Assembly: GCA_963579135.1 (NCBI GenBank)
Contig: CAUZFB010000008.1
Span: forward strand, 2,049 to 66,048
Direction: 5' to 3'
Origin: Dehalococcoidia bacterium
Lineage (GTDB): Bacteria > Chloroflexota > Dehalococcoidia > Lucifugimonadales > Australimonadaceae
Length of the DNA: 64,000 nucleotides
How positions within the stretch are numbered: position 1 is the stretch's first letter; each line of letters begins with the position of its first letter. The translations under genes were made by a program, and so were the position numbers. Under the pieces are notes generated by a model. The model did no database searches. It was given only the letters and a program-made list of their open reading frames with translations, and was not told where the DNA came from. Below, piece after piece: positions 1-64,000 of the stretch.

Positions 1-304
1 GCACGTGCAACGTGTGCCGTCCGAGTACAACGCGTTCGCCTACATCGTGGAAGGCCAGGGGCGTTTCGGAATCGACGAGCCGGAGGACGCGGTCGAGGGG
101 AATCTCGTGGCGTTCGACCAAGACGGTGGACAGATCCGCGTGACGAACACAGGCGATAAGCCCCTCAGTTTCCTGCTCTTAGGCGGCTTGCCAATCAACG
201 AGCAATTGGCTCGCTACGGCCCCTTTGTGATGAACACGGAAGAGGAAATACATGCGGCCATTGAGGACTACCACGCTGGCCGCATGGGCGTAATCGATTT
301 TTAA
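1..304 (+). CDS. pirin family protein, C-terminal fragment (5' end lies upstream of the window)
   Basis: ORF is open at the window edge (track 5..304). The tail LLLGGLPINEQLARYGPFVMNTEEEIHAAIEDYHAGRMG looks like the pirin C-terminal cupin domain. Confidence 0.7.
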   Translation, partial: HVQRVPSEYNAFAYIVEGQGRFGIDEPEDAVEGNLVAFDQDGGQIRVTNTGDKPLSFLLLGGLPINEQLARYGPFVMNTEEEIHAAIEDYHAGRMGVIDF

Positions 305-347
305 GCGATACCGGCTTGGCGGAAGCATTCGATCAGCTAGGGACTTA

Positions 348-1466
348 TCACCTAACGACGCCCATGACGCCGGTGGTGTAGCGGTCCACTGCGTCGCGGT
401 CGACTTCGATGCCGAGCCCGGGGGTCTGGGGCACGGTGATGTGGCCTCGTACGGGTACCAGGGGGTGCACGAGGAGGTCGCTCTCAAGCCAGCGACCAGA
501 GGTGAGCGCGCTGGCTTCCGCTTCACCCAGGCATGATGCGAGGTGAAGCGCGGCGGCAGTGCCGACGCCTGTTTCCATGGACGACGCGACCACCGAGCGC
601 AGGCCGTGCTCAGCGGCGAGGGCCATAATGGCCTGGGTTGCGCGGATCCCACCGGCAAGGGTGGGCTTGACGACGAGGACGGCGGCGGCGCCTGCTTGGA
701 TGATCTTCTCGGCGTCGTCCAACGTCTTGAGAGACTCGTCGGCGGCGATGGGCATCGGCACGGAGTTGCGCACCTCGGCCATGCCCTTAAGGTCCAGGTT
801 CATGACCGGCTGCTCGACGAACTCTAGGTTGAACGGTTCGAGCATCTTGAGGGTGGTGATGGCGCGGTCCGGGCTCCAAGCCTCGTCGGCGTCTGCTCGA
901 AGGGCTACGTCGTAGCCGATGGCATCGCGCACCTCCCGGACGACAGCGATATCGTGGTCCGGGAAGCGCGAGCCGATGGACAGCTTCACGCAAATGAAGC
1001 CGTCGTCGACCGCCTGCTTCGCTTGGCGTGCAGCCTCATCGGGCTCGACGAAGCTGATGTCGGCGCAGATGGGCACCCAGTCGATTACGCCGTTGAGCAA
1101 GTCCTCGATGGGACGGAGGCGTTGCTGGCCGATGAGATCCAGCGTTGCGGTCTCTAGGCCGAAACGCAAGACATCGCCCTCGGCGGTGTGCGGCGTAAGC
1201 GCGGAAACGACATCGAACGCCATGCTCGGCGTGAGTCCGATGGTCGTAGGCGCGAGATCGTGGAGCATGGCGCCAATGTCGGCGATACGATCCTCGCTGG
1301 CCGAACCTGGGGGTGAGGCCTCGCCGACGCCCATGAAACCGTCGTCGGTCTGCATCCAGAGCAACAGGGCGTAGCGCACGAGCTGCTTACCGCCGGTGTC
1401 CTCTGGATGGCCATACGGGACTTTCACCCCTCGCCATTCGACCTTCACGATTTCCATGCGGGCCAT
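348..1466 (-). CDS. enolase-superfamily enzyme (mandelate racemase/muconate lactonizing family; OSBS / N-acylamino-acid racemase / dipeptide epimerase-like)
   Basis: 372-aa ORF with MR/MLE-type catalytic and metal ligand contexts: CVKLSIG, RADADEAW, EFVEQP, AADES, VVKP. Confidence 0.85.
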   Translation of the reverse strand: MARMEIVKVEWRGVKVPYGHPEDTGGKQLVRYALLLWMQTDDGFMGVGEASPPGSASEDRIADIGAMLHDLAPTTIGLTPSMAFDVVSALTPHTAEGDVLRFGLETATLDLIGQQRLRPIEDLLNGVIDWVPICADISFVEPDEAARQAKQAVDDGFICVKLSIGSRFPDHDIAVVREVRDAIGYDVALRADADEAWSPDRAITTLKMLEPFNLEFVEQPVMNLDLKGMAEVRNSVPMPIAADESLKTLDDAEKIIQAGAAAVLVVKPTLAGGIRATQAIMALAAEHGLRSVVASSMETGVGTAAALHLASCLGEAEASALTSGRWLESDLLVHPLVPVRGHITVPQTPGLGIEVDRDAVDRYTTGVMGVVR

Positions 1467-1515
1467 TATGCGGTGTGGGGTACAGCTGAGCCAGAGGAGG
1501 CGCCACAGAATCTAG

Positions 1516-4020
1516 CTAGGCCATCTCGTCCGAGACAGCAGTGGCATAGCGTGCGACGGTCGCAGCGAGGGTGGCGTTGCGCCCTAGCGTGGGGTCCTGT
1601 TCGATGAGCGCCTGCGCTTCGGTGCGGGCCGACGTCAGCAGGTCGCGATCGTCGAGGCGGGCCATCTTGAGCGTTGGCAAGCCGGACTGACGCGTGCCGA
1701 AGTAATCGCCAGGCCCGCGCAACTTGAGGTCGGCCTCCGCAATCTCGAAGCCGTCGTTGGTCTTCAGCAACACTTGGAATCGCGCTTTAGCGTCCTCCGA
1801 TATCGAGTCCGAGAGCAGCAGGCAGTAACTCTGGAACTCTCCGCGCCCGACACGCCCTCGTAACTGATGCAACTGGGCCAGGCCGAAGCGGTCGGCGCCC
1901 TGGATCATCATGACCGTTGCGTTGGGCACGTCGATGCCCACCTCGATGACGGGCGTGGTGACTAGGACGTCGAGCCCACCGGAGCGGAACAGGTCCATCA
2001 CCGACTGCTTCTCGTTAAGGGGCATCCTGCCGTGCAGCAGACCCAGGCGCAGCTGGGACAGCGTGGTCTCACGAAGGCGGTCAAACTCGACGGTCGCAGC
2101 CCGAGCGAGCACGGACTCCGACTCGTCGATCAGCGGGCACACCACGAACGCCTGACGACCGGCGGCCACCTCGTTGACGATGAAGGCTTCAGCGTCGGCC
2201 GCCCGGCTCACCGGCACCTGGCGCGTCTTGATCGCCAGGCGGCCCGAAGGCAGTTCGGGGATGGTGGAGGCATCAAGATCGCCGTAGACGGTGAGCGCGA
2301 GGGTTCGCGGGATCGGAGTGGCGGACATGAGCAGCAAGTGGGGCATCCGCGACGCGTTGTCCCGAAGCGCAGCCCGCTGGAGAACACCGAAGCGGTGCTG
2401 CTCATCAACGACGGCGAGGGCCAGGTTGGCCAGCTTGACGTCCTTCTGAATCAGCGCGTGGGTGCCAACGAGGATGTCCATCGTCCCCTCGCCGGCGCGG
2501 CGGAGCAGCTCGCGACGGGCGGCGGCTTTGGTGCTGCCGGTGAGCAAGCCAATGGTGATCGGGACCGGGTGCGGCTCGAGATACGCGGTGAACCAGTCCT
2601 GCTCAAGGCTGGGCTGGAGCAGCGCTTCTAGCAGGCGGCGGACGCCCAGGAAGTGTTGTTCCGCCAGCACTTCGGTGGGTGCCATGAGCGCACCCTGGTA
2701 GCCATCGGCAACAGCGGTGAGGAGCATCGCGAGCGCCACGACCGTTTTGCCGCTACCCACGTCGCCCTGCAGCAGGCGGCTCATGGGGTGCTTGGCGTAC
2801 TCAACATCCCGCGTCGCCTCGGCAATCGAGGTGATCTGACCGTCGGTCAGATCGAACGGCAGCGACGCGATGAAAGTTTTAACGGCGTCCGGCATGGGGT
2901 TGAGCGGGATTCCAGGGTCTTCACCAACGGGGCGTGAGCGTTTGGCCGCGACGGCAAGCTGGAGCACGAGGAGTTCATCGAACGCAAGGCGACGGCGCGC
3001 GAGCTCGAAGGCTTCGTTGGAATCGGGGTAGTGCGCCTGGCTGATCGCTTTGCCCAGCGGCCATAGGCCGTTGCGGGCAATCACGTCCTGGGGCAAGGGG
3101 TCTTCTATCTCGAGCACGCCGTCCCTGGTCTGGGAGAGCAACGCCTCGCGGATGATCCGGCGCACGGTCTTCTGATAAAGGCCTTCGGTCCCCGGGTAGA
3201 CCGGTACGAGGCGGCCCGTGTTCACCAGCTCGTAGGTATCCGGGTCGTCAACCATTTCCCACTCCGGGGAGTCCATCTGCTTGCGGCCGTTGTAGGCGGA
3301 GACCTTGCCGGAGAGGGAGATCTGGGGCTTCTGGCCACCCGCACCGGCCAGGATGGCGATGGTGCGCTTGAGGTTCTGGGCGACCCATGGCTGGTTAAAC
3401 CACATGATGCGCATGTTGCCCGTGGCGTCGCCGACGACGGCTTCGGTGGCCCGCATACGCCCGCCACGACCCAGGCGTTTCTCGTTGGCCTCCCACAGCA
3501 TACCGACTATGGTCTGCTCTTCGCCGACGACGGCCTGGGCGATAGGGCGGAGGGCGCTGTAGTCCTGATGACGGTTGGGGAAGAGCCATAGCAGGTCACG
3601 GACGGTCTCCACGCCGAGCGTCGCGAGCTTCTCGCCGGTCGGGCGAGTGACGCTCTTGAGCGCGGTGGTGGGGTCATCGAGGGCGATAGCGGGGCCGCCA
3701 GGTGCTTTAGGTGCGGGAGGAAGCGGCACGGGCCGCTCGCGCTGCTTGGGCGGCGGTGGCGTTTCGCCGATGAACCGCTCAACCTCGCGGAACCAGCGCT
3801 GCCGTTGCGCGCCGTCCAACTCACGATAGCCGACGGACAAAAGGCCTAGCTCATCGAGCGTCGTGAGGAGGGAGTGGTGCCTGGCATTGGCGTGCAGGTT
3901 GCGGAGGAAACCGTCGAGGCCGCCCGTCACCATTTTGTCACGGAATCCATCGACGGCCTCAGCCGCGATAATCTTGCGGAGGGCGTCGAGTTGGTTTGCG
4001 GGGTCAGGACGATTGTTCAC
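1516..4020 (-). CDS. recG: ATP-dependent DNA helicase RecG
   Basis: 834-aa ORF. SF2 helicase motifs GDVGSGKT and DEQHRFG, then LLMSATPIPRT, in RecG-type order. Has an N-terminal extension of about 130 aa with a Pro-rich linker. Confidence 0.95.
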   Translation of the reverse strand: MNNRPDPANQLDALRKIIAAEAVDGFRDKMVTGGLDGFLRNLHANARHHSLLTTLDELGLLSVGYRELDGAQRQRWFREVERFIGETPPPPKQRERPVPLPPAPKAPGGPAIALDDPTTALKSVTRPTGEKLATLGVETVRDLLWLFPNRHQDYSALRPIAQAVVGEEQTIVGMLWEANEKRLGRGGRMRATEAVVGDATGNMRIMWFNQPWVAQNLKRTIAILAGAGGQKPQISLSGKVSAYNGRKQMDSPEWEMVDDPDTYELVNTGRLVPVYPGTEGLYQKTVRRIIREALLSQTRDGVLEIEDPLPQDVIARNGLWPLGKAISQAHYPDSNEAFELARRRLAFDELLVLQLAVAAKRSRPVGEDPGIPLNPMPDAVKTFIASLPFDLTDGQITSIAEATRDVEYAKHPMSRLLQGDVGSGKTVVALAMLLTAVADGYQGALMAPTEVLAEQHFLGVRRLLEALLQPSLEQDWFTAYLEPHPVPITIGLLTGSTKAAARRELLRRAGEGTMDILVGTHALIQKDVKLANLALAVVDEQHRFGVLQRAALRDNASRMPHLLLMSATPIPRTLALTVYGDLDASTIPELPSGRLAIKTRQVPVSRAADAEAFIVNEVAAGRQAFVVCPLIDESESVLARAATVEFDRLRETTLSQLRLGLLHGRMPLNEKQSVMDLFRSGGLDVLVTTPVIEVGIDVPNATVMMIQGADRFGLAQLHQLRGRVGRGEFQSYCLLLSDSISEDAKARFQVLLKTNDGFEIAEADLKLRGPGDYFGTRQSGLPTLKMARLDDRDLLTSARTEAQALIEQDPTLGRNATLAATVARYATAVSDEMA

Positions 4021-4296
4021 GACGGTTAGCGTAGCAGGAGTGCGGGTGGTTTAAAGGTGCTCCGGGAGCAGCGCGCGAACACGTTGAATTGGGCTATGCG
4101 CGGGGGGTGTCACCCGCACCCCCGCCAGAGGAGTGCCTCTGCACACCCTGACCCCGGACCCGTTGGGAGACACGTGATGTCGCGGGTCGGGGCTCATCAG
4201 TGACGTGTATCGTCCGGTAGTAGAGCGTAGCGGGAAAGGGGGCGATGGGACGAGTGGCGTTTGTCAGCAGGGCCTGCGGCCGATTGTCGTTCGGCT

Positions 4297-4923
4297 CTAC
4301 AAGGACAACTTGATCTCGCGCGTTACCGCGCCGTCGCTTGCCACCAGGAGGAGGATCTGCCCCTGCAATTTTTCGTTGGGCACTCGGAAGACGGTTTTGA
4401 ACGGGGAACCATGCGAGATGTGAGGATGTTCACGTCCGGGATCGGTCACCGCAATGAAATGGGGATCTCCAGTGAAACGGGGTTGTTGGATACGCCCGAA
4501 ATCTCCACACGGAGCTCGCGGTAGTCGATGCCAGGCCCGGTCCTTACCGACGCGACTTCGACATCCCCACGTTGTGCGGACAAGCTGAGCGCTGATGATC
4601 TTCTGCTGGTCGTCCTTGCCGCAGCCGCCGGCGTACATCCGCTGTGTGTCGACGGGCAATTTCACGAAATGCGGGTCGGCTCCCGCAACGCCCGTGCTAG
4701 TGATCCAATCCCACTGAAGGCCCTCTTCCGATCGCGCCGACCAAACCTCTACGTGACGCCAGAAGAGCATCAGGTCGCTTCCGTCGGGCTCGACCATCGC
4801 GTGTGGATGGCGGGCAGTATCGGCGGTATCGCTGCGATCCTCAGTACCTAGTCGATGGCCTAGATCCTGATCCCACTGCAACAGGTCGGTCGAGAAAGCG
4901 CTATAGATTCGGGCTCCCGCCAC
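4297..4923 (-). CDS. hypothetical protein with beta-propeller-like blade repeats (glycosidase/BNR-like appearance)
   Basis: 208-aa ORF starting 8 nt after the upstream gene's stop. Repeated blade-like segments: IYSAFSTDLLQWD, VEVWSARSEEGLQWDW, DPHFVKLPVDTQRMYAGG, DPHFIAVTDPG. GC looks lower than the neighbours by eye, and the 3' half is poorly convincing. Confidence 0.4.
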   Translation of the reverse strand: MAGARIYSAFSTDLLQWDQDLGHRLGTEDRSDTADTARHPHAMVEPDGSDLMLFWRHVEVWSARSEEGLQWDWITSTGVAGADPHFVKLPVDTQRMYAGGCGKDDQQKIISAQLVRTTWGCRSRVGKDRAWHRLPRAPCGDFGRIQQPRFTGDPHFIAVTDPGREHPHISHGSPFKTVFRVPNEKLQGQILLLVASDGAVTREIKLSL

Positions 4924-4931
4924 GGGCGGGC

Positions 4932-6029
4932 CTAAAGCACTTGGAGTTCCCCGGTGTCTGAGGCGCGTTGGACGGTGTCGACGAATTTGTGGTGCTCGAC
5001 TGCGGCATCGAAGTCGGGGTTGAAGTCGGTGCTGCCGTTTTGGAGAGATTCGGCATAGGCGGCCCAGAGTTTGCCGATGTTGACCGATTGGTCTGTGAGG
5101 CCGTTGGCGGTGACCCAGCGTGCTTGGGGTACGTCGATGACGACGAGGGTTTCGTCGCCCTGGGCGCCACGAAGCGTGGCGCCGCCACCAGCGTGGGGCG
5201 AGCCTGGCGCTTCGAGCACGAGCGAGCCCCTAGTGCCGTGGACGACGGTACGGTGGCCCGTTGAGCCTGTGACGACCTGGCCGACGTGGATGGAGACGGC
5301 GGCGCCGCTCTTGAGCGTGCCGATGACGCGAATGTCGTCTGGTGCGTCAACCGAGAAGGTCTCGCCGGTGTCGGAAGCGGTCCACTCGGCGACGTGATTG
5401 GTCACCTGGGCGGACAGCGACTCGAAGCGGCCAACGGCTGTCATGAGCAGGTCGACGGCATGACCGAAGGTGATGGTGAGCACGTTGGCCCCAGCAGCCT
5501 TGTCGCGCATCCAGATGCGACCAGAGGGCCGAGCGAGGGCGCCGGTGCTGAACTGCGTCATATCCACGGACAGGACGTCTCCCACGTAACCGTCATCGAT
5601 GAGCCTGTGGATGTGCAGGGCCTCGGCAGAGCGGCGGGACTGAAGGCCGACGGCGGTGCGGACGCCTTTCTCCTTGGCGAGGGCGGCAAGCTCTTCCGCC
5701 TGGGCGGTGGTGGTGCCCAGCGGCCACTCAACATAGATGTTCTTACCGGACTCGATGATGTCCTTGGCCAGCTCGTAGTGAAGCGGAAGCTTGACGACGA
5801 CTGCGGCGACGTCAATGTCATCCCGCTCAAGCATCTTGCGGTGATCGTCGAAGGCGTGCTCGGCACCGAACGTGGCGGCGGCCTCATCGGCGCTCTCCTG
5901 GCGGGTGGTACTGACGCCGAGGAGGTGGACACCGGGGACGCCGGCTTTGATACCTGGCATGTGGGCGCGGCCTGCCCAGCCCTTGGTTGGGTTAGCCCCA
6001 ATGATTCCGATACGCACGTTGTCCGCCAT
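4932..6029 (-). CDS. Gfo/Idh/MocA family oxidoreductase
   Basis: 365-aa ORF. N-terminal Rossmann segment VRIGIIGANPTKGWAGRAH and the EWPL motif typical of the family. Confidence 0.9.
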   Translation of the reverse strand: MADNVRIGIIGANPTKGWAGRAHMPGIKAGVPGVHLLGVSTTRQESADEAAATFGAEHAFDDHRKMLERDDIDVAAVVVKLPLHYELAKDIIESGKNIYVEWPLGTTTAQAEELAALAKEKGVRTAVGLQSRRSAEALHIHRLIDDGYVGDVLSVDMTQFSTGALARPSGRIWMRDKAAGANVLTITFGHAVDLLMTAVGRFESLSAQVTNHVAEWTASDTGETFSVDAPDDIRVIGTLKSGAAVSIHVGQVVTGSTGHRTVVHGTRGSLVLEAPGSPHAGGGATLRGAQGDETLVVIDVPQARWVTANGLTDQSVNIGKLWAAYAESLQNGSTDFNPDFDAAVEHHKFVDTVQRASDTGELQVL

Positions 6030-6201
6030 TGCACTCTCCTTACACGCCTAGGTTTCAGGCGCAACGTTACCCCAATCCAGCGAGGGACGCTACGTCCCGA
6101 CCATGAGCACGGACGCTCGTTGACCCATGTTTGGGCGCACCATAGACTTTCGGCGGGTTGCTATCGGCTCGCAACGACTCGTGAGTAGAGGGGGTGAGGG
6201 G

Positions 6202-6831
6202 ATGTCCTGGATTACTGAAACAGGTGTCGATTCTGAGGCCGTCGAGGAAGAAGCGCGACGGATGGCTGACCAGAAGCCTGGTAGAGCGCGCTCCGGCGGG
6301 GGCCGCATGTCGCCGATCATGAGTGTGATGTCGCTGAACCCGCGGGCGCTGAAGGGCGTGCGGGACATGAATTCCGCGATCACCTTCGGGACCTCGGCGC
6401 TGAGCCGGGTGCAGGAAGAGGCGATCGCGACCACAGTGGCACAGGCGAATCACTGCCGTTACTGAACGATGGCTGACGGAGAGTTTCTCCGTCAGCACTC
6501 CGAGGACCCGGAGCTCGCTAGCCATGTGATCCATGACTACCGCAACGGGAACTGGGCCCCGAAGACCCGAGCGATGCTGGATTACGCGTCAAAGCTAACG
6601 TGTCAGCCGCAGAGTGTCACAAAGGCGGACTTCGACGGCCTGAAGGAACAGGGGCTCACCGAGGACGAGATACTGTCAAACGTGCTCCTCACGTGCACGT
6701 TCGCGTTCATGACGAGCTTGGCGGACGGGGCTGGGCGTGGAGAGCCTGCCGAGGGTCGCCAGGAGTGGGTCGAGGAATGGATTCAGGGACCCGCTCGCGA
6801 CCAGGAGTGGCTGCTGAACCCGAAGTCGTAG
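6202..6831 (+). CDS. AhpD/carboxymuconolactone-decarboxylase-like peroxidase-related protein, probable selenoprotein (in-frame TGA 6463..6465 read as Sec; CxxU motif)
   Basis: Track ORFs 6127..6465 and 6469..6831 share one frame and are separated by one TGA. The joined 209-aa product has full-length family architecture (MSWI..., ..SRVQEEAIATTVAQANHCRY-TGA-..., ..PKTRAMLDYASKLT.., ..GLTEDEILSN..). The TGA sits where the second Cys of the CxxC motif is expected. ATG 6202 is preceded by a GGGGGTGAGGGG SD. Confidence 0.7.
6472..6496 (+). promoter_or_regulatory. putative bacterial SECIS hairpin
   Basis: Perfect 11-bp stem GCTGACGGAGA / TCTCCGTCAGC with apical GTT, starting 6 nt after the TGA. The apical G/U loop lies 18-20 nt downstream of the UGA. 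Confidence 0.55.
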
Positions 6832-7020
6832 GCAGAGCGAGGGGGGGGGCGCGGAGCGGAGTTCCCGTTGGGGGGGCTTGAGGACGCGAGAGAGATTCTT
6901 CTCGGCCTACGGCACGATCAGAATGACGTAAATGGGGCCTGGCCAAACCGGCTGGTGACCACGCAGGTTGACAGTCAGGCCGCTGGTTTGCCAGATTGCC
7001 TGAAATAAAGGTAGAAACAC

Positions 7021-7914
7021 ATGAACGTAGGATTCATTGGACTCGGGAAGATGGGCGGGCCTATGGCCCGGAACCTGATCAATGCGGGCCATACTCTCGT
7101 GGTGAGCGACGTGAACGAAGCTGCGACGGCGCAGCACCGTGAGCTCGGCGCTACGTGGGCGGCGACGCCGCGTGAAGTCGCGAGCAGTAGCGAGGTGGTC
7201 TTCACGTCATTGCCAGGCCCGGCAGAGGTCGACGCGGTGGTGCTCGGCCGCGACGGGCTTATCGAGGGCTTCATTCCTGGCACGATCTACGTGGACCTGT
7301 CGACGGGGTCACCGACGGCGATCCGGCGGGTTGCGGAACGCATCGAGGCGGCAGGCGCCCACGTCATCGACGCGCCGGTGAGCGGCGGAGTACAGGGCGC
7401 GGACAAGGGAACGTTGGCGGTAATGGTTGGCGGCAATCCGCAGATTGTTGAGCGCGTGCGGCCGTTGCTCGAAGTGATTGGCGCAAGCGTCGTGTATGTG
7501 GGCGGCGTGGGCTCGGGCACGGTGGCCAAGCTGGTGCACAACGCGATCTCGATGACCACGCGAATCGTTATCCAAGAGGGGATGACACTGGCCGTGAAGG
7601 CGGGTGTCGATCCGAACGTGATGCTGAACGTGCTACGTGAGGCGTCGTTCGGCAAGCAGTTGGTGCTGACCGACCACATCCCCGACCTGGTGCTAAAGGG
7701 CGACTTCGATCACCCCCGGTTCAGCCTAGGCCTATCCCACAAAGACGTGAGCCTAGCGTTGGAACTGGCGAGAGAGATGGAAGCACCCATGGGCATGGCC
7801 GAGAAGGCAGATGAGGAGATCCAACGCGGCATTGATCGTGGCTGGGCCGACCGAGACAATCTGGTGACGTTCCTGCTGGCCGAAGAGCGGGCAGGCGTCG
7901 AAGTCAGGGAATGA
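7021..7914 (+). CDS. NAD(P)-dependent oxidoreductase, 3-hydroxyisobutyrate / 6-phosphogluconate dehydrogenase-like family
   Basis: 297-aa ORF with the N-terminal dinucleotide fold VGFIGLGKMGGPMARNL. Family-typical length. Confidence 0.9.
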   Translation: MNVGFIGLGKMGGPMARNLINAGHTLVVSDVNEAATAQHRELGATWAATPREVASSSEVVFTSLPGPAEVDAVVLGRDGLIEGFIPGTIYVDLSTGSPTAIRRVAERIEAAGAHVIDAPVSGGVQGADKGTLAVMVGGNPQIVERVRPLLEVIGASVVYVGGVGSGTVAKLVHNAISMTTRIVIQEGMTLAVKAGVDPNVMLNVLREASFGKQLVLTDHIPDLVLKGDFDHPRFSLGLSHKDVSLALELAREMEAPMGMAEKADEEIQRGIDRGWADRDNLVTFLLAEERAGVEVRE

Positions 7915-9353
7915 TGAACGAACTGGTAAGGCTCACCGCACGGAACGCGGTGGATCTGTTACGCAAGCGCGAGGTGACGCCTGTCGAGCTGGTGGATGCA
8001 GCTGCGGAGCGGATCGCCGGGGTGGAGCCAGCGGTGAATGCGCTGCCTACGCTGGCGGTGGAGCGAGCACGGGAGCACGCACAGCGACTGATGAAGGACG
8101 CAGCGCCGTCCAATCCGCCACGTGGCTACCTCTACGGATTGCCCGTGGCGATCAAGGATCTGAAGGATGTGGCGGGAGTGAGGTCGACGAAGGGCTCACC
8201 AATCTACGCGAACCACATCCCGGAACGCTCGGACTACCTGGTGGAGAACATCGAGGCCAAAGGCGGGATGGTGATCGCGAAGTCAAACACCCCCGAGTTC
8301 GGCGCGGGCGCGAACACGTTCAACCAGGTTTTCGGCAAGACCCGCAATCCTTGGAACACGTCCAAGACTTGCGGCGGATCGTCAGGCGGGTCGGCGGTGG
8401 CACTGGCGACGGGCGAGGTCTGGCTGGCGACGGGCTCCGATCTGGGAGGGTCGCTGCGGATCCCGGCCAGCTTCTGCTCGGTGGTGGGCATGCGCCCATC
8501 GCCCGGCCGCGTACCGTACGGCCCGAAGGACCTGCCGTTCGCAAGTCTGTCGGTCGAGGGACCGATGGCGCGCACCGTGGGCGACCTAGCACTGTTCCTG
8601 GACACGCAGGCTGGACAAGCGGCGTTGGACCCCATCAGCATTCCTGCGCCATCGAAAGCGTTCGTCGACGCGGTGGACTCGCCGGTCGCGCCCAAACGGG
8701 TCGCGTACACGAGCGATCTGGGCATCGCACCGGTGGATCCGGAGGTGCGGGCGATCTGCGAGGAAGCAGTCAAGCGATTCAAGGACTTCGGTGCGGCGGT
8801 TGAGGGTGCAACAATCGATCTGCGCGACGCAGAGGAGATCTTTCAAACGTTACGGGCAGCTCAGTTCGCGGCGCAGTTCGGCAACCTGCTGGAGCCTCAT
8901 CGGGAACTGCTGAAGGCGGACGTCATCTGGAACATCGAGAAGGGCCAGGCGCTGTCGGCCGAAGACGTGAACCGGGCAGAGCTGGCCCGCGGCGCGCTGT
9001 ACAACCGCACAGAGGCGTTCTTCAACGACTACGACTTGCTGGTCTCTCCTGCCGTGCTCCTGCCGGCGTACGACATCGACCAGGCGTACGTCACCGAGGC
9101 CGGAGGGGTGAAGTTCGACAATTACGTGAGCTGGCTGGTGATGTCGTTCGCGCTGACGTTGACGGCGTGTCCATCGATCTCGGTGCCGTGCGGTTTCACG
9201 GCAAGTGGCCTGCCTGTGGGTTTGCAGATCACGGCGCCGCGAGCCAACGAGGCAACACTGCTGTCGGCGGCGGCGTTGTTCGAACAGGCGATCGACCTGA
9301 ACTCAGGGGTGCCAATCGACCCGATTGTGCGGCACACGGAGGCGAGTCGATGA
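7911..9353 (+). CDS. amidase (amidase-signature family)
   Basis: 480-aa ORF with the GGSSGGSA signature and an upstream KD context. ATGA start/stop overlap with the preceding gene. Confidence 0.9.
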   Translation: MMNELVRLTARNAVDLLRKREVTPVELVDAAAERIAGVEPAVNALPTLAVERAREHAQRLMKDAAPSNPPRGYLYGLPVAIKDLKDVAGVRSTKGSPIYANHIPERSDYLVENIEAKGGMVIAKSNTPEFGAGANTFNQVFGKTRNPWNTSKTCGGSSGGSAVALATGEVWLATGSDLGGSLRIPASFCSVVGMRPSPGRVPYGPKDLPFASLSVEGPMARTVGDLALFLDTQAGQAALDPISIPAPSKAFVDAVDSPVAPKRVAYTSDLGIAPVDPEVRAICEEAVKRFKDFGAAVEGATIDLRDAEEIFQTLRAAQFAAQFGNLLEPHRELLKADVIWNIEKGQALSAEDVNRAELARGALYNRTEAFFNDYDLLVSPAVLLPAYDIDQAYVTEAGGVKFDNYVSWLVMSFALTLTACPSISVPCGFTASGLPVGLQITAPRANEATLLSAAALFEQAIDLNSGVPIDPIVRHTEASR

Positions 9354-9574
9354 CGTGGTGGGGCTACATTCTGCTAGGGATGGCGTGGGTCGCGACCGTG
9401 ACCGTGACACTGGTGATGAGCCTGGACGCGGCCACGAACGCGGTCTCGGCGGATCTTGCAGCCGACCCCAATGGACTCCAGATCGGGACAGCGGTGGTGT
9501 CGGCGGTTGTGTTTGCGGGACCGGGTCTGTTCTTCATCTTAAACGGCATCCGACAGGGGCGCCGCCGCTCCTAG
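9350..9574 (+). CDS. small hypothetical membrane protein (two predicted TM segments)
   Basis: ATG 9350 overlaps the amidase stop (ATGA). The 74-aa product MTWWGYILLGMAWVATVTVTLVM...VVSAVVFAGPGLFFILNGIRQGRRRS is hydrophobic with a basic tail. Confidence 0.45.
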   Translation: MTWWGYILLGMAWVATVTVTLVMSLDAATNAVSADLAADPNGLQIGTAVVSAVVFAGPGLFFILNGIRQGRRRS

Positions 9575-9609
9575 GAGCTACAAAGCACCTCCCACAAGGT
9601 TGCCCTAGA

Positions 9610-10920
9610 ATGGCGGCAACCGCTTCCCGGAGGCGACTCATCTCGTCAGAGGAGACTCTGTTGTACGACCGTACTGTTCTGCCCAATGGGCTTCGCGTGC
9701 TTTCAAGCACGATGTCCCACACCCGATCGGTTTCCGTAGGCATCTTCGTGGGCGCGGGGTCGCGGTACGAGGACGACGCGCTGGCGGGCGCTTCCCATTA
9801 CTTGGAGCACGTACTGTTCAAGGGGACGGAGAAGCGACCTGAGCCGCAGTTGATCGCGGGAGCTATCGAATCGGTCGGCGGCATGATGAACGCGTCCACC
9901 GACCGCGAGGCGACGATCTACTACGCGAAGGTGGGGCGCGCACACTTCGCGTTGGCTTTGGACGTGTTGGCTGACATGATCCTGCACCCGCTGTTCACCG
10001 ACCACGAGGTGGAACGAGAGCGCGGGGTGATCATCGAGGAGCTGGCGATGACCTATGACCAGCCCGACGCCTACGCCGACCTGCTGATCGACGCGACGCT
10101 GTGGCCAGGCCAGGCGTTGGGCCGCGACATCGGCGGGAGCCGCGAGTCGGTGGGGGCTATCAGTCGGCAGGCGTTGATTGACTACCACGCGCAACAGTAC
10201 GTGCCCAACAACACCGTGGTCGCCGTAGCTGGCAACTACTCGCACGAAGAGGTGCTAGCGCTGGTGAACGAACAGATGGGAGCCTGGAAGGGCGGATCAC
10301 CGTTGGGCTGGGAGCCCGTGCAGGCGACGGCCCAGGATGTGAGGATCAGCATCGGCAATCGCAAGACCGATCAGGCGCACATCTGCCTGGCTGTCGATGG
10401 AATCTCAGCGATGGCACCCGACCGGTACTCGTTCGACATGATGAACGCCGTGATGGGCGACGGCATGACGAGCCGACTGTTCATGGAGATCCGCGAGCGT
10501 CGCGGCCTCGCCTACGAAGTGCACTCGAGTTCCATGCACTACCGGGACTGCGGTGCGCTGATGGTGTACTGCGGAGTGGATACCGCCAAGGCGGAGGAAA
10601 CGATCCAGGCGGTGCTGGATGAGATGTCGAAGATGTCCGAGGGAGTAACGCAGGAGGAACTCGCGCGGTCAGTGGAATACGCGTGCGGGAGACTCGATTT
10701 ACGACTGGAGGACACGCGAGCGGTGATGAGCTGGCTGGGCGGCCAGGAGTTGCTGCGCGACGAGGTGATAGAGCCCGACGACATCGTTGCGGAACTGCGC
10801 AAGGTGACCACCAATCAGGTCCTCGAAGCGGCCCGAACCTACCTGAAGGACCCCAGCTACCGATTGGCGGTGGTCGGCCCCTACAAGTCTGACGCGGCCT
10901 TCCAGAAGCTGCTGGGGTAG
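9610..10920 (+). CDS. M16 family (pitrilysin-like) zinc peptidase
   Basis: Inverted zincin motif HYLEHVLFKGT. The long track ORF 9325..10920 has an Arg/Gly-rich, non-protein-like N-terminus, so the start is moved to ATG 9610 (MAATASRRRL...). Confidence 0.9.
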   Translation: MAATASRRRLISSEETLLYDRTVLPNGLRVLSSTMSHTRSVSVGIFVGAGSRYEDDALAGASHYLEHVLFKGTEKRPEPQLIAGAIESVGGMMNASTDREATIYYAKVGRAHFALALDVLADMILHPLFTDHEVERERGVIIEELAMTYDQPDAYADLLIDATLWPGQALGRDIGGSRESVGAISRQALIDYHAQQYVPNNTVVAVAGNYSHEEVLALVNEQMGAWKGGSPLGWEPVQATAQDVRISIGNRKTDQAHICLAVDGISAMAPDRYSFDMMNAVMGDGMTSRLFMEIRERRGLAYEVHSSSMHYRDCGALMVYCGVDTAKAEETIQAVLDEMSKMSEGVTQEELARSVEYACGRLDLRLEDTRAVMSWLGGQELLRDEVIEPDDIVAELRKVTTNQVLEAARTYLKDPSYRLAVVGPYKSDAAFQKLLG

Positions 10921-10936
10921 ATCGCTCAGAGCTCAG

Positions 10937-12103
10937 CTAGCCCCAGAGTTGCTTGCTGGCGATCTGCGCTCCCTCCACGAGCGCGGCGAGCTTGGCCCAC
11001 ATGATGCTGACGTGGACACGTGGGTTGAGTGAGCCCTGGAAGAAGCCGCAGTCGGTCCCGGCGATGACGTTCTCACGTCCCACGAGGCGGGCAAAGTTGC
11101 CCAGCCGCCACGCGACGAGCTCCGGGTGCTCCACGGTATTCGCGGCGTGCCCGACAACGCCCGGGATGAGGATCATCCCGTCGGGTAGTTTGACGTCCTC
11201 CCAGACCATCCATTCGTGCTCGTGCCGTGCATTGGCGGCCTCCATCGAGAGGGCGCCAGCTTCAATCTTGAGAATGATATCTACGATGTCCTTGAGGGGC
11301 AGGTCCGTGGAGTGCGGACCATGCCAGCTTCCCCAACACAGATGGTACCGGATGCGGTCCGCCGGGATGTCGCCGATGGCATAATTGATGGCCTCGACAC
11401 GCATCTCGGCGAACTTGCGATAGTCCGCGATGCTTGGCGCCGGGTTCATGAGGTCGTAGGTCGCGACGATGCGGGGATCGTCGATCTGCAACAGGAACCC
11501 TGCGTCCACGATGGCTTTGTACTCGACTCGCATGGCGGCGGCGATGGCGAAGAGGTACTCCTCCTGAGTAGCGTAGAACTCGTTGGTGCGTTGACCCTCG
11601 ATGGTGGCGGGAGCGACGGAAGGGACGAATGCCTCCTGGACTCCCGCGTTGGCGGTAGCCGCCCGCAGATTGTCGATGTCGCGCTGAATCAGCGCTTGCC
11701 CCGCCTGCTCGATGGGTGACGCACAGACGACCCGCATCCTGCCGCCGGAAGCTGGGGCAGCGTCGTACTCGGCGTAGAACTCTGGAAAAGCGTCATGGTC
11801 ACGCCCGAAGTTGTTGATCGGGCTCCCACCTAGCGGCGTCTCACGTTGCTCGAAACCGGTGAGGCGGTCACTCACGTAGCCTGCGAAGTTGATCTTGGAA
11901 CATTCGCCGTCGCTGGGGACGTCGATGCCGATGTCCGCTTGGCGCTTGACGATGGCGGCGACAGCGTTCTTCAGCGCGGGCGCAAAGTCGTCATCTGGCA
12001 GCGGCTGGCCGCTGGCCTTGGCGCGCATGGCAGCGACAATCGCTGGTGGGCGCACGAGGCTGCCCACGTGAGTGGTAAGGATGCGGTCGGTGCTGGTCTT
12101 CAC
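10937..12103 (-). CDS. cobalamin-independent methionine synthase (MetE C-terminal)-like family protein
   Basis: 388-aa ORF. N-terminus ILTTHVGSLVRP and later HLCWGSWHGPH / GTDCGF segments resemble the MetE catalytic-domain-only family. Confidence 0.75.
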   Translation of the reverse strand: MKTSTDRILTTHVGSLVRPPAIVAAMRAKASGQPLPDDDFAPALKNAVAAIVKRQADIGIDVPSDGECSKINFAGYVSDRLTGFEQRETPLGGSPINNFGRDHDAFPEFYAEYDAAPASGGRMRVVCASPIEQAGQALIQRDIDNLRAATANAGVQEAFVPSVAPATIEGQRTNEFYATQEEYLFAIAAAMRVEYKAIVDAGFLLQIDDPRIVATYDLMNPAPSIADYRKFAEMRVEAINYAIGDIPADRIRYHLCWGSWHGPHSTDLPLKDIVDIILKIEAGALSMEAANARHEHEWMVWEDVKLPDGMILIPGVVGHAANTVEHPELVAWRLGNFARLVGRENVIAGTDCGFFQGSLNPRVHVSIMWAKLAALVEGAQIASKQLWG

Positions 12104-12178
12104 GGCGCCTCCCGTACAGGGGAATCACAACGCATTGTAGGCGTGCCGATGAGCGGACAAAAGTGACGTCAGGGGGCG

Positions 12179-12218
12179 AAAGAAAGGGCCCCTGCCGGAT
12201 GGCGGGGGCCCTTTCTTT
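12179..12218 (-). terminator. intrinsic terminator-like hairpin downstream of groEL
   Basis: Perfect 14-bp stem AAAGAAAGGGCCCC / GGGGCCCTTTCTTT with a 12-nt loop, T-rich on both sides, 52 nt after the groEL stop. Confidence 0.7.
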
Positions 12219-12269
12219 ATCTAACCGTCGAGCTCTAACTGTCGGGTTTCGCGAAACCTAGGCCGTGGC

Positions 12270-13952
<1,683 letters not shown>

Positions 13953-14246
13953 TTAGCTGACCTTCGCCAGGATGTCGCGCTCAGTGAGAACCAGAAGCTC
14001 CTCATCGTCTTCGGTGAACTCGGTACCGGCGAACTTGGAGTAAACGACCACATCGCCCACCTTAAGGTCCATCTCAATGCGCTTGCCCTCGTCGGTCGTG
14101 CGACCGGGGCCTACCGCGACGACGGTGCCCTCTTGGGGGCGTTCCTTCGCGGTGTCAGGGACATACAATCCACTCTTCGTCTGGGATTCCTGTTCGACCG
14201 CCTTTACGACGACCCGGTCGCCCAATGGTTGAAGCGTTCGTGCCAC
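13953..14246 (-). CDS. groS: co-chaperonin GroES
   Basis: GTG start preceded by GGAGGAG. ..LQPLGDRVVVKAVE.. and ..GDVVVYSKFAGTEF.. are typical. 97 aa, directly upstream of groEL. Confidence 0.95.
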   Translation of the reverse strand: MARTLQPLGDRVVVKAVEQESQTKSGLYVPDTAKERPQEGTVVAVGPGRTTDEGKRIEMDLKVGDVVVYSKFAGTEFTEDDEELLVLTERDILAKVS

Positions 14247-14340
14247 GTTCTCTCCTCCTTTTACTTTCCGTTCTACTGTTGCCTGCATTGCTTGCCGACC
14301 CAAGGCCGGAAGCACCACTGGCAATTGCGCGCCTTCATTG

Positions 14341-14367
14341 CTAGCAGTCTCAATGGTCGAGTGCTAA
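14341..14367 (-). promoter_or_regulatory. CIRCE element (HrcA operator)
   Basis: The minus strand reads TTAGCACTC-GACCATTGA-GACTGCTAG against consensus TTAGCACTC-N9-GAGTGCTAA. One arm is perfect and the other has 2 mismatches. Located between the promoter and groES. Confidence 0.8.
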
Positions 14368-14377
14368 CACGATGCAT

Positions 14378-14405
14378 CTTATGGGCGCTGCTGAGAGGCT
14401 GTCAA
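14378..14405 (-). promoter_or_regulatory. sigma70-like promoter of groES-groEL
   Basis: The minus strand has TTGACA (14400..14405), a 16-nt spacer, then CATAAG (14378..14383), immediately upstream of CIRCE. Confidence 0.5.
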
Positions 14406-14510
14406 GGCTCGTTTGAACCCCGCCGAGAAGCTGGAAGGTTATGGCTTGACACTCTATTTGGCCCACTGTCAAATGCCGTTAACCGGCAACTCACCGGCAC
14501 GGAGAAGGCG

Positions 14511-15239
14511 ATGACTTCGGTGAAGCTGGCCCAGCGAGGCCATATCGCGACCCTCACGCTCGGCAGTCCCTCGACGCGCAATGCGCTTGACGAGGCCCTG
14601 CGCGCCGAATTCGCGACGGCCATCGAGAGCCTAAACGACGATGACGACGTGCGCGTGGTGATCGTGGCGGGTGCCAACGGTGTATTCGCCAGCGGCCTCT
14701 ATCCACTGCCTGAAGGGCCCGCAGCTCGCGGCGCGGGGAGCGCGGTCGCTTCGCTCCGCAAGCCCACAATCGCCTGGATTGATGGCGCGTGCGTGGACAT
14801 GGGCCTTGAGTTGGCGCTGGCGTGCGACGTTCGCATCGCCAGCGCGACGTCCACGTTCGGGCTACGCGGAGTGCAGCACGGGCAACTGCCGTGGGACGGC
14901 GGCACGCAACGTCTCTCGCGCGCCGTTGGACGGGGCCATGCGCTGCGCCTGCTGCTGACAGGCGCGGTCGTTGGCGCGGAGGAGGCGCTGCGAATCGAGC
15001 TCGTCGAGGGTATCGGCGATGCGCAGGCTGTCGCGGACTGGGCGGAGCGCGCTGCGGCTGGCGCGCCCATCGCGGCGGCGTACACCAAGGAAGCGACTGC
15101 CAGCGCGCACGACCTGACGCTGGGGCAGGGGTTACGCCTGGAGGCAGACCTGAGCGTGCTATTGCAATCGACAGCCGACCGTGCGGAGGGCCTCGACTCG
15201 TTCGCTAGCAAGCGGAAATCAAGGTTTGACGGCCGATGA
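14511..15239 (+). CDS. enoyl-CoA hydratase/isomerase (crotonase) family protein
   Basis: Start moved to ATG 14511 (MTSVKLAQRGHIATLTLGSPSTRNALD...), a typical crotonase N-terminus with a later ..WIDGACVDMGLELALACDVRIA.. segment. The upstream part of the track ORF overlaps the groES region. Confidence 0.85.
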   Translation: MTSVKLAQRGHIATLTLGSPSTRNALDEALRAEFATAIESLNDDDDVRVVIVAGANGVFASGLYPLPEGPAARGAGSAVASLRKPTIAWIDGACVDMGLELALACDVRIASATSTFGLRGVQHGQLPWDGGTQRLSRAVGRGHALRLLLTGAVVGAEEALRIELVEGIGDAQAVADWAERAAAGAPIAAAYTKEATASAHDLTLGQGLRLEADLSVLLQSTADRAEGLDSFASKRKSRFDGR

Positions 15240-15955
15240 GCGCGTTCGAAACGATCGATTATGTGAAGCAAGGCAACGGTATCGCCGTGCTGACGCTGAA
15301 CCGTCCCGAAGCACTAAACGCTTTCAACGTACAGATGCGCGACCATGTCTACGAGGCGCTCACAGCGGTGCGCGACGACGACGATGTTCGCGGACTGCTA
15401 GTGCGCGGCGCGGGAGAACGTGCCTTCTGCGCGGGCGCGGACTTGGCCGAATTCGGTAGCGCTCCGTCGCAAGCCATTGCAAGGTCGGTCCGATGGGAGC
15501 GCGACGTGTGGGGCCTTTGGCTATCGATAACCAAGCCAATGGTTGCAGCGATCCACGGTTTCTGCCTGGGCTCAGGCGTCGAAATCGCGTCGGTCTGCGA
15601 CGTAAGGATCGCTGCTGACGATGCTCGATTCGGGATGCCGGAGGTTAGCCTGGGGCTGATCCCTGCGGCAGGGGGTACGCAACTGCTACCGCGATTGCTC
15701 GGCCAGGGACGCGCGCTCGACCTGCTGTTGACCGGGCACCGGTTCACGGCGACCGACGCTTTGCGATACGGACTGGTGTCGGAGGTGACAAGTCGCGGTA
15801 TGCTTGAAGCGCGCGCATTGGATACCCTGGACACTATGCTCCAGGCGCCGTGCGGCACACTTGCTGCCGCCAAGTGGGTCGTGTCAGAGGGACTCGACCT
15901 GCCACTTGCAGAAGCGCTGGCACTGGAACGCAGGATCGGAAGAACGCTCACCTAG
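15236..15955 (+). CDS. enoyl-CoA hydratase/isomerase (crotonase) family protein
   Basis: 239-aa ORF with ..AVLTLNRPEALNAF.., ..FCAGADL.., ..AIHGFCLGSGVEIASVCDVRIA... ATGA overlap with the preceding paralog. Confidence 0.9.
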   Translation: MSAFETIDYVKQGNGIAVLTLNRPEALNAFNVQMRDHVYEALTAVRDDDDVRGLLVRGAGERAFCAGADLAEFGSAPSQAIARSVRWERDVWGLWLSITKPMVAAIHGFCLGSGVEIASVCDVRIAADDARFGMPEVSLGLIPAAGGTQLLPRLLGQGRALDLLLTGHRFTATDALRYGLVSEVTSRGMLEARALDTLDTMLQAPCGTLAAAKWVVSEGLDLPLAEALALERRIGRTLT

Positions 15956-16005
15956 CTCCCTGATTGCCCCGATAACGCCGACTGGCGACCCGGAGGACCC
16001 ACGAC

Positions 16006-17571
16006 TTGCACACGCATGACATCCTGAGCATCGCTTCGGCCATCGTGCCCGAGCGTGCCGCTATCACGTTCGACGACCACATCACGACGTTCGGTGAGTT
16101 GGCAGCGCGCGCCAATCGACTGGCGAACGCACTCGCGGAACGAGGCGTGGAGGCGGGCGACCGAGTCGCGGTAATCGACGTCAATACGCCGCGGCACCTG
16201 GAACTCTACTTCGCGGCGGCTCGGCTCGATGCGATCTACATGCCGCTGAACTTCAGGGACCGCGCGGAGGAACTCAGGTTTCCGCTGGAGCACACGGCAC
16301 CCAAGGTGGTGATGGTGGGCCCGCGCTACGTGCCGCTGATCGAAGAGCTAAGGCCCGATACGGTGTCGACTGACCTGCTGCTGGTGTCAGAAGGCGCGGC
16401 GCCACCAGGCTGGCAGACCTACGACGACGTTCTGATCGCGGGCGACGAGGATGAGTTCCGCTTCCCGGAAGGTGAGCCGGAGAACACGGCGGTGCTGCTG
16501 TTCACGGCGGGCACGACCGGCAGGCCAAAAGCGGTGATGCTGAGCCATCTGTCATTCACTGAGTTCATGCTGACCAACGTGGAGCCGCCGGACCCGGATT
16601 CGGAGGAGCGAACGATCTTGAGCCTACCGATGCACCACATCGCGGGCCTCCAAGCGGCGTTGGCCTCAGTGTTCGGCGGGCGGTCCATCGTAATGCAACG
16701 TCAGTTCGAGGCGAGCGATTGGATGAATCTCGTGACTCGACACTCGGTGAGCCGCGCATTGGTAGTCCCCACGATGCTAAAGCAGGTGCTGGACCACGCC
16801 GAGTTCGGCACCCACGACCTCGGTAGCATACGTGTCATCACGTACGGTGGCGCATCGATGCCGCCGACGCTGATCGAGCGAGCGATCTTTGCATTGCCAG
16901 GAGTGCAGTTCATCAACGCTTTCGGCCAGACCGAAACGGGATCCACTATCGCGATGGTGCCACCCGAAGACCACGTGCTCGAAGGCGATCCCGAACTGGT
17001 GGCGCGGCGCCGCAGACATCTGGCCAGCATTGGGAAACCGCTGGAGGGAGTCGAGGTGCGCGTCGTCGACGACGGCGGCGAGGACGTTGGCTTCGAAACG
17101 ACGGGGGAGATCGTGGCGCGTGGGCCCCGGCTCATGAAGGGCTACTGGGAACAGGCGGACGCGACGGCCGAAACCATTCGCGACGGTTGGCTGTACACCG
17201 GTGACCTGGGCCACATGGACGAGGATGGCTACGTGTACCTGGAGGGACGCGCCAAAGACTTCATTAAGCGTGGCGGCGAGATGGTGGCGCCAGAAGAAGT
17301 CGAGAACGTGATCCACGGCTACGACGGCGTCGCGGAGTGCGCGGTCATCGGTCTGCCGGACGAGACGTGGGGTGAACGGGTGGTCGCGGTGGTGGTCGCA
17401 GAGCCGGGAGCCACGGTCACGGAGGAGTCAGTGAAAGCAGTCTGCCAGGAGCACCTGGCTCGATTCAAGCGGCCAGAGCAGGTCATCCTCGTAGACGTGT
17501 TGCCGCGGAATGCGTTAGGTAAGGTGCTCAAACGCAAGCTGAGGGATCGCTATGGCTCGGCGGCGAATTAG
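16006..17571 (+). CDS. AMP-dependent acyl-CoA synthetase/ligase
   Basis: 521-aa ORF with AMP-binding motifs LFTAGTTGRPKAVMLSH, YGGAS, TGDLG, and the C-terminal lysine context ..LGKVLKRKL... Confidence 0.9.
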   Translation: MHTHDILSIASAIVPERAAITFDDHITTFGELAARANRLANALAERGVEAGDRVAVIDVNTPRHLELYFAAARLDAIYMPLNFRDRAEELRFPLEHTAPKVVMVGPRYVPLIEELRPDTVSTDLLLVSEGAAPPGWQTYDDVLIAGDEDEFRFPEGEPENTAVLLFTAGTTGRPKAVMLSHLSFTEFMLTNVEPPDPDSEERTILSLPMHHIAGLQAALASVFGGRSIVMQRQFEASDWMNLVTRHSVSRALVVPTMLKQVLDHAEFGTHDLGSIRVITYGGASMPPTLIERAIFALPGVQFINAFGQTETGSTIAMVPPEDHVLEGDPELVARRRRHLASIGKPLEGVEVRVVDDGGEDVGFETTGEIVARGPRLMKGYWEQADATAETIRDGWLYTGDLGHMDEDGYVYLEGRAKDFIKRGGEMVAPEEVENVIHGYDGVAECAVIGLPDETWGERVVAVVVAEPGATVTEESVKAVCQEHLARFKRPEQVILVDVLPRNALGKVLKRKLRDRYGSAAN

Positions 17572-17988
17572 CTAGACGCGCTCGATGTCGTGGCGCGCGA
17601 TGATGCCTGCGCGGACATCTAGCGGGATTGTACCGCCATGGGCGGCTGCGACCTGCGCGAGGTCTTCCAGACACAGGTCAAAACACAACGGAGTGTAGAT
17701 CTCAAGCCAGACGGCGTCGGCGTCGCTGCGGTTGAAGACGTTGTGGGGCACTCCACGCCTGACCAACACGTACTCGCCGGCACGCGCAGTGACAATCTCT
17801 TGGTCGACTTGCAAGGTACCTTCGCCGGAGACGACGAGGAACGATTCTTCCATGTTCCGGTGGATGTGGAGATAGCGGGCGTGCCCTGGCTTCGCGGTGT
17901 ACTCGACAATCGAGTAGGCGCCTCCGGTCTCTTCGCCCGTGACCTTGACGACTGCGGTTCCCGTCTCCAGCGTGTAGGTCCTACTCAC
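17572..17988 (-). CDS. cupin domain protein
   Basis: 138-aa ORF with cupin motifs ..GHARYLHIHRNMEESFLVVSGEG.. and ..GEYVLVRRGVPHN... Confidence 0.75.
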   Translation of the reverse strand: MSRTYTLETGTAVVKVTGEETGGAYSIVEYTAKPGHARYLHIHRNMEESFLVVSGEGTLQVDQEIVTARAGEYVLVRRGVPHNVFNRSDADAVWLEIYTPLCFDLCLEDLAQVAAAHGGTIPLDVRAGIIARHDIERV

Positions 17989-18025
17989 AGACGCTCCCCT
18001 TGGTGGGGCAAACGACGCGGCGCTT

Positions 18026-18469
18026 CTACGCGGCTAGAAGCGCGGGGTCTTCGTCCTCGACAGGTGCAGACTGCAGCGTGGGTAGGGATTCGTCCCACTC
18101 CATGCCTCCGCGCTTCCACTCATAGGCCCAGCCGAAGACCATAACGACCATGAAGAACAGGACGGCAAGGAAGGCTCCCCACCCGAGGATGCCAGCCTGG
18201 GTCGCCCAGGGGAAGAGGAAGACGACCTCAACGTCAAAGAGCAGGAAGAGTAGCGCGTAGCGGTAGTAACGGACGTTGAATCGCTCCCAGTTACCTCCAA
18301 CGGTTTCCATCCCGCATTCGTACGGGTCGTACTTGACGGGGTTGGGGCGGAACGGACGCGCGTTAATTTTTGTCCCAAGGAACGAGATTAACAGCACGGT
18401 GACTGGTACCGCTATGGCGATGCCCGTCATGATGAAGATGAAGCCGTATTGCCTTAGATAATCGTCCAT
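18026..18469 (-). CDS. nuoA: NADH-quinone oxidoreductase subunit A
   Basis: 147-aa ORF with ..YECG.., ..FNVRYYRYALLFLLFDVEVVFLFPWA.. and three TM segments. No nuoB or other nuo genes follow it. Confidence 0.85.
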   Translation of the reverse strand: MDDYLRQYGFIFIMTGIAIAVPVTVLLISFLGTKINARPFRPNPVKYDPYECGMETVGGNWERFNVRYYRYALLFLLFDVEVVFLFPWATQAGILGWGAFLAVLFFMVVMVFGWAYEWKRGGMEWDESLPTLQSAPVEDEDPALLAA

Positions 18470-18655
18470 AAGAGCGTGCGTTAGATGCTACGTTCAAGCG
18501 TGGAACAGGTCAACGCCGCCGCCTACCGCTCAAGCTGGAACTGGATTGTCTTGCCGCCCAACTTGCGCGGCTGGTAGACTCGGCGTCTGTGCTCGTTTTG
18601 TTTCGACGACCGGTAGTTTTCGGCCGGGTACTTTCCTAACAGGGGGTCTGCTTGA

Positions 18656-19030
18656 TTGGAAGCTCTTGGTCAACATGTGCTGCTCGAACTCCGCGACTGT
18701 AACGCGGCCAAATTAGACGATTTACCCTTCCTGCGTGACACGATGATAAACGCAGCGGAAGAGACCGGGGCAACGATTATCGGCGAGATATTCCACCAGT
18801 TCGCACCGCAAGGTGTCACGGGTGTGGTCGCCATCGCTGAATCCCACCTTTGCATCCACACCTGGCCCGAGTTCGGGTACGCGGCCGTGGATATCTTCAC
18901 GTGCGGCGCCGCTTTCGATCCGACTGAGGCGGCCCGCCTAATCGTCGCAGCTGTGGAGTCGAAGGACCCGGAGATCACCGAGGTCATTCGCGGTCTGCTG
19001 CCCACGACGGCCCCGGCAACGGGCGGCTAG
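18656..19030 (+). CDS. speH: S-adenosylmethionine decarboxylase proenzyme (small class 1 type)
   Basis: 124-aa ORF with a TTG start. Self-processing context AIAESHLCIHTWPE. Immediately upstream of spermidine synthase. Confidence 0.85.
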   Translation: MEALGQHVLLELRDCNAAKLDDLPFLRDTMINAAEETGATIIGEIFHQFAPQGVTGVVAIAESHLCIHTWPEFGYAAVDIFTCGAAFDPTEAARLIVAAVESKDPEITEVIRGLLPTTAPATGG

Positions 19031-19044
19031 CTCACGCGCCGGCG

Positions 19045-19992
19045 ATGGCAGACCAAGTGTCGCTCGACTCCTCATCAGGCCAAAACTTCTGGCACATGGA
19101 ATACATGGAGCCCGGACTCATCCAGGGCTCCCAGATTACGAGTGTGATCTTCGACGGCCGATCGGCCTACCAGGCCACACAGATCATAGACACGCAGCCC
19201 TTCGGCCGCACCCTTGTGCTGGACGGCAAAGTACAGTCCTCTGAGATCGACGAGTGGGTGTACCACGAAGCGCTGGTTCAACCCGCAATGATGGCCCACG
19301 CCGCGCCCAAGAGGGTGTTCATCGCTGGTGGTGGCGAGGGTGCGACCGCACGGGAAGTGCTGCGCCACACAGATGTGACCGAGTGCGTGATGGTAGACCT
19401 CGACGAAGAAGTCGTCGAGCTGTGCAAGCAGCACCTGCCCAACCATCACCAAGGGGCTTTCGACGACCCACGGCTAACGGTGCTGTTCGCGGATGCGATC
19501 GCGTACCTGCGAGACAACGCCGAGCCGTTCGACGTGCTAATCATCGATGTGCCCGACCCTCTTGAGGGCGGGCCTGCCTATCTGCTCTACACCCAGGAGT
19601 TCTATGCCCTGGCAGCATCGCGGCTGGCACCAGGCGGGATCGTCGTGACGCAATCCGGGCCGTGCGGTCCGACCAACGTTACCGAGGTGTTCTCCGCCAT
19701 CAACAAGACGATGGGCACGGTGTTGGGCAACACTTCTCCCTATCGGGTCTACATCCCGAGCTTCGGCACCATGTGGGGGTTCATCGCAGCGGGCTTGCCC
19801 AATTCGCCGTCGGTTGCCGCATCCACGGCCACACAGGTTGATGAGCGCGTGGCGACTCGGCTGAGCGCGTCGCTGAAATATTACGACGGAGTGGCGCACC
19901 AGGGCATGGTGAGCCTGCCCAAGTACCTGCGCACGGCCCTTGACAGGGAACTCCGTATCATCACTGACGCGGCCCCTCTCTACTCCATTTAA
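19045..19992 (+). CDS. speE: spermidine synthase (polyamine aminopropyltransferase)
   Basis: 315-aa ORF with ..LVLDGKVQSSEIDEWVYHE.., ..VFIAGGGEGATAREVL.., ..IIDVPDP... Confidence 0.9.
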   Translation: MADQVSLDSSSGQNFWHMEYMEPGLIQGSQITSVIFDGRSAYQATQIIDTQPFGRTLVLDGKVQSSEIDEWVYHEALVQPAMMAHAAPKRVFIAGGGEGATAREVLRHTDVTECVMVDLDEEVVELCKQHLPNHHQGAFDDPRLTVLFADAIAYLRDNAEPFDVLIIDVPDPLEGGPAYLLYTQEFYALAASRLAPGGIVVTQSGPCGPTNVTEVFSAINKTMGTVLGNTSPYRVYIPSFGTMWGFIAAGLPNSPSVAASTATQVDERVATRLSASLKYYDGVAHQGMVSLPKYLRTALDRELRIITDAAPLYSI

Positions 19993-20132
19993 TCTCACAG
20001 AATGCTCGCGTGATGCGCGGGTGACGCCTCATCGCTTGGATAGCTTACGTACGTCTGTGCGATTGAGCATGAAGCGTTAGCGGTCTATATTCAGGAGAAC
20101 GCATTTTGGCGCCTTCGGGCGAAGGGTTGAAT

Positions 20133-21110
20133 ATGAACTGGGTAGATATCGTCATCGCGATACTGGTGCTCGGCCTCAGTCTCTTGGGCTGGCGCAAGGG
20201 TGTGGTCAAGTTGATCTTCACCCTCGTTGGAGGGGTCGTTGGGATGGTACTGGCGGGCCAGTTGTGGGAGCAGGTAGCTGGTGCGCTCCCGATAAACAAC
20301 GAGAGCGTCGCAAACATAGCGGCCTTCGTAACAATCCTGGCTGCCGTCATGGTCCTGTCGTGGATCGCGGCCCGCATCTTGATGACGGTGCTCAACGTCT
20401 TGCTCCTCAGATGGGTCGACGGTGCCGCCGGCGCAGCCATAGGTTTGGTGCTGGGAGGGATGGCCGCAACAGCGGTGGTCTCCGCGGCGGGGATCGTACC
20501 GTCGGACACCCTACGCGATGCGGTGAACGCGTCCACGCTCGCCGAGCCGCTCATCCAAAACATGGACATCGTGTATTCGTTGTTGCCCTCGGAGTTCGAC
20601 AGCGTGAAGAACCTAGTCCGCCAGGGTAAAGAACTGCTGGACCAGAGCGCGGCTCTGCTGGAGGCCAGCGCCAAGGTCCAGGAACTCCTTACGCAAGGCA
20701 CAGACCTGCTAGAGGCGGCGAGTGGACTTGAAGACCTGATCTCGCAGGCACAATCTCTCACCGGCCCAAACGCTGACCGCTTAGTGGTTGGATTCACAGG
20801 GTTTGCCGGATTCGGCGGCGCTCCGTTGCTGGCGGTCTTCGAGGACCCCTCTGGGAGCGTGCTCGGGCCGGTGAGCACTTCCGTGCTCACCTCCGGAGTC
20901 GCGGTGCTCGCAGTCGATGGCTTGACCGACAGCGTCGCGTACGCCATGACCTACTACGTAGACGGCAACCGCAGCGGCACGTGCAACGAAACTGCTGATG
21001 ATGTAAAGGGCGCAATCTCCATCACAGCCGACGCAACGGAGGCGGGTATGACCTACGACGGCAATGACGGGTCAGGCCGCGATCTCTGCGCCAGCTTCTT
21101 GAAGGTCTAG
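20133..21110 (+). CDS. cvpA: CvpA family membrane protein with a long C-terminal soluble extension
   Basis: N-terminus MNWVDIVIAILVLGLSLLGWRKGVVKLIFTLVGGVVGMVLAG is CvpA-like, with 4 TM segments. The last ~170 aa are coiled-coil-like plus an unassigned domain. Start taken at ATG 20133. Confidence 0.7.
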   Translation: MNWVDIVIAILVLGLSLLGWRKGVVKLIFTLVGGVVGMVLAGQLWEQVAGALPINNESVANIAAFVTILAAVMVLSWIAARILMTVLNVLLLRWVDGAAGAAIGLVLGGMAATAVVSAAGIVPSDTLRDAVNASTLAEPLIQNMDIVYSLLPSEFDSVKNLVRQGKELLDQSAALLEASAKVQELLTQGTDLLEAASGLEDLISQAQSLTGPNADRLVVGFTGFAGFGGAPLLAVFEDPSGSVLGPVSTSVLTSGVAVLAVDGLTDSVAYAMTYYVDGNRSGTCNETADDVKGAISITADATEAGMTYDGNDGSGRDLCASFLKV

Positions 21111-21161
21111 TCCGCTACACAGCCTAGACGCGCGCTAGGCGATGATCGCCCCCAGGCAACT

Positions 21162-21247
21162 CCCCCGGTTGGTTGCAGCGAACGCGTTCCGTATCTACTA
21201 TTCGTAGCGAGGCGTTGCCTCCAGTGGTACGGAACGCAGACCGGGGG
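21162..21247 (+). promoter_or_regulatory. structured leader element upstream of the HNH endonuclease gene (unassigned RNA structure)
   Basis: Nested perfect helices: P1 CCCCCGGT (21162..21169) / ACCGGGGG (21240..21247); P2 GCGTTCCGTA (21184..21193) / TACGGAACGC (21228..21237); hairpins CTAC-TATTC-GTAG (21195..21207) and GAGGC-GTT-GCCTC (21209..21221). Confidence 0.4.
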
Positions 21248-21253
21248 TGAGCG

Positions 21254-21784
21254 CTGAACGAAGCCGTCCTTGTTCTCAATCATAACTACGAACCTCTGAA
21301 CGTTTGTGGCGTTCGGCGGGCTGTGGTTCTGCTGCTTCGAGAGAAAGCCCAGCCTCTCGACGCCAGCAACAGGGTAATCCACGCTGCGAACGATGATTTC
21401 CCCGTGCCATCAGTGATCCGATTGCTGCACATGGTGAAGCGTCCGGTGTTCACCCGCCGCCTATCGAGACGCGAGATTTTCTGGCGTGACGGGTTCCGGT
21501 GTCAGTACTGCGGGAAGCAGGTGCGAGAGCTAACGTTGGACCACGTTAAGCCACGGGTGAGGAATGGCCCACATACGTGGGAGAACGTGGTGACGGCTTG
21601 CGAGGCTTGCAATCATCGCAAGGCTGGCAGGTCGCCCCGAGAGGCGGGCATGCGGCTGCTGAAAGAGCCTGCACCGCCGAAGGCCAATCCCTACTACCAC
21701 CTGATGCACCGTCAGCTCCCTGACGAGTGGAACATCTACCTACCTTGGAAGCAGCCCGATCGGAACGCATTGGCCCTGGCCTAA
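21254..21784 (+). CDS. HNH endonuclease (small McrA-like family)
   Basis: HNH core ..FRCQYCGK..LTLDHVKPR..G..TWENVVTACEACNHRKAG... The family-typical N-terminus (A)LNEAVLVLNHNYEPLNVCGVRRAVVLLL is encoded in frame upstream of the track start GTG 21323, but only CTG 21254 is available as a start after the TGA at 21248. The start is uncertain. Confidence 0.8.
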   Translation: MNEAVLVLNHNYEPLNVCGVRRAVVLLLREKAQPLDASNRVIHAANDDFPVPSVIRLLHMVKRPVFTRRLSRREIFWRDGFRCQYCGKQVRELTLDHVKPRVRNGPHTWENVVTACEACNHRKAGRSPREAGMRLLKEPAPPKANPYYHLMHRQLPDEWNIYLPWKQPDRNALALA

Positions 21785-22041
21785 GCCAGGGATCGGCGAG
21801 CGTCCAGGGCGTTGATCACGCTGAGGCCATTGCCCTCCTTCGTCGGTTCGCCCCTCCTGTGGTAGGCGCTGGATCTCGCTGATTAGGAACTCCACGGCGC
21901 GAACGAAGTCGTTCTCACTGCGGCGGTCAGGTATCACCGGTACAGGTTCTTTGACCGCGTGACCTAAGACAACCCGTGCGGGGGATTTGGCGTGTTCACT
22001 CGTTCGCCGATGTGAGAGAAAAGCTTGTTGGTGGCGCGTTA

Positions 22042-22503
22042 CTACTCACACTCGAACCAGAGGCAGCACTTGAGGCGTCCGCACATGCCCTCCAGGCCTT
22101 CAGCGTTGATGGCGAGCGCTTGTTCCTTGGTCATGCGTACCGTCACCGACTCGAACTTGTCGAGCCACGACGAGCAGCACGTAACGTTTCCGCAGCGGCC
22201 CAACGCACCGATGTTCTTCGCCTCATCGCGAGGGCCAACGGAGCGCAACTCCATCTTGCTCCCAAGGCTTCTGCCTCTTTGACCTTGAGCTAGTCGCGAA
22301 GAGCTAAGTCATCGTCGGTCGCGGTGCACCAAAGCGTCAGGCGCAACGGCCACGTTACCCACGTCAGAACCGCTGGTGGTATCAACCACCACTTTGTCAC
22401 CAATGGCAATCTCAAGCTGGTCCGGATCGTAAACGCTAACGGCCTGGGCAGTCTTGAACCCCACACCCATCACGCGAGAAGCGTGTTCTGCTGTCATCTG
22501 CAT
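22042..22503 (-). pseudogene. PSP1/YaaT (stage 0 sporulation protein-like) gene remnant
   Basis: N-terminal 64-aa ORF (..VMGVGFKTAQAVSVYDPDQLEIAIGDKVVVDTTSGSDVGNV..) and C-terminal 70-aa ORF (..ELRSVGPRDEAKNIGALGRCGNVTCCSSWLDKFESVTVRMTKEQ..GMCGRLKCCLWFE) are PSP1-like. A TGA (22309..22311) separates them, and about 55-85 central residues are missing. Located downstream of holB, as in Bacillus. Confidence 0.55.
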
Positions 22504-22598
22504 TCCACGGCGAATCTACCCGCAGACCACTATGGCATGTCGATGTGAAGAATCTGTGACCTCAAGGAAAAGATCGAGGGAAAGCTCCCTGAACGCCG

Positions 22599-23621
22599 TC
22601 AGGAAAGACGCACGGGAGGCGATTCAAGCATCATGACGTCAAGCGCGAGGCGAGGGTTTGCATTGCGATCCAGCACCTCGATGGACTCAGTGACGAGGTG
22701 TAACCAACGCACGGTGTCAGCAGGCGTAAGCGCGGCCGCGTGGCGCTGGATGGTCTCCCGCCAGCTCACGTTGACCACCGCCTCGCTTTGCCCCTGCTGC
22801 ACCAGCAACACATCGCGGAGCCACCGCAGCCATAGGTAGAGTTCCTCACGACCGGCGGCGCGGTCGCGCTGGAAACGCCGGGCCAGTTGCTCCGCGTAGC
22901 GGAATCGGTCCTCGAGTCCCTCTTCGACGACCTCGGCTATACGCTCAAGGCTAAGGTGAACGCCAGCGAGCACCGCAGGGTCGTGGGCCGCCTCTATCGC
23001 CCAGCCCAGGCAGCCTCGGGAAAGCCGCGCGACAACGTCGGCCTGTTCTGCGCCCATGCCATGCTCTGCGGTGAGGATTTGAGCGACCCGGGCCGTAGGC
23101 AGCGGGTGCAATTCGACGTGCTGGCACCGCGACCTGACGGTGGGAAGAACGCTGTCTTCGCTGGCAGCGAGCAGCAGGAGTTGCACGTTGGGAGGCGGCT
23201 CTTCCAGCACCTTGAGGAGCGCGTTCGCCGCGTCGTTGGTCATCGCATCTGCCCCATCGAAAACGAAAACGCGCGTACGACCCTCGTAGGGGCGCAGATG
23301 GGCGGAGGCTATCAACTCACGGATCGTGTCGATGCCGATGGCTGTCTTCGGGCCTTCGGCGGCCTCGGGGTCAACGCGGATCACGCGGACGTCTGCATGA
23401 ATCCCCGCAGCGATCCGGGTGCACGCCTCGCACTCACTGCAGGGAACATCGTCGTCGCTCAGGCAGTTGACCGCCTGCGCGATCTGCACGGCTAATCTGA
23501 ACTTGCCCACATGGGCGGGCCCTGTGATGAGCTGAGCGTGGTGCAGCCGATCGTCGCGCAGAGCCGATTCCAAGGCTTGCACCGCTGCATCGTGGCCCTG
23601 CAGGCGTAACACGCTAGACAA
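22599..23621 (-). CDS. holB: DNA polymerase III subunit delta'
   Basis: 340-aa ORF with ..HAQLITGPAHVGK.., a Cys-rich zinc module CLSDDDVPCSECEACTRI, ..FVFDGADAM.. and ..LKVLEEPP... Confidence 0.9.
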   Translation of the reverse strand: MSSVLRLQGHDAAVQALESALRDDRLHHAQLITGPAHVGKFRLAVQIAQAVNCLSDDDVPCSECEACTRIAAGIHADVRVIRVDPEAAEGPKTAIGIDTIRELIASAHLRPYEGRTRVFVFDGADAMTNDAANALLKVLEEPPPNVQLLLLAASEDSVLPTVRSRCQHVELHPLPTARVAQILTAEHGMGAEQADVVARLSRGCLGWAIEAAHDPAVLAGVHLSLERIAEVVEEGLEDRFRYAEQLARRFQRDRAAGREELYLWLRWLRDVLLVQQGQSEAVVNVSWRETIQRHAAALTPADTVRWLHLVTESIEVLDRNANPRLALDVMMLESPPVRLS

Positions 23622-24930
23622 CGTCCTGCGACATGAGGTCGGCGTAGGTCTCGCGACGGCGGATCAACGTGGCCTTGCCACCGGCGACCATGACGATGGC
23701 CGGGCGGCCGTTGGCGTTGTAGGTGCTGGCCATCGAGGGCGCGTAGGCCCCCGAAGCGGGTATGGCGATGATGTTGCCAGCCTCGACTGCAGCGATGTGA
23801 GCGTCCCAAACGAGGACGTCGCCCGACTCGCAGTACTTGCCGACGATCGTGACCATGACATCCGGCTCGACCGTCGCGCGGTCAGCGGTAACTGCGACGT
23901 ACTCGGATCCGTAGAGCGCCGGGCGTATGTTGTCGCCCATGCCGCCGTCAACGGAAACGAAGGTCCGCACTCCGGGAACATGCTTGATGGCGCCTACGGT
24001 GTAGACGGCGACGCCTGCAGGCCCGGTAATGGAGCGGCCAGGCTCTATGATGAGCGTAGGTTCCGGCATGTTGTACTGCGCGCAGCCGTCCTTAAGGGCT
24101 TTGACGATCACCTCGGCGTAGGCCGAGGGCAGAGGCGGCTCATCGGCTTCGGTGTACGCGATGGCGTAGCCGCCGCCAGGCGAGAACTCGTGCATGTCGA
24201 GGCCAAGCTTGCGCATCTCCGACGCGAAGGTGAGCACACGGCCGACGGCCTCCTCGTAGGGCTCAAGCTCGAAGATGGGTGAGCCAAGGTGGAAGTGGAT
24301 GCCCGTGAGGTCCAGGTGCTCTGCCGCGAGCGCCAGCTTGACCGCCTCTGCAGCCTGATTGGTCTCGATGGGGAAGCCGAACTTGGAGTCCAGCACTCCG
24401 GTTGTCGTGAGCAGGTGGGTGTGGGGATCGATGCTGGGCGAAACGCGCACGAGCACGGTCTGCTTACGGCCGGCCTCACCAGAGAGTTTGTTGAGCAGGT
24501 CTAACTCGTAGAAGCTGTCGACCACCACCTGTCCGATGCCCCAGTCCACCGCGTCGCGCAATTCTTGGGGTGTCTTGTTGTTGCCGTGGAAGTAGACGTC
24601 AGCCGCAGGCACACCCGCAGCCCGCAGAATCGCCAGCTCACCGCCGGAAACGATGTCGAAGCCGAGGCCCTCCGCCGACAGCATGCGCGCAAGGCCGACG
24701 TTGATGAACGCTTTGCTGGCGTAGAGCACCTTTGAGTTGGGGTGGCGCGACTGAAAAGCAGTCTTGAACGCCGCCGCCTGCGCCTTGAGCGTGGCTTCGT
24801 CGTAGACGTAGAGTGGTGTGCCGAACTCGGTGGCGAGGTCGACGAGGTCACACCCGCCGACGACCAGGTGGTCGCGGTCGTTGACCTCGGTTGATACGGG
24901 AAATACTTTGGCTTTCGGGACGGTGGTCAT
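23614..24930 (-). CDS. lysA: diaminopimelate decarboxylase
   Basis: 438-aa ORF with the fold-III PLP decarboxylase pattern (..YASKAF.. PLP-Lys, ..HFHLGS.., ..PGR.., ..CESGD..). 8-nt overlap with holB. Confidence 0.95.
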   Translation of the reverse strand: MTTVPKAKVFPVSTEVNDRDHLVVGGCDLVDLATEFGTPLYVYDEATLKAQAAAFKTAFQSRHPNSKVLYASKAFINVGLARMLSAEGLGFDIVSGGELAILRAAGVPAADVYFHGNNKTPQELRDAVDWGIGQVVVDSFYELDLLNKLSGEAGRKQTVLVRVSPSIDPHTHLLTTTGVLDSKFGFPIETNQAAEAVKLALAAEHLDLTGIHFHLGSPIFELEPYEEAVGRVLTFASEMRKLGLDMHEFSPGGGYAIAYTEADEPPLPSAYAEVIVKALKDGCAQYNMPEPTLIIEPGRSITGPAGVAVYTVGAIKHVPGVRTFVSVDGGMGDNIRPALYGSEYVAVTADRATVEPDVMVTIVGKYCESGDVLVWDAHIAAVEAGNIIAIPASGAYAPSMASTYNANGRPAIVMVAGGKATLIRRRETYADLMSQDVV

Positions 24931-25025
24931 GCACGTGCTCCACAGATGATGTGTTGAGGATATCTCTCACAGTGCAGCCGCGCGAGGCTCCAGAAGACGC
25001 GCAGGAGCGACGCAGAGGAAGGCGT

Positions 25026-25280
25026 TTATACAACGAGCCTGCAGCGGTCTCCTTCTTTCCGCACCGCGCCGTCCTCGATCAGCTTCTTGATTCCCGTGCG
25101 CAGCTGCACCTCAGCGAGCTCCCAGTGCACCTCCGGCAAGCCGACGTAGATGGTCTCTGGAATCTCACGAACGGTGTCCGTTGCTTCGCCCAGCACGCGA
25201 AGCAACTCTTGCTCCCGCTGCTCGCGGTGACGGGCTCCATCGACCCGCAGGGCCGCGTGCAGGCCATCGGAAGGGCGACG
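25026..25280 (-). pseudogene. C-terminal remnant of an MBL-fold hydrolase (winged-helix tail only)
   Basis: The minus-strand frame translated by hand gives ..SDGLHAALRVDGARHREQREQELLRVLGEATDTVREIPETIYVGLPEVHWELAEVQLRTGIKKLIEDGAVRKEGDRCRLVV*. This looks like the C-terminal winged-helix tail of MBL-fold metallo-hydrolases. There is no start codon and no catalytic domain. Confidence 0.45.
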
Positions 25281-25386
25281 TCACCAATAGCGTGGGGAAT
25301 TCGCCCTCGACGTCGGGCCGGTAGATGCGCAGGGCAATACGGACACCGTCGCGCACGGTTACGTAGATGTCCTTCTCATCATGCAT
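25281..25386 (-). pseudogene. N-terminal remnant of a CocE/NonD (S15) family hydrolase
   Basis: MHDEKDIYVTVRDGVRIALRIYRPDVEGEFPTLLVTSPF matches the characteristic N-terminus of the family. The similarity ends near 25280 and the frame runs into Arg/Ala/Pro-rich nonsense. Confidence 0.4.
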
Positions 25387-25452
25387 AGGGAAATCGTCAG
25401 GTTGTGTCAGAGGGTCATTGTTACTGGGGCAGGGTGGCTTATAGCCGAGAGT

Positions 25453-26307
25453 TTACGCTGGCATTTCTATGACGAGCACACGGTCGCGCCTCGTGAGATC
25501 TTGGACGATGCGGATGTTGGCGCCAGGGACGGCCTCAGCCGCGAACGCGCTCGCTCTAGCAATCTGGCGTGGATCCATCTCCATGAGCACCACGCCCAAT
25601 GGGTTGAGGTATCGCGGAACGTCAACGAGAAACCTGCGGATGAGGTCGAGGCCGTCCTCGCCGCCATCGAGGGCTTCCCGTGGCTCGTACATGCGGATTT
25701 CAGGGTCCAACGTGGGAATCTCGCCCGATTCCACATAGGGAAGGTTGGAGGTGATCATGTCTACGGGCCCAGGCAAAGGCGTCAGGAGGTCGCCTTCGAG
25801 TACGTCGACTCGCTCAGCAAGCCCGAGACGTTCAGTGTTACGGCGAGCGAGATCGAGCGAGGCCGGATAGAGGTCGGTGGCATAGACGTGCGCGCTTGGG
25901 AGATTCGCCGCAATGGTGAGCCCTATCGCGCCGGTACCGCAACCGACGTCCGCGATAGTGATCGGTGCGGGGAGATCGACGGCGACACGAAGGGCCTCCT
26001 CCACGAGCGCTTCGGTGTCCGGGCGTGGAATCAGCGCGCCAACACCCACAAGCAAGTCGATGTTGTAGAACTCGCGATGGCCGAGCAGATATGCGGTGGG
26101 CTCGTGGCGCAAGCGGCGTTGAATCAAGGCTTCGGCGCTCTCGGCTTCGACCTCAGACGGGGAATCATCCATGCGAGCGTACAGTTCGGCCCGATCAACT
26201 TCGAGGGTCGTCATCCAGACGAGGTCAGCCTCGATGCGAGCATCGCCGATGCCGCAGATCGCGAATCGACGCTCCGTCTTGCGCAGGAGATGGCTGAGCG
26301 ACGTCAC
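25453..26307 (-). CDS. prmC: release-factor glutamine N5-methyltransferase PrmC/HemK
   Basis: 284-aa ORF directly downstream of prfA. SAM motif ..ADVGCGTGAIG... The substrate motif reads SNLPYV rather than the usual NPPY. Confidence 0.9.
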   Translation of the reverse strand: MTSLSHLLRKTERRFAICGIGDARIEADLVWMTTLEVDRAELYARMDDSPSEVEAESAEALIQRRLRHEPTAYLLGHREFYNIDLLVGVGALIPRPDTEALVEEALRVAVDLPAPITIADVGCGTGAIGLTIAANLPSAHVYATDLYPASLDLARRNTERLGLAERVDVLEGDLLTPLPGPVDMITSNLPYVESGEIPTLDPEIRMYEPREALDGGEDGLDLIRRFLVDVPRYLNPLGVVLMEMDPRQIARASAFAAEAVPGANIRIVQDLTRRDRVLVIEMPA

Positions 26308-26310
26308 TCG

Positions 26311-27387
26311 CTACTCGCTATCGCCCTCTTGGAGGAACCGCGCTTGCTCGTCTTGCAGTAGCGCATCAACGATGTCATCGAGGCGTCCCTGCCCGGCGAG
26401 GATCTCCGGCAAGCCGTGAACGGTGAGGTTGACTCGGTGGTCGGTCAGCCGATCCTGGGGAAAGTTGTACGTGCGAATCTTCTCAGAACGTTCGCCTGTT
26501 CGCACTTGCAATTTGCGTGATACGGCAGCGGCTTCGGCCTGCTCTCGCATCTCCATCTCCAGCAGGCGAGACCGCAACACTGTCATCGCTTTGGTCTTGT
26601 TCTTGAACTGGGAGCGCTCGTCCTGACACACAGCCATAATCCCAGTGGGGATATGCACGATACGAACCGCGGTGGCAACCTTGTTGACGTTCTGTCCGCC
26701 TGCGCCGCCGGAGTGGAAGATGTCGATGCGCAGTTCGCTGGCAGGGACGTCGAAGTCCGATTCCTCAGCCTCTGGCAGAACCACGACTGTCGCCGTGGAG
26801 GTATGGATGCGTCCCTGCGTCTCGGTCACGGGCACGCGTTGCACCCGATGAACACCACCCTCGTGCTTCATAAGGCGGAACGCATCGGGGCCTACGACTT
26901 CGAAAAGGACCTCTTTGAAGCCGCCCTGCTCACTGCCGTTGGAGTCCATGACTTCGACCACTAGCCCGTGCCTCTGGGCGTAGCGGGCGTACATCCGATA
27001 AAGGTCTGCGGCGAATAGGCCCGCTTCATCGCCTCCCGTGCCTGCCCGGAGTTCGACGATCGCGTTCTTGTTGTCGTTCGGATCTTTGGGTAGCAGCGCC
27101 GAGTACAAATCGCCCTCAAGCTCAGTGATACGCGCCGTGAGGCCAGGGACCTCCTCCTTGGCCATGGACGCCATCTCAGCGTCATTATCGTTGATGAGGG
27201 CACGAGTGTCAGCCAATTCCTGCTGCGCCGCTTTGAGCCGCTGGTACGTCTCCACGACGGGCTGCAGGTCAGCGCGCTCTTTGGCCAGTTTGCTCAGCCG
27301 CGCATGGTCACCGGCGACGTCAGGACTCGCGAGGAGTTGGTCGATCTCCACGAACCGAGCCGCTAGTTTTTCGAGCTTTTCCAGCAT
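26311..27387 (-). CDS. prfA: peptide chain release factor 1
   Basis: Start at the ATG giving MLEKLEKLAARFVEIDQLL.... PVT tripeptide (RVPVTETQGR) and GGQ (SGGAGGQNVNKV). 358 aa. Confidence 0.95.
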   Translation of the reverse strand: MLEKLEKLAARFVEIDQLLASPDVAGDHARLSKLAKERADLQPVVETYQRLKAAQQELADTRALINDNDAEMASMAKEEVPGLTARITELEGDLYSALLPKDPNDNKNAIVELRAGTGGDEAGLFAADLYRMYARYAQRHGLVVEVMDSNGSEQGGFKEVLFEVVGPDAFRLMKHEGGVHRVQRVPVTETQGRIHTSTATVVVLPEAEESDFDVPASELRIDIFHSGGAGGQNVNKVATAVRIVHIPTGIMAVCQDERSQFKNKTKAMTVLRSRLLEMEMREQAEAAAVSRKLQVRTGERSEKIRTYNFPQDRLTDHRVNLTVHGLPEILAGQGRLDDIVDALLQDEQARFLQEGDSE

Positions 27388-27591
27388 CTTCGTGTCCTGT
27401 CGATGGCCTATCAAAACAAGGCCCCCGCATAGCGGAGGCCGGTCGGAGAAGTATAGCACCGACCAGGCGTCGGCCGGAGGGCGCTGCGCTCCCACAAGAA
27501 TGCTGTCAATCGTAGCTGAGACTACTGCCCTAGCCTCCAAACATCGTTGTAGACTTGTCGGGATTTTTGCTGCTGGAACGGTTGTTGCCAC

Positions 27592-28800
27592 ATGAATATA
27601 GGCCGCCTTTCGCTCCTGGGTCCCACTATCGTGATGTTAATCGCGCTGGTGGCAGCATGCTCGGGTGGAGGCACGCCCACTCCCATCCCGCTTCCACCCA
27701 CACCAACGCCAACGGCCACGTTCACGCCGACACCCACGCCGACACCCACGCCGACGCCCACGCCGCCTCCAACGCCGTCGCCAACGCCGTCGCCAACGCC
27801 GTCCCCCTCGCCAACGCCAACGCTGGTTCCGACGCCAACGCCAACGCCGACGCCCACTGCGACGCCCACGCCGACACCCACGCCATCGATTAGCGACGGT
27901 ATCGTGATCGGCGAAAAGGCGATGGTCAAGCTGACGGCGGGCGCAAAGCAGTGGTCTGGCGTCATGATTAACTCGTCAGGGCGGATAGTGACGACATCAC
28001 TGAACTTGGGTACTGCCCCGCTGGTGTCGTACCGCACGTTCGACGGAGCCACGGGCCAGGCTTGGGTTATGGGCCGCGACGACAATCTTGACCTCGCAGT
28101 CCTTGAAGTTCTAAACCCTGGGCAGCAATTCGCGTCCATTGTGGTATCCACCGAAGACCCGCCGGGCCGCAGCGAAAATCTGGTGCTCATGCATTACCGT
28201 GCCAGCGGAGTGACCACGGAAAAATTCAACTCTGCCGTCGTAGGGTCCCGCCAAGACCAAATCACAGGGATTTCTTATCTCCAGCTCCAAGGGTTCTCGA
28301 CAGGTACTGAAGATGGCGGAGCGCTCTTCGATGCGCGGGGACAACTCCGTGGTCTGCGGATGAACTCCGACAGGATGATCAGCATAGGCATCGGTCGCAT
28401 CGGTGAGGTGTGGGCGATGGACTCATTCGCTCTGGCAAGTTCGATGATCCCTCGCCTGCAAGCGGGAGTTTCGGTCATCAGCTCGCTAGCGGGGCAGTGC
28501 ACCGACCTGGGCGCGCCACCGCCTATCCCGGCGATCTACAAGGGCGATGTCTCCGTCGGTGGAACACCGGCGGAGGTCGGTCTGCGGATGTACGCCAGAA
28601 CAACCAAGACATCGACCGGGCAAGAACTCTGGTTCTCGCAGCCGATCTCGACCGTAGGCCGCTACTTCCTCACGATCAGCATCTGCGACCCGACCTACGC
28701 CAACGGCGTCGTGGACTTCTGGCTGAACTCCTCTCCCTCCCTGGCGACCAGCATCTACTCGCCGAGCAGCACGCAGGTCAACAATCTGGTCTTCCCGTAA
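27592..28800 (+). CDS. lipoprotein with a Pro/Thr-rich linker and a degenerate trypsin-like (S1C-like) domain
   Basis: Signal peptide plus lipobox LIALVAAC. About 70-aa (PT/PS)n linker. The domain ..[49 protein letters not shown].. aligns by eye to GSG..TNAHVV / DLAVLK / GNSGGPL. Confidence 0.7.
27673..27885 (+). repeat. low-complexity ACN-CCN (Thr/Ser-Pro) coding microsatellite-like repeat
   Basis: About 210 nt of (ACG/ACA/ACC/TCG-CCN) dipeptide-coding repeats. The antisense frames create spurious (GV)n ORFs. Confidence 0.85.
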
Positions 28801-28811
28801 CCAAGCACCCG

Positions 28812-30068
28812 CTAGTTTGAGAGCGATTCGAGGAGCCCCGACTGGGGCTCCTCTTTCTGTTCGGCGGTTTCCATGTCGCGCACTGTGGCGACGCCATTCG
28901 CCAATTCCTTGGGGCCGAGGATGACAACGGTGCGGGCCCCCACCGAGGAGGCATAGCGCATCTGTGCCTTCATGCTACGCTCGGGCGCGAGAACGGCGGC
29001 CACGTCAGCAGCCCGCAATTCGGTGGCGATGCCAACGGCCTTGGCCTTCGCATCCGCACCGCTGTAGGCGATAACGATGGGCGCTGGCGGCACGATGCCT
29101 GCGGTCGCGCCCTGCTTGCGCAGGTTAAGGATTAGCCGCTCGATGCCCGCCGCGAACCCGATGCCAGCCGTTGGCTTGCCGCCAAGCTGCTCGATCAGGC
29201 CGTCGTAACGGCCGCCGGCGCAGACCGCGCTTTGAGCGCCCGTGTGATCAGGGTGAACCTCGAAGACCGTGCGCGTGTAGTAGTCGAGCCCACGCACGAG
29301 TTTGTTGTCGAGCACATACGGCACCCGGAGCTCGTCGAGGTACGCCAGCAGTTCGTCCCAGTGGGCCTGCGCTTCATCGCCAAGGAAATCCGTACTCTTG
29401 GGCGCGTCATTCATGAACGACTCGCGTGCAAGCTCCTTGGAGTCCAGCAAGCGCAGCGGGCTGGTGTCGAACCGACGGCGGTCGTCTTTCCCGAGGTGAG
29501 CGATATGGGGGTGAAAGTGGTCTTGCAGGGCCTCCAGGAACTGGGGCCGGTTCGCCGCGTCGCCGATGTTGTTCAATATCAGTTTCATGCCGCCGAGCCC
29601 AAGCCGGCGCATGGTGTCCATAGCGAGCTGGATGACCTCCAAGTCGATCGCGGCGTTGGTGTCCCCGATGGCCTCTACGCCGAACTGGTGGAACTGCCGG
29701 AATCGACCAGCCTGGGGGCGGTCGTACCGGAACATGGGGCAGAGGTAGAAGAGCCTTACGGGCTGCGCCTGGTTGTGCAAGCCCTGTTCGAGGTACGCAC
29801 GGCAGACGGCTGCTGTGCCTTCTGGGCGCAGCGTGATGTTCGTGCCACCACGGTCGTCGAAGCTGTACATCTCTTTCTGGACGATGTCGGTTTCCTCGCC
29901 CACAGTGCGCAGGAAGAGGCCCGTCTCTTCGAAGATCGGCGTGTCGATGCGCCGGTAGCCATGGACGTGAGCCGCCTGGGTGACCGTGGCGGCAGTAAAA
30001 CTCCACAGCGGTTGATCTTCGGGAAGGATGTCAGCGGTGCCCCGCGGCGCCTGATACATATGTGGCAC
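28812..30068 (-). CDS. hisS: histidine--tRNA ligase
   Basis: 418-aa ORF with class II motifs ..LRPEGTA.., ..YDRPQAGRFRQFHQFGVE.., ..GGRYDGL.. and an anticodon-binding C-terminus. Confidence 0.95.
   Translation of the reverse strand: MPHMYQAPRGTADILPEDQPLWSFTAATVTQAAHVHGYRRIDTPIFEETGLFLRTVGEETDIVQKEMYSFDDRGGTNITLRPEGTAAVCRAYLEQGLHNQAQPVRLFYLCPMFRYDRPQAGRFRQFHQFGVEAIGDTNAAIDLEVIQLAMDTMRRLGLGGMKLILNNIGDAANRPQFLEALQDHFHPHIAHLGKDDRRRFDTSPLRLLDSKELARESFMNDAPKSTDFLGDEAQAHWDELLAYLDELRVPYVLDNKLVRGLDYYTRTVFEVHPDHTGAQSAVCAGGRYDGLIEQLGGKPTAGIGFAAGIERLILNLRKQGATAGIVPPAPIVIAYSGADAKAKAVGIATELRAADVAAVLAPERSMKAQMRYASSVGARTVVILGPKELANGVATVRDMETAEQKEEPQSGLLESLSN
28830..28861 (+). terminator. intrinsic terminator of the lipoprotein gene (embedded in the convergent hisS 3' end)
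   Basis: Perfect 10-bp stem GAGGAGCCCC / GGGGCTCCTC with loop GACT, followed by TTTCTGTT. Confidence 0.6.
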
Positions 30069-30189
30069 GTCTCCAGTGGATTGGTCAGTGGGTTGGAGTC
30101 GCCATTATACGGTCGGGGCGCGCATGGCTCGATGGTAGCGGAAGCAGGAGGGCCCAGAGGGGAGAAGGGGCGAAGTGCAGGGAGTTATA

Positions 30190-32391
30190 ATGCCCAAAAT
30201 GCAGGATTTACTCGAAAAGGTGCGCGAGTACCTGCCGCCGGACCGGGCGCAGATGGTGGAAGACGCCCTAGAGTATGCACGAGAGCGCCACCAAGGACAG
30301 ACGCGCCGCTCAGGCGAGCCCTACATCGAACACCCCGTCAGCGCCGCGACCTACTTAGCCGATCTACTGCTGGACGGCACCACAATCGCAGCCGCGCTTC
30401 TCCACGATGTCGTCGAAGACTGCGACGTGACGATAGACGAGATTCGCGAACGTTTCGGCGACGAAGTCGCGCGCCTGGTGGACGGGGTCACGAAACTCAC
30501 CAAGCTGGATCTGTTGCGCATGGATAAGGACGGCCAAATGCCCACTCCTGTGGGCAACGAACAGGCCGAGAGCCTTCGCAAGATGCTAGTGGCGATGGCC
30601 GAGGACATCCGCGTCGTTCTCATAAAACTGGCTGACCGCCTCCACAACATGCGTACGCTCGGTGCGCTGGCGCCGCACCGGCGCGTGGCGATCGCCCAGG
30701 AAACCTTGGACATCTACGCACCACTGGCCAATCGCTTGGGCATGGGTGAGGTGAAGTGGCAGTTGGAGGATCTGTCGTTCAGGTACCTTCAACCGAACCA
30801 ATACCGGTCTATCTCCAAGCTGCTAACGACCAAGCGCCAAGAGCGTGAGGCCTATGTGCAGCAGGTAACTGAAGTCCTGAAGCGTGAGTTGGCGCGAGCC
30901 AACTTCAACGCAGAGGTCACGGGCCGCCCTAAACACATCTTTTCGATCTACAACAAGGCACAGTCGTACGCCACCCAGGGCAAGCAGCTCGGCGACATCT
31001 ACGACCTATTCGCGGTCCGGGTGCTGGTGCCCAGCGTGCAGGACTGCTACGGAGCACTGGGCGTGGTGCACTCTTTGTGGCGGCCGCTCCCCGGTCAGTT
31101 CGACGACTACATCGCGAACCCCAAGGAGAACGCCTACCAATCACTCCACACCACCGTGCGGTCTATCGGTGGACTGCCGGTTGAAGTGCAGGTTCGGACG
31201 TACCAGATGCACCGCGTGTCCGAGTACGGCGTGGCATCACACTGGAGCTACAAAGAAGGCGGGGGCGCCGGCAAAGACGTCAAGTTCGAAGAGCGGATGA
31301 CGTGGCTGCGCCAGCTTCTGGAGTGGCAGCGAGATGTCTCCGGCACGGAAGAGTTCCTGGAAAACGTTCGCACCGACATCTTTCACGACCAGGTGTTCGT
31401 GTACACACCCAAGAACGCGATCAAGGAGCTGCCCGCAGGGGCGACGCCGATCGATTTCGCGTATCGAATACACACGGAGCTTGGTCACCGGTGCATCGGC
31501 GCGAAGGTCAACGGCAAGCTGGTAGGCCTGGACACCCAGTTGAAGAACGGCGACGCCGTGGAGGTGCTCACCAGCAGAATCGCGCGCGGGCCGAGTCTGG
31601 ACTGGCTGAACCTCCACCTGGGGTACGTGAAGACTGCCACCGCTCGCCAATCGATCCGCTCGTGGTTCCGCCGCGAGGAGCGCGGAGAAAACATTCACCG
31701 AGGCTACGATCGACTGAAGCGTGAGCTCAAGCGCCTGAGCAACGCTACCGACGAAGCAGAGATCGCTAAGCTATTCGGCTATGCATCTGAGGAAGACCTG
31801 TTCGCGGCGATAGGAAGCGGCATGGTCTCCATGACCCAGGTCGCAGGCCGGCTCACCGCCCAGGCCGACACGGGAACCGACTCCACCAGCATCGATAACG
31901 CTTCCCTCACTGGGCCAACCGCGGGCATAACCGTTCTCGGCGTCGGCGATCTACTCACGCGCATGGGTGAGTGCTGCCATCCGCTTCCTGGCGACGAGAT
32001 CACGGGATACGTAACTCGGTCCCGAGGCGTCACCATCCACCGAACGGACTGCTCGAATCTGAAAAACCTTGATTCACCTCAAAGCACAGACGACAGGATG
32101 GTTCCGGTGTCGTGGGGCGAGAGCCGGAACCTGTACCCGGTACGCCTGAAGATTGAGGCATTCGACCGCATGGGGCTGCTGCACGACATCACGGGAGCGA
32201 CATCCATAGAGCGAGTGAACATCATCGGCTCGCAAACCAATGTCCACGACGACCACACGGTAACAGTCCATGTAACGTTGCAGGTGCACGGCCTTAAACA
32301 ACTCAGTCGCCTTTTCTCGCGTATTGAAGGCGTTCGAGGCGTGCACTCGGTGAGCCGCACGATCCAGTCGGTCGCGCCTACTCCCAATTAG
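30190..32391 (+). CDS. rel: bifunctional (p)ppGpp synthetase/hydrolase (RelA/SpoT homolog)
   Basis: HD domain (..HPVSAA..LHDVVEDC..), synthetase domain (..RPKHIFSIYNK.., ..DLFAVRVLV..), and TGS and ACT-like C-terminus. ATG 30190 is preceded by GGAG. Confidence 0.95.
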   Translation: MPKMQDLLEKVREYLPPDRAQMVEDALEYARERHQGQTRRSGEPYIEHPVSAATYLADLLLDGTTIAAALLHDVVEDCDVTIDEIRERFGDEVARLVDGVTKLTKLDLLRMDKDGQMPTPVGNEQAESLRKMLVAMAEDIRVVLIKLADRLHNMRTLGALAPHRRVAIAQETLDIYAPLANRLGMGEVKWQLEDLSFRYLQPNQYRSISKLLTTKRQEREAYVQQVTEVLKRELARANFNAEVTGRPKHIFSIYNKAQSYATQGKQLGDIYDLFAVRVLVPSVQDCYGALGVVHSLWRPLPGQFDDYIANPKENAYQSLHTTVRSIGGLPVEVQVRTYQMHRVSEYGVASHWSYKEGGGAGKDVKFEERMTWLRQLLEWQRDVSGTEEFLENVRTDIFHDQVFVYTPKNAIKELPAGATPIDFAYRIHTELGHRCIGAKVNGKLVGLDTQLKNGDAVEVLTSRIARGPSLDWLNLHLGYVKTATARQSIRSWFRREERGENIHRGYDRLKRELKRLSNATDEAEIAKLFGYASEEDLFAAIGSGMVSMTQVAGRLTAQADTGTDSTSIDNASLTGPTAGITVLGVGDLLTRMGECCHPLPGDEITGYVTRSRGVTIHRTDCSNLKNLDSPQSTDDRMVPVSWGESRNLYPVRLKIEAFDRMGLLHDITGATSIERVNIIGSQTNVHDDHTVTVHVTLQVHGLKQLSRLFSRIEGVRGVHSVSRTIQSVAPTPN

Positions 32392-32502
32392 GCGTCGGCA
32401 ACTAGCCAAGCGGCGCCATTCAAGGCATACTGTTTGGGTTGTAAACCAAAGAATCACCGTGTGGCATAGTCGCACCGCCCGTAGAGTCGCAGGAGGAATC
32501 CT

Positions 32503-32757
32503 TTGCCAGCAGACAAGTCAGCCCGAACCCAGGAACGTCGTCGAGTCATCAACCGCCTGGTGCGCACGCGCAGCCGGACCGCCGTCAAGCGTGCGGTAGC
32601 AGCGATCGCCAATGAGCCGGCCGAGGCGGCGGGGACAGTGGTCAGCGCCATCAGCGCGTTGGATCGGGCCGCGAACAAGGGCATCATCCACAAGAACAAC
32701 GCGGCACGCCGAAAGTCCCGACTGGCGAAGCGCCTCAACGCGGCAAACGCCAAGTAA
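32503..32757 (+). CDS. rpsT: 30S ribosomal protein S20
   Basis: 84-aa basic ORF ..KSARTQERRRVINRLVRTRSRTAVKRA...KGIIHKNNAARRKSRL... TTG start with an AGGAGG SD. Confidence 0.9.
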   Translation: MPADKSARTQERRRVINRLVRTRSRTAVKRAVAAIANEPAEAAGTVVSAISALDRAANKGIIHKNNAARRKSRLAKRLNAANAK

Positions 32758-32773
32758 GCTTCCCTGACACGCG

Positions 32774-32803
32774 AAAAAGGCCGGCCGTTTGCCCGGCCTT
32801 TTT
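32774..32803 (+). terminator. rho-independent terminator after rpsT
   Basis: AAAAAGGCCGG-N8-CCGGCCTTTTT is a perfect 11-bp palindromic stem with a T-tract, so it could act in both directions. Confidence 0.8.
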
Positions 32804-32858
32804 CTTTGCTCATTCGCCTGCCCACTACGGACACGCCGGAATCTGTGACAACTGGCCG

Positions 32859-32887
32859 TTGACCGGTTGCCCTGAGCGGACTAGGCT
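32859..32887 (+). promoter_or_regulatory. sigma70-like promoter of lexA
   Basis: TTGACC (32859..32864), a 17-nt spacer, then TAGGCT (32882..32887). The SOS box follows 7 nt downstream. Confidence 0.5.
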
Positions 32888-32893
32888 CTCTCT

Positions 32894-32907
32894 AGAACAT
32901 GTGTTCC
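32894..32907 (+). promoter_or_regulatory. LexA operator (Cheo-type SOS box)
   Basis: AGAACATGTGTTCC contains a perfect GAAC-N4-GTTC palindrome, 14 nt upstream of the lexA start. This is the classic autoregulatory position. Confidence 0.7.
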
Positions 32908-32920
32908 CCGGAGGGTACCA

Positions 32921-33568
32921 ATGGCACTACTGAACGAACGGCAACAAGAGATCTTAGATTTCGTACGCGAGTACCACCTCGACCGCAGCTATATGCCATC
33001 GGTCCGCGAGATCCAGGCCGCGTGCGACATCAGCTCCACGTCGGTGGTCGACTACAACCTCCGCATCCTCGAGCGCGAGGGCTTCATCCGGCGCTCGCCC
33101 GACATCTCACGTGGCCTGGAGCTCGTGGGGGTCAAAGAGAAGGAACCCCAGATAGAGGTCTTTCAGATCCCGGTCCTTGGCTCTATCGCTGCCGGTGAGC
33201 CGATTCCGGTACCTGAGTCCGAAGACTGGCACTCTGAGGGATCCGAGACCATCACGCTGCCGCCGGAACTCGCCACCCGCAACCCCGACGAACTCTTCGC
33301 TCTACGTGTGAAGGGTTACTCGATGATCGACGCGCTAATAACCGACGGCGACATCGTGGTGCTAACGCCCACGTCACAGGCCCGCAATGGCGACATGATC
33401 GCCGCTTGGTTGCCGATGGAGGAGACGGCGACACTCAAGCGTTTCTTCCTCGAAGGCGACCAGGTGCGCCTGCAGCCAGAGAACAAGCAGATGGATCCGA
33501 TCTTCGTGGCTGCTGACAGGGTCCAAGTACACGGACGCGTCGTTGGCGTCATCCGTCGGATGAACTAG
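32921..33568 (+). CDS. lexA: LexA repressor
   Basis: 215-aa ORF with an N-terminal winged HTH, a cleavage region ..AAGEP.., Ser (VKGYSM) and Lys (..TLKRF..) of the S24 dyad. Confidence 0.95.
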   Translation: MALLNERQQEILDFVREYHLDRSYMPSVREIQAACDISSTSVVDYNLRILEREGFIRRSPDISRGLELVGVKEKEPQIEVFQIPVLGSIAAGEPIPVPESEDWHSEGSETITLPPELATRNPDELFALRVKGYSMIDALITDGDIVVLTPTSQARNGDMIAAWLPMEETATLKRFFLEGDQVRLQPENKQMDPIFVAADRVQVHGRVVGVIRRMN

Positions 33569-33601
33569 ACACGGCTCCGGTAGGGGCATCCCGACTGTAC
33601 G

Positions 33602-34081
33602 GTGACGTATCATCAGGGAGTGTTCAACGTACGTCTTGCCCGACCCTCCGAAATTTCACTTATCGTCGACTTTCAACTCCACATGGCAGAAGAGAGCGAG
33701 GGTTTCGCTCTCAATCGAGAAACGCTTACGGCGGGCGTTACCGCAGTCTTCGACGGCAGTGCGCGCGCCGATTACTGGATCGTCGAGCAGGACGGGACCA
33801 CGGAGGGCATGGCGATGACGGTGCCTGAGTGGAGCGATTGGCGCAATGGGACGGTGCTCTGGCTCCACTCGGTCTACGTGGCGCCAGACGCGCGCCGCCA
33901 CGGCGCCTTCCGGGCGATCTACGATCACCTGCTCAAAACCGTGGAGGCAACCGATGAGCTGAAAGGCTTGCGTCTTTACGTGGATAAGACCAACGAGCGC
34001 GCCCAGCAGGTCTACGAGGCCATGGGGATGACCCGCGACCACTACCACCTCTACGAATGGCTCAAGCCAAATCCAGGGTGA
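33602..34081 (+). CDS. GNAT family N-acetyltransferase
   Basis: 159-aa ORF with an acetyl-CoA binding segment ..LHSVYVAPDARRHGAFRAIYDHL... The start (GTG 33602) is uncertain by a few codons. Confidence 0.8.
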   Translation: MTYHQGVFNVRLARPSEISLIVDFQLHMAEESEGFALNRETLTAGVTAVFDGSARADYWIVEQDGTTEGMAMTVPEWSDWRNGTVLWLHSVYVAPDARRHGAFRAIYDHLLKTVEATDELKGLRLYVDKTNERAQQVYEAMGMTRDHYHLYEWLKPNPG

Positions 34082-34252
34082 CCCCTCGACCCCTATCTTG
34101 GGCCGTCGCTTACCGACGGCAATCGTGGGTTGGGTTAGGGCACCGCTGATAGCTGGCAAGCGAGAGGAACATCCGAACCCTCGCCATCTAGAGCCTTAGC
34201 TACAGCCCAGCGGCAGCTTATCGTCCCGCGGTGACGTAGACCGCGACCGCGT

Positions 34253-34504
34253 CTAGTCGGAGGAGGGGAGGGCCTTGGCGGCGAGGAGAGCCATCGGTAC
34301 TCCATCGCAGCAGATCACCCCGGTGCCTGCTTTCGTGCAGAGCAATGTCGCCTCACAGGCCGCGCATTTGTAGCGCTTGCCCAATCGATTGGCGCCGTCC
34401 GCTCCTGCGTTGGCGCAAGAGACATCGCCGGCCCCAGCTTTGGTAACCATGTACTGCGCTCCATGATCACTACACTCGACGCGCTTCCCCATCACTGACG
34501 GCAC
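34253..34504 (-). CDS. small Cys-rich protein with a desulforedoxin / Dfx-N-terminal-like CxxC...CC motif
   Basis: ..GKRYKCAACEATLLCTKAGTGVICCDGVPM.. resembles YKC..CG..V.V...G.G.L.CCG.PM. It is preceded by a degenerate copy, GKRVECSDHGAQYMVTKAGAGDVSC. Confidence 0.45.
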   Translation of the reverse strand: MPSVMGKRVECSDHGAQYMVTKAGAGDVSCANAGADGANRLGKRYKCAACEATLLCTKAGTGVICCDGVPMALLAAKALPSSD

Positions 34505-34661
34505 GATTCACCTCGCCCTTGCGGCCTTGCTAGCCAACTCGCCCATGATAGCAAAACCCTCGCCGATTCCGAATTGTTGGCACTCGTTCTCAGGCGGTCA
34601 GGGTTGCGGCAGCTCAGATGCGCCCTTATCCTCGCGCCGACCAACCACCTGGAGCGTGCGC

Positions 34662-35852
34662 ATGGCCATCGCCTCGCAGATCAAACAGTACATGGCGGAC
34701 AGCTCGTGGATCCGCCGCATGTTCGAACTCGGTATCGCCATGAAACGTGAGCGGGGCGAGGAGAACGTTTTCGACCTCTCGCTGGGGAATCCGGTGATGG
34801 AACCACCCCCAGAGTTCATGGCGGAGATGCGGCGGCTACTGGACGGCCCCCCAGCCGGATCGCACCGCTACATGCCCAACGCCGGCTACGTCGAGACTAG
34901 GGCCGCGGTAGCGTCCGCGCTTGCGGAGGAGACGGGACTCGCGTACGGCCCAGAGCATGTGCTGATGACCGTGGGCGCGGGTGGCGGGATTAATGCCGTG
35001 CTACACGCCCTCTGCGAGCCGGACGACGAGGTGGTGATCTTCGCGCCATTCTTCGCTGAGTACCTGTTCTACACAGCCAACCATGGCGCCAAATCCGTCA
35101 CCGTCAACTGTGACGCCGAGTTCACGCCGAACCTCGATGAGTTGGAGGCGAAGATCACGTCGCGGACTAAAGTCGTGATGGTCAATTCTCCCAACAACCC
35201 GTCGGGGCGGGTGTACACCGAAGCATTCGTCCGCGATCTAGGGAGACTGCTGCAACGGAAGGGCCTCGAATTGGGAACGGAGATTTATCTGCTCAGTGAT
35301 GAGCCATATCGGAAGATCATCTTCGACGATCAGCTTTATCCTTTCCCCCAGCTTGCGTACGACAAGACGATCACCGTGACGTCGCACTCCAAGGATCTGG
35401 CATTACCCGGCGAGCGCATCGGCTACGTGGCGGTGCATCCAGGCTACGAAAGCGCCGGCGAGCTCATGGACGCGTTCGTATTCTGCAATCGCGTCCTGGG
35501 CTTCGTGAATGCGCCTGCGATGATGCAACACGTGGTCCGCGCGCTCCAGCACGTGACGGTGGATGTGAGCGACTACCAACAGAAACGGGATTACGTATAC
35601 GGAGTACTAACTGACGCGGGCTACCGGGTGTTCAAGCCAGAGGGCGCCTTCTACATGTTCCCCGAATCGCCGGTGAAGGATGAGATGCGACTGGTGGAGG
35701 CTCTACAGCGCCATGGTGTGCTCGTCGTACCAGGACGAGGTTTCGGGATGCCAGGCTATTTCCGCATCTCGTACTGCGTAGACCAGCACGTCCTGGAGGG
35801 TGCGGCGCCGGGATTCCTAGCGGTAGCCAAGGAGCTTGGCGTGACGGGCTAA
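34662..35852 (+). CDS. pyridoxal-phosphate-dependent aminotransferase (class I/II)
   Basis: Start moved to ATG 34662 (MAIASQIKQYMADSSWIRRMFE...). ..NSPNNPSG.. and the PLP-Lys context ..TSHSKDLALPGERIGY... Confidence 0.9.
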   Translation: MAIASQIKQYMADSSWIRRMFELGIAMKRERGEENVFDLSLGNPVMEPPPEFMAEMRRLLDGPPAGSHRYMPNAGYVETRAAVASALAEETGLAYGPEHVLMTVGAGGGINAVLHALCEPDDEVVIFAPFFAEYLFYTANHGAKSVTVNCDAEFTPNLDELEAKITSRTKVVMVNSPNNPSGRVYTEAFVRDLGRLLQRKGLELGTEIYLLSDEPYRKIIFDDQLYPFPQLAYDKTITVTSHSKDLALPGERIGYVAVHPGYESAGELMDAFVFCNRVLGFVNAPAMMQHVVRALQHVTVDVSDYQQKRDYVYGVLTDAGYRVFKPEGAFYMFPESPVKDEMRLVEALQRHGVLVVPGRGFGMPGYFRISYCVDQHVLEGAAPGFLAVAKELGVTG

Positions 35853-35968
35853 CCGGTGCGGTGCGAGGGACGACCCGGTATCATGCGAGGAGCGCAACCG
35901 ACCTATACCACGTAGTTCCTAGGTAACGTAGCCCATCAGCATTCGTAGGCAAGGGCCCGGGGGAAGTC

Positions 35969-36868
35969 ATGTTCCAGCCAGTGCAATTCGGCAGAGATAA
36001 TCAGCTCAGAACGCGCATGTTCATCACCATGCTCGGGCTCGGCCTGCTCTACGGTCTGTTCATGTGGATCGCCTGGCAGTTCAGCCCGTTCTACCTCGTC
36101 ATCGCGCTCGTCATGGTCATCATCCAATTCTCGTTGTCGGACAAGATGGTTCTTGGGTCGATGCGGGCAAAGGTCGTCAGCCCCGCCGACGCCCCAAAAC
36201 TCCACCGGATGGTGGACGACCTGAGCCTGAAGGCGGGCATCCCCAAACCGAAGGTGGCTATCTCCGACATGGCCACCCCCAACGCGTTCGCGACAGGACG
36301 TAGCCAGAAGCACGCCGCAGTCGCTGTGACCTCCGGGCTCCTGAACATCCTCGACGATGACGAGCTCGAAGCCGTCCTCGCGCACGAGATCAGCCACATA
36401 AAGACGAAGGACGTGGTTGTGATGACCTACGCGTCCTTCTTCCTGATCGTGGCGGCGACGATGTCGTCTTTCCTGATGTTCTCTGCCATCTTTGGCGGCA
36501 TGGGCCGCAGCAGGAACAACAACGCGGGCAGCGTTGTCTTGGTCGCGCTGCTGGTCACGTTCATCGTGAGGATCATCGGGAGCATGCTGGTGGCAACGCT
36601 CTCGCGTTACCGTGAGTTCTCAGCCGACAGAGGAGCCTCAGCCTTAACGCAGAAACCCCTGGCTCTGGCCTCAGCACTTCAACGACTCCAGGGCTCGCTG
36701 GTCAGCGTGCCCAAGCAGGACCTACGCAAGGCCGAAAGCATGAACGCCTTCTTCATCATGTCAGCGGTCGGCCCTGGGCTTGCGGAGCTATTCGCCTCTC
36801 ATCCATCGACGGCAAAGCGAATCCAGCGTCTCCAGCAGTACGACCAACAGATGGCGTTCTTGAGGTAA
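35969..36868 (+). CDS. htpX: zinc metalloprotease HtpX (M48)
   Basis: 299-aa ORF with four TM segments, HEISH zinc motif (LAHEISHIK), and a downstream ..EFSADRGA.. glutamate. Confidence 0.9.
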   Translation: MFQPVQFGRDNQLRTRMFITMLGLGLLYGLFMWIAWQFSPFYLVIALVMVIIQFSLSDKMVLGSMRAKVVSPADAPKLHRMVDDLSLKAGIPKPKVAISDMATPNAFATGRSQKHAAVAVTSGLLNILDDDELEAVLAHEISHIKTKDVVVMTYASFFLIVAATMSSFLMFSAIFGGMGRSRNNNAGSVVLVALLVTFIVRIIGSMLVATLSRYREFSADRGASALTQKPLALASALQRLQGSLVSVPKQDLRKAESMNAFFIMSAVGPGLAELFASHPSTAKRIQRLQQYDQQMAFLR

Positions 36869-36875
36869 GCCCACC

Positions 36876-37460
36876 GTGTGTCTAATCAGTTTCAAACGAA
36901 CCCCAAAGCACTCGACTTGGCCGGAGGCCATGGCGGCCATGGCCCGCAACAGCGACCGGCTGGCGCAGCAGCTCAACACGGTCACGACGGGCAAAGTAGG
37001 CGTGCTGGTGCGGCCCACCGAAGACCAGTCCCACACGCAGACGAGGGCCGAGCTAGAGCGGGCGCTCACCGGCATGGACCGGACGCGGCACCACTTCAAC
37101 GTGACGGTTGATGAAATGGGTCACGGCTGGGTGATCCTGAAAGGCGAGGATCTGCACGAGCTCGCGCAGGGCGCTGCACAGATGGGCGACGTATTCGCGA
37201 CAGCAGGACTAGGCGACCGGGTCGTCGCGGCGGTGTTCCCGTTCAGCTGGCACGATTCGACCAGCCAGCGTGACCGCCCTATCTACTGGCTATACCAGCC
37301 ACGCATTCGCAGCTTCACTCCGTTCGTCCCCGACGGTGACCCCAACAACGAGCGTCGAGATCACGATCTCGAAATCAGGATGGAAGCGGCTATCCGGCGC
37401 GAGTTACCCACCGAGCGCCAGACAGCGGAATGGTTCCCTATCTGGGGCATGCCGGTCTAG
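36876..37460 (+). CDS. conserved hypothetical protein, PspA-associated PspAB-like
   Basis: 194-aa ORF starting 7 nt after htpX. The C-terminal pattern ..IYWLYQPRIRSFTPFVP..RDHDLEIRM....EWFPIWGMP matches my recollection of the PspAB family (..LVYLYKRGTFYPFAP..RDN.LEL...RWFPVWGAP). Not verified against a database. Confidence 0.5.
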   Translation: MCLISFKRTPKHSTWPEAMAAMARNSDRLAQQLNTVTTGKVGVLVRPTEDQSHTQTRAELERALTGMDRTRHHFNVTVDEMGHGWVILKGEDLHELAQGAAQMGDVFATAGLGDRVVAAVFPFSWHDSTSQRDRPIYWLYQPRIRSFTPFVPDGDPNNERRDHDLEIRMEAAIRRELPTERQTAEWFPIWGMPV

Positions 37461-37575
37461 CTATCGTCCCCGTATCGACGGTTTGCGCAGATCCCAGTTG
37501 CTGCCGTTAGGCGCCGCTACACTTCACCCAAGACGACATTGATTCAGGGATATCACCGCTCACCAGGTAACCGCC

Positions 37576-37614
37576 TAGTTGCAGCGCGCCGTTGATCGCG
37601 GTGCGCTGCAACTA
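37576..37614. terminator. GC-rich palindromic hairpin between convergent genes
   Basis: Perfect 12-bp stem TAGTTGCAGCGC / GCGCTGCAACTA with a 15-nt loop. No clear T-tract. The 3' arm overlaps the stop of the minus-strand small ORF. Confidence 0.4.
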
Positions 37615-37806
37615 GCTCGCGCGTTTGGGGCGATTCCGGATCAGCGCCCTATAGGCCCAGACAAGCTCAACCAGGTCCAGCACGGCGAGCAGCAGTAGTC
37701 CGATCCAGAATGCGACCCCCAGGACCAGCACGAGGGCCATCACAAACAATGCCGTGACCGCTAAGCCCCCCAGCACCAACACACCTATGCGGGTCGTACG
37801 ATCCAT
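37612..37806 (-). CDS. small hypothetical membrane protein (two TM segments)
   Basis: 64-aa hydrophobic ORF MDRTTRIGVLVLGGLAVTALFVMALVLVLGVAFWIGLLLLAVL... with a basic tail. No family recognised. Confidence 0.45.
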   Translation of the reverse strand: MDRTTRIGVLVLGGLAVTALFVMALVLVLGVAFWIGLLLLAVLDLVELVWAYRALIRNRPKRAS

Positions 37807-37862
37807 CCCTGTACTCCTGAGCGCCCGACTCTAAGCCTGCGCTCAAGTATAGGCGCGGCCTA

Positions 37863-37890
37863 TTGACGACCATCTACGGCAGTATATAGT
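37863..37890 (+). promoter_or_regulatory. sigma70-like promoter of the csoR-copA operon
   Basis: TTGACG (37863..37868), a 16-nt spacer, then TATAGT (37885..37890). Confidence 0.55.
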
Positions 37891-37898
37891 TACAGTAG

Positions 37899-37917
37899 TA
37901 CCCCTACCGCGGGGGTA
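37899..37917 (+). promoter_or_regulatory. putative CsoR operator
   Basis: TACCCC-TACCGCG-GGGGTA is a GC-rich inverted repeat 9 nt downstream of the -10 element. It resembles the TACCC(C)...GGGG(G)TA operators I recall for Bacillus and Streptomyces CsoR. Confidence 0.65.
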
Positions 37918-37936
37918 TGGGTTAGTAGGAGCGAGT

Positions 37937-38203
37937 ATGCTTCCCGACACAAAAGCAAACGCCCTTAAGCGACTGAACTACATCTCCGGCCACCTGGACG
38001 GTATCAAGAAAATGGTGGAGGCCGAGACGTACTGCGTCGACGTGCTCAAGCAAACGCATGCGGTACGGCGGGCCATCGAAAAGCTCGAGGCGCTCATGCT
38101 CCACGGCCATCTGCGGTCGTGCGTGGTGGAGGGAGTGAAAGAGGGACGCGAAGACGAGGTGCTTGGCGAATTGCTGGAGCTCTACGAAGTAGCGAATCGC
38201 TAG
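37937..38203 (+). CDS. csoR: copper-sensing transcriptional repressor CsoR (CsoR/RcnR family)
   Basis: 88-aa ORF ..[31 protein letters not shown]....HGHLRSC.. with C-H-C ligand spacing. Confidence 0.9.
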
Positions 38204-38205
38204 CC

Positions 38206-40737
38206 ATGGCAACCGACACTCAGCAACCGAAGCGTTCAGGCGAGAACAAGCGCGTCAGCGTCCTCCTACCCATCGAGGGCATGACGTGTGCGGCGTGCGT
38301 GTCGACCGTCACAGGCGCGATCGAACACGTGCCAGGCGTGAGCCAGGTCATGGTCAATCTCGCGACCGAAACGGCATTGATTGAGTACGACGCCGCGCAG
38401 GTCGACGTCAACGGGCTGATCAAAGCGGTCGCCCGCTCCGGCTACGGCACTGCCGAGGAGACCGCCACCGTTTCGGTCGGCGGGCTCGCCGACGCCAGCA
38501 CCGCCAATATCATCGAGACGACGCTCCGGAAGCTCGGGGGCGTACTCGCTACTGCGGCGAACCCCGCCACCGAGCAGGTCAGCGTCACCTTCGTCCCCGG
38601 TACGGTCGCGCCCGGCGACCTTCGAGAAGCCATCCGATCTGCGGGCTACGAACCAGGGGAGATCGCGAGCGCCGACGCACTGGAACTCGAGATGAGTCGC
38701 TTGGCGCGCAGCGCCGAGGTGCGAAAGCTCTGGAACAAGGTCATCGTCAGCGCCATCGCGACCACGGCCATCATGGTGCTCATGTTCGTCCCCGCCATCG
38801 GCCGCACGATTGGCATGACGTGGGTCAATATCGCCGCGCTCGCACTCGCCACCCCGGTCCAATTCTGGGCAGGTTGGCAGTTCTATACAAGTGCCATCGC
38901 GGCGGGGCGACACCGCACGTCCAACATGAACACACTCATCGCCCTCGGCACGAGCGTTGCGTACGGCTACAGCTTGCTAGTAACCGTCTTCGGCGGCCTC
39001 GTCGAGGGCGAGGAGTCCATCTACTTCGACACCTCCGCCATGATCATCGGCATCATCCTCATCGGTCGCTTGCTGGAGGCTCGCGCCAAGGGCAACGCGT
39101 CTGAGGCGATCCGGGCACTGATGGCGATGCAACCACGTACCGCCCACGTACTTCGCGACGGCGAAGACACAGAGCTTGCTATCGCCGACGTCGTCCCAGG
39201 CGATCTAGTGGTCGTGCGACCCGGCGAGCGCATGGCGGTGGACGGCGAGGTGATTGAAGGCGCATCGGGTGTCGACGAGTCGATGCTCACCGGTGAGAGC
39301 CTGCCCGTGGAGAAACACGCAGGCGATGGCGTATTCGGCGGCACCATCAACCAGACCGGCAGCCTGACGTTCCGAGCGACCAAGGTTGGAAGCGCGACGG
39401 CAATGGCCCAAATCGTACGCATGGTCCAGCAGGCGCAGGGCTCCAAAGCGCCCATCCAGCGCCTCGCGGATACCGTTGCGTCCTACTTCGTGCCAACTGT
39501 GCTGGCGATAGCCACGCTAACGTTTGTGCTGTGGGTCACCTTTGGGCCAGATCCAGCCTTCAACTTGGCGATGCTCAATACGGTAGCGGTGCTCATCATC
39601 GCTTGCCCCTGCGCCCTCGGCCTGGCCACACCCACGGCTGTCATGGTCGGCACCAGCGCCGGTGCACACCGAGGAATCCTTGTGCGCGGGGCCCACGCGC
39701 TGGAACAGGCGCACAAGGTGGACGTTGTCGTGTTCGACAAAACGGGCACGCTCACCCTTGGCAAGCCACAGGTGACCGATATCTTGGTCAGGGGAGAGTC
39801 CGACACAGAGGTGCTACGGCTCGCGGCATCTGTGGAGCAATTCAGTGAGCACCCGCTCGGAGCGGCCATCGTCGCAAGCGCCAAAGAGCGAGGGCTCGCC
39901 CTCTCCAAGGTCGACGCTTTCCAGACGGCGCCGGGCCTGGGCGTCCGTGCCGAAGTGGATGGCGAATCGATCACGGTGGGCAGCATGAAGCTCGCGGCGC
40001 AGGCCGGAGTAGAGATAGACGGTCCAGCCGAGAACTCAGCCAGATTGCTGTCAAAGCAGGGCAAGACCCCTATGGTAGTGCTCCGTGGCATGGCGCTCCT
40101 GGGTGTGCTTGCCGTCGCGGACACGGTGCGCACCGAGTCAGCTGAGGCGGTAGCCCAACTACAGACACTCGGCATCGACGTAGTCATGCTCACGGGCGAC
40201 GGTGAGGCGACGGCCCGCGCGATCGCATCGGAGCTGGGTATCGAGCGAGTGATAGCCGAGGTCATGCCATCGCAGAAGGCCGAGCAGGTCGCACAGCTGC
40301 AGGCCGAGGGCCAGAAGGTGGCGATGGTGGGCGATGGAGTCAACGACGCTCCGGCGCTCGCCGCTGCCGACGTTGGCATAGCCATCGGCACGGGCACCGA
40401 CATTGCGTTCGAGACAGCGGACGTGGCGCTCATGCACGCGGACGTCCGCGGCGTGGCGACTGCCATCGCGCTATCCAAGGCGACCATGCGAGCGATCCGG
40501 CAAAATCTCGTGTGGGCCTTCGGATACAACGTGGTGCTCATACCAGTCGCAGCAGGCGGGCTCTACCTGATCTTCGGGCAGGGAGGGGCACCCGATTCGC
40601 TCCGCTGGGCCCTCGGCGACAGCGGATTCCTGAATCCGATGCTGGCAGCGGTGGCGATGGCCATGAGCTCAGTGTCGGTCGTCAGCAACAGCCTGCGCCT
40701 GCGCCGATGGGGCAGGCAGCCCGAGCAGGACGCATAG
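38206..40737 (+). CDS. copA: copper-translocating P1B-type ATPase
   Basis: ATG 38206 is 2 nt downstream of the csoR stop. HMA domain [11 protein letters not shown] ([13 protein letters not shown]), [15 protein letters not shown]. The second HMA-like domain lacks the cysteines. Confidence 0.95.
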
Positions 40738-40785
40738 GCGCGGACAAGACCCCACGACCCCTGAACTAGTACCAAGGAGCAATCG

Positions 40786-41010
40786 ATGACGCAGTTAGAC
40801 GTTATATTCGGCAAACCTGGCGACACCGCGATCGACCCGGTCTGCAAGATGACCGTGCAGAAGGCCAGCCCCGCGGGCGGCATCGCCGAACACGAGGGGA
40901 AGACCTACTACTTCTGCAACCCCGGTTGCCGCGAAGCGTTCGTCGCCGAACCCACGAAGTTCCTGAACAGCGACGAGGCCGACGCCGGCCACATGGGCCA
41001 CCAGCACTAG
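40786..41010 (+). CDS. YHS/TRASH domain metal-binding protein
   Basis: 74-aa ORF ..DPVCKMTV.......GKTYYFCNPGCREAF..P.KFL.. with a His/Met-rich tail GHMGHQH. Confidence 0.8.
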   Translation: MTQLDVIFGKPGDTAIDPVCKMTVQKASPAGGIAEHEGKTYYFCNPGCREAFVAEPTKFLNSDEADAGHMGHQH

Positions 41011-41076
41011 GCCCCCCCTAGGGAGGGATGCACCCGCTGGCTCCCAACCGCTATCTAAGAGAGCGATGGACGACTT

Positions 41077-41523
41077 ATGACCACGCTGACCGCTACCACT
41101 ATCGTCGCCTATCTGCCCGGAGGGATGCTCTCCGCGGACCTCCTGGGTAAGCGATGGCACGGCGCTAACATTCGCGCGCTCGGATTAGGCAACGTCGGGG
41201 CGGCGAGCGCCGCAGAGGCGTTCGGAGCGCGAGCCGGTGCGATGGTCGTCGACGCGACCAAGGGCGCAGCGGCGGCCGGGCTGGCAAACGGGACACAAGC
41301 TGCAGGTGAGCTCGTGGAAGATCCAATCGGCGGTCTTCTTCTGGACCACGGGCGTGAACTCGCGCAGCACATCCCCGCCACACATCCACCTAAAGATGAC
41401 CGTTTGATGCGGGGCACCCACACTTCCGACCCTAGCGCGCCGCTTGACGGCCATCCATGCGAGCAATGCGGACGTCAATCACGGCCGCCTGGCCGGCGTG
41501 GACACGCTCCAGGCCTCGCCTGA
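41077..41523 (+). pseudogene. PlsY (glycerol-3-phosphate acyltransferase)-like N-terminal remnant
   Basis: The first ~70 codons, ..IVAYLPGGMLSADLLGKRWHGANIRALGLGNVGAASAAEAFGARAGAMVVDATKGAAAAGLA, parallel PlsY ..AYL.GSI....L......D.R..GSGN.GATN..R..G......V...D.LKG.. with degenerate catalytic residues. The rest is non-homologous and overlaps the convergent TPP-enzyme gene. Confidence 0.35.
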
Positions 41524-43210
41524 TTGCAGGCTCGATCTCGGCGGGGTCTTCGACTGTCTCGCCGTACGCGCGGCACGCCTGGACGAGGACAGCATAGTCG
41601 GGCGACGGGTCGATGGCGGTGCCTAGGAAGTCGTTGTTGGTCTTACCCACTCCGTCCGGGTAGTAGCGACTCCAACTGTTGACCGTGGCCATGTGCTGAG
41701 CATTGTTGTAGATGATCGTCAGAAACGGAGTGTTGTATTTCTCCGCTGCCCAGAATGCCGAAGTCGGCCGGGCGAACACGAACGAGCCGTCGCCCTCCAG
41801 CGCGATGACGTCTCGATCGGGATTCGCGAGCTTGGCGCCGATGGCCGCACCGAGCCCCCAACCCAGGCTGGAACCACCCGACGTGAACACCGTTCCCGGT
41901 ACTTTCCTGTCCGACATGGCGATCCATGGCCAACCACCAGACATGCCCTCGTTCATGACGATAGCGTCGTCAGAGATCACCTGCTCTAGGCAGTACGCAG
42001 CCCACAGTGGGTGGATCGGACGCTCGTCCTTGTGAGATAACGCCGTCTCCTCAAGGCGGGCGCGCTCAGCGACGGTGTTGGCGGTGTATCTCTCGATGCG
42101 CCTGGCTGCCCGAGCCTTATCGGTGTCGGTCATACGTGCCTTCAACGCTTCGAGCAGCGCGGGCAAAGCGATCTTGGATGATGCATGCATCATCAGGTCA
42201 GCGGGGTAGGACCACATGGGGATGGTGTCCTTGGTGGGGTCCATGTCAATCCAGGCCACCTTGGCGCTGGGCTCCAGCGTCTCCTGGTCAGGGATCCACG
42301 GGTTGTCGTGATCGACGACGAAGATCACGTCCGCGTCCTTCACGCTTGGTGCGCCACACGTCATGGCGTTCAGCGGGTGCTGCGTGGGGAAGTTCAGCCG
42401 TGTGCCGATGGCACCCTGGACCGGCGCGCCGGTGAGCTCCGCGATCTCAGTGAGCACGGACACCGTCTCTATGTAGCGGCCCGAGGAGCCCACGATGATC
42501 AGAGGATTCTCCGACCCAGCAAGCCAGTCAGCCAGCAACGCCAGCGACCCCGGGTCAGCGGCGGGAGCCGAGGGCTGACCATGGCGGCCAGGCGGCGGGA
42601 GCTGCAACTCGGTCATCTTCTCGATGAGAAGCTCCCTCGGGAGCGTCATGTACACCGGCCCCGCGGGTTCCGCTTCAGCGACCTGATGCGCCTTCGTCAT
42701 CACCCAATTGAGGCTTTCGTTATTACGCAGCTCATAGTCCCATTTAGTGAACGTACGCACGATTCCGTTCTGGTCGGGCTGCTCCTGGATCCAATGGATG
42801 TTCATGTCCTTGCCGCCGCGCACTGCTCCCCCGATCGTCGATGGGGCACGCCCAGCGAACACCATGATGGCCACGCGATCCCGTTGAGCGTCGTGGTACG
42901 CGCCACCGATGTTTATGGTTCCTGCGTCCACGTGCACGAGCACCGCCTGGGCGCGGCCCGTGTTCTGGTAGTACCCGTGGGCCGCGAACATGGCCGTGGT
43001 CTCATCGATGCACAGGATGATCTGGGGAACCGTTCGCTCCTGCTCCATCATGCGCTGGATGGCCTCCAGGATGGGGAATACGTCGGTGCCCGAGTTCAGG
43101 AAGATGTACTCAACGCCATTGTTGTTGAGCATCTCGACGAACGCTTCGGCCCCGTCCTCAACCGGGATCGCTAGGAGCCTGCGTTCTGCTGAGTCGTTGG
43201 TAGTTGCCAT
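41432..43210 (-). CDS. thiamine-pyrophosphate-dependent enzyme (acetolactate synthase large subunit-like family)
   Basis: 592-aa ORF with an N-terminal Pyr domain (..GVEYIFLNSGTD..), a central domain, and the C-terminal TPP motif ..EGDGSFVF...NN... Confidence 0.9.
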   Translation of the reverse strand: MATTNDSAERRLLAIPVEDGAEAFVEMLNNNGVEYIFLNSGTDVFPILEAIQRMMEQERTVPQIILCIDETTAMFAAHGYYQNTGRAQAVLVHVDAGTINIGGAYHDAQRDRVAIMVFAGRAPSTIGGAVRGGKDMNIHWIQEQPDQNGIVRTFTKWDYELRNNESLNWVMTKAHQVAEAEPAGPVYMTLPRELLIEKMTELQLPPPGRHGQPSAPAADPGSLALLADWLAGSENPLIIVGSSGRYIETVSVLTEIAELTGAPVQGAIGTRLNFPTQHPLNAMTCGAPSVKDADVIFVVDHDNPWIPDQETLEPSAKVAWIDMDPTKDTIPMWSYPADLMMHASSKIALPALLEALKARMTDTDKARAARRIERYTANTVAERARLEETALSHKDERPIHPLWAAYCLEQVISDDAIVMNEGMSGGWPWIAMSDRKVPGTVFTSGGSSLGWGLGAAIGAKLANPDRDVIALEGDGSFVFARPTSAFWAAEKYNTPFLTIIYNNAQHMATVNSWSRYYPDGVGKTNNDFLGTAIDPSPDYAVLVQACRAYGETVEDPAEIEPAIRRGLERVHAGQAAVIDVRIARMDGRQAAR

Positions 43211-43243
43211 CTTCCCTCTCCATGTGACCTACGAGTTGGCGAT

Positions 43244-44281
43244 CTAATCTACGAGGCCATAGAAACGCGCTGCAGTGTCGTGGAGCAGCGCCTGCCGCTG
43301 CGCCCCGGTGAGGTTCTGTATCCGGTGCAGCGATTGCGGGTACTCGCAGTCCCAGTGCGGGTAATCTGACGCGTACATCACGGTGTCCGCGCCGATCACG
43401 TCCATAACGTGGGAAAGCATGCGTTCGTTGGACTCACACCCGAAGAATATGTCGCCACTCGCGTGGACGTAGGAGCTGGGCACGTTCTTGACCAACGGTG
43501 CGTCCACGGCGCCACGGCTCTCGTACTCCTCGTCAAGGCGGTCCAGCCACCAGGGCACCCACGTGGCGCCGGTCTCGAGGAACGCGAACCTGACCGAGGG
43601 GAACTTATCGAACACTCCCTCGAACATCATGCTCGTGAAATGACGCAGGATGCCGAAGGGATGAGCGACTGAATGCGCCTGAATGAACTTGGGGAACACC
43701 TCTGCGCCGAGTGCATTGCTGGAACCCGACGCGTGCACGGTCACAGGGAAATCGAGCTCAGCGGCAGCCGCATAGACGCCATCGAATCGTTCGTTCCCAA
43801 GCAGGTGCGTACCATCGGCAGGGAACATGACCCCCGCCAACCCAAGCTCCTTCGACCGTCGCAATTCAGCCTCGGCTGCATCCTGGTGGTGCGTTGGCAG
43901 CAAGCCCACCGCCAGGAGTCGACCGCTGCTGGGCTCACAGATGTCGCCGGCGACCCACGTGTTGTAAGCACGGCAAAGTGCCGCCTGGTAGTCAGGGTCC
44001 TTCACGAACCCCGAGAACAGGCCCAGCGTGGGAAAGAGAATGCTCTTGGCCATGGGGCCTAGATCCAGCGCGTCCAACCACTCCTGCGTGGTGCGAGCGC
44101 GGCCCTTGAGCAGACGCGTCCCTAGATTGCGGTCGACGCCATCCAGTGGAACCAGCGCTGATGACTCCATGGGAGTGCTTCGGAATTCTCGATACGGCTC
44201 CTCAAGCAGCTCAGCGAGCCGCTTCGGGTTCTCCATGACATGGCCATCGCCGTCGATGGCTGAGACCTGCATCGGAGCCAT
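43244..44281 (-). CDS. amidohydrolase family protein (amidohydrolase_2 / ACMSD-like)
   Basis: 345-aa ORF with an N-terminal metal ligand context ..IDGDGHV.. and a C-terminal ..YASDYPHWD.. typical of this family. Confidence 0.85.
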   Translation of the reverse strand: MAPMQVSAIDGDGHVMENPKRLAELLEEPYREFRSTPMESSALVPLDGVDRNLGTRLLKGRARTTQEWLDALDLGPMAKSILFPTLGLFSGFVKDPDYQAALCRAYNTWVAGDICEPSSGRLLAVGLLPTHHQDAAEAELRRSKELGLAGVMFPADGTHLLGNERFDGVYAAAAELDFPVTVHASGSSNALGAEVFPKFIQAHSVAHPFGILRHFTSMMFEGVFDKFPSVRFAFLETGATWVPWWLDRLDEEYESRGAVDAPLVKNVPSSYVHASGDIFFGCESNERMLSHVMDVIGADTVMYASDYPHWDCEYPQSLHRIQNLTGAQRQALLHDTAARFYGLVD

Positions 44282-44299
44282 GACTCCCCTTATCCCCTG

Positions 44300-45088
44300 C
44301 TACTCGCCACCGTTGACCAAGATGGTCACCCCGTTCACGAATGACGCGGCGTCGGAGGCCAGGAACCCCGCGACACCAGCGATGTCGTCGGCCACACCCA
44401 CTCGGCCAACCGCTATCCGCTCCGCGGCACCAGCCATCTCGGGCCGTACGTAGCCGGCTGGCCGCGGCGTTTCAATAGTGCCGGGCGCTATGCACACTGC
44501 ACGCACGTCCGGACCCCACTGTTGCGCCATGCGGAGTGTCATCTGGTGAACCGCTGCCTTTGCGGCCCCATACGCGGTGAGATCGCCTGTGCGTGAGCCC
44601 GGGTTCGCAAAACCGGAAGACGACCCTACGTTGATGATAACGCCTCTACCACCAGCCTTCATGTGCGGCACGACAGCTTGCGCGCACAGGAAACCTGTCT
44701 TCACGTTGGATTCGAAAGTCGTCATGAAGTCATGCTCGCTCATGTCCAACAGCGCAGCTCGGTGGTACTGCGGCATGTCCGGGTTCCGAGCGAACGTCCC
44801 CCCCGCGACGTTCATGAGGATGTCGATGCGGCCGAACCGCTTCATGGTCTGCGCCACCATGCGCTTGACCTCATCCGCATTGGCGACATTGGCGGCAATA
44901 CCCAACGCCTCCACGCCCCGCGATTCTATGTCCGCTACGATGGGCGGGATCGAATCGGCGGGGACACTTGCGATAACGACGTTCGCTCCAGCGTCGGCGA
45001 AGGCGCGCGCACTGGCGCTGCCGATCCCCCCGCTACCACCGGTCACGATCGCGACGCGCCCTTCCAACGAGTAACGCGAAAAGTCCAT
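44300..45088 (-). CDS. SDR family oxidoreductase
   Basis: 262-aa ORF with TGGSGGIG cofactor motif, NVAG, and YGAAK catalytic motif. Confidence 0.9.
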   Translation of the reverse strand: MDFSRYSLEGRVAIVTGGSGGIGSASARAFADAGANVVIASVPADSIPPIVADIESRGVEALGIAANVANADEVKRMVAQTMKRFGRIDILMNVAGGTFARNPDMPQYHRAALLDMSEHDFMTTFESNVKTGFLCAQAVVPHMKAGGRGVIINVGSSSGFANPGSRTGDLTAYGAAKAAVHQMTLRMAQQWGPDVRAVCIAPGTIETPRPAGYVRPEMAGAAERIAVGRVGVADDIAGVAGFLASDAASFVNGVTILVNGGE

Positions 45089-45132
45089 TGGTGCTCTCCT
45101 ACAGCTAGATTGATCGCCCGCAAACGTACGGG

Positions 45133-45939
45133 CTACGCCCCACCGTTGAGGTCCAGGTATGAGGCGTTGAAGAAAGCGCCCGCATCGGACGCGATGTAGA
45201 CAGCTGCGGCCGCGATGTCCGCTGGCGTACCGAAACGTCCGATCTGAATCTCCGCCAACGATTTTGCGCGGCGTTCAGGTGCTTCGGTCCGCACTCGGCG
45301 CGGCGTCATGAAGTGGCCGGCGTTGATGCAGTTAACGCGGATGTTCGGCTCCCATTCCTTTGCCATGTTCCGCGTAAGGTGCATGACAGCGGCCTTGGTC
45401 ATGTTGTACACGCTCATCACAGGCTCAGGCATCCGATATTCGCGGGCACCAATGGACGACATGTTTATGACCACGCCCTTGCCACGCTCAAGCATGTGCG
45501 GAACGATCTCGTGGCAGCAGACGAACACGGAGCCCACGTTGATGTTGAACGCCTCCATTAAGTCGGCCTTGTCCATATCGAGCAGGCGGCCTCGGCTGAA
45601 CGTGGGGCCCTGCGAGCCACCGACCACGTTCATCAGGATGTCAATCTGGCCGAACCGCTCCAGCGCCGCGTCCCGCATGCGGGCGACCGACTCAATGTCG
45701 GTAACGTCGGTGGAAACGCCCAGCACCTGACCACCCTTCGCCTCGATCTCAGCAACGACGCTGTCGATCTTTTCCTGCGTTCGCGCCGCAACCACGACGC
45801 TGGCTCCGGCATCCACGAAGCCGTGGGCGATCATGCGCCCAATACCGTCGCTCCCCCCAGTGACGACCGCGACTCGCCCCTTAAGCGAGAAGAGATCTAG
45901 GGAAAACTGGGGGACTTCATTCTGTGTTGTCATTGGCAA
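45133..45939 (-). CDS. SDR family oxidoreductase
   Basis: 268-aa ORF with TGGSDGIG, NVVG, and YNMTK (YxxxK). Confidence 0.9.
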   Translation of the reverse strand: MPMTTQNEVPQFSLDLFSLKGRVAVVTGGSDGIGRMIAHGFVDAGASVVVAARTQEKIDSVVAEIEAKGGQVLGVSTDVTDIESVARMRDAALERFGQIDILMNVVGGSQGPTFSRGRLLDMDKADLMEAFNINVGSVFVCCHEIVPHMLERGKGVVINMSSIGAREYRMPEPVMSVYNMTKAAVMHLTRNMAKEWEPNIRVNCINAGHFMTPRRVRTEAPERRAKSLAEIQIGRFGTPADIAAAAVYIASDAGAFFNASYLDLNGGA

Positions 45940-45962
45940 TCTTTCCCTGTGTCTAAACCTGT

Positions 45963-46478
45963 CTAGTACCAGCCGTGCCCACGAATAAGGCCACGCAGGT
46001 ATGCGACCTGTCCGACGTGCTGAATGTTGTCGTTGAGGATCACCGCAAGACGCTGGGTCGTCGGCTGCGGAGGCCTTCCGGGGATGGTGGACTCCACCAC
46101 ACGGTCCATGTCCGCTTCCGTGAGACCTTCGATTATCGCTAAGCTCTTCTCAGCGACCGCGTCGAAGTAGCCCACCAGCGTCGCGAAATCCTTGGGGTCG
46201 AACAGGTGAACGTCGGCTGGCGCGAACATGGGTAGCTCACCGGCCATGCCGAAGCGGGCGCCCCAGCCGCCAGATTCCCAGATCGAGGTCTCTCCTACGA
46301 TGCTCGCAGATATGTTGTCGCGCGTGCGGGTGAGGTGCCACACCAGCCAACCGATGGGATTGCTCTCCTGTCCGGCAGGTTGGTTCTGCAGCTCATCCGT
46401 GCTCAGGTCTTCCAATGCGCGCCGCAAGTCGGTATCGGATCGCCGGATGGCGGCAACATACAGGTCAGTCGTGCTCAT
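45963..46478 (-). CDS. DinB family protein
   Basis: 171-aa ORF with a four-helix DinB-like pattern and His residues (..WLVWHLTR.., ..NIQHVGQVAYLRG..). Confidence 0.8.
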   Translation of the reverse strand: MSTTDLYVAAIRRSDTDLRRALEDLSTDELQNQPAGQESNPIGWLVWHLTRTRDNISASIVGETSIWESGGWGARFGMAGELPMFAPADVHLFDPKDFATLVGYFDAVAEKSLAIIEGLTEADMDRVVESTIPGRPPQPTTQRLAVILNDNIQHVGQVAYLRGLIRGHGWY

Positions 46479-46508
46479 GGGATTTCCTTCTGGCGGGCGA
46501 AAGCGAGT

Positions 46509-47036
46509 TTAGATATTCATCCAGCCGAAGCCTTCAACCAGGCCGCGCGCATACATCACTTGCCCCGCATGTTGAGTGTTGTCCGAGATGATGCTCACCA
46601 GGCGCACTCCCACGGTCGGCAGCGGGTTGTACTGCGGCTCGTCAATCTCCGCTTCGAGGTCGCCAGGCTTCACAGTCGCGAGGTACTGCTTCGCGCGATC
46701 ATAAACGGCATCTGCGTAGCCCAACGAAAGGGCACCGGAATCGACCTTGAGGGCCGCCACCTGCTCCAGCGTGTGACCCGTACCGATCTCCTTCTGGTCC
46801 TTCGCCATGCCGAACTTCTCGTGCCAGCCATCGGAGACCCACAACTGCGGTACCTCCAGGAGGTCGGAGATGTGGTGGTCTTGCACGCGGCATAGGTGCC
46901 ACGCCAACCAGGCCATCGAGTTCGACTCCGGCGTCGGCTGCGCATTCAGCGTCTCGACGGCGACACCATCGATAGCGCGGTGCAGAATCCGGTTCACTCG
47001 ACCCAGCGCATCAGCTACGACCTCGGCTCCGTCCAT
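46509..47036 (-). CDS. DinB family protein (paralog of the downstream gene)
   Basis: 175-aa ORF with ..WLAWHLCRVQDHH.. and ..NTQHAGQVMYARG.., the same layout as 45963..46478. Confidence 0.8.
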   Translation of the reverse strand: MDGAEVVADALGRVNRILHRAIDGVAVETLNAQPTPESNSMAWLAWHLCRVQDHHISDLLEVPQLWVSDGWHEKFGMAKDQKEIGTGHTLEQVAALKVDSGALSLGYADAVYDRAKQYLATVKPGDLEAEIDEPQYNPLPTVGVRLVSIISDNTQHAGQVMYARGLVEGFGWMNI

Positions 47037-47175
47037 GTCTATCTCCTAACTTGCGTGGGCCCGCGCATCATTCCAGGAGTTGTCACGTGATTCGTCGTGT
47101 TCTAGAGGCGGCATCACGCCCTCCTTGCCAGCGGGCCACATGATAGCGCACGCCCCCATGCTATGATGCCCCTAG

Positions 47176-47724
47176 GTGGTTCCACCCATGCCCACAGGCC
47201 CGCAGAAGCGCTCCGTCGACGTCCGTGTTTTCCCTGCTTTCAGAGGTCTTGTAAAGATGCCTTTCGCGCGGCGCGCCGCCGTCGCAGCACTGAAGGTGGC
47301 TGACCCCAACGGTGAGCGGAACGTGAGCGTGGTGGTCGCGGATGACGACACGCTCCACAATCTGAACCTACGCTACCGGGGCTTCGACGAGCCCACTGAC
47401 GTCTTGTCGTTCGGCGATGAAAGCGACGCCTCCTTGGCTGAAGAAAACGCCGACGACGGCCCCGCGTTCCCCGACCTGCCCGGCGAATCTCTCCCGCTTG
47501 GAGAGATCGTGCTGTCCTACCCCTTGGCTGTTCGACAGGCAGGCGAGCACAATGTCACCGTTGACAACGAGGTGGCGCTGCTCATCGTCCACGGCGTCCT
47601 GCATCTACTGGGACACGACCATGCCAAGCCAGACGAGAAGGCGACGATGCAGGTGCTTGAAGCACAAGCGCTGACAGCGCTTTTCCCCAAGCGAATCGGG
47701 GCCACCCAGGAGGCGAGTAGATGA
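47176..47724 (+). CDS. ybeY: rRNA maturation endoribonuclease YbeY
   Basis: HGVLHLLGHDH zinc motif. The start is uncertain (GTG 47176 or ATG 47188). 4-nt overlap with dnaX. Confidence 0.85.
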   Translation: MVPPMPTGPQKRSVDVRVFPAFRGLVKMPFARRAAVAALKVADPNGERNVSVVVADDDTLHNLNLRYRGFDEPTDVLSFGDESDASLAEENADDGPAFPDLPGESLPLGEIVLSYPLAVRQAGEHNVTVDNEVALLIVHGVLHLLGHDHAKPDEKATMQVLEAQALTALFPKRIGATQEASR

Positions 47725-49829
47725 GCGGCGAGGTGCTTTACCGCAAGTGGCGGCCCCCACGCTTCGCCGACATCGTCGGCCAAGGGCCCATCACGCAGAC
47801 CCTCACCCAGGCCATCGCCACCGGGCGTACCGCACACGCCTACCTCCTCTGCGGCCCCCGGGGGACCGGCAAGACATCCACCGCCCGCGTGTTGGCCAAG
47901 GCTCTCAACTGCACGATGCGCCCACCTGGTTTCGGGGACCCCTGCGGGAACTGCGACGCCTGCCTCGCCATCGAGCGGGGTAATTTCGTGGACCTCATTG
48001 AGATTGACGCCGCCAGCAACCGTGGCATCGACGAGATGCGCGACCTTCGCGAGAAGGTTCGCTTCCTGCCCACCCAGGGCAAGTACAAGGTCTACATTAT
48101 CGACGAGGCGCACGCGCTCACCAACGACGCGTTCAACGCGTTCCTCAAGACCCTGGAGGAGCCGCCGCCGCACAGTGTGTTCATCCTCGCGACCACCGAG
48201 CCCCACCGGCTGCCTGCCACCATCATCTCGCGTTGCCAGCGATACGACTTCCATCGTATCTCCCCCAGCGACGTCGCTAAACGACTAGCGGAGATCGCCA
48301 CGGCCGAAGGCGTGGACGTTTCGCTAGAAGTTCTCCGCACGGTATCCCGAGCTGCAGGTGGCAGCCTCCGCGACGCCACCAACATGCTAGACCAACTGAT
48401 CACCTCGTTCGGCGCTAACGTCCAGATCGAACAAGTGCGTGAGTTGCTCGGCATCGGTGGCGAGGAGCGCGCCGTCGCTCTGGTCAAGCACCTGCTGACA
48501 AGCAACACCACCGCAGCGTTGGAGTTGATCAACACGGTCGCATCTGAGGGTCAGGACATCCGGCCGCTCCATCGCCTCACCGTCGATTTCCTTCGTGCAG
48601 CACTTCTGATGAAGTCCGGCGTCAAGGACTCCCTCGAGCTCTCCAAAGAGGCGTACACCGAGTTGTCGTTCGCAGCAAGGAACGCCACCATTGAGCACCT
48701 ACTGCGAGCGTTGCGCCTATTCGGTCAGGTGTCTCTAAAGTTCGACCAGCCGTCGCCGCTGCCGCTGGAGCTCGCGACGGTTGAGCTTAGCCTCGACCCG
48801 CAACCCGTGATCGTCGCGCAGGTCGCCCCGATGACACCTGCGCCTGTAGCAGCGCCCGCGCCTCAGCAGGCGCCACCGAGGCCAACGCAACAACCAACGT
48901 ACACGTCGCCGCAGCCGCACCCGCAGCAAGCCCCGGCGCAGCCTCAGCCCCAGCGGGCACAACCGACGCCAGCGCAAGGCCAACGTCCTCCGCAGGCCCC
49001 CGCTATCGCGCGTCCAGTCGAACCACCGCCACTAGTGTCCATCGATCCCAACGCGCCGGTCGAAGAACGTCTCGTCGCGGCCTGGCCCACCATCCTTCGG
49101 GCGCTGAGCCGCGTGCCGCGCCGCCGTTTTGACGTGGCCGCATTGTTCCGGAGCTCCACCAAGCGCCAGATCATCGGCACGGAACTGCTGGTCCGCTTCA
49201 CCCACACCTCCAACAGCGAACGGCTCCAAGACGAACTCGAAGATCCGAGGTGCAGACTCGAAGTCGAGCGGATCCTCGAGCAGGCGCTTGGCGCGAGCTA
49301 CACCATCAAGGTTGAGACCGACAGCAGTCGCAGCACCAGCAACCTCAACGCCGACCAGCCGGGACACCTCGTCCGCGCGGCCATGAGCCTGGGCGGCCAG
49401 GTGATCCAGAACCAAACTCCCACGCCTGAGCCTCCCGCTCCTGCCGCGCCTGCGATCGAGCCTCCAGCAGCGGCCGCCGTCGACCCACTGGTCGCACACG
49501 ACGCTTCCCCCGTTCCCGACGACACACCTGCTACGCCCGCTATCGAGCCCGCAACAGTCCCCGTCGTCGACCCGGCGGTCGCACAGGACGCAGCACCAGT
49601 TGCCGACGACACACCTGCCGCCTTCGCGATCGAGCCCGAAACGGCGGCCACCAAGAACGACGAGGCGCCGGCGATGGCCCAGAACCTCTTCAACGAGATG
49701 CAGGCGATACCCCGCCCGCCACCAGTGGACGATCTAGACAACGAGCTTATGCCGGCGGCGGCCCTGCCCAGCAACCAGATCCCCGCGGACTACTTCCCGG
49801 GGCCAGACGAAGAGGAGATGAACGGGTGA
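47721..49829 (+). CDS. dnaX: DNA polymerase III subunit gamma/tau
   Basis: 702-aa ORF with an AAA+ module (GPRGTGKTS, ..YIIDEAH..), a Cys4 zinc module (CGNCDAC), and a long Pro/Gln/Ala-rich linker. I saw no A-rich slippery site. Confidence 0.95.
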   Translation: MSGEVLYRKWRPPRFADIVGQGPITQTLTQAIATGRTAHAYLLCGPRGTGKTSTARVLAKALNCTMRPPGFGDPCGNCDACLAIERGNFVDLIEIDAASNRGIDEMRDLREKVRFLPTQGKYKVYIIDEAHALTNDAFNAFLKTLEEPPPHSVFILATTEPHRLPATIISRCQRYDFHRISPSDVAKRLAEIATAEGVDVSLEVLRTVSRAAGGSLRDATNMLDQLITSFGANVQIEQVRELLGIGGEERAVALVKHLLTSNTTAALELINTVASEGQDIRPLHRLTVDFLRAALLMKSGVKDSLELSKEAYTELSFAARNATIEHLLRALRLFGQVSLKFDQPSPLPLELATVELSLDPQPVIVAQVAPMTPAPVAAPAPQQAPPRPTQQPTYTSPQPHPQQAPAQPQPQRAQPTPAQGQRPPQAPAIARPVEPPPLVSIDPNAPVEERLVAAWPTILRALSRVPRRRFDVAALFRSSTKRQIIGTELLVRFTHTSNSERLQDELEDPRCRLEVERILEQALGASYTIKVETDSSRSTSNLNADQPGHLVRAAMSLGGQVIQNQTPTPEPPAPAAPAIEPPAAAAVDPLVAHDASPVPDDTPATPAIEPATVPVVDPAVAQDAAPVADDTPAAFAIEPETAATKNDEAPAMAQNLFNEMQAIPRPPPVDDLDNELMPAAALPSNQIPADYFPGPDEEEMNG
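49449..49645 (+). repeat. 87-nt (29-codon) tandem repeat, about 2.3 copies, inside the dnaX 3' region
   Basis: The ATCGAG anchors at 49455, 49542 and 49629 are spaced exactly 87 nt apart. The units encode PAIEPPAAAAVDPLVAHDASPVPDDTPAT / PAIEPATVPVVDPAVAQDAAPVADDTPAA / FAIEPETAA.... Confidence 0.6.
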
Positions 49830-50128
49830 ACAGGAATTTCATGAAGCAGGCCCAGCAGATGCAAACTAGGCTCGCCAAGGCCCAAGAAGAGCTGGAGACC
49901 ATGACCGTCGAAGCATCGTCCGGGGGTGGCGCTGTCAAATGCGTGGCCACGGGCAAGCAAACCATCGAGTCCATCACCATCGACCCCGGCGCCGTCGACC
50001 CTGACGATGTCGAAATCCTGCAGGATATGGTCCTGGCTGCGGTCAACGAGGCCCTAGCCAAGTCCCAGGAGATCGTTCAGGAGAAGATGGGTGCGATCAC
50101 CGGCGGCATGAAGCTCCCGGGGATGTAG
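49826..50128 (+). CDS. ybaB: nucleoid-associated protein YbaB/EbfC
   Basis: 100-aa ORF ..MKQAQQMQ..L...QEEL......SGGG.V......G......I.I.P..VDPDD.E.L.D.V..A.NEA... 4-nt overlap with dnaX, in the conserved dnaX-ybaB-recR order. Confidence 0.9.
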   Translation: MNRNFMKQAQQMQTRLAKAQEELETMTVEASSGGGAVKCVATGKQTIESITIDPGAVDPDDVEILQDMVLAAVNEALAKSQEIVQEKMGAITGGMKLPGM

Positions 50129-50132
50129 GACC

Positions 50133-50759
50133 GTGGCCTCCTACGGATACGACGGTAGCCATCCGTCGCTCGCCCCACCCGTCGCGCGCCTCATCGAGCA
50201 GTTGAACAAGCTGCCAGGGATCGGCCCCAAGAGCGCCCAGCGCCTCGCCTACTACGTGATCCGTATGCCCGCCGCCGACGCGACTGCGCTCTCCACCGCT
50301 ATCGGCACGGTCAAGGATTCCATCACGTTCTGCTCCAGCTGCCAGAACATCACCGAATCAGACCCCTGCGGCGTATGCGGCAACCCCTCGCGAGACCGCA
50401 CGTGCATCTGTGTGGTGCAGGAGCCCCTGGACGTGCTGGCGCTGGAGCGAACGTCGGTGTTCAGGGGCCTCTACCACGTCCTCCACGGCATCATCGACCC
50501 CATGAACAACGTCGGCCCTGAAGACCTACGCATCCGCGAGTTGCTCGCACGGCTCAGCGACGGCACGGTCCAGGAAGTCGTCGTCGCCACCAACCCCACG
50601 ATCGAGGGTGAAGCGACCGCCATGTACATCCGGCAGATCGTCTCGCCGCTGGGCCCAAAGGTCACGCGGCTCGCACGTGGCCTGCCTGTCGGTGGCGACC
50701 TCGAGTACGCTGACGACCTCACGCTTACCCGCGCGTTCGAGGGCCGCGGAGATTTCTAG
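50133..50759 (+). CDS. recR: recombination protein RecR
   Basis: 208-aa ORF with an HhH (..LPGIGPKSAQRLAYY..), a C4 zinc finger (CSSCQN....CGVC), and Toprim (..CVVQEPLDV.., ..ATNPTIEGEATA..). Confidence 0.95.
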   Translation: MASYGYDGSHPSLAPPVARLIEQLNKLPGIGPKSAQRLAYYVIRMPAADATALSTAIGTVKDSITFCSSCQNITESDPCGVCGNPSRDRTCICVVQEPLDVLALERTSVFRGLYHVLHGIIDPMNNVGPEDLRIRELLARLSDGTVQEVVVATNPTIEGEATAMYIRQIVSPLGPKVTRLARGLPVGGDLEYADDLTLTRAFEGRGDF

Positions 50760-50760
50760 G

Positions 50761-52047
50761 CTAACCCCGCCGCTCATGGATCAGCATCGGTAGGAGCGCC
50801 GAGCCAGCGGCGACGGCAACGATGACCCACAGCCCACCCGCGAGGCTGCCCGTAGCGTCGCGCACCATGCCCATCATCAGAGGCCCAGCGAATCCGCCTA
50901 TCTCGGCGACGGCAAAGAACACGCCGGCAGCACCGCCGACCCTCCGCGCTCCCACGCCCGGCGTCTCCATCAGCACCAGCGTGAGTACCTGCATCGCAGG
51001 CAAGCGTATGACCGTGCCCAGCAACACCATCGCGATCAGCCCCGGGCCAGTGAAGTACACGACCCCCACCGTGGTCAGCGCACCACCCATGAGCATCACC
51101 ACCAGCCAGATCCCCCGTGACCCCAGCCGCGCCAGCGACGGCACGGCAAAGTTGGAGATCATAGCCACCCCGATACTCACCGCTACCCAGCGCCCCGCGG
51201 TCGCAAGCGACATGCCGGTTTCCTGAAGGATGGTGGGGAGCCAGGCGCCAAGGGCATGGTTCATGAAGAACACGGCGAATCCAAGCAGTAGCACCAACTG
51301 CATATTCCGGATCTTCAACAGACTCAAGATGCCCTGATTCTGGCGAGCATGCGGGGAGGCGTCGATGTTACGTTCATCGCGGTCCGATGCCCGATCTGGT
51401 GGAGCCTCAGGCGCGTCTTTGCCGAACACGAGCCACAACACCGTGACAACGAGCGTTATCGCGCCATAAACAATAGAGATGCCGCGCCATGACCCGGTCA
51501 GCGCGATGACTAAGCTTGCCGCCGTCGCCAAAGCGAACACCGAGCCGATGTCTCGCCCCACGATGTAAGCACCTGTCGCGGGACCACGGTCGTCGCCCGA
51601 GAACCACTGGGCGACGACTTTGGGCATACCGATGGAGACGATCGGGCCACCCGCACCGAACACCGCGACCGCCAACAACAAGGTAACGAAGTCGGTGGCG
51701 AGCCCACGCAGAACCAGCGATAGCAGCATCAGGCCCAGGCCCAGCGACACGGCGCGGCGGGCTCCCCAACGGTCCACCAGCGACCCGAGCGGCGACGATG
51801 TGCCGATGAACACCAACTGCCACACGCCGAGGACTAACCCCATCTGCCCTGAGGTCATCTCTAGGTCTTCGATGATCGGGTCCACCAATGGAGGTATAGA
51901 CGCCGTCCCGAGTCCGAAGCAACCGTAAGCCATCGCGGCGAGCGCCAACATGCGCCAGCGCAAGGGGTCGTGGGCGACTCGCTTAGATGGTGGAGTTTGC
52001 ACGGGGATGATCAGCCTACGAAGGGGTCTCGGGCATGGTAGCAGCAC
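50761..52047 (-). CDS. MFS transporter
   Basis: Hydrophobic ORF with about 12 TM segments and the MFS loop motif ..GSLVDRWGARR... The start is uncertain (GTG 52047 or ATG about 51951). Confidence 0.8.
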   Translation of the reverse strand: MLLPCPRPLRRLIIPVQTPPSKRVAHDPLRWRMLALAAMAYGCFGLGTASIPPLVDPIIEDLEMTSGQMGLVLGVWQLVFIGTSSPLGSLVDRWGARRAVSLGLGLMLLSLVLRGLATDFVTLLLAVAVFGAGGPIVSIGMPKVVAQWFSGDDRGPATGAYIVGRDIGSVFALATAASLVIALTGSWRGISIVYGAITLVVTVLWLVFGKDAPEAPPDRASDRDERNIDASPHARQNQGILSLLKIRNMQLVLLLGFAVFFMNHALGAWLPTILQETGMSLATAGRWVAVSIGVAMISNFAVPSLARLGSRGIWLVVMLMGGALTTVGVVYFTGPGLIAMVLLGTVIRLPAMQVLTLVLMETPGVGARRVGGAAGVFFAVAEIGGFAGPLMMGMVRDATGSLAGGLWVIVAVAAGSALLPMLIHERRG

Positions 52048-52106
52048 TCCTGGTTTGAAGAGATTCCCCCTTGGCCGAGGCCACCCAACCGGGTACCCTT
52101 GAAGGG

Positions 52107-53450
52107 ATGTTTGACAACCTTACAGACAAGCTCACTGGAGTCTTCGCCAAGCTCGGCAACAAAGGCCGGATCACCGAGGAGGACGTAGACGCAGCCCTAC
52201 GCGAGGTACGGCTCGCGCTGCTGGAAGCAGACGTCAACTTCAAGGTGGCCCGTGAGTTCGTGGGGGCCATCCGCGAAAAGGCGGTCGGCGGGGGAGTACT
52301 CAAGGGAATCGCTCCTGGCCAGGCCGTGGTCAAAATCGTCCACGACCAGCTGGTCGAGCTCCTCGGCGAGGGTGACCACACGCTCAAGCCCAAAAGCGCG
52401 CCACCCAACGTCATCATGCTCGTTGGCCTCCAGGGCTCGGGCAAGACCACCACCGCCGCCAAACTCGCGTTGCACCTGCGTCGCCAGGACCAGCGAGCAC
52501 TGTTGATTGCTGCCGACATGCGGCGCCCCGCAGCGATAGACCAACTGGAGGCGCTGGGCAAGCAGCTCGACGTGCCGGTCTACCGAGAGAACGCGGGGCC
52601 CGACGATGCCCCCAAAGTCGCCGAGAACGGGATCAAGCGCGCCAAAGATATGGGCGTGATGTGGGCCATCGTCGACACCGGCGGCCGCCTGCACGTCGAC
52701 GAAGACCTCATGGACGAGCTCGACGAGATGAAGCGCCGCATCAACCCCGTTGAGGTGCTGCTGGTCGTGGACGCCATGACCGGCCAGGACGCGGTGAATG
52801 CGGCCGACGAGTTCAACAAACGCACGGGCCTGACGGGCCTGATCCTTTCCAAGCTCGACGGCGACGCACGCGGTGGTGCGGCGCTCTCGGCGACACACGT
52901 GACCGGTGTGCCTATCAAATTCGCGGGCACCGGCGAGAAGGCCGACGCCCTCGAAGCGTTCCACCCCGACCGCATGGCCTCACGCATTCTCGGCATGGGC
53001 GACGTGGTCACGCTGGTGGAGCGGGCGCAAGAACAGTTCAGCGAGGAGCAGGCGGTCGAGCTCGAGCGCAAGATGCGCAAGGCGCAGTTCGACCTGGACG
53101 ATTTCCTCACCCAGCTTCGACAGATCCAGAAGATGGGGTCCATCGCCTCTATCCTCGAGATGATTCCCGGCGCACGCGCACTGCGCGGCAAAATGCCAGC
53201 GGATGTTGACGACAAGAAACTAAAGCGCATGGAGGCGATGATCTCGTCGATGACCATGTGGGAGCGCCAACATCCGGAACGCATCAACGGCAGCCGCCGC
53301 AGGCGCATCGCCAACGGCTCTGGCACGACGCCAGCAGATCTGAATCAACTTCTGGCCCAATTCAAGCAGATGCAGAAGATGATGAAGCAGTTCGCCTCAG
53401 GGAAGATGAGCAAGCGTGGCCTCGCCGGCATGGGCATGCCTCGCATGTAG
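52107..53450 (+). CDS. ffh: signal recognition particle protein Ffh
   Basis: Canonical start MFDNLTDKL at ATG 52107. GTPase motifs GLQGSGKTTT, DTGGR, SKLD, and a Met-rich M domain. Confidence 0.95.
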   Translation: MFDNLTDKLTGVFAKLGNKGRITEEDVDAALREVRLALLEADVNFKVAREFVGAIREKAVGGGVLKGIAPGQAVVKIVHDQLVELLGEGDHTLKPKSAPPNVIMLVGLQGSGKTTTAAKLALHLRRQDQRALLIAADMRRPAAIDQLEALGKQLDVPVYRENAGPDDAPKVAENGIKRAKDMGVMWAIVDTGGRLHVDEDLMDELDEMKRRINPVEVLLVVDAMTGQDAVNAADEFNKRTGLTGLILSKLDGDARGGAALSATHVTGVPIKFAGTGEKADALEAFHPDRMASRILGMGDVVTLVERAQEQFSEEQAVELERKMRKAQFDLDDFLTQLRQIQKMGSIASILEMIPGARALRGKMPADVDDKKLKRMEAMISSMTMWERQHPERINGSRRRRIANGSGTTPADLNQLLAQFKQMQKMMKQFASGKMSKRGLAGMGMPRM

Positions 53451-53596
53451 GTCCTCTCGGCCACGACGTGGCCGGGTACGGGAAGATCCTAGAGCACGTA
53501 CAGCGGCGCGTCCGGGTTCGCCCCCGCGACGGAGAACCAGAGCACCTTCCTGCCCGGTAGCAGCGGCTACAACCGAGTCCCCAGGCGGTCGCGGGT

Positions 53597-54535
53597 CTAG
53601 CCTGCTTGCGCGGGGGCCTCGCCACCCTTGGCCAACCGCTGCTGCCGCAGGTGCGAGAAGAGGTACGTCGTCGCAATCCCACGGTATGGCACCCAGCGCT
53701 CTTTGCCGAAAGCCGAAAGCTCCGCCTCGGTGATTGTCGCTCCATCGAAGTAGAGATCTGATACCACGCGGCGCAGCGCGAGGTCTCCAGCAGGCAGCAC
53801 GTCGACCCGGCCAAGTGCGCGCATCAGCATCCACTCCGCCGACCAGCGGCCGATGCCCCGCACCTTGGTCAACTCAGCGATGACCTGTTCGTTGTCCATG
53901 TCCACGAACCGCTCGATCTCAAGCTCTCCCTCAAGCGTGCGTCGGGCAGTGTCCTGGACGTATTCAACCTTGCGAGCGCTCAGCTTGTGGCCACGCAACT
54001 CGTCGGGCGTTGCGTTGTTGAGGCTCTCCGGCGTAGGGAACGCATACAGCGTATGGCCTTCTGCATCGACCGGTACGCCGTAGGCCTCTATGAGTCCCTC
54101 GCGGATCACCCGCGCCACGTTGGCTGAGATCTGCTGTCCGATGATCGCGACCACCAACGCCTCGAAAATGCTCTCCGCGCGCGGCGGCCGCAACCCTCGC
54201 ATCCCGCCCACGGCTTCCGAAAGCGCCTCATCGTGCTCAAGCATCGAGTAAAAACCCGTCAGGTCGATATCTAGCGCCAGCAGGTGCACCATCGCCTCGC
54301 TCGCGAACGCCAGCTCAGGCTCTCCGCCTGCGGATAGCAACCGCACCTCGAGCTGCGCGTCATCCGTGGGCCGCGCAGCAGCGACGATGATATCGTTCCT
54401 TCGGCGCAGCGCACGGTAGTACGTACCGTCGGCGTAGAGATCTGCACCCGCGCGACCCATGAAGTGGGTCTGATGACCCACCGTCAGGTGAAAATCGAAC
54501 GGCTCGGGTAACGGCAACATGGTCGAGAGGGTCAT
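53597..54535 (-). CDS. alkA: DNA-3-methyladenine glycosylase II (AlkA-like, HhH-GPD superfamily)
   Basis: Start at ATG 54535 (MTLSTMLPLPEPFDF...). HhH-GPD region ..LTKVRGIGRWSAEWMLMR..VLPAGDLALRR.. with a catalytic Asp. Confidence 0.85.
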   Translation of the reverse strand: MTLSTMLPLPEPFDFHLTVGHQTHFMGRAGADLYADGTYYRALRRRNDIIVAAARPTDDAQLEVRLLSAGGEPELAFASEAMVHLLALDIDLTGFYSMLEHDEALSEAVGGMRGLRPPRAESIFEALVVAIIGQQISANVARVIREGLIEAYGVPVDAEGHTLYAFPTPESLNNATPDELRGHKLSARKVEYVQDTARRTLEGELEIERFVDMDNEQVIAELTKVRGIGRWSAEWMLMRALGRVDVLPAGDLALRRVVSDLYFDGATITEAELSAFGKERWVPYRGIATTYLFSHLRQQRLAKGGEAPAQAG

Positions 54536-54536
54536 C

Positions 54537-55814
54537 TCAGTCCTTATACGTCGCCACACCGCGCACGGTACTGATAACGATAAGCAGTGTGATGATCCCG
54601 ATAACCGAGCCCACGAGCAAGGCAATCGGTGCCGTGATAGCCGCTGCCATCGACCCCAGCATGAGCTGACCCATGGATGGTCCGCCCCGGTTCGAGAGTT
54701 GCATCACGGCGGTGGCGCGTCCTCGTATCTCGTCGGACACGGCGCCCTGAAGGATCGTGGAGCGCATGATGGCGCCCACGCCGTCAAGCCCGCCCACGGC
54801 GGCCAGCGCCAGCAGCGAGATCCAATACGTAGTCGACGTGGCGAAGATGGCCATTGCCCCCAGGTAGGCCACGTACGTACCAACGACTACCATGCCCTTG
54901 TGCCTGATATCACCGGCGATGAGCAGCACTGCCGAGCCGATCAGGAATCCCGCCGCGGGCGCCGACATCAGCACGCCGAAACCGAATGTCCCCACGTTCA
55001 GGATGTCCTCCGCGAAGATGGGCACGAGACCACGATGGTGCGTGAACAGCATCGCCACCACGTCCAGCAACATCATCGCCAGGATCACCTGGGTGCCGAA
55101 GACGAAGCGGAAGCCCTCGAGCATCGACTTCACTGACATCCCACGACGACGCACCTCAGGGTCAGGAGGCATGGGTTTCAGCAAGAACAGCGCCCCCACT
55201 GTCGGGACGAACACGACACTCACCGCCGCGTACGTCCAACCAGGCCCCACCCAGCCGATGAGCAATCCTCCCAGCGCAGGGCCCACCAACATCGAACCAT
55301 GACGTGCCGCCTGGTTCAACGTGATCGCGTTCATCAGGTGGGTCCGTGGCACCAGTCGAGGGAGCATCGCCATGCGCGCAGGCCCTTCGAACGTGTTCAC
55401 CGCAGCCGTCACGAGCGTCGTGGCGTAGATATGCCAGACTTCGATGTTCCCCGTGATCGCCAGCGCGGCTAGCACTGCGGCAAGCAGGAAGTTGCCCACT
55501 TGCGTGAGGATCAGCAGATTCCGGCGGTCCACCATGTCCGCGACCGAACCTCCGACGAATACGAGGAGCAGCATCGGCGCGAACTGGAATACACCCAACA
55601 ACCCGAGGCTGAGCGGAGACCTCGTAATCTCGTAGATGAGCCAGAGGTTGGTCACCTGCCGCATCTGGAACCCCACGAAGCCCACCATGAAGCTCACGAG
55701 CACGAGCCGGAACTCGTAGAACTCGAATGAGCCGAGGGGACGCACTCTCACAGAGGGGTCTCTGTCATCAGCTAGCTTTGTTACATCCGGCGATTTATCC
55801 GACGTTTCAGCCAA
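54537..55814 (-). CDS. MFS transporter
   Basis: 425-aa hydrophobic ORF with about 12 TM segments and ..GGSVADMVDRR.. in the loop 2-3 position. Confidence 0.85.
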   Translation of the reverse strand: MAETSDKSPDVTKLADDRDPSVRVRPLGSFEFYEFRLVLVSFMVGFVGFQMRQVTNLWLIYEITRSPLSLGLLGVFQFAPMLLLVFVGGSVADMVDRRNLLILTQVGNFLLAAVLAALAITGNIEVWHIYATTLVTAAVNTFEGPARMAMLPRLVPRTHLMNAITLNQAARHGSMLVGPALGGLLIGWVGPGWTYAAVSVVFVPTVGALFLLKPMPPDPEVRRRGMSVKSMLEGFRFVFGTQVILAMMLLDVVAMLFTHHRGLVPIFAEDILNVGTFGFGVLMSAPAAGFLIGSAVLLIAGDIRHKGMVVVGTYVAYLGAMAIFATSTTYWISLLALAAVGGLDGVGAIMRSTILQGAVSDEIRGRATAVMQLSNRGGPSMGQLMLGSMAAAITAPIALLVGSVIGIITLLIVISTVRGVATYKD

Positions 55815-55841
55815 TTCGTCTCCGGCGTGCAGTTGGTTCGT

Positions 55842-56393
55842 CTAGTCCTTTATCAGGCCGCCCGGTTGGCAGCTACGGCACCAGCTTGTGATGCGCTGGT
55901 TCGGCGTTATCTCTGAGACGATTGCACCACAGCGCGGGCAAGGCTCGCTCGCTTTGCGGTGCACCTTGAGGAAATGACGGACCTCCCGATGGATGTCCGG
56001 AGGCATCCGTTCACGGACGACGTCAATCGCCTCCTGGAGCACCTCTGGCACCGCATCGTAGACCTTGCGCAACTCCTCGTCACTCAAGTCCTTACGCTTG
56101 CGGAAAGGCGAGACACGCGCAGCCCAAAGGATGTCGTCCACGTATGCGTTCCCGATCCCAGACAGAAACTTGCCCCGCGCCAGCACGCGGTCGGGGTTCA
56201 GAGGGAACAGCAGGTCTTTACCGAGACGAGGCACCTTGCCGAACGTGTGCCCAGTCACATCGGCGACGAAATCGTCGGCGGCCAGCGAGCGAGCAATCCG
56301 TGGGCGACGCGCTTCGGCACGTACGATCTCGCGCCCCGCGATCCGCTCGTTCAGGAAATCCTTGACCACCTCAAGATCGGGTATCTCTGGCAT
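55842..56393 (-). CDS. Fpg/Nei family DNA glycosylase with a large in-frame internal deletion (183 aa versus about 270)
   Basis: MPEIPDLEVV.. N-terminus (Pro2/Glu3), ..RLGKDLL.. Lys, then a direct jump to the H2TH segment ..GIGNAYVDDILWAARVSP.., and the C4 zinc finger CPRCG...CRSCQ. Confidence 0.7.
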   Translation of the reverse strand: MPEIPDLEVVKDFLNERIAGREIVRAEARRPRIARSLAADDFVADVTGHTFGKVPRLGKDLLFPLNPDRVLARGKFLSGIGNAYVDDILWAARVSPFRKRKDLSDEELRKVYDAVPEVLQEAIDVVRERMPPDIHREVRHFLKVHRKASEPCPRCGAIVSEITPNQRITSWCRSCQPGGLIKD

Positions 56394-56532
56394 CGGCTTG
56401 CGTTCAAGTATACCTCTGCCTCGTGGACTGCCCGCACCGCGCATGCCTCCTATGCACAGCGGAGGCCAGGTGCAAGCTAAACGCCAGCCCATATTCGCGA
56501 GCGAGCTCTACCAGGAAGCGTCCACTGTTTAA

Positions 56533-56832
56533 TGGCGTGCGTTCTTTCCGCTCGCATCCACCGCTGGTGGCAGGGCCCTGATCGTCAACTTCATCGCCGT
56601 TCGATTCGGGCTCTTCCCTGCGGCAAGGGTCGTCGAGGATGCGGCGACGATCGCCCTGGCCGCACGGGATCTGTCCCTCCCCAAGGCGCTCATCTCGACC
56701 ACCGTCGCAGAAGGACTAATCATCCCGTTCGTCCTCATCGGCATCCTCTTGTTAGTCGAGGACTATCGCAACCTTGAAGCTAACGCTGAGAATCCTGAAC
56801 CATCGATCTCGCCACCGACGACTGGCCTTTAA
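56533..56832 (+). pseudogene. start-less coding-like segment (possible C-terminal remnant of a membrane protein)
   Basis: A 99-codon open frame bounded by TAA 56530 and TAA 56830, with high third-position GC and hydrophobic protein-like translation (..RALIVNFIAVRFGLFPAARVVEDAATIALAARDLSLPKALISTTVAEGLIIPFVLIGILLLVEDYRNL..). No ATG/GTG/TTG occurs before codon 77. Confidence 0.25.
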
Positions 56833-56836
56833 GAAG

Positions 56837-56864
56837 AACGGCCCTCGGAAATCCGAGGGCCGTT
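56837..56864 (-). terminator. rho-independent terminator after rpoD
   Basis: Perfect 12-bp stem AACGGCCCTCGG / CCGAGGGCCGTT with loop AAAT. The minus strand is followed by TTCTTCTT, 36 nt after the rpoD stop. Confidence 0.75.
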
Positions 56865-56899
56865 TCACTATCTGCTTTTTCAGGGCTGGTGTCGCAGCG

Positions 56900-58414
<1,515 letters not shown>

Positions 58415-58455
58415 GTCAGCTCCTCATTCGCTTGGCGCGGTGGCGCTCGGGGTGC

Positions 58456-60303
58456 CTAGAGCGCGCCCGTTCCGCTGGCAAATAGGTCGCGCAGCCGTAA
58501 GTTGACCTGGACTGCCTGCTGATCCACCGCATCTTTGTACCCGGGGTCGGCGGGGGAAGCATCGTCGGCCAGTGCCATCTCTTCCTGCGCCTTTAACTCC
58601 CGAAGGTACCGCTCTTCCATGCGGTGCAGGCAAGCCTGCCAATCGGCTGCCCGCTGCTTGCGGTCTGCGGGGGGGAGAACCTTGGAAGCTAAATGCTCAA
58701 GATGCTCCGCAGCCACGTCGTCAAGCAGCGGATACGTGCCCTCCATTGTACCAGTAGCTTGAATCGCGCTCAATAATGCGCGATTTTCGGCCCTGCGCAT
58801 GTGCTCCGGCGGCAGCTCCGCGACCAATTCAAGCACCTCCGGGTACTGAGCGATCAACGCAAGCACGTACTCGTCCAAAACGTCGTGGTCTGCCTTACGG
58901 AACACCGACTCAGCCTGTGCCTTGCCACCCTCCCGTTTCGCCTGTTGCTGCTGTGGGCGGGGCCGCCCCGGCGTTCGGGAGCGCCCCACGCTCGCTTCCA
59001 GCGTCTCGATAGGCACCGATAACATGTCCGCAAGCTTAGCGAAGTACTGCTCCTGCTCCACCCAATTGGGGATCGCGAAGATCACCGGCATCAGCAGCTC
59101 GACAGCTTCCGCTTTCCCCTCAGGGGTCGAGGTATCCAGACGGCTGGCTTCCGCCCTCAGCAGGAAATCCACCACCGGCACGGCGTTGGTGATCAGCTCG
59201 CGCCACTTAGAGCCATCGGCACGGATCATTTCGTCCGGGTCCTTGCCGTCGGTGATCAACGCTATGCGCAGCGCGTCCATGTCGGACGACCGCTGCTTGA
59301 TGTCGGCGCGGGCACGTCCCTTCGACGTCTGAAGCTCTCCGCCCAGCAGCTGCCACGACGTTCGCAAACTGCGGAGCATCGCCTCCTGCCCCGCAGCGTC
59401 AGCGTCCAGGGCAAGCACGACTCGCGGAGCACGCGCACGAAGCAAGTTGACCTGTTCTTCAGTCAGCGCCGTCCCCATAGACGCCACCACGTTCTGGTAC
59501 CCGTGCTCATGCGCCGTAATCACGTCCATGTACCCTTCGACCACCACGGCGACTCCCTCGCGGGCGATGGCGTCGCGGGCCCGATCCAGGCCGTACAGCA
59601 TCTTGCCTTTGTCGAACAGCTCGGTCTGTGACGTGTTCAGGTACTTGGGATTCGCACCGGCCAGCGAGCGGCCAGCGAACCCGATAACCTGGCCTTCGCT
59701 GTCGCGCAGGACGAAAGTGAGCCGTCCACGGATGAAATCGCGCACCTCGCCTGACTCGAACCGGGAGACGACTCCAGCGGCGACCGCCTGGTCCTCCGTG
59801 TAGCCCAGAGCTGTCAGGTGCTTCAGTAAATCGTCGCCCGTGCTCGGGGCGTAGCCGATGCCGAACCGCACAACCGCCTCCTCGGTGAGCGCACGTTGCT
59901 CAACATACGCTCGGGCCAGCGCGCCCTTGTCCGCTTGGAGGGCTTCACGATAGAAGCGAAGCGTAGCCTCGTTCACCGCGAACAGGGGATTGCGTGGGCC
60001 ATCCTTGCGCTGCGTGCGCTCGGGCAGCGCCACACCCGCACGCTCGGCGAGTGTCTTGAGCGCCACCGGAAATTCGACACCCTCGATCTTCTGGACGAAG
60101 TTGAAGACGTCGCCACCCTGGGCGCATGCACCAAAGCAACGCCAGGTCTGGCGCTCCGGGAACACCACGAACGAAGGCGTGTTCTCCTGGTGGAAGGGGC
60201 AGCGCGCGTGGTAATTGCGCCCCGCGCGCTTTAGATCGGGGACGTAATCAGCCACCACATCGACGATGTCGATACGCGCCTTGATATCGTCAGTTGCTGC
60301 CAT
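58456..60303 (-). CDS. dnaG: DNA primase
   Basis: 615-aa ORF with a zinc ribbon (CPFHQENTPSF....WRCFGC), Toprim (..VVVEGYMDV.., ..ALDADAAG..). dnaG-rpoD order is conserved. Confidence 0.95.
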   Translation of the reverse strand: MAATDDIKARIDIVDVVADYVPDLKRAGRNYHARCPFHQENTPSFVVFPERQTWRCFGACAQGGDVFNFVQKIEGVEFPVALKTLAERAGVALPERTQRKDGPRNPLFAVNEATLRFYREALQADKGALARAYVEQRALTEEAVVRFGIGYAPSTGDDLLKHLTALGYTEDQAVAAGVVSRFESGEVRDFIRGRLTFVLRDSEGQVIGFAGRSLAGANPKYLNTSQTELFDKGKMLYGLDRARDAIAREGVAVVVEGYMDVITAHEHGYQNVVASMGTALTEEQVNLLRARAPRVVLALDADAAGQEAMLRSLRTSWQLLGGELQTSKGRARADIKQRSSDMDALRIALITDGKDPDEMIRADGSKWRELITNAVPVVDFLLRAEASRLDTSTPEGKAEAVELLMPVIFAIPNWVEQEQYFAKLADMLSVPIETLEASVGRSRTPGRPRPQQQQAKREGGKAQAESVFRKADHDVLDEYVLALIAQYPEVLELVAELPPEHMRRAENRALLSAIQATGTMEGTYPLLDDVAAEHLEHLASKVLPPADRKQRAADWQACLHRMEERYLRELKAQEEMALADDASPADPGYKDAVDQQAVQVNLRLRDLFASGTGAL

Positions 60304-60475
60304 CGGTCGTCCTCCGCCCCGGGTTGCGCCCCAAGTTGCGACATGGAACCACGCCGATTCTGTGCGGCCCCGCCCTAAATCGCCAAGATAAATGGAAGTT
60401 CAATTTCACTCTGTTTGCGCGTTGACGCGCAACACCCGCATGGCACACTCGGCTCTGCTCTGGTACAACGACCGC

Positions 60476-61276
60476 ATGCCTACGCGTTTCTATCATGTCG
60501 ACGCCTTCACCTCGGTTCCCTACACCGGCAACCCGGCGGTGGTGTGCCCGCTAGACGGCCCCGCCTCTCCTCATTGGATGCAGGATGTAGCGGCGGAGAT
60601 GAATGTCAGCGAGACGGCGTTCTTCCATCGGAATGGCCCAGACAGCGATACGTTCCACCTGCGCTGGTTCACGCCCATCACCGAAGTCGACCTCTGCGGG
60701 CATGCGACCCTCGCTAGCGCTCATGTGCTACGCGAGGATGGTATAGTCCCCGTGGGACAAACGGTGCGGTTCCAGACCGCAAGCGGCCTGCTCACCGTGG
60801 AGATCGGCGACGACCTGCTGTGCATGGATTTCCCGGCCGAGCGTGCAGAGGCGGTCGACACGCCGGAAGCACTCGCCACGGGCTTGGGAGTCCAACCAAT
60901 ATGGGTAGGCCGCAATCGGCTCGACTACGTCGCGGAACTGGAATCGGCAGCGATCGTTGGCGAACTCACACCCGACCTACGCGCGCTCGCCGATCTCCCC
61001 GGACGCGGAGTCATCGTGACGGCGAGAGGCGAAGAACCGGGCATCGACTATGTCTGCCGCGTGTTCGGCCCGAAAACTGGCATTCCAGAAGATCCCGCAA
61101 CAGGCTCGGCCCAATGCGCCTTGGGGCCGTACTGGGCCGAGAAACTTGGCAAAGCTGAACTAGCGGCGTACCAATCGTCCAGACGCGGTGGTCACATGCA
61201 TGTGCGGCCACAGGGCCAGCGAGTCATCATCAGCGGCCAATCGGTCACGATTTCGTCCGGCGAGCTACTGCGCTAA
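60476..61276 (+). CDS. PhzF family isomerase-like protein
   Basis: Start at ATG 60476 (MPTRFYHVDAFTSVPYTGNPAAV...). ..ETAFF.. and ..CGHATLA.. are family hallmarks. Confidence 0.85.
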   Translation: MPTRFYHVDAFTSVPYTGNPAVVCPLDGPASPHWMQDVAAEMNVSETAFFHRNGPDSDTFHLRWFTPITEVDLCGHATLASAHVLREDGIVPVGQTVRFQTASGLLTVEIGDDLLCMDFPAERAEAVDTPEALATGLGVQPIWVGRNRLDYVAELESAAIVGELTPDLRALADLPGRGVIVTARGEEPGIDYVCRVFGPKTGIPEDPATGSAQCALGPYWAEKLGKAELAAYQSSRRGGHMHVRPQGQRVIISGQSVTISSGELLR

Positions 61277-61514
61277 GCAGGGCAAACCTTCGTGCCCCAC
61301 AACCGGCTATTCCTGCCATCGCCATAATGGAAACAACCGCCCGTCACGCGATCGGCGCCCTGCACGCTACCCTCTCTCTTGACGACATACGTCGTCGCCA
61401 AACCAGCGCGCCGGAGCGCCGAGCGACCTTTAGTTCCACCGACGAAGCCAAGAGTTCCGAGGGCGAGCACACGCCTCATGCTCGCGTCATGGGCGGAGCT
61501 GTTAGGCGGCGGTG

Positions 61515-61853
61515 TTACCGGTCGCGGCGTTGTTCAGACGCATCCGGTTTCGGGGCCAACCCGATCAGCCTCAACGGTCGTCCCCAGATACGCATCACCC
61601 GCCGCGTGAAGTACGCACGCTTGCCGAATAACGTCCCCACCGCAACGAGAGTGACAGAGTAGGACGGCGGGATAAGCAGTAGGTATGCGACCCGGAAACT
61701 CCATGGACCCGACCACAGAGAGCCTTCGAGCCCCAGCGCGCACGATAGGATCAGCTTGCTCAGGAACACCGCGATCAAACCCGTGATCGCGAAAACGATC
61801 AACACAACCAGGTAGTGGCGGGCCTCAGTCGATATGCTAGAGGGCAGAATCAC
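61515..61853 (-). CDS. small conserved membrane protein (unassigned family)
   Basis: 112-aa ORF with 2-3 TM segments (..LVVLIVFAITGLIAVFLSK.., ..AYLLLIPPSYSVTLVAVGTLFG..). 4-nt overlap with the upstream reductase gene. Confidence 0.5.
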   Translation of the reverse strand: MILPSSISTEARHYLVVLIVFAITGLIAVFLSKLILSCALGLEGSLWSGPWSFRVAYLLLIPPSYSVTLVAVGTLFGKRAYFTRRVMRIWGRPLRLIGLAPKPDASEQRRDR

Positions 61854-62749
61854 AGGTTCTGACGCGCCTCTCGGCCCGCGAGCCCCTCAACCGCCTTGAT
61901 GATCGCCTGTGTACCCTCGTCGCCTAGCCCTGCGGCCTCCAGCGCAGTGAAGTACTGGCGCGCCAGCGACGTCACCGCCAGGGGCACGTGCGCCTTCTGC
62001 GCAGCCTCTTGGATCAACCGCAGATCCTTCTGTTGCAGTTTCACCATGAAGCCTGGTGCGAAGTCACCCTGCACCATACGCGGCCCCAGATTCGCAAGCT
62101 GCCACGAGCCCGCCGCACCCCCGGACACCGCCTCGATCGTCTTCAGCAGGTCCGCACCCTGTGCCGACGCGAAAACTAACGCCTCCGCGACCGCTGAGGC
62201 TGTTCCTGCCACCAGTATCTGATTCACCAGCTTCGTCGTCTGACCCATCCCGGATGGACCCATCAGCGTGATGCTCTTGCCCATCGTCTGAAACACCGGT
62301 AAGCAGCGGTCGAACGTTGCCTGCTCACCACCCACCATGATCGTCAGCGTACCCTGCTGTGCGCCCCACGAGCCCCCGCTGACCGGCGCGTCTAGCATCG
62401 CGATCCCTGCGGCTGCCAACCGTCCCGCCAACTCCTGCGTGGCCGCGGGAGCCACCGTGCTCATGTCGATCAGCACGCTACCGGCCTTCATGGAGGACGC
62501 TAGCCCGCCGTCTCCTTCGACCACACCCAGCACATCGGGAGTGTCCGGGACCATCGTGATCACCACCGAGCACTTCTCGCCGACCTCGGCGATACTCTGC
62601 GCGACCTCGACTCCGTCGGGCGCAAGGGCTTCCGCCCTCGCTGCCGTGCGGTTGTACACCGTGACTTTGAAGCCGCCTTTTACCAGGTTCAGGGCCATGG
62701 GGCCGCCCATGATCCCTGTTCCGACGACGCCGATCCGTTCGTCAGCCAT
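61850..62749 (-). CDS. NAD(P)-dependent oxidoreductase, 2-hydroxy-3-oxopropionate (tartronate semialdehyde) reductase / HIBADH family
   Basis: 299-aa ORF with IGVVGTGIMGGPMALNL. Sits directly downstream of an HpcH-type aldolase. Confidence 0.9.
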   Translation of the reverse strand: MADERIGVVGTGIMGGPMALNLVKGGFKVTVYNRTAARAEALAPDGVEVAQSIAEVGEKCSVVITMVPDTPDVLGVVEGDGGLASSMKAGSVLIDMSTVAPAATQELAGRLAAAGIAMLDAPVSGGSWGAQQGTLTIMVGGEQATFDRCLPVFQTMGKSITLMGPSGMGQTTKLVNQILVAGTASAVAEALVFASAQGADLLKTIEAVSGGAAGSWQLANLGPRMVQGDFAPGFMVKLQQKDLRLIQEAAQKAHVPLAVTSLARQYFTALEAAGLGDEGTQAIIKAVEGLAGREARQNL

Positions 62750-63526
62750 CTACCGGCCCTCCTCGATGGCGCGGACACCCTGCACGTAGGCAGCCGTCGC
62801 AGCGCCCAGCAACGCGTTGGCGCCCGTCAGGAAGAAGCCCACGCCCCTATCCCGCCAGTAACCGTAATCCTCAGGAGATCGTGCGATCGTGCCCGAAACC
62901 TTTCCCGCCGCTACGATTGTCTTCGTCAGATCCTCAATGACCTTCAGCACCTTCTCATGCTTGCCTTGACCATGGACACCCAGCGCCACCGAAAGATCGG
63001 TCGGGCCTAGGAACACCACGTCAACGCCCTCGGTCGCGATGATCTCGTCCGCGTGCTCGATGCCTTCGAGCGTCTCAATCTGCGCGATCACACACGTCGC
63101 CTCGTTGGCCGCCGCACAGTAGTCCGCCAGCGATTCCGCCATCCCGTAGTGGTTCGCACGCACGCTTGCTAGGCCACGACGGCCTACCGGTGGGTACTTC
63201 ACGTAACTCACTAGACGCTCCGCGTCATCCCCGGAATTGATCATCGGCGTCATCACGCCCACTGAACCTGCGTCCAGAAATTTCGAGATCACCTGCTGTG
63301 TGTTCTCACCGATCCGGGTCAGCGCGGGCACGTTCAGCGCCTCCGCAGCCCGGTACATATTCACTGCATCGTTCGGCAAGATCGGGTTGTGCTCGCTATC
63401 CACCACAAGGAAGTCCATCCCGCCCAGCGCGAGAAGTTCCACGGTCGTGGGTGACTCGATGCTAACAAAGGCTCCGACAACCGGTTCCCTCGCCTGCATT
63501 TTGGTTTTCATGGCGTTATTGATCAT
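62750..63526 (-). CDS. HpcH/HpaI family aldolase (2-keto-3-deoxy-acid aldolase)
   Basis: 258-aa ORF ..VGAFVSIESPTTVELLALGGMDFLVVDSEHNP.. and ..IAQIETLEGI.. typical of HpcH/GarL-type class II aldolases. Confidence 0.9.
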   Translation of the reverse strand: MINNAMKTKMQAREPVVGAFVSIESPTTVELLALGGMDFLVVDSEHNPILPNDAVNMYRAAEALNVPALTRIGENTQQVISKFLDAGSVGVMTPMINSGDDAERLVSYVKYPPVGRRGLASVRANHYGMAESLADYCAAANEATCVIAQIETLEGIEHADEIIATEGVDVVFLGPTDLSVALGVHGQGKHEKVLKVIEDLTKTIVAAGKVSGTIARSPEDYGYWRDRGVGFFLTGANALLGAATAAYVQGVRAIEEGR

Positions 63527-63581
63527 GGCTAGTCGCTCTCAACCTATTGTGGGATTGGTGTATCTAAGTATGTTATGCGGT

Positions 63582-64000
63582 TCAACGGTTAGCCGCAGCA
63601 TCGCCGCCGTGCAGCTGTCGTATCACGAATACCACGCCACCCGTCGCGACGATGCTCAGGTAGCTGATGGCCCTGTCCAGCAGCGCCACCGCCACCGCCG
63701 TCTCAACCGTCAGCTCCAGTTGCAGCAAACCGCTCACTCCCGTCTCAACGACGCCCAGACCTCCCGGCGTTAGCGGGATCGCCGAAAGCAACCCATTGGC
63801 CATTGGCACGAACACCACAAGACCCATCGCCACGGGCACGCCCAGTGCCTTGATGACGAAGAACAAACGCCCAACCTCTGCTAGCCAGCCCAGCAGCCCG
63901 AGCCCGAACACCCAGTGCAGCGAACCGAAACTCCCCATCGTGCCCTCGTGGAACCGGTGGTAGAGATTAGCCAACCTCTTCGGAAACAACACCGCTACCA
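63582..64000 (-). CDS. flippase-like / lysylphosphatidylglycerol-synthase TM-region (UPF0104) family protein, 5' end outside the window
   Basis: The ORF runs to the window edge. ..AIPLTPGGLGVVETGVSGLL.. is the hallmark segment of the family. Confidence 0.7.
   Translation of the reverse strand, partial: VAVLFPKRLANLYHRFHEGTMGSFGSLHWVFGLGLLGWLAEVGRLFFVIKALGVPVAMGLVVFVPMANGLLSAIPLTPGGLGVVETGVSGLLQLELTVETAVAVALLDRAISYLSIVATGGVVFVIRQLHGGDAAANR

Follow-up and report, generated by a model that had tools for sequence, protein, structure and literature searches.

Mycobacterium tuberculosis AhpD carries the motif E-x11-C-x-x-C-x-x-x-H and reduces AhpC using dihydrolipoamide. The nucleophile that attacks is the second Cys of this motif, and a His/Glu relay activates it. 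Selenocysteine (Sec), where it occurs, generally takes the place of a catalytic redox Cys. An AhpD-like protein (COG2128) with a CxxU motif was described as a new selenoprotein family in 2005 from 27 Sargasso Sea sequences (PMC1088965), and “AhpD-like 1” ranked fourth in abundance among the selenoprotein families of the GOS data, where 299 Sec forms and 902 Cys homologues were counted (PMC2398784). The “AhpD-like protein” is also listed, under TIGR01926 and with CxxU, in a 2026 review (PMC13188914). Two Dehalococcoidia, bacterium UBA1141 (49 selenoprotein genes) and isolate 10f4566d (46), are among the ten bacteria richest in such genes in BSepDB, for which only species having a Sec biosynthetic system were searched (PMC13326102).

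Positions 6202-6831 of the window (the whole 64-kb stretch of DNA analyzed here) very probably form one gene for an AhpD-like thiol/selenol oxidoreductase (TIGR01926) of a marine member of the Chloroflexota (SAR202/Dehalococcoidia), with the UGA at 6463-6465 specifying selenocysteine. Judged by its sequence, the gene is an instance of a known selenoprotein family in a clade already known to be rich in Sec, and an earlier note on this DNA was right that the family had been described before (PMC1088965, PMC2398784, PMC13188914). Every check proposed in that note that could be run favored its reading of the TGA as a Sec codon. The family, the CxxU motif and the type of SECIS have been in the literature since 2005, and the gene opens no new question. 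It resembles the published family in its TIGR01926 membership, in a CxxU whose predicted Sec occupies the second Cys position, in its marine origin, and in a putative SECIS lying directly 3′ with a small apical loop that contains a G. There is no difference at the level of the family; what sets the window's allele apart is an Asp in place of a His and a lineage-specific 11-bp stem, while the clade studied here differs in being almost entirely of the Sec type, its nearest non-Sec relatives having Gly or Leu rather than Cys.

The joined gene and its redox motif

Two open reading frames, 6127-6465 and 6469-6831, follow each other in one frame with a single TGA (6463-6465) dividing them, exactly at the coordinates given in the earlier note. 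The junction codons AAT CAC TGC CGT TAC TGA ACG ATG GCT GAC read N-H-C-R-Y-stop-T-M-A-D, and the wider context is AQANHCRY-TGA-TMADGEFLRQH. Translated from ATG 6202, with an MSWI.E N-terminus common to the relatives, the joined product has 209 aa and the TGA is its residue 88. Under a codon-usage model built from 25 confirmed genes in the 64-kb window, no in-frame TGA in that DNA other than 6463-6465 has coding signal both before and after it; the model was used in place of a filter on GC3 only, which in a window of 62.5% GC returned dozens of false candidates. The features of the locus are collected in Table 1.

Table 1. Positions in the window of the gene, its motif codons, the hairpin and neighboring features.
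Feature	Position	Strand	Basis
Promoter-like site TTGACC-17-TAGACT, 5′ of the gene	6120..6148	+	Consensus scan only; 1 found against 0.3 expected; weak
Shine-Dalgarno-like purine-rich stretch GAGGGGGTGAGGGG, abutting ATG 6202	6188..6201	+	Read from the sequence
AhpD-like (TIGR01926) selenoprotein gene (predicted), complete	6202..6831	+	209 aa, Sec88, stop TAG; profiles, PDB homologues, orthologues in 170 loci
Glu73 codon, Glu of E-x11-C-x-x-C/U-x-x-x-H	6418..6420	+	Counted from the sequence
Cys85 codon TGC, first residue of CxxU	6454..6456	+	144 of 145 unique segments have Cys; PDB homologues have the first Cys of CxxC here
UGA, probably read as selenocysteine (Sec88)	6463..6465	+	TGA in 167 of 169 located loci; second-Cys alignment; conserved putative SECIS 3′
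Full 11-bp hairpin, window form	6472..6496	+	Outer 4 bp (6472-6475 with 6493-6496) lineage-specific
Asp92 codon GAC at the conserved His site (CxxUxxxH)	6475..6477	+	G pairs with C6493 and lengthens the stem
Conserved core of the putative SECIS: 7-bp helix 6476-6482 with 6486-6492, loop GUU 6483-6485	6476..6492	+	Conservation, codon entropy
Compensated frameshift (+1 G, then +2 AG 13 nt later), LGV to AGRG	6727..6744	+	Codon-by-codon comparison with eight close relatives

That the joined 209-aa protein is CMD/AhpD-like, as had been claimed, was borne out when it was scored against profiles with a Cys placed at the TGA. It passed the cutoff of TIGR01926 (“peroxidase-related enzyme”; 97.6 bits against 81.8), with residues 36-169 on positions 29-163 of the 178-position profile, and it matched Pfam CMD (30.1 against a cutoff of 23). 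Homologues of known structure with the AhpD core (PDB entries 3c1l, 2prr, 2pfx, 6k40, and 2oyo) were found by phmmer with E values from 2e-19 to 4e-13. Both the TIGR01926 and the PDB alignments cross the junction uninterrupted (query 36-171). At the stretch around the TGA, 3c1l, 2prr, and 2pfx read N-x-C-x-Y-C-x-x-A-H-G, with the TGA column falling on the second Cys; the TGA is therefore at the second Cys of CxxC, which agrees with the C-R-Y-U proposed in the earlier note. The window's protein and these structures (3c1l being Mlr4105) can be aligned over about 135 residues and share the stretch N-x-C-x-Y-[C/U]-x-x-A-H-G. They differ in that the structures have Cys and His where the window has UGA and Asp, and in that they lack an N-terminal insert of roughly 25 aa (residues about 11-35) found in the window's subclade.

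The full motif in the window's protein is E73-x11-C85-R-Y-U88-T-M-A-D92. As in AhpD proper, a Glu lies 12 residues before the first Cys (E73 and C85), and the spacing E73-x11-C85-x-x-U88 is that of M. tuberculosis AhpD, the predicted Sec standing at the nucleophilic second Cys. The VQEE around Glu73 is invariant or nearly so among the relatives, and the role of Glu73 is presumably that of the Glu in M. tuberculosis AhpD. AhpD proper, however, has a His four residues after its second Cys, and at the corresponding position the window has Asp92 instead of the proton-relay His; the two proteins are also distant in sequence. Moreover, no Prx/AhpC gene is adjacent to the gene in the window or in the L005-type gene context, and no lipoamide-system gene is adjacent to 6202-6831 in the window. 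The model NF041238 (AhpD_rel_CFYUT), the “hypothetical protein 1” of the Sargasso Sea, belongs to the same superfamily, but its motif is C-F-Y-U-T as opposed to the C-R-Y-U-T of the window and its architecture comprises 357 residues; the joined protein falls outside this family, scoring 37.7 bits where the cutoff is 175. It also scored far below the cutoff of NF053654, a model for a related (seleno)protein.

The hairpin 3′ of the UGA

Directly downstream of the TGA, the sequence GCTGACGGAGA-GTT-TCTCCGTCAGC (6472-6496) can form a hairpin of 11 perfect pairs (arms 6472-6482 and 6486-6496) whose loop, GTT at 6483-6485, lies 18-20 nt past the A of the UGA. Among the possible folds of 6463-6520 it is the one of minimum free energy, at −27.7 kcal/mol (z = −3.65), and none of 200 shuffled sequences folded as well. 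The earlier note had described the perfect 11-bp hairpin, and its coordinates and pairs are correct, but the element that is conserved is smaller and consists of the GUU loop and the seven pairs next to it. In an ungapped alignment (A2) of 133 unique 48-nt segments, reduced to 125 distinct sequences for the hairpin, six of the seven core pairs form in 100% and the outermost, an A-U pair, in 115 of the 125; each of the outer four pairs forms in only 14-55% of sequences.

The pair that closes the core covaries, being GC in 87 of the 125 sequences, AU in 23, CG in 12, and another combination in 3. Seen as codons, Phe is encoded by TTT where a Glu GAG precedes it and by TTC where a Gly GGG does, whereas after Ala GCG a Leu (TTG) takes its place. 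The GUU of the loop never varies, and its G, which occupies the third position of a codon for Glu, Gly or Ala, was present in 133 of 133 segments. Codon choice is also much more restricted within the hairpin than outside it: the six hairpin codons had a mean relative codon entropy of 0.23, and 84 conserved codons elsewhere one of 0.76 (Mann-Whitney p = 1.2e-4). His is encoded by CAC (141 of 142), Leu by CTC (140 of 145), and the Arg at codon +9 by CGT (133 of 145), while Gly codons in the hairpin are GGA or GGG only, the Gly at +6 being GGG without exception (106 of 106). Locus L009, a form with Gly at the TGA column, encodes the same peptide HGGFLR with CTG and CGG and retains only five of the seven stem pairs, at −5.4 kcal/mol. 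Because this stem has decayed at synonymous sites, the hairpin must have been selected for itself and is not a by-product of the peptide.

The published bSECIS model specifies a loop of 3-9 nt, an upper stem of 4-16 bp, a distance from UGA to loop of 16-37 nt, a G within the first two nucleotides of the loop, in most cases with a G or U next to it on the 3′ side, and a minimum free energy of −7.5 kcal/mol or lower (PMC13188914). With its 3-nt GUU loop, its stem of 7-11 bp, its spacing of 17 nt, and a hairpin energy of −18.9 kcal/mol (the family mean is −11.1 kcal/mol), the window's hairpin falls within all four ranges, and its loop starts with G, then U. The suggestion that the distance of the apex suits a bacterial SECIS thus stands, and the covariation and the synonymous constraint add to it; the hairpin 3′ of UGA 6463-6465 is supported as a bacterial SECIS and is a predicted target of SelB. 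With the fdhF-type SECIS of Escherichia coli and the bSECIS consensus it shares a stem-loop right after the UGA and a small loop opened by G and then U, and its 17-nt spacing lies in the permitted interval of 16-37 nt (PMC13188914). It differs from the fdhF type in having a minimal loop of 3 nt and no bulged U. A search of the whole 64-kb window against Rfam at the gathering threshold gave no matches, and a search of 6400-6560 at E ≤ 10 gave noise only (Acido-1, mir-2147). To our knowledge, Rfam contains no general model for bacterial SECIS elements.

Relatives and the allele in the window

A protein search returned about 30 homologues (54-91% identity), all of them called as proteins of 119-120 aa that start just past the TGA, and on their contigs an upstream ORF ends exactly one codon ahead of the called start. 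Scans of metagenome and genome collections yielded 160 further loci, for a total of 170 related loci with 45-91% amino acid identity. The samples are marine, with contigs from deep or polar water, and all named genomes are Chloroflexota, Dehalococcoidia or SAR202, amounting to about 77 species-level genomes. In the 171 sequences made up of these loci and the window, the column of interest could be located by pattern in 169, and 167 of these (window included) have TGA. On direct inspection, L141 and L048, the latter a frameshifted contig, have a stop at the TGA column as well. The two exceptions are L009, with GGG (Gly), and L010, a 728-bp contig with TTA (Leu); the Gly of L009 is not a TGA translated under another genetic code, since the codon itself is GGG. 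Above about 40% identity, no homologue with a Cys was found; the closest forms that lack Sec have Gly or Leu, and in full-length homologues with these residues the ORF is undivided.

On both sides of the TGA, from codon −45 to +84 in 145 unique segments, conserved residues are retained even though the codons for them change freely, and we therefore conclude that purifying selection has acted on one continuous protein. The gene neighborhood is GFO/IDH/MocA - X - HIBADH-like - amidase in the window's subclade and MFS - X - RRM - UvrC in another (X being the gene studied here), and no operon partner conserved across subclades was found.

Against this background, the window's copy is unusual. At the position of Asp92, a residue that the earlier note passed over, 130 of 133 unique sequences have His, and Asp is found only in the window, L094, and L023. 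L094 is 97.6% identical in nucleotides to the His-bearing L001, and L023 is 93% identical to the His-bearing L024, so the C-to-G change that replaces His by Asp has had at least three independent origins. In each case the new G pairs with a C (6493 in the window) and closes the sole mismatch between the core and the three outer pairs. The perfect 11-bp stem of the window is thus the outcome of a C-to-G change in a conserved His codon. It is conceivable, though we rate the idea as rather doubtful, that this recurrence reflects selection on the recoding RNA structure overriding a catalytic residue, where a Sec, deprotonated at physiological pH, would no longer need the His/Glu proton relay on which the Cys enzymes depend.

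Two further changes accompany H92D, namely R172S and the replacement of LGV by AGRG through a compensated frameshift (6727-6744) that is specific to the window's lineage, and all three lie at columns that are at least 90% conserved. The 630-nt gene, this frameshift included, occurs without a single base difference in three independent assemblies (L171-L173) made from different samples, which excludes sequencing or assembly error as the source of Asp92 and AGRG. Because the window's protein departs from its relatives at three nearly invariant places, its allele may have altered or reduced activity. A stronger form of this reading holds that the family consists of genuine selenoproteins and that the window's allele, having lost its His and with its RLADGLGV segment changed, is functionally altered or heading to inactivation. 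The three substitutions at columns of 90% conservation or more and an identity of only 84% to the nearest relatives would fit such a course. Nevertheless, the frame, Cys85, the UGA, and the putative SECIS are intact, the last being stronger than average, the allele is fixed in the three assemblies, and the frameshift was compensated instead of being left open. In addition, the change from His to Asp recurs in two other lineages and must therefore be tolerated. We consequently regard this reading as distinctly improbable, although it fares best among the alternatives to an ordinary selenoprotein gene.

Decoding of the UGA

A second alternative accepts one continuous protein but not Sec: the UGA would be passed by near-cognate read-through (Trp, Cys or Arg) or would be a sense codon. 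Downstream hairpins can stimulate read-through in other systems, and Sec machinery was not found in the 64-kb window. No selA, selB or selD was detected there by Pfam and NCBIfam models on 29 large ORFs, and ARAGORN identified no tRNA gene, tRNA-Sec included. Nor was a tRNA-Sec found by ARAGORN in about 1.7 Mb (1.73 Mb) of relatives' loci, an absence expected by chance, and a tblastn search of the relatives' flanks (≤10 kb each) with an approximate E. coli query found no SelD, which says little. A release factor gene at 26311-27591 was considered as a candidate RF2, but it encodes RF1 and is uninformative about UGA decoding. On the other side, UGA ends 5 of the 22 Pfam-confirmed genes of the window, including both immediate downstream neighbors of the gene, and is therefore no general sense codon here. 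The codon in question stands at the catalytic Cys of a redox motif, which is the signature position for Sec, and the hairpin fits the SelB-type bSECIS model down to the invariant loop G (PMC13188914). Finally, orthologues with TGA occur in UBA1141 (L134) and isolate 10f4566d (L135 and L137), which are documented Sec users with 46-49 selenoproteins (PMC13326102). Recoding to an amino acid other than Sec is thus very improbable. Because neither the window nor the flanks of the relatives' loci yielded selA, selB, selD or tRNA-Sec, we infer the Sec competence of the window's genome from those relatives. The gene also marks its source organism as a probable selenocysteine user, in agreement with recent work that places the selenoproteomes of marine Dehalococcoidia among the largest in bacteria.

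Still less probable is a pseudogene, in which a Cys codon (TGC or TGT) would have mutated to TGA, leaving a dead gene with a hairpin that is a by-product of the peptide HGEFLRQH. TGA is indeed one base from TGC, and the window's copy has further odd changes in H92D, R172S, and the frameshift at 6727-6744. However, 167 of 169 loci, some with as little as 45% identity, have the TGA, amino acids are kept and synonymous change is free on both sides of it, and neither the synonymous constraint in the hairpin nor the covariation of its closing pair is explained by the peptide alone. The compensation of the frameshift likewise means that the frame is being maintained. For the family as a whole, the comparison of relatives has already refuted the pseudogene reading through this conservation.

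The least probable reading, that 6202-6831 holds two separately translated genes of 87-112 aa and 120 aa, the second starting at ATG 6469, draws on an ATG two codons past the TGA in 97 of 133 unique sequences and on gene callers that give exactly this split, but it is almost certainly wrong, since 35 of the 133 have no ATG, GTG or TTG in codons +1 to +4, so that the downstream half cannot start independently in those lineages, the TIGR01926 and PDB alignments span the junction and neither half is a domain alone, the break would fall inside the CxxC active-site motif, and the Gly and Leu homologues are undivided; the check for separate halves in homologues therefore favors a joined gene.

Under the preferred reading, that of a UGA decoded as Sec in a single AhpD-like gene, the following course of events is envisaged. 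As the ribosome nears the UGA, the mRNA just 3′ of it would fold into the stem-loop, with the GUU loop starting 17 nt past the codon. By analogy with E. coli, this SECIS would bind SelB carrying Sec-tRNA(Sec), and SelB would deliver Sec in competition with release factor 2. The predicted product is a 209-aa AhpD-like enzyme with a C85-R-Y-U88 redox center at the place of the AhpD CxxC. If M. tuberculosis AhpD is a valid guide, Sec88 at the nucleophile position would attack a peroxide or disulfide substrate and Cys85 would resolve the intermediate, giving a selenenylsulfide that a cellular reductant, acting as electron donor, would recycle.

The main value of the locus is for annotation. All public calls split the gene and its roughly 170 relatives into pieces of 62-87 aa and 119-120 aa with no Pfam match on record, much as had been predicted of gene callers, and annotations of SAR202/Dehalococcoidia therefore miss a redox enzyme found across the clade. 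With its covariation and synonymous constraint, the SECIS alignment of 133 sequences is well suited to teaching as a clean example, and it could serve as the seed of a covariance model of the family.

Recurrent loss of the conserved histidine

The conserved His of the CxxUxxxH motif has been replaced by Asp at least three separate times, through an identical C-to-G change in the window's gene and in two related loci, L094 and L023, and in all three cases this change turns a 7-bp SECIS stem into a perfect one of 11 bp. The recurrent substitution may reflect a conflict, or a trade-off, between the RNA structure and a catalytic residue. Two TGA-containing paralogues, far apart from each other, are present in some Dehalococcoidia genomes (L135 and L137 in CAXXFI010000001.1; L148 and L149 in JADFPD01).

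Variants at the redox positions

In the nearest non-Sec homologues (loci L009 and L010; proteins P0027, P0029, P0032, and P0015), the Sec column is occupied by Gly or Leu instead of Cys, and Cys is found there only in homologues that are much further removed, those with solved structures (3c1l, 2prr, and 2pfx). The otherwise invariant G of the SECIS loop is A in the Leu form, and the Gly form has a decayed stem. In a single metagenome contig (SMVA01368667.1, locus L039), both redox positions are TGA (TGA CGG TAT TGA); the sequence represents a UxxU variant or else an error.

Features of the window's subclade and lineage

After the MSWI.E N-terminus, members of the window's subclade, including L094 and the His-bearing L001, have an insert in which charged residues and Gly are abundant (..SEAVEEEARRMADQKPGRARSGGGR..) and which is absent from other subclades and from the solved homologues. 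Two changes are confined to the window's own lineage, R172S and a compensated frameshift that replaces the conserved 'LGV' with 'AGRG'; three independent assemblies agree on each of them.

Features of the selenoprotein gene, its relatives, and other genes
Feature	Location	Detail
Asp codon for conserved His	window 6475-6477	
Asp codon for conserved His	L094, around 6969-6971	
Asp codon for conserved His	L023, around 391-393	
Non-Sec codon at Sec column	L009:3196-3198	GGG
Non-Sec codon at Sec column	L010:339-341	TTA
Double TGA	L039:1602-1613	
N-terminal insert	window 6232-6306	∼25 aa, residues about 11-35
R172S	window 6715-6717	
Compensated frameshift	window 6727-6744	+1 G, 13 nt on +2 AG
RF1 (prfA) ORF	window 26311-27591 (-)	426 aa from first GTG
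Arginyl-tRNA synthetase	L171:1-1136 vs L172:1-1136	immediately before the first window position

Stop codons and other gene calls

Among 22 Pfam-confirmed window genes, a small sample, the stops were TAG (13), TGA (5), and TAA (4). With these 22 genes, TGA seems rare as a stop for a genome of 62.5% G+C, and its rarity may be tied to the clade's heavy use of Sec.

The RF1 match starts only at about residue 66-73 of its ORF, and the true prfA start is probably some 65 codons 3' of the ORF start. The arginyl-tRNA synthetase call differs between assemblies: it is a single 561-aa protein in two of them and pieces of 190 and 334 aa in JGI contig Ga0114996_10000203, which is 99.99% identical to the window across the overlapping part. 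The split call is probably due to one indel or an assembly error.
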